From the NCBI RefSeq assembly GCF_003704095.1, contig NW_020844410.1:186001-250000 (forward strand): a stretch of DNA of 64,000 nucleotides, given 5' to 3'. This document shows positions 1-64,000 of the stretch, piece by piece. Below the pieces are notes generated by a model. It had not been told where the DNA came from and did not search any database. It saw nothing but the letters and a program-made list of their open reading frames with translations. The stretch comes from Pocillopora damicornis (lineage: Eukaryota). Within the stretch, counting starts at the first letter, position 1, and each line of letters starts with the position of its first letter. The translations under genes were made by a program, and so were the position numbers.

Positions 1-814
1 TCGGCTTCAAGGCCTGACATTTCTCGTTATTTTGAGTAACAAATAACTTTGCAAGTTACAAGTGGCATCCTCTTTAATGTTGTTTCAAAGGTTCTATGGG
101 CATCAAGGAGTTTAAATTTGAGTTATAATCCACGTGAAATTGTACCATCATTACATTTGCAATAATTTCAACTTAATGATACAAAACACACGGCTGATGA
201 GATGCCGCGATGCTACTGTGCACGATTTTCTTCAGATGGACGTGCTATAGTTTAATTGTCGTTAACGAACACTTAAATAAGTTTGTAGGAGATAATATTA
301 CCTTGTATAAAAGATATCGAAGTTTACAGTTGAACCTGAACGGGATAGATTAGATGCTAAGTTTTTCAACTTTGCGTAATAGGAAAATATTGTACAGACG
401 TTTAATAAAGAGGTAAAATGGTTATATAGGTCGTCATGCATTTATTATTTCCTATATTTGAAGATAGCGATTCACGAAGTAATCTGAATATTTCCCTGAA
501 TCTTTGTCAGTACTGATAACAAAAAAAATCTATAAATTTACTCGGCAACACATGTTTAAAGGATGCCCATCATTTTAAAAACAGTGAAGAGAGTTACCCG
601 ACCAAAGAATTCTTTAAAGGCAGTTACATCTATTGCATAAGAAAAATTTTTTTGCCTCGTTAGAAAAAAAAAAGAAACAAGCAAACGAAGAAATAAAAAC
701 AAACATAGAAACGAAAAATTTAAATAAAAAATTGAACAGAAATAAATACAATATCCCTGCTGAGGAAATATAGTCCGTGGTATGTTGAAGATAAAACGCA
801 TAGAGCGAACAAGA

Positions 815-970
815 GATTAAGCCATCTTCGATTCGCTGCCGCTGGGGAGCATACGGCGTCGACCATGGATATCTGCTGGACCTTGTTTTTGACTGTTCTT
901 TTTGCCTCTCTCGAGGCGACTTTATTCTTGTCGAGCTTTCTTAGACAGTGTGCCTTCGAGACTGCCTTGG
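815..970 (-). mobile_element. RTE-type LINE 3' end relic (degenerate)
   Basis: Minus strand gives frameshifted PRQS-RHTV...NKVASREAKRTVKNKVQQISMVDAVCSP, resembling the RTE ORF C-terminal pattern (RP..TWRRTV...W.EA...A.DR..W...V.ALC). Confidence 0.55.
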
Positions 971-1972
971 ATGTGCACGGTAACTGATGCGTTTTTGCGG
1001 CATATTACTAAAAGTGACTGAGTTCTCTGTCTGTAAAGATTAACTCTTTCATTTCTGGGGAAATTATAGAGACCTATTTCTTTTCCTGAGAAGCCTCTTA
1101 TATTTAGACGGGTATTTGGCGTTATTACATTTTATTACGATGATCAGTTATTGAGTTCAGTTAATTTCCTCAAGTCAAGAACCTTTACATTTCCTTCGTT
1201 TACTTGAAAAAGCCTGGAGATAATTCAAGGAAAAAAGTTTAATTTCTCGTATGAGTGAAAAGTCACTTTTCTTTGTTATTGTATCGCATATTTTCTATGG
1301 GATCTTTCTCAAGGAATAGGAGGTGAAAAATACTCTAAAGGACGAAACGAGAAATATCGCTTAGCCTTGTAAAGCAAACCACTATAATTGCAAATGTCAA
1401 TCTTTCTGGATATCTGAAGAGTTTTCTTAACTGGTGCATCCTGCTTGGTTTAATGAAAATAGTGTTTGATAGTTCCTTGTGTGATTAAGAAATCACCACC
1501 TTAGTATCACGGCTTAGTATCGCGGTTAGCTCTCGATCTGTCCTCCTTCTCTTCGATAGTTTTGAAAAGGAACATTTTGGAGGTTAGTGAACATGTTTAT
1601 CAAAAATAATTTCTTTGAATGAGAAAGACTGAGAAAGACAACTGTTTTCATACTTTTAGGAATTTTACAAAACTGAACTACACACTGAACTACATGGAGT
1701 ACGTTACTTTTCCCATTTTCAAACTGTGAATTGGGCAACCTAGCCAGCTGCACCACATAGGGTGGCCTTCATCATATTCCTTTTAATATAATTCAATAAG
1801 TTCAATAGATTTCTTATCCCAAAGCGAAAAAAAGAACGGAAACAGAAAACGTTGTACTGATACTGATAACTGTCCTAACAAACGTTTGCACGTTCCTACC
1901 ATCATGTAAGAAGATCTAAGTTCTCATTAGGTTGTTCGTATGAAAATTTTCAGACTGAGAAACACTTGCATC

Positions 1973-4213
1973 ATGTGGTATTACACAGAATCAAAAGCCA
2001 CTATGATCGGCCTGGCTACAATGTTCTCTATTCTCACTGCCATGGACATCATTGGAAACGTGATTGTTTGTGTGCTGATCGTTAAATTCAAAGATATGAG
2101 GTGAGTCAGACGCCACTTGCAATGGTGAAGGATTTCATGTGGGACACTTGAAGGCTGAAATGAAGGTGACTTGAAATTTCATGCATAACCAGATGTGACA
2201 AGCGGAAGAAAAGGAAAAAAATTAATCCTTTAAGCCTTTTTTACCTAATCATTGTTTTCTTTTTCATTTGTTTCGATTTTATGGCTTTTTTTATCATTAT
2301 AAACCAATAACCGAGGCATGGAGGAGGGGAGGGGGGTACTTAGTCACCCACTAATCGACTGTACAGGATCTTTGCAAATATAAACCTGAGGTTAAAAAGG
2401 GTTTATGTCACATCTTTACGCTAAGAAATCAAAATAGAATTTAGACAATAAAAAGTTTATCAACTTTGATTCAATTTTTGTCAGGATTCCAATGAATTAT
2501 CTAATCCTGAACCTGGCTGTAGCAGACATTTTGGTCGCCCTTTTCGTAGTTCCTCGGTTTGTGCTCTTTAATGCTTACATACTCCCTGATGGAATGACTG
2601 GTACAGTTATCTGTAAGCTGCTGACCGGTGGTAATTTGTCTTGGATTGGAGCAGTTGCTTCTGCATTTACACTGGCTGTTGTAGCTTTAGAGAGATACTA
2701 CGCAATCATGAACCCACAAGGCACACAATTGACAGCTGCGAAGGTAGAGGTAAGGAAAAAGCTAAATCAAAAAGCAAAGAGGCCGAAAAGGAAAATAAAA
2801 CATACAATAATTGAGTAAAAGCAGAGACAATTCATACACTCAACACGAAAAGATATCAGTATCACTGGGGTGTCCAAATTACATTAACCTTTGCAGATCC
2901 GTATTTTCAATCGTTTCCAAACGCGTATGTATAATTTGGTGATATAGCAGATATGAATAAGGTGGCAGAATTATTAATCACACAAATCGGCGAAACTGCA
3001 GCTTCCAATTTTTGTTTGTCAATCAGAGATTTTGAGAGCCAGCCGCCATCTCCCCTTGGGCAAATTTTTATATTCGTGTTAGTTTAATTTCTCACTCCAT
3101 CGCTCATTACATTCTTGCAGATCATTGTTCCAGTAATTTGGCTATTAGCAATCCTCTTCAATTTGCCTCTGCTGTTGACCGACCGGTACAGCACAAAGCA
3201 CAAGACTTGTATGGAGAACTGGCCAGAGGAATGGATGGCAAAGTCCAGCAGCTTGATATGGCTTGTGGTGACCGGCTATCTTCCCATATTCCTGATGATC
3301 GGACTGTACGCAAGAGTCGTGTATCAGCTCTGGTTTCTTGATGAGGATGATGGCGACAGCACTCGACAGGCAAGCACGGGGTTCTTTGAATGTTTTTGTT
3401 TTCGTAGACTAACTCAGAATTAAGCGAGAGACTATACAATGTTTTTTTTGTTCACTGATTAACTAACTAGCCCCATTGAAAAAGCAAAATTTTTGGAGGC
3501 AATCACAGCATTACCAAACTTTTTCTGTGTTGTTATTGCTGGAACGAAACTAGGCCACTTCCTCAAGAATCAGCGTCATTCCAGTATGTTATGTCCTTCT
3601 TCTAAAGAAAAAAGGCAGGAGTTCTATCTTTTATAAATACTCCGTTCATTACAAACACGGTTTAATTTAAAAATCTAACTCCCTCTTTCTTTTAAAGCTC
3701 GACGGTGTTTGGACAAACATAACCTAGGAATTGGCAAGCTTGCATAGGGATATAGATCAAGAACAGCAAATGCTTTGAGAGAGGCTTTCAATGTTAGCAA
3801 TTTCTTTCACAACCATTTCGCCAATTTCATAATTTTAGGGAGTGCTGAGGATTCGAAGAAGAATCACCAAAATGGTTTTCACAGTTAGCATGGTCTTTGC
3901 CGCTTGCCGGATTCCCGCCCAAACGATGTACGTCATCAGCTACTTCAGTCGCACCCAGTACCACAGCGATTTACTGCATATCATATCCGTTGCTGAGGTG
4001 ACTGCCAATTCCGCCATTAACCCATTCATATATGCCTTCGTTAATCATCGCTTTAGACAGCACATCAAGGAACTGATATGCTGCCCTGGTTTGTGCAAAA
4101 CAAAGGTGGATGCCTTTATCCCAGGTCAGGATAGCACCCAAGACGCCACTTACACTACGGAGGTAGTGCAGTTGCAACAAACATCGCAAGAAGAAGCTCC
4201 AAGATATGATTAA
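1973..4213 (+). CDS. GPCR-1: class A GPCR, neuropeptide-receptor-like, about 338 aa, intact
   Basis: Exons 1973-2100, 2485-2749, 3121-3369, 3839-4213 join in frame. Motifs GN (TM1), NLAVAD (TM2), CKLLTGGN/ERY (TM3), NSAINPFIY (TM7), helix 8 FRQ. The intron 3 donor appears to be GC (CAG|GCAAGC). Confidence 0.9.
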
Positions 4214-4899
4214 TCTAGATAATGAGCTTGTTATCATTGCCACCATAATTGCCATCTTGTAATGAGTTTCGCGAGAATGTCGTAATGTCGAAGTTTTAGA
4301 AAAGTTTGTATTTTTAGGAAATTATCAGAGAGGTCAATCATGACATGCACAGGAACTGGCCAAATTTAACAGAACTTGTCATTATTTGTTCACAACTTGT
4401 GATTCTTTGTTTAAGTGTTTTATCTAAATTTGGAACATTTATACTTTCTTCTCGTTTGACTTACGAATCGTAGAAAAAGTTCATGATTGTTGACCTCATC
4501 TGATAGCTTACGTAAGAGTTGCATTTTAGTATTTTCACAACGTTAGGTCCATGGCGCATTACCATCCCATAGAAATCCCTTTTTATGGTTTCTTTTTCTC
4601 GTCGTGGATTCCGGGTGGTATTCAGTTTATGCTAATCAAAAATTTTGGAACATGTTGTTGCAGAGTACATGTTCATGCACGACATAGTATGGTATCGTCA
4701 TAAAGGTACAAAACTGTGTCAGCCGTCCAACTGTTATCTTCTTGTGTTTATTTTTACCGAAGATCATGGTTAAGGTTCGCTTTGTTGCTTCTAATTTTCT
4801 CTTGCGTTTTATTTTATGTTCCTTTTTAAGTTACTTAAAAATATGTCTTTGTTTATTGTTAAAAGTGGGACAGGCTCGATCAATTTTCCTTCAATTAAT

Positions 4900-5365
4900 T
4901 AAGTAAGAAACCTTTATTTCCATAGGGTGGCTCCTTCAGTTTTTGCACGAGATAAAAACTGCTATCCATAGAGGTCCAACATATATTATAAACTAAATTG
5001 ACTGGAAATAATATTGATACTCAAGTACATTCAAAAATAGCTATAAAATGTTATCCAAAGGACCTAAAAATCAAATTACAATTAAAATCTTAAAAATCTT
5101 AAAATCTGATTAAAAATTACACAGCCATGATAAAAGGGCCTTTTTTGTACATTTTAACTTTATAGACAGAAGTCTAGGTTTACCGCTGCTTCTTGTTGCT
5201 CCAGGTAATACATCTTTGTTATAATTAAAGTAGTGCATAAAGAACTGTTGACAACGGTTGCTTAAGCATTTCATGACTAAATTGCGTACATGGCTCTCAC
5301 GCTTTTTCTCCAGAGTTTCGTAACCTAAGAAATTTAGCGCTTTTTCGCTGCTCCCCAGACACATA
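4900..5365 (-). mobile_element. L2/CR1-type LINE 3' fragment
   Basis: ORF 5110-5364 (LGYETLEKKRESH...KCL...YFNYN...TRSS..L..IKL) resembles the C-terminus of L2/CR1 ORF2. It is followed by a stem-loop 3' UTR ending AATAAAGGTTTCTTACTT. Confidence 0.7.
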
Positions 5366-5460
5366 GTGTCTCCTTACAGTTATTCCAGTAAGTTAAGTTT
5401 TATGTAGTGCTGATTGATTACGCAACCTACAATTGCTTAATTTCTAGAAGTCGGTCCCAC

Positions 5461-8252
5461 CTAATGGGAAATCTGAAGGAATGCTGCTATCGTCTTGTGT
5501 TCTTTCGTTAGTTCGTTGCAGCTGAGATGTTCCTCACCTGGATGAACCTTGTTCCTTTGGAAGAAATTACGGTGTAACATAGCCTTGATCTTCTGGTTGA
5601 ATCTTTTGTTGGTCAGAGCATACACAAAGGGGTTGAGAGCAGAATTGGAAAGGATCATTATAGTGCCAATAGCAAAACTTACATCACTGTAAGGTGAAGT
5701 GACGTGATGCAGGAAAAAGATGGTCGAGTCTGTGATCCAACAGATTCCAAAACTGGCACTGACAATTGTCACTGTTAAAGTGACCCGCCTTCGTACTTTC
5801 ATGACACCCTTTATAAAGAAAAGTTTAAAAAGATAACTCAATACTTCTTAGAGTTGCGAGCAGCTATGCTGTCATTTTCTGTGTGAAAACAACCAAACAA
5901 ACAAAGCAAACAAACAAAGAAACCACGCTACATGGGCATCGTCACTTTTTAAGAAGCTTTTATTGCCTAGTGAGGGTCCCCAATAGGGTTCATCAATCCC
6001 GCGATCCCAACTAAAATTTTCTCTCAATCCCGTAATCCCGAAGGTTTATATCGGCCAATCCCGATCCCGATTGTCTTAGCCTATTTCCTATCCGGTGGGT
6101 GATGATTTTGTTAACCAGCATTGATCCGCTGAAGTCTATGGTCACCGTAAGGCGTGAGTTGATCTCTTTTCACCAAAATGATGATATCCTTCGTTTTAGA
6201 AGTTTTCAAAGTCTTGCACGAATGACGCACGCTGGTCACGGTAACGACCTCCTTTCATTAAATTTCGATCACGGACAAACGTATAGGTACAGGTAGATCA
6301 CTATCAAAGAAACGAATAACAATTTAAACAAGTGCATTAAACACAAAAGGTCACGCAATCACATAGTTCCATAACAACGAAGATAAAGAAAAATTAACTG
6401 AACACAACTCTGCTGTTGAAGCGAACAGTTCTTCTGAAGCGGGGACCCCTTCCGGGGTAAAAATCAGCCTCTCGCTCCAAAGATGGAATGTCATCATCAT
6501 CACTCGGGGAATCGTACTCCAGTATTCCATCTTCCTCTTCGTCTTGTTTCCCGCTGTTTTCTTGCTGCTCCTTGAAGTTCGACCGCCTGAATTTCTCTCT
6601 GATAGAGGTACGGCGTGAAGTGTCGCTGAGCAGCCCGATCTCCTCTTGAATGCTAGAGAGCCTGTATGCCTGGTGCTTTTCATGACCGACAAGATCAATT
6701 TGTGTTATATCCCGAATCCGATCAAAATCACCGAATACCGTGTCCCGTTCATAATAGCAATCCCGCATCTCGCTCACTTCTGGCTTAAAATTCTCAGATC
6801 TCGGCCTTTAAATAAGCCCAATCCCGGATCCCGAAAAACTTGTTGGAGACCCTCCTTAGAGTCGAGATTTGGCAAACACACTTTGGCAAAAAATGGATCC
6901 GTTTTTCTTATTAACACTTCTTTTATATACTTCTTACTAACTTCGCTTTTCGTTCCGTGTTGTAAGTTAGAGCGAGTTTTTCCCGCTCGGATATATGGCC
7001 CAAGCGCAAGGTGCGTGCGCCAAAAACCCGAGAGGAAAAACGAAATTCCATAATTTACAGTACGGACCGAGAAGACAAGGATAGTTAATTATTTATCATA
7101 TTTTTGGAGAGTTCGAATAGAAGGCGAAGATTTTAATTCAAGCAAAATTTTAATTTCGTTGGCTACACAGTGAAATAAGGCTTAATTAAGATTAACTAAC
7201 CAATCAACCAATTAGAGTAATGTACCACAAACCGTTAAATTAAAAGAGTCATACAATCATCTCTTACTTGTTGTTGATGAGAGAGTTGAGTGTGATCATT
7301 TTTTCTGAACCACAAAGCGTACACCACTCGTGAATATAAGCCAGTCATTAATACCAAAGGAAGGGCGGCCAAGATTAAAAACAAGGTTATGCTGTATGCT
7401 ATGCCCATCCACTTTGAGGGCCAATATTCTTCGCAGTCGCGTATGGTGTTGTCAAAATCAACACTAAGAAACGTTGGTAGAATCATAATCACTGCAAAGA
7501 TCCAACAGCTTGGAATAATTACCTATACAGGGACGAAAAACGTACACAACTGATAAATGGAAACGAAAATTAAAGAATAAAGATATCATGCTTAAGAATC
7601 GAGCCACGCCATCTTCATGCCCTTTACTCCAACCCCCTCTTCGCCTCCTTCTTTAGCAAAGATCATTTCGTCTGTGGTGACGTCTTTGCTAGAGCTGCAG
7701 GTGGAACCGATTAAAACATCATGGCTGCATTAATTTTTAAATAACTTTATTAGCATTAAAGGAAACACTGACTTTAAAAAAAGAAAGAGAGACTTATTCC
7801 TAGACCCACCAAATTTCGGCAAAAATGCGACCAATGACATTACTCTGAGGTCACCTTAGATTCTCCGTCAAAATGCATTATATTCACCATTTTTTCCAGA
7901 TATGAGTGAGAGAAATTTATCCACCAGCTTTAATCGCTAAATTCTAGTCTATGTACATGCAAATCTCAGAAACATTTTTACCTTCAGGTTGTGATAGCTA
8001 AGCTTCCATCTATTTCCATAAGGATGCAATACTGCATGATAGCGTTCGATGGATATCACCATCAAGGTAAAAACCGATGAAGCAGCTCCAACCCACGAGA
8101 AGTTTCCGCCTGTCAGCAGACGGCATAGAACTGACCCGGTCGCTCCGTCAGGATGGCTAAATGTGCGGCTTAGGATGAAGTCGGGTATGATGAAGATTGC
8201 AATCACGATGTCTGAGATAGCCAGATTCACAAGTAAAAAGTTTACAGCATTT
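5461..8252 (-). CDS. GPCR-2: class A GPCR, exons 2-4 intact, exon 1 not visible (probably in gap 8544-8643)
   Basis: Exons 8252-7982 (271 bp), 7522-7268 (255 bp), 5808-5461 with canonical GT-AG. Motifs NLAISD, CRLLTGGN, ERY, CWITDS, NSALNPFVY. Confidence 0.85.
5972..6854. mobile_element. Non-autonomous DNA transposon with GAG...CTC termini, inside intron 3 of GPCR-2
   Basis: Imperfect TIRs GAGGGTCCCCAATAGG / CTTGTTGGAGACCCTC. Many ATCCCG subterminal repeats at both ends. Internal acidic ORF relic 6394-6777 (-). No clean TSD seen. Confidence 0.7.
6950..7220. repeat. Interspersed repeat in intron 3 of GPCR-2
   Basis: GC-richer block (TACAGTACGGACCGAG..., ending CTAACCAATC) resembling common anthozoan non-autonomous repeats; recognised by eye only. 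Confidence 0.4.
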
Positions 8253-8857
8253 CTGCGAAAATCATGAAAATATCGTAATTATCAAAAAGTTAGTCAAGGG
8301 GTTACTGTAGCTTTATTTTTCTATTCAAACACTGATGTAGTTCCTCATTAGTCTACACAAACGGAAGTTTTAATTTAAATTCGCAAATGTATTCGTCAAT
8401 TTTTTTTTCCTTCGATGAAGGCTTTGTACATACTTAGAAGAAATTTTAAATCAAGTTTGAAACAAATATGAAAATTTTGCAAATAAAAAAAATTAGAAAA
8501 TTCGAAGGAAAATCATGTTTGAAAATATAGTTGAAAAATATAANNNNNNNNNNNNNNNNNNNNNNNNNNNNNNNNNNNNNNNNNNNNNNNNNNNNNNNNN
8601 NNNNNNNNNNNNNNNNNNNNNNNNNNNNNNNNNNNNNNNNNNNAGCATGAGATGCTTTGTCCAATTTAACCACTTCTTTGATCAGGCCGGCGATCATTTA
8701 TATTTATAATTTATAGAAGGAAGTTGGAGGAACGAATACGAAAGCAATTTATCATGAGCCCTCTCAGTTTTCGACACTAAAAACAGAGATAAGAACACAT
8801 AATTATCTTCCGCGACCAATATGTTTTACTCCTTTGACATTGTGGTAATGTTTATAG

Positions 8858-9700
8858 GACGTTATAATAAAGTTCGGATATAACGCGTGCTGTCATTGGT
8901 TGAAAGAGCGCGCTCCATGAGAGTATAGAGCAGAGAGCTGAGCTAAAGCTGTCACGCCATCTGCCAAATTGCACTATGTTTAATTTTTTCCGGAACTTTT
9001 CTCTAGCTTTTTTTCGTTAATTGGAAGTGAAATTTCGGAACAGGCGAGCCGGCAAGTAGCAACAGAAGAACCAAACAAAGGTTTTTAAAAGGCCAGGCGC
9101 CGTAAATTACGTTATTATAACGTGAGCAGAGACGAAAATCCTCAAGAAGAAAACGACATGTACAGTCAGTGTTTTAGAGGTTTTCACGCTTAGTTGGATG
9201 GCAAGCTTATGTGCGGTGATAAAAATCAAACACAGCTAACACTCGTATAGTAAGTAAAGTTTCGTGATCAAAAACAAAACAGGAATGATGAAAAATATAA
9301 CCAAACTGGCATAACTGTTAAAATTCATACTAATCATGCCGGTGTCAGAACGACTGCGACCATGCTGAGGTCCATCGCGGTTTCCTCATCATGGCGATCT
9401 TCGGTCATCGCAGTGAAGCAAGCCTCAGGAACTACTGCGGCCGCCCTTCGAGTGAAAAAATAAGAGCTTGCTCTGATGTCCTTTCCGATGCGTGGAATGG
9501 AAGGCCACATCAGTCACTGCAGCCGAGTGTCACGGCGCTGTTATCCCGAGCGATCTTTATGTTCCGGTGAATTCGGCTGTCGTTTATTCATAAAACACTC
9601 GCCTTGAACTGTTTGTTTTCTACTTGTCGTGTGAAAAACTTGCGTGTTTTTATGAACCACAATTCTGCCGTGTTTCACTGAACATTTCACTTTCAGATTC
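8858..9700 (+). mobile_element. Crypton-like (tyrosine recombinase) element relic
   Basis: 9285-9570 gives frameshifted MMKNI...HTNH..VRTTATML...IMAIFGHRSEASLRNYCGRPSSEKIRACSDVLSDA. This matches the H-x-x-R and GH...Y catalytic boxes of Crypton/DUF3504-type recombinases. Confidence 0.7.
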
Positions 9701-9853
9701 TGTATTAGAGACTAAAAAACTTCAGGCAGAAGTGTTAAATTCGACCTGCCGAAATATTCAAGTTTTTAAACTTTTGCAGAATGTAAACTTTGATGGTTTG
9801 ACATTTTTGACAGCTTTAGTCTTGTACAGCCAATCAGGTATCGAAGCTGCTCC

Positions 9854-10413
9854 TTACATTATTTTGATCTTCTCTTTGAATCTCTGGTTCACTAGACCAT
9901 ATACAAACGGGTTGACGGCAGAGTTAAGCAGCTCTCGGCGCTGAAGTGGCTCACGATGTAGACTGGATGGGACCTGTAATCCAACACATCGCAAAGATAC
10001 CGCTGACAGACAAGGTGGCTTGCTTCAGCACCTTCTGCACTCCCTTTTCTCAGAGAAAGATGAAAGATTGATAACATCTCAATCTGTTAAGTTTGTACTC
10101 AAAATACAACAAACTATTATCTCGCAAAGGAAGCCTCAACGACTTAATATGAGTCTTGCGGGATCTGGTTTTGATTCGAATTCTCGCTGTTGTCAGGCGT
10201 AAATTTGAATCAAAGCCTGTACACTACTCTAGTATACGACACAACCATCACGGTCAACGGAATAATTGCCACGACTATTAACCACACCACATTGTAAGCC
10301 TGAGGAATCCATTTTTTTGTTCACATTCTTACCATTCCATCGTCAATGTCCAAAACTAGGAACACTGGCAAGTTTTTAATCCCGGAGAAAACCCAAAAAC
10401 CAAGAATAAAAAA
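9854..10413 (-). pseudogene. GPCR pseudogene (exon 3 and exon 4 relics), closest to GPCR-6
   Basis: Exon 3 relic 10413-~10181 (KWIPQAYNVVWLIVVAIIPLTVMVVSYTRVVYRL*F, two stops). Exon 4 relic from 10043 with deletions and a frameshift (CWIT..VYIVSHFSAES..LLNSAVNPFVYGLVNQRFKEKIKIM*). Confidence 0.9.
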
Positions 10414-11917
10414 CTGAAATTAAATTCAACGCATGGTTTATATCGATCTTTTGGCAGCACACGTTATACGAGTAACAGATCTAGAAAAGCGAAAGAAATT
10501 ATTCGCCAGCTCAATCGTTCGTTCGTCTTTCCTAATAGTGTAATCGGCAAAATAATATATCGCTTGACTAATAACAAGAGAGAATCCTCTCTTGCTGATA
10601 ACTTGACACTCGAAATTTTCATCCCAGACATCAGGTATCATTATTTCAAAATTCTTCACACGAATTAAAAAAAAGAAACATTGGGAAATCCTTCCATATA
10701 AGCCTACAATACTTGCTTGGGGATTGCCGAAGTGGCCATATCATTTTGCGGTAAGATTGCACAAGCAATTCTGATTATTCAGCAGAGAAGCGTCACCCAG
10801 TTGTTGTTCAGACGATTCTGATTAGTAAAATTTGAACAATTTAAGCCTGTTTAGCTGTCGAGTTAGCGTGGGCTTTACAATTTTGTGTGCGCTAAGTAAT
10901 GGCTAACCTACTTCCGTCCCAAGCCCTCTGTGGCATTACCACTCACTGCTTTAGTGCGGACTAATTCCCAGCTACAAGGGGTAAGACAAATTTAAGTTTT
11001 ATCCTCAAACCTGGACCTTTGTTAGGACAACTTGAGTTACAGAGGATTTGCATTTTCAAGGTTAACCAATCATAGAATAGAAATAAATAATAAATTGAAT
11101 AAACTATTTCCATTTCAGCGTCGTAATGCTGAGCACAGAAAAAATATTTTAAAGAATTATTATACGCTCCGTAGTTTAGAACTATGCCTAATTATAGCAC
11201 ACCACTAAAACTAAGACGCTTGTGAAAACTTTTTAGGCATAACAAATTAAACAAAGGGCTCTAAGGCAGGTGCAATCACTTGATTTTTATTGGCTGAAAA
11301 GTCTGTTTGTCTTAATTACAATAGCACAAACTGATGAGTTGAATTTAACATCAATTCAAAAGAATATTATACTTACCTCGATGTTTTCCGGCTTGACATG
11401 CATACGAGAGTTTCCTAAAGTTTTAGCCTGTCAGTTTTTGTATGATATCATGGTTTTCACACGCTAATGTAGATCGAAATAACCTTGGCACATCTTTAAC
11501 TGCTTTGGAATTGAAACAGAGCGCAAGTCTGTAAAGACAGGTGAGTAAAAACCATTGAAAACAGATATTCAATAACCAATTCTTTGTTTCACCTCTCAAA
11601 TGGAAGTTTTTACGTTCGTGTTTTTCATCTTAGGAAAGGTTATTACCGTTATCTGCATGTAATTTACGGAGAATCTACCCGTCTGCGGTAGACATGGTGT
11701 AATAACCACGAAAATACGTTATGATCAAAAAAGTGCATTTGAAAAAAACAGCTTACTTTGCTATCGGCTTCTTACCTCGTTAGTTTTTCCTTATGCGAAA
11801 AAACCTAACGGACCAAGTATAGTTGTTAATGGCCCAATCCATTTCTTTATGTTAACGCATTTTCTTTGGTGTGATTTTTTTTTCTCTTTTCTAGGTGGAC
11901 CATCGACCACATAAAAT

Positions 11918-14213
11918 ATGTCCATGCGATCAGTCCCAGACACAATAGCTATTACTTGTGCGACAGTCCTTTCCGTTCTTGTCATCGTTGTTATAACGGG
12001 AAACTCTACTGTTTGTACGATCATACTGAAATATCGCGATATGAGGTAAAATATTCTTCCTACAGTACTTTTGTGACTTTTCTGTCATTCTATCGATCGG
12101 AATATTTAATGATCCCCTACATCTCGCGTAAACAGTAACTTAGCGGGGTCTTATCATTGCCAACCACCTAGATTCCGGTTCAACAGTATTAGTACAGCAG
12201 TCTCAAAGATAAAAAATTCCCTATCCATTTTCGATTTAGAGTCACGATAAAATTAACTGTGATGAACTACTATTGGTGTATACTTTTCCTATGTTTTTCA
12301 GTTAGAGTCAGCTCATTCATCTTTTGGGAGAAAATAAATTTTATCTTAAAATGTTTTATTTGTGGGTTTGTTTGCTTCTTTATGATTCACAAGATCAATC
12401 CTCCATACGAACGTACTATTCGGAGTTTTTTAGACTAGATGAAATGGAAAAACAAAAAATTTGCTTTAAATCTATATCCTAAACGTTCCTATCGTGTTCA
12501 AGAGCATTATTGGTGCGGTTACTCCATTTGCTTTAAAATAAATGTAGCAGTGCACTTCTTTTTGTCTTTTAATCAATATTATCATCATCATCATTATTAT
12601 CTTTATTACTACATTTATTGCTATCATTATTTTTGTTTATTTTGTTGTTGTTGTTGTTGTTGTTGTTGTCATCATTATTTGTTGTTCATTCTTGCTCTGT
12701 CATCTTTTAATTACATTCTTGTGTTTACCTTCATTTTTGCATCCGCTAGAATTCCAATCAATTTCCTTCTTGTGAACCTGGCTGTTTCGGACATTATGAT
12801 TGCAATATTTCTTGCACCAGAGTACATCTTCAGTCTGATGTTTACCCATCCTAATGGAGTGACTGGGACAGTTCTATGCAGGCTACTGACTGGAGGAAAC
12901 TTTGCATGGGTTGGAGCATCTTCGTCTGTCTTCACCCTGGTTTTTATCGCCATTGAGCGATATTATGCAGTAATATATCCATATGATGAAAAGGGAAAGC
13001 TTACCCATACCAAACTTAAGGTAACAGATCCGCCTGGAGAAATCGATGTTGATTGATTTCTGTAAAATCAAGCTGAGTAATAAAAAAGCAACTAATCAGC
13101 ACGAAGGAAATGATAATACGGAGCGAATCAGCCGATTAGAGTGCGTTTGCATCAAATACGAACACCTGTTATAGAAAGTTTTCATTAAACATAACTCCCA
13201 GGATAAACGCCCACAATGTACTATAATTTACATACGTTTTGACTTCAATCTAAGAAAAAAATAGGCTGGGAATCGATCATCGTCGAACCATTAGTCGTTA
13301 CAAACAGGCCAAAGCCCTTTTTCTTTATTTCTTTTCTGCTCTAGGTAATTATTCCTTTCTGTTGGATTCTTGCATTTATCTTGAATGTACCAACTTTCTT
13401 GGCCTTGAACTTCAAGAACACCTTAGGTGACTGCGAGGAAGACTGGCCTCAGGAGTGGATGGGCATAGCCAATAGCATGAACTGGTTGGTGACTATGACC
13501 GTTCTTCCCATGACACTGATGACTGCGTTTTATTCGAGAATCGTGTGCACATTGTGGTTCACACCAACTGATGATAATCAACTTTCACATCGACAGAAGG
13601 TGAGAAGTTCTTGCAAATTCAACGCACAACTTTGTGGTCCATGGCCCGTCCTAAAAGGGTGCGATTCTTTGATTTGAGACATTACTAAGCCACAATTCTA
13701 TTTTCCACCACCCTTCCATATCAATAACAGGATATCGAGGTACATCAAATCCCGAAATTTTTCTACTGTTGAAAGCATTTATACATTTATTACTCGCTTT
13801 ATAACAAGTACCTTACTAAGGTTTTCGATCTCCTCACATAGGCTGTGATCAAGTTGCGGAAGCGGGTCACCGCGATGGTAATAACTGTCAGCTTCATATT
13901 TGGAGTCTGTTGGTTCACCGACTCGACATTTTATTTCTTGCATTTTATCAACTCTCCTTACTGTGATGTTGTTTTTTATATTACTACCATACTGATCCTA
14001 TTTAATTCTGCTGTCAACCCGTTTGTGTACGCCCTGATTAACCAAAGATTCCGCCAAAAGATCAAGACAATGTTCCGATGCAATTGCGTCGCTACAAACA
14101 GAATTGGCCCCACTATCCATTCCACCGGTAAAATAGTATTGCCGATCGTGGCTACCACTCTACCAAATCTTCAAGACAAAGTTAATGCAGGGGAAAGTGA
14201 TTTCAACAATTGA
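11918..14213 (+). CDS. GPCR-3: class A GPCR, about 341 aa, intact
   Basis: Exons 11918-12045, 12750-13020, 13345-13599, 13842-14213 in frame with GT-AG. Probable 5'UTR intron 11541-11894. Motifs NLAVSD, ERY, CWFTDS, NSAVNPFVY. Confidence 0.93.
12575..12690. repeat. Compound trinucleotide microsatellite (CAT/TAT/TGT) in intron 1 of GPCR-3
   Basis: Directly visible repeats; they explain the poly-H/Y/C in ORF 12439-13056. Confidence 0.9.
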
Positions 14214-14542
14214 CTGGAAAAATATCGACGAGAACGTTAAGTTTGCGAACTTCACTTGTTTAGTAAACAATTAGAAGTAAGTAGAGACAAGGTAACAATG
14301 GACTGCAATTAATCTGATAAATTCATGGTCTTCTAGAAATTGTATGTACATGGTGTAGTAACAGAGACTATCCTCTTTACTTTGTAAAGTATGCATTAAT
14401 AATAACGATAAAAGTAATAACTGGGGTAATGACAACGACGATNNNNNNNNNNNNNNNNNNNNNNNNNNNNNNNNNNNNNNNNNNNNNNNNNNNNNNNNNN
14501 NNNNNNNNNNNNNNNNNNNNNNNNNNNNNNNNNNNNNNNNNN

Positions 14543-17177
14543 TGATCTTTTGGCGGAATCTTTGGTTAACCAGGGCGTACACAAACGGGTTGACAGAGGA
14601 ATTGAATAGGATCAGTATGGTAGTTATAGCAAAAACGACATCACTGTAAGGAGAGTTGATAAAATGCAAGAAATAAAAGGTCGAGTCCGTAAACCAACAG
14701 ATTCCAAATATGATGCTGACAGTTATTACCATCGCGGTGACCCGCTTCCTCGACTTGATCACAGCCTATGTGAGGAGATCGAGAACCTCAGTAAGGTACT
14801 TGCTATAAAGCGAGTAATACATGGGCGCACGTTGAAATGGAATTTCTCTTCCAGTGTTCAACTTGATATCTCACGAGTGAACGTAGCGAACTGGAGAGAT
14901 ACCCGTGGAGAGAAATACCTTATCTTCAAGCAACCAAGTATTATTTTGTTTATCATATAAATACCATACGCCTTTACTGACAAGAACATTTGACAAAAGA
15001 CATTGGATCGAGAACTGATGAAAGCTTTACCATTTATTCATCAACCGGCCTGACAGAATGGCGCAAAATGCGAGTGATGCCTCAGTAACTGATTGGAAAA
15101 TTTTAAAGGTACGTCAGTAAAAAAGTTATCGTAATTATACACGTGTCAGTTCAGAGCTCAAAAGCTGAAGTTTCTAGCGTAAGCCCGCGCTGACGAAGGA
15201 CTAACGCTCAAAACGGCTTTGAAACTCTTTACGTGTCATCTCAGTTTATAATACCAAATTACCCCCTTAATTCGCGTTACAGGCGTTTTTTTTTTTTCGA
15301 CGACTGTCGGTTCGAGTTGAATTGTTATAGAGAAACTTGAAATCATATGTAGTGTTCTCATTCCATCACAACTTAACGCTAAAACATCAAGAAGTTGTTT
15401 AAATGCTTTCAACGGTGAAAACACTTCGGGATTTGATGTACCTGGTGGTGGCTGGTGGTGGATACAAGAGCTCTGTAATGTCTCAAATCAAAAAATCGCA
15501 CCTTTTAAAGTCGGGCCAAGGACTACAAAAGTTTTGCGTTTAATTTGCAAGAACTTCTCACCTTCTGTCGATGTGAAAGTTGATCATCATCAATTTGTGT
15601 GAACCACAGTGTGCACACGATTCTGGAATAAGCCGCAGTCATCAGTGTCATGGGAAGAAAGGTCATAGTCACCAACCACATCATGCTGTTGGCTTTGCCC
15701 ATCCACTCCTGTGGCCAGTCCTCCTCGCAGTCACCTAAGGTGTTCTTGAAGTTCATGACCAAGAAAATTGGTACATTCAAGGAAAATGCAAGAATCCAAC
15801 AGAAAGGAATAATTACCTAGAACAGAAAAAAATAAAGAAGAAGGTCTTTGGTCTGTTTATGACGACCAATGGTTCGAAGATAATCAATTTTCAGCCCACT
15901 TTCTTCTTAGACGGAAGTCAAAACGTATATAAATTATGATACATTGTGAGCGTTTGTCGTGGGATCATAGATGTATGATGAAAACTTTCCACAACTGGTG
16001 TTCGTATTTAATGCAAAGCGCACTCTAATTGAGTGATTCTCTCGGGGCTATTGTTTCCCTCATGCTGATTAGTTGTTTTTTTTTTCGAGTCAGCTTGATT
16101 TTACAGAAATTAATTAACAAGGACTTCTCCAGACAAATCTGTTACCTTAAGTTTGGTATTGGTAAGCTTTTTCTTTCCATCATATGGATATATTATTGCA
16201 TAATAGCGCTCAATGGCGATAAAAACCAGAGTGAAGACGGACGAAGATGCTCCAACCCAGGCAAAGTTTCCTCCAGNNNNNNNNNNNNNNNNNNNNNNNN
16301 NNNNNNNNNNNNNNNNNNNNNNNNNNNNNNNNNNNNNNNNNNNNNNNNNNNNNNNNNNNNNNNNNNNNNNNNNNNNNNNNNNNNNNNNNNNNNNNNNNNN
16401 NNNNNNNNNNNNNNNNNNNNNNNNNNNNNNNNNNNNNNNNNNNNNNNNNNNNNNNNNNNNNNNNNNNNNNNNNNNNNNNNNNNNNNNNNNNNNNNNNNNN
16501 NNNNNNNNNNNNNNNNNNNNNNNNNNNNNNNNNNNNNNNNNNNNNNNNNNNNNNNNNNNNNNNNNNNNNNNNNNNNNNTAACCGCACCAATAATGCTCTT
16601 GAACACGATAGGAACGTTTAAGATAAAGATTTAAAGCAAATTTTTTGTTTTTCCATTTCGTCTGGTGTAATTAACTCCGCATAGTAGGTTCCCAGTTTTG
16701 TGACATGGTGGATTGATCTTGTGCATCAAAAAGAAACAGAAGAAAATTTTAAGATCAAATTTATTTTCTCCCAAAAGATGAGCTGACACTAACTGAAACA
16801 ATATAAGAAAAGTATACACCAATAGTAGTTCATCACAGTTAATTTTATCATGACTCTGAATCGAAAATGGATAGGTAATTTTTTATCTTTTAGACTGCTG
16901 TATGAATACTGTTGAACCAGAATTTAGGTGGTTGACAACGATAAAACCCCACTAAGTTACTGTTTACGCGAGATGTCAGGGATCATGAAATATTCCGATC
17001 GATAGCATGACATAAAAGTCACAAAAGTACTGTAGGAAAAATGTTTTACCTCATATCGCGATATTTTAGCATGATCGTGCAAACAGTAAAGTTTCCCGTT
17101 ATAACAACGATGACAAGAACGGAAAGGACTGTCGCACAAGTAATAGCTATTGTGTCTGGGACTGATCGCATGGACAT
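14543..17177 (-). CDS. GPCR-4: inverted recent paralogue of GPCR-3, interrupted by gaps
   Basis: Exon 1 17177-17050; exon 2 visible 16276-16146 (rest in gap); exon 3 15816-15562; exon 4 from 14765 into gap 14443-14542. No stops in the visible parts. Confidence 0.85.
14822..15130. mobile_element. Interspersed repeat inserted in GPCR-4 intron 3
   Basis: Absent from the homologous 242-bp intron of GPCR-3; the GPCR-4 intron is 796 bp. Confidence 0.6.
15158..15267. mobile_element. Short degenerate copy of the palindromic hammerhead/Penelope-pLTR-like element
   Basis: AAAGCTGAAGTTTCTAGCGTAAGCCC...CTGACGAAGGACTAACGCTCAAAAC; the GAAA core is mutated to AAAA. Confidence 0.7.
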
Positions 17178-17969
17178 ATTTTATGATGGTCCACCTAGAA
17201 AAGCGAAAAAAAAAATAACACCAATGATAACAATAAAAGAAAGTGCGATGAAATATACAAATGGATTGGGCCGTTAATAACTACCTTTGGTCTGTTAGGT
17301 TTTTTTTAGCATAGGAAAAACTTAATAATGTAAGAAGTTGACAGCAAATTATTTGTTTTTTTCACATGCACGTTCTAGCTCATTTCGTAATTTCGCGGTT
17401 ATTTCTATATCTACTGCAGATTAAATTTAGACAACGGTGGTAACCTTTCCCAAGGTGATAAATATGAACGTAAAAAGTTCCAGATGAAACAAAGCATTAG
17501 TTATGGAACATCAGTTTTCAATGCCTTTGACTCACCTCGTCTGTACAGACTTCCGCTCTGTTTCAATTCCAAAGCAGGAAAGATGCGCTAAGGTTATTTC
17601 AAACCATAGCGTGTGAAAACCGTGATATCGTACAAAAACTGACAGACTAAGAATTAGGGAAACTCTCCTATCTAAGTCCAACTAGAAAACATCGAGGTAA
17701 GTGTAATATTCCTTTGAATTGACGTTAAATTCAACTCGTCAGTTTGTGCTATTGTTATTAAGACAAACAAACTTATCAGCCAATAAAAATAATCAAGTAA
17801 TTGCACCTGTTTTAGAACCCTTCTTTTAATTTGTTGTGTCAAAAAAGTTTCCACAAGCTTCTCAGTTTTAGCGGTGCTCTATAATTAGGCATAATTCTAA
17901 ACTGTTCAGCCTAACTGATAATTTTTTAAAAAATTTTCTCTACTCAGCATTACGTCGCTGAAATGGGAT

Positions 17970-18204
17970 TCTAGAGTAGTGAATAGGCTTTGGTTCAAAT
18001 ATACGTCTGACGGCAGCGAGAATTCGAATCGACAGAGGGTATGAATCAAGATAATTTATAAAACCAGATCACGCAAAACTCATGAGAAGTTATGGAGGCT
18101 TCATTTGCGAGATAATGACTTGTTGTATTTTGAGTACAAACTTAACAGATTGAGATGTTATCTATCTTTCATCTTTCTCTGAGAAAAGGGAGTTCAGAAG
18201 GTGC
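17970..18204 (+). pseudogene. Inverted duplicate of part of the 9854-10413 pseudogene (end of exon 3, intron, start of exon 4)
   Basis: Reverse-complement match to about 10029-10232, e.g. GAGAAAAGGGAGTTCAGAAGGTGC. Confidence 0.8.
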
Positions 18205-18729
18205 ACAGGCCCACAATCAAACTCCACTTTTAATAAGTTCAGTTAGTCACACAAGCTGACATCAATTATATGGTTTTCCATAAAACCAACCGGCCGTAAA
18301 TTTGGATTTACGAACTGATAAGCAACCATAGAAGCATTTTATTTTTGATAATAGCTTAAACAACAAAGCTTTAATCGCTTGACTTCAACAGGCCGGTATG
18401 TTGTATAGTATGTAGTATCGCTCAGACGTTTTCGTGTGTTGTATCGCTTAGGGCGAGTCAAAATACAAACAAGGAGTCAAAATACCCAACCATACTACAC
18501 ACACAAGTATGGGGCGCCAAGAGGAGAAAAATGCCTTTTCGAAATGTTCCTTTTCTTTTTACATCAATAGGTCCTAAACTAGAGAGTTTTGTTGTCAATA
18601 CGCGTAATAGATTTTAGCTAACAGAAGTANNNNNNNNNNNNNNNNNNNNNNNNNNNNNNNNNNNNNNNNNNNNNNNNNNNNNNNNNNNNNNNNNNNNNNN
18701 NNNNNNNNNNNNNNNNNNNNNNNNNNNNN

Positions 18730-19747
18730 ATTCGATAACGACATATGTTATTCCTAAACTTGAAAAACACATTCTAATAAGAAACAGTGAATGATTATGA
18801 ACGTAATAGAATTCGAATTCATTTTTTTTTATTTCAGGGGTATGCATAGCCTCTCTTGATGACCGAAAAAGCAAATANNNNNNNNNNNNNNNNNNNNNNN
18901 NNNNNNNNNNNNNNNNNNNNNNNNNNNNNNNNNNNNNNNNNNNNNNNNNNNNNNNNNNNNNNNNNNNNNNNNNNNNNNNNNNNNNNNNNNNNNNNNNNNN
19001 NNNNNNNNNNNNNNNNNNNNNNAAGGTGGATGATTACAGCTTCCTGCTTGACGTGGTTGTTTCTGATCGTAGTTTCAGTTGGCATAATGATTGTGTTATA
19101 CTCTAAAGTAGTGTACACGTTATGGTACAAACCCAATGATGGCAACCCACTAAACTATCAACAACGAGTGAGTTAATAATTTTAAATTATGTCTGGAATA
19201 GTCNNNNNNNNNNNNNNNNNNNNNNNNNNNNNNNNNNNNNNNNNNNNNNNNNNNNNNNNNNNNNNNNNNNNNNNNNNNNNNNNNNNNNNNNNNNNNNNNN
19301 NNNNNNNNNNNNNNNNNNNNNNNNNNNNNNNNNNNNNNNNNNNNNNNNNNNNNNNNNNNNNNNNNNNNNNNNNNNNNNNNNNNNNNNNNNNNNNNNNNNN
19401 NNNNNNNNNNNNNNNNNNNNNNNNNNNNNNNNNNNNNNNNNNNNNNNNNNNNNNNNNNNNNNNNNNNNNNNNNNNNNNNNNNNNNNNNNNNNNNNNNNNN
19501 NNNNNNNNNNNNNNNNNNNNNNNNNNNNNNNNNNNNNNNNNNNNNNNNNNNNNNNNNNNNNNNNNNNNNNNNNNNNNNNTCGCAAATATATGCTACAGAG
19601 TTTTCATATAAATTTCTGCCTCAAAGTCTCGAAAAATTATGTTGTCAACTTTACTAAGCATTCAGAGGATTTAATTGGTAATAGCATCTGAGTTGACAAT
19701 ATCTTCTCTTTCCTTATACTTGATTCACAGAGTGTGCTGAAGGTGCG
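18730..19747 (+). CDS. GPCR-5: gapped fragments of a GPCR-12/13-subfamily gene (3' part of exon 3 at 19023-19167; start of exon 4 at 19731)
   Basis: RWMITASCLTWLFLIVVSVGIMIVLYSKVVYTLWYKPNDGNPLNYQQR|GTGAGT. Flanking intron pieces match 50400-51250 and 52730-53510. Confidence 0.65.
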
Positions 19748-19847
19748 NNNNNNNNNNNNNNNNNNNNNNNNNNNNNNNNNNNNNNNNNNNNNNNNNNNNN
19801 NNNNNNNNNNNNNNNNNNNNNNNNNNNNNNNNNNNNNNNNNNNNNNN

Positions 19848-20180
19848 TTATACTGGAAGTATGTGGATCTCAATACGAAGGTCAAAAGGTCAGTGATCTG
19901 TGCAGGCGTTAGCTTTGTGCGGTCTGCAAGGCTTGGGTCGTTCTCTAGTTTCTGCATTGCGGCCTGTACAGCGGCGTCGATAGGAACATTGGTAAACAAC
20001 GATTCTACGTCGAACATCATGTTTTATAAGATCACGCATGACCAGTCGACCTCGTCGCCTGAAGAAGACTAGCAGTATGTAGTCGAAACGTCACGATCTA
20101 CATCACACGTGACTACATCGTGAGACAAACGAAAAACTTAGCTTTTATTTTTATAATTTATCACCAGTGACAAAAAATTT
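19848..20180 (-). mobile_element. Penelope-like retroelement: 5'-truncated RT fragment with an inverted terminal-repeat segment
   Basis: Minus strand 20017-19848: FDVESLFTNVPIDAAVQAAMQKLENDPSLADRTKLTPAQITDLLTFVLRSTYFQY, typical of Penelope/Poseidon RT. Plus strand 20021-20180 carries a hammerhead motif. Confidence 0.85.
20052..20096 (+). ncRNA. Minimal type I hammerhead ribozyme (Penelope-type)
   Basis: UCGU-cgc-CUGAAGA-A-GACUA(GCAGUAUG)UAGUC-GAAA-C-GUC^ACGA. Core intact, 5-bp helix II, palindromic ACGU helix III, helix I UCGU/ACGA. Confidence 0.8.
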
Positions 20181-23160
20181 CAATTTACTGAAAGACAAAC
20201 TTTTAAAGACATGGATGAACATTTAACTTTAACAAAAGTGCTTCTTCTTCCGACTCAATCACATAACGACAGTGCTTCGCAAGAATTGTAGCCGGTACTT
20301 TGGGAGCAGTGGGTTGTTAACCAAGAACAAAGGTTCAGTCCATTTTGGTCTGTTTAATACCATCTAATTGAAAGCGCAGCTGACCTGTTTTAAAGTAAAA
20401 ATAATCAACTGTTCATGTAACCGTGCAATAAAGGGGGGAAAATAAAAAATGTACTTGATTCGCGCGTTATTTACTCTCTACTCAGTGCAGTTGGATGATA
20501 TATCACAATGTTGCGAGGTAAATTAATTCATGGTTATCGGCATGTATTAAAGTTCAGTTAGCTCGATATTTATTCATGGCGTTCAGTTAAGAAGTGTTCT
20601 TAAAAAGGAGATTTGCCACCCAATTGTGGGTTGAGATGTTGACTCTTTTTGTCTCTTGTTTAGTTTTTCTTTTGATAAAATAAAAGAAAGGAGAAGCCAT
20701 ACTTCACAATAAAAAAAAAAGGAGGAAGTCATGCAGGATTTCGTTTTAATCTGTACTTAAAAAGTGACGTATGTACCTTTGTTATGTTCATCGAAGGTAA
20801 AGTTTAAAGTGTAATCCTTTGCGTTGAATCTTTTCGTCAGTTTGTCTCGCTTATTTTGCAAAAGCAGTGTGGAGTGGAGTTAAAAATAGCTTAATAACTG
20901 TAGGGCCGGAATTCTACTAGAAAGGAGAGTGAAGTTTCTGAACTTGCTTTTGAAAAGGTAGCATGTCTTCCCCCTGCGTTTGGCTATGAAGTGATTTTGA
21001 CGATATTGTGCATTTGATATAGTTTATGTCGCATCGTGAACGAAGTCGACTGTTTTCTTTCTTATATAACTGAAAATTGTTGCCTTGCAAAAGGCTCAAG
21101 TCTCTCAAGAAAAGGAGGAAAGAATACTTGAAGGTAGCTCATTTTCCTTTTTTTTTACTTTTTTTCATCTATCTTCGCAAATATATATATTTTTTGAGCA
21201 TGGCATAAATCTCACGCATCATGGACTAAAAAAACGTACATATTAGCGGCATAATGTTAGTTAAAAGGAAAAAAAATGATGAAACAATGAAAAACTTTGT
21301 CCACGCTTAGAGTTAGCTCATCAGTATCGAATTTAGTATTCCTTAGCAGGTTATCCACTCATGGAAATAAGGGTCCGTTTATAGTCCGTAATTAGTAATT
21401 TTTCTTGCACTTTATTAATCAAGGCGTTTCTCATGCATCAATTTTTCTCAATATCATCATAATTATTATCGTCAGTAAAATTTCGTTTTTTTTTTCAGTG
21501 TTGTTGCAGCCGATTTTAATGTAATATTTTATTTGTATTGGCATATTTCCTTGGTTATTGACGTGCGCTGTTAACTTAAAAGTATACATTGCGTTTATCA
21601 GTGATAATAATGCCTACATTTACTTGAAGTTCAGTAGCTGGTGGTGGCAGTCAAGCTTTCATACGAAAAGCTAACATTGAAATAAATTGACATACTTATA
21701 ATTATATCTTCATGGATGTTCTAGTGATTTGCGCCTTTATTGTCGATCACCACTGACAATAATGCCAAACTGAAGGGTTCTTTTCACGATCATTGCTAAG
21801 TAATATCTGAAAGCTTCTAATCTTTTTACCCAGATACCTTTCCTAATATCTATAGTTAAATTACAGCGGCATTTACAACTGTTCTAAAGCAACAATAACT
21901 ATAACATTAAGTGCAATTGGTTATGGACCACATTGGCCCAAAAATGGGTAAAATTTGTTCAAACACGATAAGCGCAGCTGACACCCAAACAGTAATATCT
22001 CAAGCAATTACATGATAACAAATTGTTAAAAAGAATAAGAAGAAAAAATTAATTTTTGCTCATTCATTTCTTTGCTTTACTGTCCTAGAAATTTCCAATG
22101 ATTATTGCTTTCCATATATATTATAAGATCTTGGTCGTTTTGTTTGCCGAAAAAAGTTAAGCCTCTCTGATTCATTGCCACTTTGCTATTGTTGCAACGA
22201 TGTTAAGGATAAAGCCCACCGGATATTGAGAATATATTTTGCTTAATTAGAAGCAAAGAAATTCACGCCTTTATAGCAAGTGAAACGAGGCAAAACTCCA
22301 ACTGATTTGTTTCTAGATAATTTGAAGCTGTTTCAGAATTTTAATTTTCCCGTGACAACGCCGAATTTAATGATTTCTTTTTGACATTATGCCAATTTGT
22401 GTTTACTTTAAAAGTGCGCACTATGCAAATCCATTTTGTTTAAGAAAAATTAACTCGGTTTGGAAGCATGGTCGCAAATCCTATAGGTAGGTCCAGTGAA
22501 TCGATACCTAATATTTGCCAGCTGAAGAGCAGAAAAAATTATAAGAGGTAATTATCATTTCATCTTACCTAGTCGTACGAGATAGAAATGCGAGTCAACT
22601 TGTAGATTGGCAGTCTGGAAAAGGTAGTTAAAATTTTTTTATATTCGTGCTGTTGCGCTGTAAGTGACACTTCTTATCAAACCTTGTACAATTGTTATGA
22701 GCCAATTTAAAACATTCGGCAACGTGAAAAAATTTAAGTTGTTTAATATACAAAGCTTTCTGACTCAGGCTGGAGAAGGTATTGCCAAATTGAAAGTTCG
22801 CTCTCAAATTAATCACTTTATGTCCGCTGAAAATCTAGGAAACTGTCGACTTTCTATGTAAGTCATCTAAGAGTCAGTGAAAGTAATCAGTAATTGGATT
22901 ATCTATAAGGCAAGAGAGTCAAGTCTTTTCAGTTTCATTAAAAAAAAAAAAAAAAATCGGGCTATTTCCTTCAACATGTACTTTCTAATTTAAGTTCCAT
23001 TAAAAGTAAACATGAAAAATTTACGAACTTCATGTGATCTCATCGACTCACGTTTTTGAAAAATTTGGAACGATGTAGAAACAGCTAATAGACATCAACC
23101 TCAAAATACCTATCAATGTTCAACTTTTAGGCTCAGGTAGCTTTTAGTTCAAGAACCACA

Positions 23161-24662
23161 ATGACAGATTCAGCTGGTGTTTTCACGACTGCAGTGCTCT
23201 CTATTCTGATTTTCGTGGGAATCATTGGAAACTCAATGGTCTGTATTGTCATACTGAAACATCGAGATATGAGGTAGGCATAACCCCTGAACCACAATCA
23301 ATGTTTTTACTTGCTACTGAAATAAATGTTTGTTGAGAGAGTTATCTCATAATGTTCCAGCTTTTTCTAACATCGTTGGACTTATGGTCAAATATTACAG
23401 ATGATAAAAGAAATAAAAGAGTCAATTGCTTATAATTCATTTCTTCACCTCCTCAGAGTTCCCATCAATTATCTTCTTGTGAACCTGGCAATGGCAGATA
23501 TCATGTTTGCTTCGTTTATCGCCCCGCAGTACATCTTGAGTCAGACGTTCACCCATCCTGGCGGAGTTACTGGTAAAGTTTTATGCAAGCTGTTAACTGG
23601 TGGGAACTTCGCGTGGGTAGGAGCCGCATCTTCCGTGTTTACTTTGGTGAATATTTCGATGGAACGTTACTATGCGGTGATGTATCCTCTGAGCAATAAA
23701 GGAAATCTTTCCAAACGCAAAATCATGGTAAGTGACGCGCCGAGGAAGAAAGTCTTCACTTTTCTATTGAACCATTTTACTATTGTTTCGGACTGTCTCC
23801 CGAGTATCACTTTGTTTCACATAATTTCAGGTATAAAAACTGAATCCTTTACATTTTCATGTTAATGCGTCCCAAGAATTAAAACGAAGTGGATGTGGGA
23901 GATGAGGATATCGTCAGTTTGTTGTTATTCAAATAATAGCATCATGGGAGTTATGCATTAATTAATTTTTTTCAGGTAATCATTTCTGGTGCTTGGATGT
24001 TTTCTGTGATTGTGAACGCTCCAGTTTTCTTGGTCGTTGAATTTATAAATGAAAGCAGTGCTTGTGAAAGAAAATGGCCTGAAAAATGGATGCCAAGGGC
24101 TTACAATGTGGCTTGGTTTGTCGTCATGGCAATTATTCCCTTGACAGTGATGGCTGCATTATATTCCAGAGTGGTTTACAGGTTGTGGTTTCAACCTGCT
24201 GAGAACAGCGAGCTTACCCAACAGCAAAAGGTTTGAACTAAGAAAGCACTCGTATTTTGCATTTTTGTTAAAATTAAAAACTAAACTTCGACCCCTATTT
24301 GAATTATGATTTGAGCAAAATGATTGATTGCAGCCATCTTTTGATCTCTAATTTGAAAGGGTGTATTGAAGCTACGTAAGCGAGTCACTTTGGCAGTCGT
24401 TGTTGTTAGTGTTATCTTCGGGGTCTGCTGGATTACAGACTCCATTGTCTATATCGTGAGCCATTTCAACACCGAAAGCTTTGGTCCAGCGGTGTACTCT
24501 GTTTCCAACACGATGATCATGTTAAACTCAGCTGTAAATCCGTTTGTATATGGTCTGGTAAATCAGAGATTCAGGAGGAAGATCAAAATCATGCTTGGTT
24601 GTACATTTACTTCTCGAGTGAGAGTCCATGTCTCCAGGGAAACGCATTCCACAGAAATGTGA
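23161..24662 (+). CDS. GPCR-6: class A GPCR, about 313 aa, intact
   Basis: Exons 23161-23273, 23457-23727, 23976-24230, 24360-24662. Motifs NLAMAD, ERY, CWITDS, NSAVNPFVY. Confidence 0.93.
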
Positions 24663-24756
24663 AACAGTACAATCAGCCGTCATCCTGAAGAGGAATACTG
24701 TGTAGACTTTAACGTGCATGCAAACAGACACAGAATCTTGGTATTTTAGTATTATC

Positions 24757-24990
24757 ATCTGAGTTGATAACGTAAATTGGCCGCTATAAAGAGTTTAAAG
24801 CCTGAAGTTTCGAGCGTTAGCCCTTCGTCACCGCGAAGGGCTGTGATGAAGGGCTAACGCTTGAAACGTTAGCTTTTAAATTCTTTACGGTGGGTAAATT
24901 ACGTTTTCTACTCCGTTGGTAATAATAAATTTCCTTGTTATAATCTCCCACCGACGCAGTACCACAGTTTTTTAGAAATTTATCCCCTTT
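24757..24990. mobile_element. Palindromic hammerhead/Penelope-pLTR-like element just 3' of GPCR-6
   Basis: About 70-bp inverted arms centred near 24835 (GTTTCGAGCGTTAGCCCTTCGTCA / TGATGAAGGGCTAACGCTTGAAAC), then the family tail CCCACCGACGCAGTACCACAG...CCCCTTTA. Confidence 0.85.
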
Positions 24991-26481
24991 AGACAGTTGT
25001 TCACTCATCAGTAACCTAAGCATAACGATTGGATATTTCGACAGGGCCGCGAATATCAACATTAACGTGATCATGAAAAATTCAGTTTTTCAATTCTCTT
25101 TTTCTGATTTTCGTTAAGTTAAACCCGGTCCAACTAATCGTGTTTTTCTGGTGTGAATGCGGCCTAATATTTATGAGTGTGATCAGTGTGCTTTAAATAA
25201 AGAAAAACAAAAAAAACAGACAAAAACAAAATAGTTTTTGAGGAATGTACAGGTTTCTGCTTTTTAGTGAACAAGAGTCTAATTGTTAAAAAAATATGTT
25301 TTTGTTGTTGCAGATTCGATCATTTCTTTGTAAACTTTATTGTAATTCTTAAGTTTTCGGAATATAATCTCCCATTAGTTAGTTCATCGCCGTAATAATC
25401 TGCGAGTATCGCGAGTAAACTTTCGCTGACATGCTTGCGATAAGCAGCTGTGCTATCGTTGGAAAACGATTTCCCACGGTTTAGGTCATAAGTGTCCTAA
25501 ATAGTGTCGATTGGTGTATGGCGCTGAAATAAAAAAATTAATATCAAGTGCTTTTGTAAATTTTTTTTTGATGTCCTTGCAATTATCATTGAAAGCAAAA
25601 GAGAAAAAGAAACGTTGGACAACTCTATTTTGTTGATTCTATGCAGATGGTTTCAATTTCTTCAGACAAAATTTAAATTTTGAGCGGAAATGTGTGATCT
25701 GGTTTTGATAATTTTTTTTAATACAGAGTACTCTTCTAAACACAGAAATTTCAATAGCAAGGCAATTCTATTTCTAAAAAATTAAAGCAATACCTTTTTA
25801 TTGCGCTTTTTTTTCAGTGGAAGTGAAACGGGCAATATTGCACTGTAATCCTTGTGTGCCATATATGACGTTTGTATCCCACTTTTCATGACTAGTAAGC
25901 GAATACAAAGTAAACTCTGTTGACAGGTACAGGAAAACTCTAATCCATAAGTGGAGAATAATTTCCCAAAGTTTTCCTTAATAATCTTGGTTAGTGAAGA
26001 GAATTAGAATATTGAGTATTAAGGTTAATGATTTGTTCAATTCATCTCAAAATGTTTTTCATATTAGTGGTAAAAAGTTGTTAGCAATGATATCATTTGC
26101 TGGTATAAGGATATAGAGCAGGGAATTCTTTTTGACAATTAACGGTGGTTTTTTTCTTTTTTCTTGGCACGTCCGCAGGTGCCCCGTTAACTCTATGGGT
26201 CGGGATTAGCGATTCGATTTTTTTCCTGCCACAAATGTTTATTTCTTAACGGAAGCGTGCGGGTTTACATCAAACGCAAACTTTTCGTGACATATTTACA
26301 CTACATGCTTTTCATGTGTCTACATAAAAGAACACTTTGTGATTAAGTCTCAATTTCACGCGAAAATGATTATAACTTCTCTGTATTTAAACTCGGATAG
26401 AGTCAATTTCTGAAGCTCATTTGGTTTATAAAAAAAAAAAGAAAATAAGTTTAGGAGACGTGAGCCTCTTTTGACAAGAAG

Positions 26482-28398
26482 ATGGTCATCGAGTTTGAAT
26501 CAACTCATGTAGTGATCACTGCCGTCTTCTTACTACTTGTCGTTGTGGACATCGCCGGCAATACACTTGTTTGTTTGATTATAAAAAGGCATCTTCAAAC
26601 GAGGTGTGTGCAGAATGTAAGAATACGGAAACAAGTCCATTTACTCCTAGATTTTAGAAATGCAGGTTGAGAGGTCGTCTTTCTTACAGTTCCATCCATG
26701 TACCTTTTTTTCATTAAGAATTAAAACTATCGTATGCACAGCTTTTTGAACACGCTTTTTTTTTTGAAGAATCACCATAAATTACCTTCTTGTGAACCTG
26801 GCTGTCTCCGATATTCTGTTCGCAACCTTTATTACACCAAAGGTTATCGTCAGCCTCAATCTAAGGCAGCCAAATGGAGTGGCAGGTTTAGTCCTTTGCA
26901 AACTGCTGACTGGAGGGAATCTGGCTTGGATTCCCGGAATTACCTCAGTTTTTACTTTGGTGGCGATCTCCTTTGAAAGATATTACACCGTGGTTTATCC
27001 GCTTGATCCAAATAGAAAACTGACCCAGCATAAACTGAAGGTAAGTTGAAGGCAAAGTGACCATTAGTGGCTCAGTATGATTCAGTAAATAGTGACTTCA
27101 CTTTTTTGAAGACCGGTTACGTAATAAGACCTTATAGTAGTTTCAAGCAACGAATCAGAGAGAAGGCAGCACAGAGTATGTGGACAAAGGGAAAGAATCT
27201 TTCACCCATTCCCATGAGCACGCAATCATTTATCTAAAAGGACCAAACTTGGAAAATAAAAGATATTGACGTTTTTATTTCATTATTTTGCAGATAATTG
27301 TTCTTTGCTCGTGGGCATTTTCAGCAGTTTTTAACTTGCCCAAGTTTCTTACGCGAACATTTGATGAACAGAAAAACCATTGTATTCAAAGCTGGCCTAA
27401 AACGTGGATGATTACAACATACTGTTTGGCATGGCTGTTGTTAGTTATTGCTTCGGCTGTTATCATGATTGCACTTTACTCCAAAGTCGTCTACACTTTG
27501 TGGTTTAAGTCTAATGACAACAATCCTTTAAACCATAAACAACAAGTAGGTTCTAATTGCAGTTTTCTGATGGTTATTTTTTTCATGCATAGAGCATACC
27601 CCTAACTAAGGCTTTTTTGCTGGCAAACCTGATCGAGGGTACTATTTTAAACTTACTGTTAAAGCCTTGGCAAGAAAATAGTTGCCCTCAGCTTTTAGTC
27701 ATGTTTTACTCAAGGAAACTGTTTGCCAAATGTAGATACCTCACTTTTTTCATCTGTGGGTAGGCAAAAATATGCGAAGAAATTAAAAAGGAAGGATCAT
27801 TGGTAAACGTTCAGCTTGAACGTACATATACTTAATTTTGCTTAAGACATACTTTATGAACAATTAAATGCTTGTTACGGAACAGTCAAAAGACAAGTTA
27901 AAGCTAAAAAAAGAAAGATGAAATTCTCCTCTCTTGTCAATCTCCATCTAATTATTTTCTCAACTTTGAGACAAAATTTTTCACCGAAAGTGAAACCTTG
28001 AAGGAATTATCGAGAATATTTTTGTTTTCCTTTTAAATGACGATCTTATAAAAGCCCATTTGCTGAATGGTATGTTTATTTCTTTTCTCAATTTCCAGAG
28101 TGTGCTGAGGGTTCGAAAACGCGTCACTCTGATGGTCATAACGGTCAGTTTCATCTTTGCAGTTTGTTGGGGAACCGAATCAATCGAATACGTTTTAAGA
28201 TTTCTCACATCTCTCGAAATCAGCTTTGTTCAAATAACTATTGTTGACATGATGGTTTTGTTCAATTCAGCTGTAAATCCCTTTGTGTATGCCCTCCTGA
28301 ATCATCATTTCAGGCAGAAGATCAAGGGAGTGATGTGTTGCACACGCCTCGTGGCGCCCAGGCCGCGGGCTGAAACAGCTCTGGAGACTAAGCTTTAA
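26482..28398 (+). CDS. GPCR-7: class A GPCR, about 314 aa, intact
   Basis: Exons 26482-26603, 26770-27040, 27294-27545, 28099-28398. Motifs NLAVSD, ERY, CWGTES, NSAVNPFVY. Confidence 0.93.
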
Positions 28399-31300
28399 TT
28401 CAATATACAATTAACCTTGACCTATTCATGTTTTGAACGCATGTAAGATTGTTTTTTATAATTATTATTTCAAACATTGCGGACCTACAGGGAAAGTCTG
28501 ACCGGTATATTGTGAATGAGCCCCAGAAATCTATCAACTATTGTTTTAACGGGCTTCAAAACTAAGCCAAAAGGGTTTGTATACCTATATGCATGCCCTG
28601 GATCTTGTACTTTAAACGAATATTTTACAGTTTATCGTTCAATACTGCTTTATGTGAAGTTTATCCTAGGTTTCACTACTTTACAGGGTTTTTCACGGAT
28701 TTTAGCCCAACATCGGAAGTTGATGCCAACTACTTATTCACATTTTAGCTCTATTTGCTTAGAGTTTGAGGTGAAATTGGCATATATTTTCTAAATGTGT
28801 TAAGTGGGAAGTGACGAAAGGCATAGTATTTCTAAAGGTACAAGGAAAAGTGTATCGAAACAAAATCGATCATAAGGTAGATACTGTCAATTTAAAAACG
28901 TTTTACACGCATGAAGCTCTTGGCTTTCTGTCTTGCGCAGCAAAAAATATCTTTTGCAGTTGTTTTACTCATATGTAAGCTGCATCGTATTCTTTTAGTT
29001 CAGCTTTGCAAGCGATCATCACTCCGTAAATTAAACGGTTGAAGCCGTTTTTTTGCATCAACTCTTACCAAATTCTTCCTCCTCTTGTTTGAGACAAACT
29101 GAATGGATCGATTTGGTTTTTGACAACTGGAAATGTGCTTCTTCCTTTCCTTTATTCCTTTATCCTCTTTCGTTTACTTTTCACCTTATCTTTTTTATTG
29201 TCTGCTGTTACTGCTAAGCTATGTCGGATGACATAATGAGTCTCCAGCACCTTAGTTATGTGCAAAAACCTGTTACATCCTTTAATTGTTAAATGTCTCA
29301 TTGTCCCGATGCAGAACCTCTCTTTAAGTGTCTGAAATTTTTTAGCTTGTTTTGACTGGCAAAGGGAATTTTTATTTATATTTTGTGAAGATGAGGACTT
29401 TTTCGTGCAGTTTCCGTATGTATATTAAAACAAAGAGGTAGGCAGTACATAGATGTGTTTTCTGTTACAGTGGCATGGTGTTGAAACTAAACATTGTAAG
29501 GGACTTTGTTTCTTCAAGGATCACAAGATCTTTTTAACGTTAATTCTAGATGGTTCGCAGCTTTGGCAACTTTCCAAAATTAATTCCTTCCGTGATGCTG
29601 TTCTATCGATATTTTTTCAAGACTTCCTTAGAGCACATTTGATGATGTCAAATTGAAAATAGAAAATCCCAATAACTGAACAATAAAATAATTTCTCGAA
29701 CAAAACTCATTGAGGTAGATTACGACTAGATGCTTCCTAAAATGGTTTTATCGATAGAAATATTTGTGTCGATTAAGCTTACTAACTTGCAGCATTTTCT
29801 CATTAATAATTCGAAATAAAACTTACTTGAAACGCGATGCAAGTTGTTACCTAGCTCGATATTTACCGCTTGAACACAAATTTTTAAGGATACTTCCCAC
29901 CTTCGCGGTGTCCTTTCGGGAAAAAAATTCGTACACACGCTAGTTTCACTAAAATCTTAGCAAACTGTATATCAGAAGAAACCTTAATAACTGCAGTTTA
30001 CGATAAAAATATTATTTAAGCGACTTATCTTTTAAGGAAGTGTCAGGAGCCGGTATGGCGTGAAACGACCGGTTCTCGGTTCTCCCGCAGCACGAGTAAA
30101 ATGGCTGCGTAGTCTTATTCACAAGTTATCAATCAACAAAAGTGTTTCAGGCTTTTTGGATATGCTAATTGGCTGTCTAGATATCGGCGTCTAGATATCG
30201 GCATCTAAAGTTGGAGTAGCTAAAAATATGTGAGGCGTGTTACGTACATGGACGTCATTGGGAAAATATTTCAAATATCAAAATTTCCCGACACACTTTC
30301 GTTTGTCATTACTTCTGGAATATAATGTTTAGGGATAATTTGACGAGAATCGGACAAATCTGTATGCCCTATAAATTCGTTCAAAGTGGTTGTATTCCGC
30401 CCAAAATCAAATGCGAGATTTTAGCTCATAGCAAAGGTTCGCAAACAACTCGCCAAGTCAGGAGATTATCTCGCCTCCTGAAACTGCAAACCAATGGGAC
30501 AACGGGACCTCCTGGCGTCAATGACGATGGATCAAGATTTCCTAGGAAAAAGAACCCATTGCAGAAACGTTTTTTTCCTTTTTCTTTTTTTTTTCCATCT
30601 CGATCGCTCAGTGGAGCGATGAGGAGGACAACACAATCATGACCAAAGTTGCCAAAAGCAAAGGAAAAACCCGTGGCAAAAATGGAAAAAGACTGGAAAA
30701 TGTGCTGAGGAGCTAGACAGTGAATCGACAGACAGCTTTCAGAATTAAGATTCGAGGCGGCTGTTAATGTTTTTGTATCAAGGCTTGCATAAAGAAAAGG
30801 AAATCTCGTTTTAACATTATGTTTGAGAGAAATAATCCGAAAGGTGAGGCATGATTATCCACAAAACACCGTAAGCAAGATGCAGATAATCTGTCTCCAA
30901 CCATATCTTTTAAAATCGTATTATTGTGTTAAGCAACAGCGCGCTGAAAACAGCCTTCGCAAGAAAAATGAAAAAGCTCCGTTTATGTTGAAAGGAGCAA
31001 TGACTCGCTTTTAATGCACCTTGACAAATCTTGTCGGAAAATTACTTCGTAAGTCAGATATTCAGCTTTAATCCTACGTTCTTTTCCAAACGTTCTCAAA
31101 GATTTGCGTCTGGGTAAATTTAGTGTACACTCGCTTCGACATATTGCATCGGATAATGTATGAGACTACCACCCGCTGAATCCATTTATTTTGAAGTTTA
31201 TGTCAATAATGACCATGATGTCTGCTTTTGAGATTAAATTACATGCTAATAGCAAACAATTAGTCTACTGAGCAAGACTTTTCGTTGTATGATTTCTAAC

Positions 31301-32495
31301 GCTTCAGCCATATGGTGTTCGTTTCCTCAAGTTTTCTCCAGATCAGGTAAGTGCAACACCTCCTCGTTCTTGATTCGGCATGTGCAAAATTCTGCTTTCT
31401 TTACATGTCGGTAATATCTATATTTGTCTCAAGCTCTTTCTTTCACTTCCTTATTATTGTTTTGCATGAAGCATTTAAGATATTAAGGCAAAAAGTGATA
31501 GATAACCGGTCATGAAATTACGATATGGACACCTCATTGGATTAACGATACCTGCTTATGTGCGCCTTTACATATATCACCTCGTTTTGTGAACTATTGT
31601 CACTTTTCTCATCGAAATTTTACACATGTAGCCGGGAAAATTTACAAATCGCATCGGACTTTTCTGAGAAGTCGTCATCGTCGCTATCTGAACGTTCGAG
31701 TCCAGATAGCAGTTTTTTACAATAGCCCCTGTATGTGCAACATTGTAACCCACATATCAACGGCCTGGCCCGTTTTGATTGTATCATCTCTAAGCGAAGA
31801 TTCTTGTCATTACACTTTCATTAATCTTATTCATGTTTTTAGAGCTAGGCGTAAATTGGTATCGCATGATGTTATTCGTTTGAAAGAGTTGAAGTAATTT
31901 CCCGTTGTTCAGCCAAAAGTCTTTTGTTTTAGAAGTGGAAGCCATCGTTGAATTGGATAGATCCTTAACGGATTTCACTAGATTAATTGATTTCAAGATA
32001 ACGCTATTTCGATTTTTAACAGGTGAGACGTTCCTAGTTCTATTTAATGATATGATTAAAATGTTGTGATAATCTTGTGACGTTTGCATCTTAGTGAATA
32101 GAACTTAGATCAGTTGTATCTGTATTTCTGTCGGACAGATAGTACAAAACCCGATAAAAGTATAGCAAATGTTGACTTCAATAAAGCATCGCGATATATG
32201 TCTCTTTATCTCGTTATTTATTTCGTTTCTTATTCTACTTCCGCTTAATTTTTGGTTGAACTTTGAAAGCTGAAAGGTTTTTAGTTCTCAGACCGTCCTC
32301 ATTTATAGCGAAGTGATCGTGTCCATTCTCGAAAAGGCACCAAAAATGAAACTTAAAGAACATGATGTGGGTTGCTTGCAACATGCCAACTTAGCTTTCG
32401 TTTACTTGCGAACATGAAATAACAAAAAAAAAAACCGAATGATATGGCTGCATGTGTTGATAATTTTTTGGCAGAGAACTAACTCTTGAGTCACT

Positions 32496-34760
32496 ATGGT
32501 CAAGTACGAGGTTTCTTCCATCGTGATTACCACTGTGCTCTTGATCCTGGTCGTTTTGGTCGTCACAGGCAATATAGTTGTTTGTTTGATTATCAAGAGA
32601 AATCGACAAATGAGGTAAGTCGCCGGTAATGATAGATCAGTCCAGTTGGTGCGTTTTTATTTTTTTTGGTATAATTAGATTGAGACCGTTGCTTGTAGAT
32701 TTCTTGCTTGCTTATATATTTTAAAATCTAGCATCATCATTATCATCATGTCTACCTTTTTTTGACTCCAAAGGACTCCCATAAATTATTTACTCATGAA
32801 CCTGGCTGTCTCCGATATTCTGTTTGCGACGTTTATTACAACAAAACTTATTTTCGGCTTGAATTTGAGCCACCCAGAGGGAGCAGTAGGTTCCATCCTG
32901 TGCAAGTTGGTGACTGGCGGAAATTTTGCTTGGATTGCTGGAGTTTCTTCAATTGTTACTTTGGTTACGGTTGCCGTCGAAAGATATTATACTGTAGTAT
33001 ATCCAATGGATCCAAATAGAAAAATGACTAAGCGTAAACTGAAGGTGAGTTGTTAATAAATTGGTGGCACACTGGAGGAGGGTGGTTGCCCCTCAGCTTA
33101 ACTGACTTTTGTACTATTACGACGTGTTTTTTTTCCTATTCCCGTATACTATCGTTACGTTCTTCTCGTAAGCTTGCCAATGCCACTTGATATCTGGAGA
33201 AATGATTGTGCGTATACAGGCTACGAAAACTGACTAGGCTCATGAAAGGAATCATCGTGGGGAAATGAAAAGGAACTCGTGTAAAAGCGAGATGAAAATT
33301 AATAAGTTTCCCAGATCAGCAGAAGTAGCGCCGGAAATTTGGCGCCAGTGAAAAATGCAATTTATTCGTGAGAGCACTTGCGTGCAAAGAAGTGACTCAT
33401 TAAACAAGAAACTTTTATATATTTTTCGTTGTTATTCATTCTCAAAAACACTCACTCGCACTTTTTGCTTTCACTTACCTTTCTAGGTGATCCTTTTTTG
33501 TTCTTGGATATTCTCGGTGATTTTTAACATACCTCTATTTCTTGCCCGTACTTATGAGAGGAAAGATGGGACAAATCATTGTGTGCTAAGCTGGCCTGAA
33601 AAATGGATGTCCACAGCCAGTTGTTTATCATGGGTGTTCTTGATTGTGACAGCTATTGGTTTGATGATTACTCTTTACTCTCAAGTCGTATGCTCTTTAT
33701 GGTTGAAACCAAAGAGTTGCTTTCCTTTAAGCTTTGAACAACAAGTAAGGGCTTAAGTCAAAACTTAATTTCTCTAATTCTACATGGCATAAAGCCGCTT
33801 TAAAAATGAATGGCGAAAAATTCCAAGAAAATCTCGTGCCACTCTCCCAACGGTTTGTTTTACCTTTAAGTTCTCATCTTTAACATTTTTCGTGACATTT
33901 CCCCTTCACTAATAGTGCAAGGTATTTTTCTTCGGTTTTGTTCCAATGATACTCAGACGGAACGGACAAAATTTTGGCGGTGCGTGTACGCTATTTGCAA
34001 TTCGCACTCGTGTAACAACTTTGCATTCGTGTTACATGAAAAATGCAATCGTTTTCAGCCAATCAGACGCGGGTATTTTTTTTACGTATATTACTATTCG
34101 TTATAACTAACCTCGGGAACTAAAACGTTTTACTCCTCATTTTGATCAGATGATCCACATCTCGGTGACCTTTTTTAGGCATTTCTTGATAATCGATAGC
34201 CCAATTGTAGTCTTTCTTCTATGCCATCACCTTCAATAAAAATATGTAAGATACTATTTTGAACGAAACCTAGATTAAATGAAAACTTCCGGCGTCCAAG
34301 ACAGGACTAGTAAAAGTAGGAAATCTCTCATAGATCACACGTTCACTTGCTTTGATTTTTGCAGAAAAGAAGTCTTGACGAGAAATGAAGAAATCGATTG
34401 TCAAAATTTTTTTAGAATGACTATGTTTGTCTTCTTTATTTACAGGGTGTGATCAGGGTGCGAAAACGTATCACTTTCATGGTTATAACAGTCAGTGTCA
34501 TTTTCGCAGTTTGTTGGGGACCAGAGTCGGTTGAATACGTCTTAAGGAATTCTACCACCCTTCAAGTGACGTTCGTACACATTGCCATTGTCGACATATT
34601 GGTGTTGTTCAATTCAGCTGTCAACCCTTTCCTGTATGCCCTCCTGAACCATCAGTTCAGACAAGAGATCAGGAGAGTGATTTTCGGCACACGCATAGCA
34701 GCACCTAGGCCAAGAGCTAAAACCAACGAGAAAAGTACTACCGTGGAGACTAAACTTTAG
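32496..34760 (+). CDS. GPCR-8: class A GPCR, about 320 aa, intact
   Basis: Exons 32496-32614, 32774-33044, 33487-33744, 34446-34760. Motifs NLAVSD, ERY, CWGPES, NSAVNPFLY. Confidence 0.92.
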
Positions 34761-35337
34761 TTGGTTGCGTAGTTGACTTAATCGATTTAAAAATAGACAT
34801 TTGTCACAAGGAGGAGTGTCTTAGAGCTAGAGATTACTTGTAAATTAAACAAATTAATTGTGGTAGTGTTTGTATCCTTAGGATACCTCGCAATCGCTAA
34901 ATGGTATGTGGAATGCACACATCAGCTTAGAGGTCATCTTGAAAATTAAGAGCTTGATCAAGCACTTTTAAATATTTACCTGAGTATGATTTTTCTGTCG
35001 TTTCTCTTCTTTTAAGACGAACAATAGTAACGCAGAAATATTACCAGGAATTATTAAATGCATGTGTACGTGCACATTCTGTGACGGATACATGTTTGAT
35101 ATTCAATTAAAGTAACACATTTCCAATCGAAAAAGTTTTAAAATTTAGCAGCAAAGACTTTCGAAGTTTCCAATCAGAAGTACTACTAGTTGAAATTGTG
35201 ACAGAATTCGCTGGTAAGCTACGCACACACATGAACCACGACCATGGTTAGATTTTGTTTAAAAACTAGTCACGGAATATTTATCCATATTGATTCGAAA
35301 CCTGTAAGAAAGGTTTCGTAATCTGGGACATTGACTG

Positions 35338-35505
35338 TGAATACATGTGAACTATATACGTGAACTTCGGTTTGAGAAATTAACAAGAAAGCGATCTTCG
35401 CAGTTATAAACACTACTTAAGCAGTAATGAAAGTAAGGCATGAAAAAATTCAGTGCACGGGATTTGAACATGTTACCTCTGCAGTACCAGTGCAGTACTC
35501 AACCA
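35338..35505 (-). mobile_element. tRNA-derived SINE/tandem-repeat fragment
   Basis: GCACGGGATTTGAACATG...ACCTCTGC...TACTCAACCA is the reverse complement of a degenerate tRNA-like head (B box GTTCAAATCC). A related piece lies at 37125-37215. Confidence 0.6.
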
Positions 35506-35509
35506 CGTG

Positions 35510-35604
35510 TCGTCCATTGTCACTATGATTGTGTTATACTCTCAGGTCATTTCATCTCGTGGTGTGATCCTAATGTCGGTAATTTATTAAACTATAAACA
35601 ACAA
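35510..35604 (+). pseudogene. Orphan GPCR exon-3 3' relic
   Basis: SIVTMIVLYSQVI..(frameshift)..WCDPNVGNLLNYKQQ|GTGAGT, homologous to the end of exon 3 in GPCR-7/12/13. Confidence 0.75.
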
Positions 35605-36235
35605 GTGAGTTTTTTGATCATCATTATTTTTTTCAAAAACGAAATGGCATCATAAACCCATTCTGACCTAGCCTTTGAGCTTAGACACTTTTCAGAAACT
35701 TCTGAGTGTAGATATGGAAAATTGAAAGACAGTTTCACATTTCAGGATTAGATTTACAAACCAGAGTTGTCAAATGAATCCTTCAATAGGGATGCCTTCG
35801 ATCTCAAACTGTAATGAAATGTCTCACAGAAATGTCTCACCGCCGAATCCCCCCCTCCCTCCTTAAACAAATTTTTTTTATCATAAGGCCTGAAAGAAGT
35901 CACGATTTGTGAGGGTGTGTTGAGGCTGCGTTTGGCTGATCAAGATATCCCTCGGAGGCTCTTAGTTTGCCCATCTAACTTTAGAGAAATCTCAACAAAG
36001 AGAACCTTAGTGGACGCCTTTTGTTGCTAGGACCTAAAATATCTGCTGTAAAAAGGAACCTGTCTTAACGGATAACCTTACCATTTGGTCGCGGAAGTCA
36101 GATTAGAGCCCTTCTGTTATTCGAAAAGTTAACATAACGGACACCTCAAGAGTTTTTGCTGTTGATTTAATATCTGATATTTCAAGAAAACTGTACCGTT
36201 TCAAAACCGTTACCAGATAGCTTGTTAATCAATAT

Positions 36236-36920
36236 TAGGGACTTTAAGATTGCCGACTACGTTTGGCTACGACGGTTAGATGTGTCTTCGGTAGACTGGG
36301 TCGAGTACCGTTAAAGGGCGCGAAAGTTTAACGCTTGTTGTCCTTTAAGATTTTGCCGACGGACAGAAGACGGTGGTTAACTTGTCAATCAATTCCCCAT
36401 TCGCTCTCAACGTCCAGCAGCCGAGCAGGGTTTTTAAACGCTCCGTGTCTGGCAATAAAATTTTTTTACAAACTCTTCTTGGAAAGAGCTTTCAAAATTC
36501 TTAGAGTATCAGATGTTTCTATAGAAATGTCAAGCGATTTCAAAAATTATTTTGGTTTTTAGTTGACCAATTTTCTGAGCTTGTGATTACACATACGATT
36601 CTATGATATACACAAGCTCGGGAAAATTTGTCCTCTTAAAGGGCATCGTAAATTTTGGAATCGCTTGGCATTTCTAAAAAAAATAATCGAGCACTTGCAT
36701 TGGGTTTGCATGGGGTATTCTCTGAGAATTTGGAGAATATTTTTGACTACCGGCACGGTCTCGATAGACTAGGTCAGAAATGTTTTGTAAGTGTCGAAAA
36801 ACTTGCCATTTTACATTGTGCTCAAGCTTAGAAAATTCCTCCACATAAAACCCAAATTAAGTTTTAAAATCGCTTGACATTTAAAATAAAACATCTAATA
36901 CTCTTACGATATTTGAAAGA
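36236..36920. mobile_element. MITE/foldback-like composite with nested inverted repeats
   Basis: Starts TAGGGACTTTAAGAT. Inverted arms 36491-36582 / 36823-36918, with an inner hairpin GAGCTTGTG...CACAAGCTC (36577-36619). Confidence 0.6.
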
Positions 36921-37199
36921 ACATTTCAGGAGGCGAACCAAAAGCTTGTGACACGCAGACAAAGAGAAGCAGTTGATGTTCTACCCTATTAAAAACCGAT
37001 TACTGAAAACAGAAAACACAAACAGGAACTATGTTGCTAGTCCAAACCAAGGCCAGGAGAGAAACCCAAACAAGAACACCACTAGTAAAACCCAAACAGA
37101 AACTATGTTGTTCCTAATGAATATAGAATCGATCTTCGCAGTTATAAACACTACTGATCTAGTAGTTCAAATCCCGTACAGACCTAATTTTTTTCAGCC

Positions 37200-37857
37200 T
37201 TATTTCAACTACTAGTTCAGTTCAAATAAGCTTCTACCTAAAGTACACAAACTGGACAAACCCGCTTCACCAGACAACAACTCGAAACTTTGAGGATCGA
37301 TTCTATATTCGTTCTCGTATTCAACGTGTCTGAGCAAAATGTAAATTGGTAATGCACAATATTGTTTGTTTTAAAGGTTTAGAGTAATTTCCTGCTATTT
37401 GGCCTCAGGTTTACTGCGAAGTGGAAGCTTTGAATCGATTGGAACTTATCCAGATTTGTCTGAGTTAATTAGTTTTAACACCACTCCGTTTTAACATAAA
37501 CAGGTGAGCCATTCTAAGTTATCTTATTTCAACTACTAGTTCAGTTGAAATAAGGCGTGAAAAAAAAAATTACAACTACTGTACATGAAGCTGCTAACTA
37601 AAGTACACAATCTGGTCAAACCCGCTTCACCAGAAATCTCTAAACTGCGAGGATCGATTCTATATTCGTTCTCGTATTCAATGTGTCTGAGCAAAATGTA
37701 AATTGGTAATGCACAATTTTGTTTGTTTCTAAGGTTAAAATTAATTTCCCGCTATTTGGCCTCAGGTTAAATGGAACTTATCCAGATTTGTCTGAGTAAA
37801 TTAGTTTTAACACTACTCCGTCTAAACTTAAACGGGTGAGCCATTCTAAATTATCTT
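37200..37857 (+). repeat. Direct tandem duplication of about 325 bp
   Basis: 37200-37524 and 37525-37857 both start TATTTCAACTACTAGTTCAGTT and end GAGCCATTCTAARTTATCT. Confidence 0.9.
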
Positions 37858-37956
37858 TTTAAGATATTGCTAAAAATGGTGCGGTAATCTGGTAATGTTT
37901 ATATTTTAGGAATGGTCATCAGTCGGTTGTTACCGAGTGAATAGAATATAGTTCAG

Positions 37957-38108
37957 GCCCCGGTTGTTCGAAGGTTGGATCAGAGCGCTATCCACTGGAT
38001 AAAACTCTATCTGGTGCATAACGCTATACTGGATAGCTATACTGGATCGCTGGATAGCGATTTATACGTTGGATAGCATTTATTTAACGCCCTTTATACA
38101 ACTAAACC
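37957..38108. mobile_element. MITE (PIF/Harbinger-like, 3-bp TSD CAG)
   Basis: GCCCCGGTTGTTCGAAGG...CTTTATACAACTAAACC flanked by CAG. The paralogous empty site upstream of GPCR-8 (about 32111) has a single CAG. Confidence 0.75.
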
Positions 38109-38460
38109 CAGCTGTATTTGCCAGCAGCGAAGTAGACGGATTTTGTAAAACGTAATGAACACAGACCTCATGTCGAATTCGATGAAACGTTTCGATATGA
38201 ACCTTTCTTTTGGAAACAGACAATTTAATTGGCTTCGAAAGTTTAAACGTTTTCATATCTTGGAGCGTCTCTCCTTTTGTAATTGAAGTGGTCTTGTATT
38301 CCTATACTTGGTACTGAAATTGAGACCTGTCGTGATGCAGCTTGCTTAAGACGCGCTTAATGAGCGTTCGTTTCCTTTGTGAACATGTCACGATAATAAA
38401 GATTGATATAGCTGCATGCTGTTGATGATATTCAGGCTGAGAACCAACTCTTGAGTCACA

Positions 38461-39320
38461 ATGGTGGTCTGCGAGGTTTCTTCTGTTGTGATTACCACTA
38501 TGCTCTTAATCCTAGTCATTATGGACATCACAGGCAATACACTTGTTTGTTTGATTATCAAGGGAAATCGTCAAATGAGGTATGGCTCAGGGATTGATAG
38601 AGTAATAACCTAGATACATTTTCACTATACTGGTGAAGTTCGATCGTGACAAAGTTGTTTGTAGATTCCTTTCATTGCGATCAGACTTCTTTCACATTGA
38701 TTCATCGTTGTTATTATTTTGTTTACCATAACTCTAAAGGACTCCTATAAATTATCTGCTTATGAACCTGGCTATCTCCGATGTTCTCTTCGCGATTTTT
38801 ATCGCACTAAAGCTTATCGTCAGCTTAAGTTTAAGTCACCCAGATGGAGTAACGGGTTCTGTCCTCTGCAAGCTCGCGACTGGTGGAAATCTGGCATGGA
38901 TTTTTGGAGTTTCTTCAGCCGTTATTTTGGTTGTGATTGCTGTCGAAAGATATTATTCTGTGGTGTATCCACAGGTTCCAAATAGAAAACTTACTAAGCG
39001 TAAAGTAAAGGTGAGTTATGGCATAAATTGGTCGGGGGATGGTGATAGCTCCACAGCCTTACTGACCATTCCCAGTAGGTAATTCAGTGTTAACAACTGG
39101 GTTGAAAACGTAAATTAGCCACCGTCAGAGCGATAGGGCTAACGCTCGAAACGTCAGCTTTTTTACCCTTTACGGTGGCTAATTTAACAACTGGGTTGAA
39201 AACGTAAATTAGCCATCGTCGGAGCGATAGGGCTAACGCTCGAAACGTCAGCTTTTTTACCCTTTACGGTGGCTAATTTACGTTTTCAACCCAGTTGTTA
39301 ACACTAAATTACCTGCTATA

Positions 39321-39365
<45 letters not shown>

Positions 39366-40904
39366 TTTATTCATTCCCAGTAGGGTTTATTACAACATAT
39401 TTGTTCTCATGCTTTTCATTGTTATACTATCGTTCCACGTTCCTTGAAAGCTTTGTAACGCCACTCGATAACAAAAGAAACGACTGTGCTTTCACAGGCT
39501 TTGAAAGCTGATCACGTTTATTTAAGGAATGGTCTTGAGGAGATAAATTAGAATACGTCTAAAATCGTGATAAAAAGTATTATTTTTGCATTTTGGCGTC
39601 GATAGGGCATAGTGACAGAAAGATAGAATTTGGCTACGAGATTGCCTGCAGAGAAAGTGACGCATTCAACGAGAAACGACGAAATATTTTTACCTCCTCT
39701 CGCTTTACATCGCACCAGTTTCTAAACACATTGACTCACACATCTTCCTGTTATTTGATATATTTCAGATTACCGTTTTTGGTATTTGGATGTTCTCGGT
39801 GATTTTTAACTTACCTCTCCTTCTTGTCGGTACCTATGAGAAGTAACATACCAAAACCACAAACACCACTGTGTATAAAGCTGGCCCCATAAGTGGATGT
39901 CCTCAACATATGGTTTTGCATGATTGTTGCTGTCCGTTGCGGCTGTTGGTTTGATGATTTCTCTTTACACTCAAGTTGTGTTCCACATGTGGTTCAAACC
40001 AAGTGATGGCTTTCCTTTAAGCTGTAAACAACAAGTGCGTGCTTAAGTCAACACTTCTCTCACTTAATTATCCATGGCATGAAACAGTTTTTTGTCGAGT
40101 GCCGAAAGTAGTGCAGGATCAAAGCTACTTCAGAATAATATTTGTAGGTTTCTTCTCATTTAATATCAAGAATTCATCACCCAAGTTCCTCTCAGAGTAT
40201 ACTAGTATGAATAACTTTTCGAATCGAGGTTCTTAAAAATCAATTGCCCATTAGTTATTGCCCTGGCCTAGACAAGAGTTCAGAACTGTTTTCCTTCCTC
40301 TATGCCATTACCTTTCATGGAATTGAAGATTATAAAATTTGTTTTAGCATGACAAGGAGGGATTTCGCGTCATAAAGTCATGTAAATTTAGGGGATTACG
40401 GCAGTTGATGATCACGTCCAATCTGCAGACTAAAGGAACTTAAATGGAAATCGTCGGGCAAAAGCGGAGTTTATTTAGATTAGGAACACTCCCATCGATC
40501 ACATGTTCATTTGCTTTGACTTTTACTGAGAAAGAAGCCTTGGTGAGAAATCAAGGACTTGATTCTGCATTTACCAGAATTTCCTTTTTTTTTTTTATTA
40601 ATTACAGGGTGTGTTGAGGGTTCGGAAACGGGTCACCTTAATGGTAATAACAGTCAGTGTCATTTTTGTAATTTGCTGGGGAGCAGAGTCAATTGAATAC
40701 ATCCCAAGGAATATGACCTCCCTCAACATCTGCTTTGTGCACATTGTCATTGTTGACATGATGGTGTTGTTCAATGCGGCCGTCAACCCTTTCGTTTATA
40801 CCCTAATGAGCCATCAGTTCAGACAAAAAATCAGGGGAGTGATCTGCTGCCAGAGTGCTTCTGTAGCACCCAAGCCAAAGCTGCTATGGAAAATAAGGGT
40901 ATAG
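38461..40904 (+). pseudogene. GPCR-9: pseudogenised tandem paralogue of GPCR-8
   Basis: Exons 38461-38579, 38740-39010, 39769-40034, 40608-40904. Exon 3 is 266 bp (frameshift) with stops TAA 39844, TAA 39876 and TGA 39921. Confidence 0.88.
39080..39371. mobile_element. Palindromic hammerhead/Penelope-pLTR-like element with internal tandem duplication and 13-bp TSD
   Basis: Flanked by CATTCCCAGTAGG (39067-39079 and 39372-39384). A unit of about 94 bp is repeated (39090-39277). Family tail CCCACCGACGCAGCACCACAGTTTCTTTAGAAACTTACCCCTTT. Confidence 0.88.
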
Positions 40905-41029
40905 AGACCAGGTTATAGTCGTTAACATACCTGATTTCATCTGTTATCAAAATAGAGCATAATTTCACTTTCTATTTAGGAATAGAGAGGTTATGTGGCT
41001 AAATGCCCGGTAGCCACGCACGGTTTTAA

Positions 41030-41600
41030 ATAAACTGTAGTTCCTTCAAACTTGTAAATAATATTAGACGTTAGTTTTAGAAATGTCAAGCGATTCCAAA
41101 AACTAATTTTTCTTTGAGTGGACAAATTCTCCGAGCTTGTGCATCCTATAATATCGCTCGGTTGTCGCCACTTAGAAATTCCTAGCATGTGGTTACACTG
41201 CCGGTTACGGTCTTAATGGACTATATGACCAGCAGTAAGAAATTTTTACAAAAATGCCACCGAAAACTCCATGCAAATGAAACTTATTGAGTATATTGGA
41301 TGTTTGTTTAGAAATGCCAAGTGATTAATTCCAAGAATTGTGTTGGTTTTTCCAGCGGTCAGCGTACCATACTAAGACACATATGCCATAAAGTCTGGGA
41401 GGTCACTTTGGTTGCGTATAGAATGTTGCCTTTGACTCCTTTCTTGAGTGATATAAAGGGCTACCTACGTCAGAACAGCTTCAAGTTCGGTAAATATGGA
41501 GAGAAGACAATGCAGAAAACCTAAATAAACCTGTTTAGAAAATTCGGTGTTTGTTTAGATATCCCAAGTGATTCTAAATACTTCTTTGTTCTTTGGTGGT
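41030..41600. repeat. Relic of the same repeat family as 36490-36920
   Basis: Shared motif TAGAAATGYCAAGYGATT at about 41079, 41309 and 41557, and TTCT.CGAGCTTGTG. Confidence 0.55.
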
Positions 41601-43173
41601 CAAATTTTCCTTTCCAAGCCTATAAAACCGAAAAATCGCTTGTTTGTCGACACTTGAACAGACCACCGAGCACGGTGTGTCATATTCGAAGTAAAACGCT
41701 TCGAAACCCTTCAATGAAATTTTGAGAAATATCAATTTCTAACTGTCGGGCATTCAGTCTATTTAAGACCTTACTCGATTGCCGGGCATTTAGCTTCAGT
41801 GATATCATTTTGTAAAATGAACGAACGGAGACTTACATTTGGTGGTGTTCATTTATTCAGGAATACTCTCAATGCCTAGGTGACTCGTGAAATGTACGTC
41901 TATCTAGATGCCAGCTTGAAAATTAGGTGGATTCGATCGATAAGTTTGACTCATTTGCCCCAATATTGTACTTTTTAAAATGGGTCAGCAACAGTGGCAT
42001 TGCAAAAATATTACCCCAAAACTGCTTCATCTGCACGAGCACATTCTTTCCAGCACGAGCGACACTAAGACGTAATCAAAACAATAAAATGGCGAAAACA
42101 AACATTTTCAAAGTGTGTAATTTTACGAAACTAGATTAAGGAGGGTTCAAATTATACATTTATCTTAGATATAACTACAATTTACTCAACTTTATTTAAA
42201 TTGTACAAATATTTCATTCTTATTTATTTGCTTTACTTCTAGTGTTGTCCTTATATACGCTTTACTCATTATCATATCTAAATAAAGGTTTTTAGTTACC
42301 TAATAATTGACTGTGATGCGATAATTGGGATTTGAAAATTTCAATTGGAAAAAATCTATCACCCAGCAGCACAGACGCTCCAAGTTTATACTCAGTTTGA
42401 CGCTCTAGTAGTTACAATAACGCCACATACATGAACCACGACCATGATGGAATTTTTGTTTAAAATCCGTTACAAAATATCTGTCCATTTGGAATTGAGA
42501 CCTAATTATGAAAGGAAGGTTTCGAAATCACCATTTGGAAATCAATTTCTATGATATAAACTTCTTCCCCATATAAGGTATAGTGCAAGAAAGGATCGGC
42601 CATGCAGATAATGACCTGAAAAGCAATTCTTTGGAAAAGCTGTTCCCGGTTTCGTATTCATTAGTTTTATCCTGAGTTACAAAAAATAAGGTGACATTCT
42701 TTTTGTAATTATTCGGTTGTAGTCAGGGCCAGAACAGTGCCATTCTATAATAATATATCCAATTTTTCGCCAAGGCACACAATTAAGTTCTTTAATCATT
42801 CCCTTGCCGTGACGACAAAATAATGTTGAAAATAATCAGCCCTCCAGAATCCAAAAAGTCAAAACTCTTTCCCTCGGTGGTGACTATTTGATAGGAGATA
42901 TTCCTCCGACAGGAGACCTAAGAAAACTTTAGAACGAAACACTCTGGTATATAACATGATTTAGAACATGATATTCACAGTCTTCTTTACTCAATTACAT
43001 CTACAGTACATTTCCTTGTGTTTCTTGGAAATCAAACTAGGAATTCGAGGGAACATGAGGGAAACTAGCCAACCGGAATCAAGCACTGCTAGCGTTTTAG
43101 CCTAGAATGCTCTCCTTAAAATAGGACAGCAGAGCTCTGAGTGTTTTACTTTTTAGCATAACGTCTTTTTCCT

Positions 43174-43684
43174 TCAAGGAAAATTTGAATGCGATAAATA
43201 CTGGGTGGCGATGTTGTTGGTTGGTTGTTTGTTAAGTTGAATCATTTTGAGGTTTTCAGCGGCATGAATTCGTGCCATTGTGGGATTGTCACAGATGAAC
43301 ATCCGTTTTATCTTCTCCTTGAACTGATGATTCATGAGAGCGAATATAAACGGGTTAAGTGCCGAATTAAACACAACCATTGTGTCAGCTATAGCCACGT
43401 GAAGAGAACTGATGTCAAGAGATGTATATGCTCTCAAGAAAAATTCTACTGATTCTGTTCCCCAGCAAATTCCAAAGAGAAAACTAACCGTAACTACCAT
43501 AAAGGTAGCACGTTTGCGGCTCTTCATGACGCCCTGCGTTAAAAAAAAGTGAATAATGGAATCAAATAAGGGCCGATGCAATATTTGTGGCGACACATTC
43601 GTAGCAGGAGGTGATCTAACACATAGGACCTCGGACTATCACATAGCCGCTGTGCGGGAATATGAGTCCGTGCTGCTCTCTCTC

Positions 43685-43728
<44 letters not shown>

Positions 43729-45079
43729 CTTACTAGGAGAAATCGTTCGACGGCTAAGTGCTTTGGTTGGGGATCATTGTAAGGAGAACTTTGAATTAAG
43801 TGGCTCATAAGAAGTAACAAGCCGGGTGATACTCAGGGGCAGGAAACGTTAAGATTCTCGCCATGGGGAGGCTTTGGGCTTTGGGCTTTGGGCTTTGGAC
43901 CCAAAGAAACACGCATATACAAAATTATTTTTTTTAGTGAGCGCTTACCTTCTGTATGTTGGTTGGTGAATTGTCCTGTTTGCACCACAAAGCGTTCACA
44001 ACTCTGATGTATAAGGCAACCATTAACGCCAAAGTAATTATTACTAAGACTAACCAAACCGAACTATAAGCCTTAGCCATCCAATCCTCAGGCCACAGTT
44101 GTTCACAAGAATTGCCCTTCCTATTTCTTACCAGAAATAAAGGGGTGGTAAGAATTAAAGAGAATGTCCAAGAACACGGGATAATTAGCTGTGTAAAAAG
44201 TAAGATATTGAAGTCAGTATATCACAAAGCTACATTAGCTATCGTTGAAGATATTGGTTCAGTCCAATTGAGATGTTTAGAAACTATCTTTTTAATAACA
44301 TATTAGAAATCCCCCTGCACCTACATGTGATTAAATCGAAAGATTATTATCGTTGATCTGTTATCTGTCCTTACAGACTCACCTTCAGTCTACGCTTGGT
44401 AAGTTTTCTTTGACTTTCAAAGGGATGTACGACTGCGTAATAACGTTCTATGGCGATTATGACGAGGGTGACAATAGATGACGCACCTCCTATCCATGCC
44501 ACATTTCCACCAGTCACTAATTTGCATAACACAGAACCAGTAGTGCCATCTGGATGATCTAAAGCGAGGCTGAATATTACTGTTGGCGCCAGAAAAGTCG
44601 CAAACATGATATCTGCCACAGCCAGATTCACAAGCAGGTAATTTATGGGAGTCCTTCAGCATCAACAAAACATTGAATAAGTACTTTATAATTTATTGCT
44701 GACATCTGCTCAGGTCTTAAAAAATAATAAAGGGTATCAATTATGTCGTTTTATGCATAGTCGAGCACGTATGCAAAACTCAAAGATTTCCCAGCGGAAG
44801 TTGAGTTCTCTTCGCCCGTCTTAAATCCCGGCCTTCTAAATAATCTTGGACTCTAAAACTACCAACGGCGATTAATTGCAATGACTTATCTTCCATTTGT
44901 AGAACGAAAAAGATCTTCATACGTAACAACTTATCTTAAAACTGAAAATGCGGTTTCTACTTGTGTTGGTACCTCATATCTCTGTGCTTTTTCACAATCA
45001 AACAGACAAGTGAATTCCCCACAATGTCTGCAGTGACGAGTATGACGATTATAATTGTCAGGGCAATTGATTCAGGCAT
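43174..45079 (-). CDS. GPCR-10: class A GPCR, about 325 aa, intact
   Basis: Exons 45079-44973, 44653-44383, 44188-43949 (missed by the ORF track; open, 240 bp), 43533-43174. Motifs NLAVAD, ERY, CWGTES, NSALNPFIF. Confidence 0.92.
43686..43727. repeat. Poly-C/poly-G tract (about 42 nt) in GPCR-10 intron 3
   Basis: Directly visible. Confidence 0.9.
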
Positions 45080-45476
45080 TTTCTCGAGATGAGCTGTGAG
45101 ACAATTCAACCTGGTAGGAAAAAGCCACAGAAACACTTTTGATCTACAAGTGAATATATCGTCAGGGTATAGAAGGTCAGCACATTGGGATAAGCGTACC
45201 GCGATTCTGATACGTAGTTTAAAAAAACATAGATTAGAAGTAATTGATAGATTGCCAATGTATAAATCATTCTTTATTCATGCTTTTCTGACTTGATAAT
45301 TTCTCAGAAAATTATCATTAATTAGATTAATCATGATTTTCTGAAAAATTATCAAATCAGTTTCCAAATGAAAATCAAATCCCTTGAAAATTCGTATCCA
45401 AAGACATGAATACCAAAATGTTTAGCGTGATTCTATAATAATGGCTTAACTAAGAGTCTCTCGATGTCACTTTACT

Positions 45477-46146
45477 GGGGCATTGGTTCCACAAGAAACC
45501 ACAAAACCGCACAAAAAGACAGCCAAAACCGGAAAACCCGCAGCAGATCAAAACCTGAAACCGCATACAAAACCACCATTTTCTCAAGAGGTTTGAATTA
45601 GGAAAACTTGCACAGATTTTTTAGAAAGCTCCCCTTTAACTCTGAAAATTTCCATCGAGAAACCAGATAGATAGATAGATAGATAGTTTTATTAAAATTA
45701 CCCTTGCAGCTCGAGGGCTGAATTACGACAATTTTTACAAATGTAATCATGACTTAACATTTATTGATTTATTGAGATTTCATCGGAAGATTTGACTGTA
45801 AAATGTCTACCGTCCTAACATGCAAAGGCAACGATGAAACTAAACGGCGGAGTTTACAATATTAAAACAAAGTACAATCAAGATGGGCTCTGGTACAATG
45901 AATTAAAAACCCATGCAGAAAATGAACATTCACGATTGGGAAATGGGAAAACCACAAACTAAATAGGACATCACATCTGAAAAACCGCTAGTATCTCTTC
46001 CGAAAACTGGAAACCAAATGCCCCACAAAGGAAAAACCGATAGAGACGCCAAAACCAAAAAACCTAATTTTTTCAGCACAAAAACAAAAAATTCGATAAA
46101 AGAAATAGCCAAAATCACAAAACCGAAAATCCCAACGTCCCCCCTC
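45477..46146. mobile_element. Non-autonomous DNA element with AAAACCG subterminal repeats and a nested LINE tail
   Basis: Left end GGGGCATTGG, right end CCCAACGTCCCCCTC. Many AAAACC(G/A) repeats at both ends. (AGAT)n + TTTATT + hairpin at 45665-45740 looks like a reversed LINE 3' tail. Confidence 0.6.
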
Positions 46147-46818
46147 TTTAAATGGTATTGATTCATGACCCTTGAACTCTGACGTTGGAGCCATATGGAA
46201 ACAGCTTAAGTTTGATGAGGCCATTAATTAAAGAGAGCATCACTTGAATTTTCAAAAAGACGCGCACTGGATTTGAGTTAAGATAGCAACCAGCCGGATT
46301 CTCTGTGACCTTTGTGTTCAGACAGATACAAGACAGAGAAAGGGAGAGAAAAAAATAAAAACAACAACTATAAGAGCTGAAACATTGGTGTTTAGCGGAA
46401 GATGAAAAATTTGAAAAGTGAAATTTTCAAGAAAGTGCACTTTGACAAGTTCCGTGTTATATTTAAATTTATTAGTCTGGCGTGAGGAAATCCATTAACA
46501 CTTAAGAACGCTTTCATTTCCCCTGGGTCATGATCAGTACCCTCTAAATATTCAAGACATATAAACTCGTGATTAAAATAGTAAATAGCCTTACCTCAGC
46601 TTAATGAACTGGATGAATGCTCTTTTACTGCATCATAAGAAACTGTCCGCTTGAGTCTATAAATGTACTCTATAGCCCTTAAATGTCGCTCTTAATAAGC
46701 TCCTGTTAAAATACCCGCATACCACATAGATTCTCTATGTCACATTCAGAAAGGTAAATCCAACAGATCGGTGGTAATAAGGTCCTAAATTCGATAGGAG
46801 GCAAACTTTGTTAAACTT

Positions 46819-46832
46819 GAATAAAGGGGCTA

Positions 46833-46866
<34 letters not shown>

Positions 46867-47011
46867 AAGAGTATAGCAGGTAATTTAGTGTTAACATCTG
46901 AGTTGAAAACGTAAATTGGACACCATAAAGAGTAAAAGAAAAAAAGACGTTTCGAACGTTAGCCCTTCGTCTATCGCTCTGACGAAGGGCTAACGCTCGA
47001 AACGTCAGCTT
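46819..47011. mobile_element. Palindromic hammerhead/Penelope-pLTR-like element with 12-bp TSD
   Basis: Full family unit on the minus strand plus a short inverted arm. Flanked by TTTGTTAAACTT (46807-46818) and TTTGTTGAACTT (47012-47023). Confidence 0.88.
46976..47009 (+). ncRNA. Minimal type I hammerhead ribozyme motif, intact core
   Basis: GCU-CUGACGA-A-GGGC(UAAC)GCUC-GAAA-C-GUC^AGC. Helix I GCU/AGC, 4-bp helix II with one G.U pair, palindromic ACGU helix III. Confidence 0.75.
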
Positions 47012-49587
47012 TTTGTTGAACTTACATGTATTGTAAGAGTGCTTGGCATGCACGCATTTATCCCTCTGTATGAAAGAGTAATTACGACACAGAATTTGGC
47101 CTAAATAGTGGGATAAAAGCGCTCTTAACCCCAAAATATGGATGTAAACCACAGTCAAGTAATGGGGAATTCGTCGTGTTATCGTTCGTCATGCTGTACG
47201 TGTAAACCCACCTTAGAAAACCATTGTCCAAAAATCATTTTTTGCCCGAGGACAAGAATTTCAGCCGTCGTTGATGCTAAGATTCTGACTTAGATGGGCA
47301 GCCCAGTCTTGCTATGACTCAGAACATGTTCACGAACTTCGAGAAACTACCAGTTTGTGGGAGTTATTGTAAAAGTCACGTTTTCTATATCAGATATCGG
47401 GTGTTTGGCAGTAGACGTCAAATAAATAAAGGTTTATTCAGATGTTAACATCAAGATAACTGTCAAGGTAATGTTTCACTATGTCAATATTTCGAAATAT
47501 TACGGAAATGCGATGACCTTGGGGTGTTGGTAAGTGATCAAGACAATTTTGGCATCGGTAACTCATCCTTTATTCCTCTATGTGACAAGTAACCATTCTT
47601 TACCTTTTTAAGAGAATGCACAGTTCAAAATTAATTTCAACTTTAATTTGGTAAGCCGATTAGACGAAGCACTTCAAATGTTCTCGTTCAAATAGTATTC
47701 TTATTAGTGCTTTGGTGAAGAAGGTTTCAAAATTTGATGCAAGCTACATTCATGTTGTTGAAGTGGCTCGGTTGCAACCACAGGCTTGGTTGCATTTTCT
47801 GATAATATAAGGGCTATTAATGTTTATCCCATTCGTTTCAGTGGTGCTGTAGCAGTACTTGCGCAGCAAATCACTCCCCTAATCTTTTCTCTGAATTGAT
47901 GGTCCAGTAAGGTAAACACTGACTTTTTTACACTGTACTTTTTTGAAACACTTTAACTTACCAGAGCACATTACGCTCGCTGACGTTTAGCCCACGGGCG
48001 TGCTATTATTAGCAGTGCGGCACGAGCGGCGAGGCTCACGAGATTCGAGCGTGCGAGAGGTGTTGTTGAGGTCTAGAACATGAAAGAGAGCATGCATGCG
48101 AGGATGCCATTATTTTCCGAAAACAGTGCATAAAAACATTATTCTACCAATAATTAGCATAAATAAGGACCTAAATTTTAACTACATCATTGTGGTAGTG
48201 ATGGGAAAAGTCTCGTTCTTTACGTAGAGGAAGTCAAATGATTGATGAAGTTCTTAAATTAAGATAACTGTTAAAGATGCGTCAGGATTAAAATTGCATG
48301 AAATAACAGATATACGATCGCTAGTAGTCCAGTTTCTTTCCTCATGCTGTTATTAGATGTTCAAATCAAGTTTGACGTCGTCCACTCGTGCTTTTTTTTA
48401 TCTTTATTCGTCAATGTAAAAGTTATTTATTCTATCAAGTGTTTCAACGTGTCTTTTATTTTCAAATATTTAATGGTTATCCGGTCATAGCCACCCATTG
48501 TTTGTATATTGTATGCAAACAATGATATGAATGAGCTGCTATGAAAAGATATCTATATAATGTATATCTCTCATTTAATAGAGTGGACTCGTTATATGCC
48601 CATGAGTTTGTCAATAAATGATAAAGAGGAGGACAATTAGGAACAGTGGAGAACGCTTGGCTTTTGCCTGGTGCTCAACCATTGGTATGAAAATGTGTTT
48701 AATTTGCTTGTGAATGGAAACTTAAAATCATATGAAAGGATAAGCATCAGGGCTCACTTTGAAAATGAAACTAACGGTAATTTGGAAATGGCCAAATGGT
48801 CAGAGTTCCCTGTCTTCCATTCCTTTCTCCGTTTTTCTCTTTTTCTTTTTTTCTCTCTTTTTTTCCTGCGTTTTGTTTTTTAGACTTGTTTTCATCTGCC
48901 TTTTTGGGAATTTTTTTTTAATTATAAAACGATATTTGTACTAAGCTCAACTTACAGTAAATATGACTGTTAACAACTTACCTTATTTCACGTTGTTGAC
49001 AAACTTCAGCTTATACTTGTTAAAATATTTTGGCTAAACAACATTAACATCGACCATTCGCATGAAAAAAATTCAGCTTGATGTAAGGCCTGCGAATGCG
49101 ATGATTATGCTATTTCAAAAGCTGCTGCAAGCCGGAATTACGTCCGTTACCGCGAATAATGAATTCTGCGTATTTTCGGCTATTGATCTTTTCTTCGGGT
49201 GATATGTATATTTTTTCTAGCCTGACATTTTGATTGATCTCATAATCGATAGTGGAATTGCTGTACCACAGTATGTAAAGGTAAAAATATACTTTACTGG
49301 TAATATTGAAGCTCTAACACTACTCAAGTTTTGTTCAGTTTTGTTCAGCTTTCTTTCTGGAAAAAGATAGCTGGTTGGGCACACATGATTTTCAATTTGA
49401 CTCCTTCGCATTCCATGATCCATACCGACTGTAAACAAAGATTCCGCGCTCAAATATAGCTTTGGCTCAGTTTTCTAGTGCATGTAGTCTTCTTCCTCTA
49501 AAGAGAATGATTGACCAACTTAAAAACAAGGGAGAACTAAATTACTTTAATAGCTTCTGAGCCATGTGTCATCAGCTGCTTAAGAAA

Positions 49588-49908
49588 CTAAAGCCTAGTT
49601 TCATCAGCAACACTTTCCTCCGTACCGGTTTCAGCTCGAGGCCTGGGTGCTATCACAGAACTTTTGCAGCACAGCACTCCGCTGATCTTCTGTCTGAATT
49701 GATGGTTCAGGAGGGCATATACAAATGGATTAACAGCTGAATTAAACAACACCAACATGTCAACGATAGCAATATGGACGAACGTGATGTTCAGAGTCGT
49801 GAGAAATCTTAGGACGTATTCAATTGACTCTGCTCCCCAACAAATCGCAAATATGACACTGACAGTTAGGACCATCAAAGTGACGCGTTTCCGTACCTTA
49901 AGCACACT
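49588..49908 (-). CDS. GPCR-11: isolated intact exon 4 (upstream exons lost in or beyond gap 50067-50166)
   Basis: CAG|SVLKVRKRVTLMVLTVSVIFAICWGAESIEY...NSAVNPFVY...ETRL*. Confidence 0.8.
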   Translation of the reverse strand, partial: SVLKVRKRVTLMVLTVSVIFAICWGAESIEYVLRFLTTLNITFVHIAIVDMLVLFNSAVNPFVYALLNHQFRQKISGVLCCKSSVIAPRPRAETGTEESVADETRL

Positions 49909-50166
49909 CTGTGAATCAAATATATAGAAAGAGAAAATATTGTCAGCTCAGATGCTATGACCAATAATTTTCTGATCGATATCAAGGCTTACAATTATTT
50001 TATTTTTCTGTTCACTACAAGAGAGTGAGTGCTTAGTAAAGTTGACAACATGATTCTTCGAGACTTNNNNNNNNNNNNNNNNNNNNNNNNNNNNNNNNNN
50101 NNNNNNNNNNNNNNNNNNNNNNNNNNNNNNNNNNNNNNNNNNNNNNNNNNNNNNNNNNNNNNNNNN

Positions 50167-63887: not shown

Positions 63888-64000
63888 CTGGGCTGAAACG
63901 AAACGAGTCCTCTTTGATTACTGGAGAATATAATGATTTATGTGAAAGCTATATCGTTCGTGCAAAGCGTTCTTTAAACATTCATAACCAAAAGTTGCAC

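What the first reader, a model, noticed from the sequence alone, without database searches (positions are those of the whole stretch)
46807..47023. Short mobile palindrome carrying an intact minimal hammerhead ribozyme
Seen: CUGACGA...GAAAC-GUC core with pairable helices I and II, an inverted degenerate twin on the other strand, and a 12-bp flanking duplication. Three more family members lie at 15158, 24757 and 39080. Known: Penelope-like pLTRs and metazoan non-LTR retrozymes carry minimal hammerheads whose palindromic helix III (ACGU) favours cleavage as dimers. Inference: a high-copy, non-coding, ribozyme-bearing retroelement family mobilised in trans by Penelope RT. All four copies fold back at the ribozyme itself, so the antisense arm could mask the ribozyme and produce dsRNA.
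Basis: partly seen in the sequence, partly recalled or inferred. Interest (0 to 1): 0.7.

Follow-up and report, generated by a model that had tools for sequence, protein, structure and literature searches.

The report
Penelope stumps marking RNA ends
This short mirror-image sequence is one of many hundreds of stumps of a known type of jumping gene (a Penelope-like element), likely built afresh at each landing site, and where the stumps end likely marks the start of the element's RNA and, in a few copies, the spot where its small self-cutting RNA cut.

Summary
The motif is real: an intact minimal hammerhead (46976-47009), an antisense twin lacking the core start, and an 11/12-bp target duplication. 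The three other copies are family members, but none keeps an intact core. It is not shown to be a stand-alone non-coding family. Longer copies run into a reverse transcriptase, zinc finger and GIY-YIG frame, so it is the terminal repeat (pLTR) of a Neptune/Nematis-type Penelope-like element. Of 84 copies picked by their 3' end, 60 have an inverted arm. Ends are fixed near +120 and +65 from the cut site, and 64 reach -42 to -30, about 31 nt below a TATA box seen in long copies. 34 inversion junctions give 30 different strings, so each palindrome was likely made de novo by priming both target strands. Eight of 406 arms (7 loci) start exactly at the predicted cut, against 1 and 0-1 at neighbouring bases: a hint of cleavage in vivo. 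The architecture is published, and this scan noted the same pattern in several other genomes. Covariation is absent, no full-length copy was found, and no RNA end was measured.

The parts
46807..46818 (.). left target-site duplication (12 bp)
   Evidence: 11/12 match to 47012-47023; modal family length 13-14 bp
46819..46971 (-). long arm: pLTR of the Penelope-like element, from -25 to about +123 (distal fixed end); its hammerhead is truncated and lacks C3-U4
   Evidence: 90% identical to the pLTR of the coding copy L055
46972..46972 (.). one-base head-to-head junction
   Evidence: sequence; junction classes
46973..47011 (+). short arm, -33 to +5 (to +8 counting T microhomology with the target); unusually short, most end at +62 to +76
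46976..47009 (+). intact minimal type I hammerhead motif, predicted cut after 47006
   Evidence: sequence; matches the features listed in PMC4209133; activity untested
47012..47023 (.). right target-site duplication
39067..39384 (+). young family copy with perfect 13-bp duplication (39067-39079 / 39372-39384) and an internal tandem duplication; sense arms start at -20, so no complete core; lies just past a GPCR exon
24740..24991 (+). older family copy, both arms, both cores mutated (C3 to G on each)
15160..15263 (+). old decayed family copy, core broken, no distal end

Best explanation
The palindrome is two back-to-back pieces of the terminal repeat of a Neptune/Nematis-type Penelope-like retrotransposon, likely made during one insertion when both strands of a staggered cut primed reverse transcription on an RNA that likely starts about 34 bases before the hammerhead cut site. 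Shown: the repeat is the 3' end of a coding element; 3' ends are fixed near +120 and +65; 5' ends pile up at -34 to -32; junctions vary; target duplications are 13-14 bp. Inferred: (1) a CCAAT-TATA promoter in the 3' UTR starts the RNA near -34; (2) the enzyme nicks both strands and starts copying internally at about +120 on one strand and +65 on the other, as shown in vitro for the anole element (PMC11167929); (3) both cDNAs run off the RNA 5' end and are joined there by trimming, microhomology or short inserts; (4) the template is mostly uncleaved, but about 2% of arms copy an RNA already cut by the ribozyme; (5) the stump has no promoter and is likely dead on arrival, its one intact ribozyme locked by the antisense arm if transcribed.
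For: Long copies L055, L092, L098 continue upstream into RT (PF00078, E 1e-6), a CX4CXXC linker and GIY-YIG (E 3e-4 to 3e-3; both below the curated cut-offs). Full-length relatives of 759-904 aa are 58-71% identical (top 10 hits). Sample chosen by the distal 28-mer: 90 loci from the first 91 of 684 matches, 84 kept after dropping 6 with N gaps or a locus edge. 60 of 84 are inverted; 50 of 60 inverted arms end at +62..+76; the furthest 5' reach is -42..-30 in 64 of 84 and in 37 of 49 young copies; 5 of 84 extend beyond -45. Target duplications of 10 bp or more in 35 of 49 young copies, 24 of them 13-14 bp. TATAAA at -65 and CCAAT at -91, i.e. 31 and 57 nt before -34, present in 25 and 30 of 39 aligned long copies. 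34 junction loci, 30 strings; 33 have an arm reaching -31 or further; in 18 the short arm is complete while the long arm is cut, which fold-back of the long cDNA alone cannot give. The tail can sit on either arm (L094, L100: main copy ends at +70, inverted arm at +122). Arms starting exactly at +1: 8 junction arms in 7 loci among 11 matches; starting at 0: 1 of 5; at +2: 0 or 1 of 4; binomial p 0.003-0.008; denominator 406 arms.
Against: No RNA 5' end was measured; only assembled contigs were available. No intact full-length copy was found; the longest open frame among fetched loci is 432 aa. The sequence after +128 is not shared among 30 loci, and the ORF N-terminus is not encoded in +1..+128, unlike the rotifer and anole elements, so the template's continuation is unknown. 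No compensatory base changes; majority letters differ between old and young copies at 0 of 34 ribozyme positions against 9 of 119 downstream, not significant (p 0.21). The +1 class is small, position +3 was not tested, and an alternative stem (-27..-22 with -3..+2) could pause the enzyme near there. The junction set is partly biased toward copies like the window's. The TSD scan had no shuffled control. Two arms of one insertion often share variants (22 shared, 43 unshared in 24 pairs), which fits a single template, fold-back or later arm-to-arm conversion alike. No untemplated G (cap mark) was seen at 9 non-inverted junctions.
Confidence: 0.75

Rival explanations
1. The palindrome is itself a non-autonomous element: a hairpin RNA transcribed from palindromic masters and copied whole in trans.
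For: Hundreds of near-identical short copies; short forms far outnumber long ones; arms of one insertion share variants; three junction strings recur 2-3 times.
Against: 30 different junctions in 34 loci, either arm may be the complete one; 24 of 84 copies lack the inverted arm; the stumps lack the TATA region; short-arm ends vary and abut the target duplication.
Confidence: 0.07
2. The inverted arm arises by fold-back of a single cDNA (self-priming), and the pile-up at -34 is a structural stop of the enzyme at the ribozyme rather than the RNA start.
For: Self-priming was proposed for rotifer elements (PMC3846280, passages); shared variants between arms; 6 of 34 junctions have a complete long arm and cut short arm; the ribozyme region has a stable alternative stem.
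Against: 18 of 34 junctions have the short arm longer at the 5' end than the long arm; +65 is also the 3' end of main copies (L059, L094); a structural stop is expected at the 3' base of a stem, not after it has been copied; the stop sits at TATA spacing.
Confidence: 0.1
3. The short RNA is a separate small transcript from the promoter of broken, ORF-less long copies and is mobilised in trans by enzyme from a rare intact element; the palindrome is still made at insertion. This differs from the best explanation only in the source of the RNA.
For: Many broken long copies keep TATA and CCAAT; no copy links +128 to the ORF start; rotifer pLTRs sufficed for insertion in trans (PMC3846280).
Against: The anole enzyme needs RNA beyond its start sites (PMC11167929), which inserted copies would not carry; the assembly is fragmented, so tandem masters may be collapsed.
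Confidence: 0.08

Closest known systems
Endonuclease-positive Penelope-like element insertions with inverted 5'-truncated pLTR, tail and TSD (PMC3846280; PMC8557442; passages read)
   Same: Head-to-head inverted pLTR, tail on one arm only, TSD, TATA box in the pLTR, hammerhead in the pLTR, RT-zinc finger-GIY-YIG order.
   Different: Most copies here are only 150-260 bp with no ORF; the tail is about 55-60 nt rather than 30-40; the ORF start is not encoded in the pLTR plus tail.
Poseidon element of Anolis carolinensis in vitro (PMC11167929; main text parts 1-2 of 4 read)
   Same: Two internal start sites that define the tail; both target strands cut and extended; uncleaved RNA is the main template.
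   Different: Different clade; that study found no RNA ends at the ribozyme site, whereas 7 loci here begin exactly at it.
Minimal hammerheads of metazoan PLEs (PMC4209133; parts 1-2 of 4 read)
   Same: Extra base between A9 and helix II, G10.1-C11.1 pair, palindromic helix III, mostly single motifs tied to truncated PLEs, some pairs on opposite strands.
   Different: Helix II (4 bp) and helix I (3 bp) are shorter than in the schistosome families described; activity of this motif is untested.
Non-LTR retrozymes of corals and other animals (PMC7229834, passages; bioRxiv 10.64898/2026.07.22.740005, part 1 of 5)
   Same: Short, non-coding, type I hammerhead, long TSD, related to PLE pLTRs.
   Different: Retrozymes are head-to-tail tandem units (with canonical ribozymes and circular RNA in Acropora); this is a head-to-head stump with a minimal ribozyme.

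Membership tests
EN+ Penelope-like element | Single ORF with RT followed by C-terminal GIY-YIG, joined to this repeat | tested here: met
   L055, L092, L098; (Pfam hits below curated cut-offs; relative P0001 passes GIY-YIG)
EN+ Penelope-like element | pLTR carrying a hammerhead at the element's end | tested here: met
   ribozyme about 95 nt after the stop codon in long copies
EN+ Penelope-like element | Inverted 5'-truncated arm, optional tail, TSD | tested here: met
   60 of 84 inverted; ends at about +65 and +120; TSD 13-14 bp
EN+ Penelope-like element | Partial tandem: pLTR directly upstream of a full ORF, ORF start inside pLTR/tail | tested here: inconclusive
   no such locus among those fetched; tail not alignable to the ORF start; assembly fragmented
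Neptune/Nematis clades | CX2-5CXXC zinc finger between RT and EN | tested here: met
   CX4CXXC in L055, L092, L098 translations; definition from PMC8557442
Neptune/Nematis clades | RT phylogeny places it in one clade | not tested
   no named reference sequences were on hand; no tree built
Minimal type I hammerhead | CUGANGA, extra base, G10.1-C11.1, GAAA, NUH, palindromic helix III | tested here: met
   features; no Rfam hit
Minimal type I hammerhead | Covariation in helices among copies | tested here: not met
   no compensatory pairs in 74 arms; changes look like decay, mostly CpG
Minimal type I hammerhead | Self-cleavage, as dimer or protein-assisted | not testable with these tools
   indirect only: 7 loci start at +1
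Non-LTR retrozyme | Head-to-tail tandem units each with a complete hammerhead | tested here: not met
   direct extra pieces in 6 of 90 loci, none a clean tandem array of whole units
Non-LTR retrozyme | Abundant circular RNA of unit length | not testable with these tools
   contigs only

The most novel reading that the evidence does not exclude
The stumps are a fossil record of the element's RNA ends: the main class maps a TATA-driven start 34 nt before the cut, and the minor class proves that a 34-nt minimal hammerhead, nearly inactive in vitro, cleaves in the living germ line, with both cut and uncut RNA used in a twin-primed insertion by an enzyme dimer.
Probability: 0.5. Interest if true: 0.55.

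Novelty: new member of a known kind. Interest (0 to 1): 0.35.

Why it matters
How Penelope-like elements build their inverted ends, and whether their minimal hammerheads cut in vivo, are stated as open in the papers read (PMC8557442, PMC4209133, PMC11167929). A family with hundreds of young 150-260 bp insertions gives countable end points for both questions and defines a short template for an in vitro test. As a genomic feature the single copy is likely inert.

Tried and rejected
Rfam scan of the window: no hammerhead model reached E<=1. RNA contigs of four studies hold both the ORF end and the repeat, and summed depth rises 2- to 22-fold at about -36; contigs cannot show starts and passively transcribed stumps give the same step, so this is not used as evidence. 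Laying contigs on the ORF start did not reveal what lies upstream. I suspected a second hammerhead at the ORF 5' end; translation showed it is simply the protein's N-terminus: rejected. A 3' splice site at -34 was considered; no AG precedes it and no common upstream exon appears in junctions: rejected. The first junction count double-counted orientations and the second mis-scored the short arm; one search is the corrected one. Sequence look-up of earlier scan notes found nothing. Paper searches for a prior report of twin priming in PLEs or of copies starting at the cleavage site returned nothing on topic; Repbase and subscription journals were not searchable, and Lünse et al. 2016/2017 on dimeric PLE hammerheads could not be read (seen only as cited in PMC6765202). 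Supplements were not opened; those of PMC4209133 and PMC7229834 may already list this motif family.

Full report
Observation. Positions are numbered from the predicted scissile C (window 47006 = 0). The plus strand holds a complete minimal type I hammerhead: helix I of 3 bp, CUGACGA, one extra A, a 4-bp helix II, GAAA, and a self-complementary ACGU in place of helix III. These are the features listed for metazoan Penelope-like element (PLE) ribozymes in PMC4209133 (parts 1-2 of 4 read). Rfam does not detect it. The minus strand carries a longer arm, from -25 to about +123, whose ribozyme lacks C3-U4. An 11/12-bp duplication flanks the unit. The strand folds far better than shuffles (z -6.2). 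In that fold the core is 89% paired to the antisense arm, and even the isolated motif prefers an inactive stem (-12.3 against -7.0 kcal/mol). The other three copies are homologous and invert between -19 and -33, but none keeps a whole core. The window is a cluster of rhodopsin-family GPCR genes; the copy lies between two of them.

What it belongs to. The genome has 345 exact matches to the ribozyme 36-mer and 684 to a 28-mer near the far end, controls 0. Some copies continue upstream, in the same sense, through a 90-nt untranslated stretch into a reading frame with GIY-YIG, a CX4CXXC linker and RT. Full-length relatives exist in public assemblies. By the linker it is of Neptune/Nematis type (definition in PMC8557442, passages); no tree was built. 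No intact full-length copy turned up among the loci fetched. Run labels suggest a coral host.

Anatomy of the family. I took 90 loci from the first 91 of the 684 far-end matches, a choice blind to the 5' end, and kept 84 (6 dropped for N gaps or locus edge, one of them a long copy). 60 of 84 have an inverted arm, and 50 of those 60 end at +62..+76; main arms end at about +116..+128. The furthest 5' reach is -42..-30 in 64 of 84, with the mode at -34..-32; 5 of 84 go beyond -45. In old copies the alignment end could reflect decay, but the 49 young copies show the same (37 of 49). Target duplications of 10 bp or more occur in 35 of 49 young copies, mostly 13-14 bp; this scan had no shuffled control. 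In long copies TATAAA starts 31 nt and CCAAT 57 nt before -34 (25 and 30 of 39 copies). That spacing is what a polymerase II start at -34 would give (established knowledge; inference here). pLTR promoters are known (PMC3846280, PMC2377424, PMC6765202; passages).

How the palindrome forms. 34 distinct inverted loci give 30 junction strings. In 18 the short arm is complete and the long arm cut, as in the window copy; in 6 the reverse; in 9 both are complete, mostly with an insert; 1 has neither (the set leans toward copies like the window's). A copied master palindrome would give few junctions, and fold-back of the long cDNA cannot add bases it lacks. Two primed cDNAs explain all classes, and the anole enzyme extends both strands from two internal sites in vitro (PMC11167929, parts 1-2 of 4). 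Against a clean reading, the arms often share variants (22 shared, 43 unshared in 24 pairs), which also fits fold-back or later conversion.

Does the ribozyme cut? About 98% of arms were copied through the cut site, so the usual template is uncut. Of 406 arms with an exact +1..+33 match, 11 are not preceded by the scissile C: 8 arms in 7 loci are true junctions starting at +1, 2 are point mutants, 1 has an insertion at the site. The same test at 0 gave 1 junction of 5, and at +2 gave 0 or 1 of 4; p = 0.003-0.008 for a site named in advance. The numbers are small, +3 was not tested, and a pause at the alternative stem is a live alternative.

Open point. Nothing is shared after +128 in 30 loci (30 of 34 matches), and the protein's N-terminus is not encoded in the repeat. 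So it is unknown whether the short template is the front of a full mRNA or a small transcript from broken copies used in trans.

Comparison and verdict. It works like, and is a member of, endonuclease-positive PLEs; it fails the tandem-unit test for retrozymes (PMC7229834, passages; bioRxiv 10.64898/2026.07.22.740005, part 1 of 5). The architecture is known. I found no paper in the held library reporting copies that start at the cleavage site or twin priming in PLEs, but the library is partial. This scan has noted the same pattern, with similar readings, in other genomes (8 notes); I reached my reading before seeing them, and they are not independent proof. New member of a known kind; interest 0.35.

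Noticed in passing
window 20059-20093 (+): A second, unrelated minimal-hammerhead-like motif: CUGAAGA, extra A, 5-bp helix II, GAAAC, GUC; helix I pairing is offset. Possibly another PLE family.
   Followed up: no
L044 (G000:C203, about 212400-212590): About 11 tandem copies of a 19-nt piece (about -36..-18) at the inversion junction; a 5-nt word occurs at both ends of the piece. Could be telomerase-like re-alignment at the template end or later slippage.
   Followed up: no
L191, L196, L200: Copies starting at +1 carry a short repeat of their own first 4-6 bases just before the junction.
   Followed up: partly
window 1-56000: Cluster of rhodopsin-family GPCR genes with direct and inverted duplications, including a nested inverted pair at about 11300-14100 / 14500-17800; some exons carry stops.
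   Followed up: partly
window 39090-39228: Internal tandem duplication within the 39074 copy that repeats the inversion junction.
   Followed up: partly
run X3, record 20, laid on L280:1499-1705: An RNA contig joins the ORF's first 200 bases to the repeat just past the ribozyme, perhaps an internally deleted element.
   Followed up: no
window 45294-45354: Very AT-rich 61-nt hairpin just upstream of a GPCR gene; only a chance-level Rfam match.
   Followed up: no
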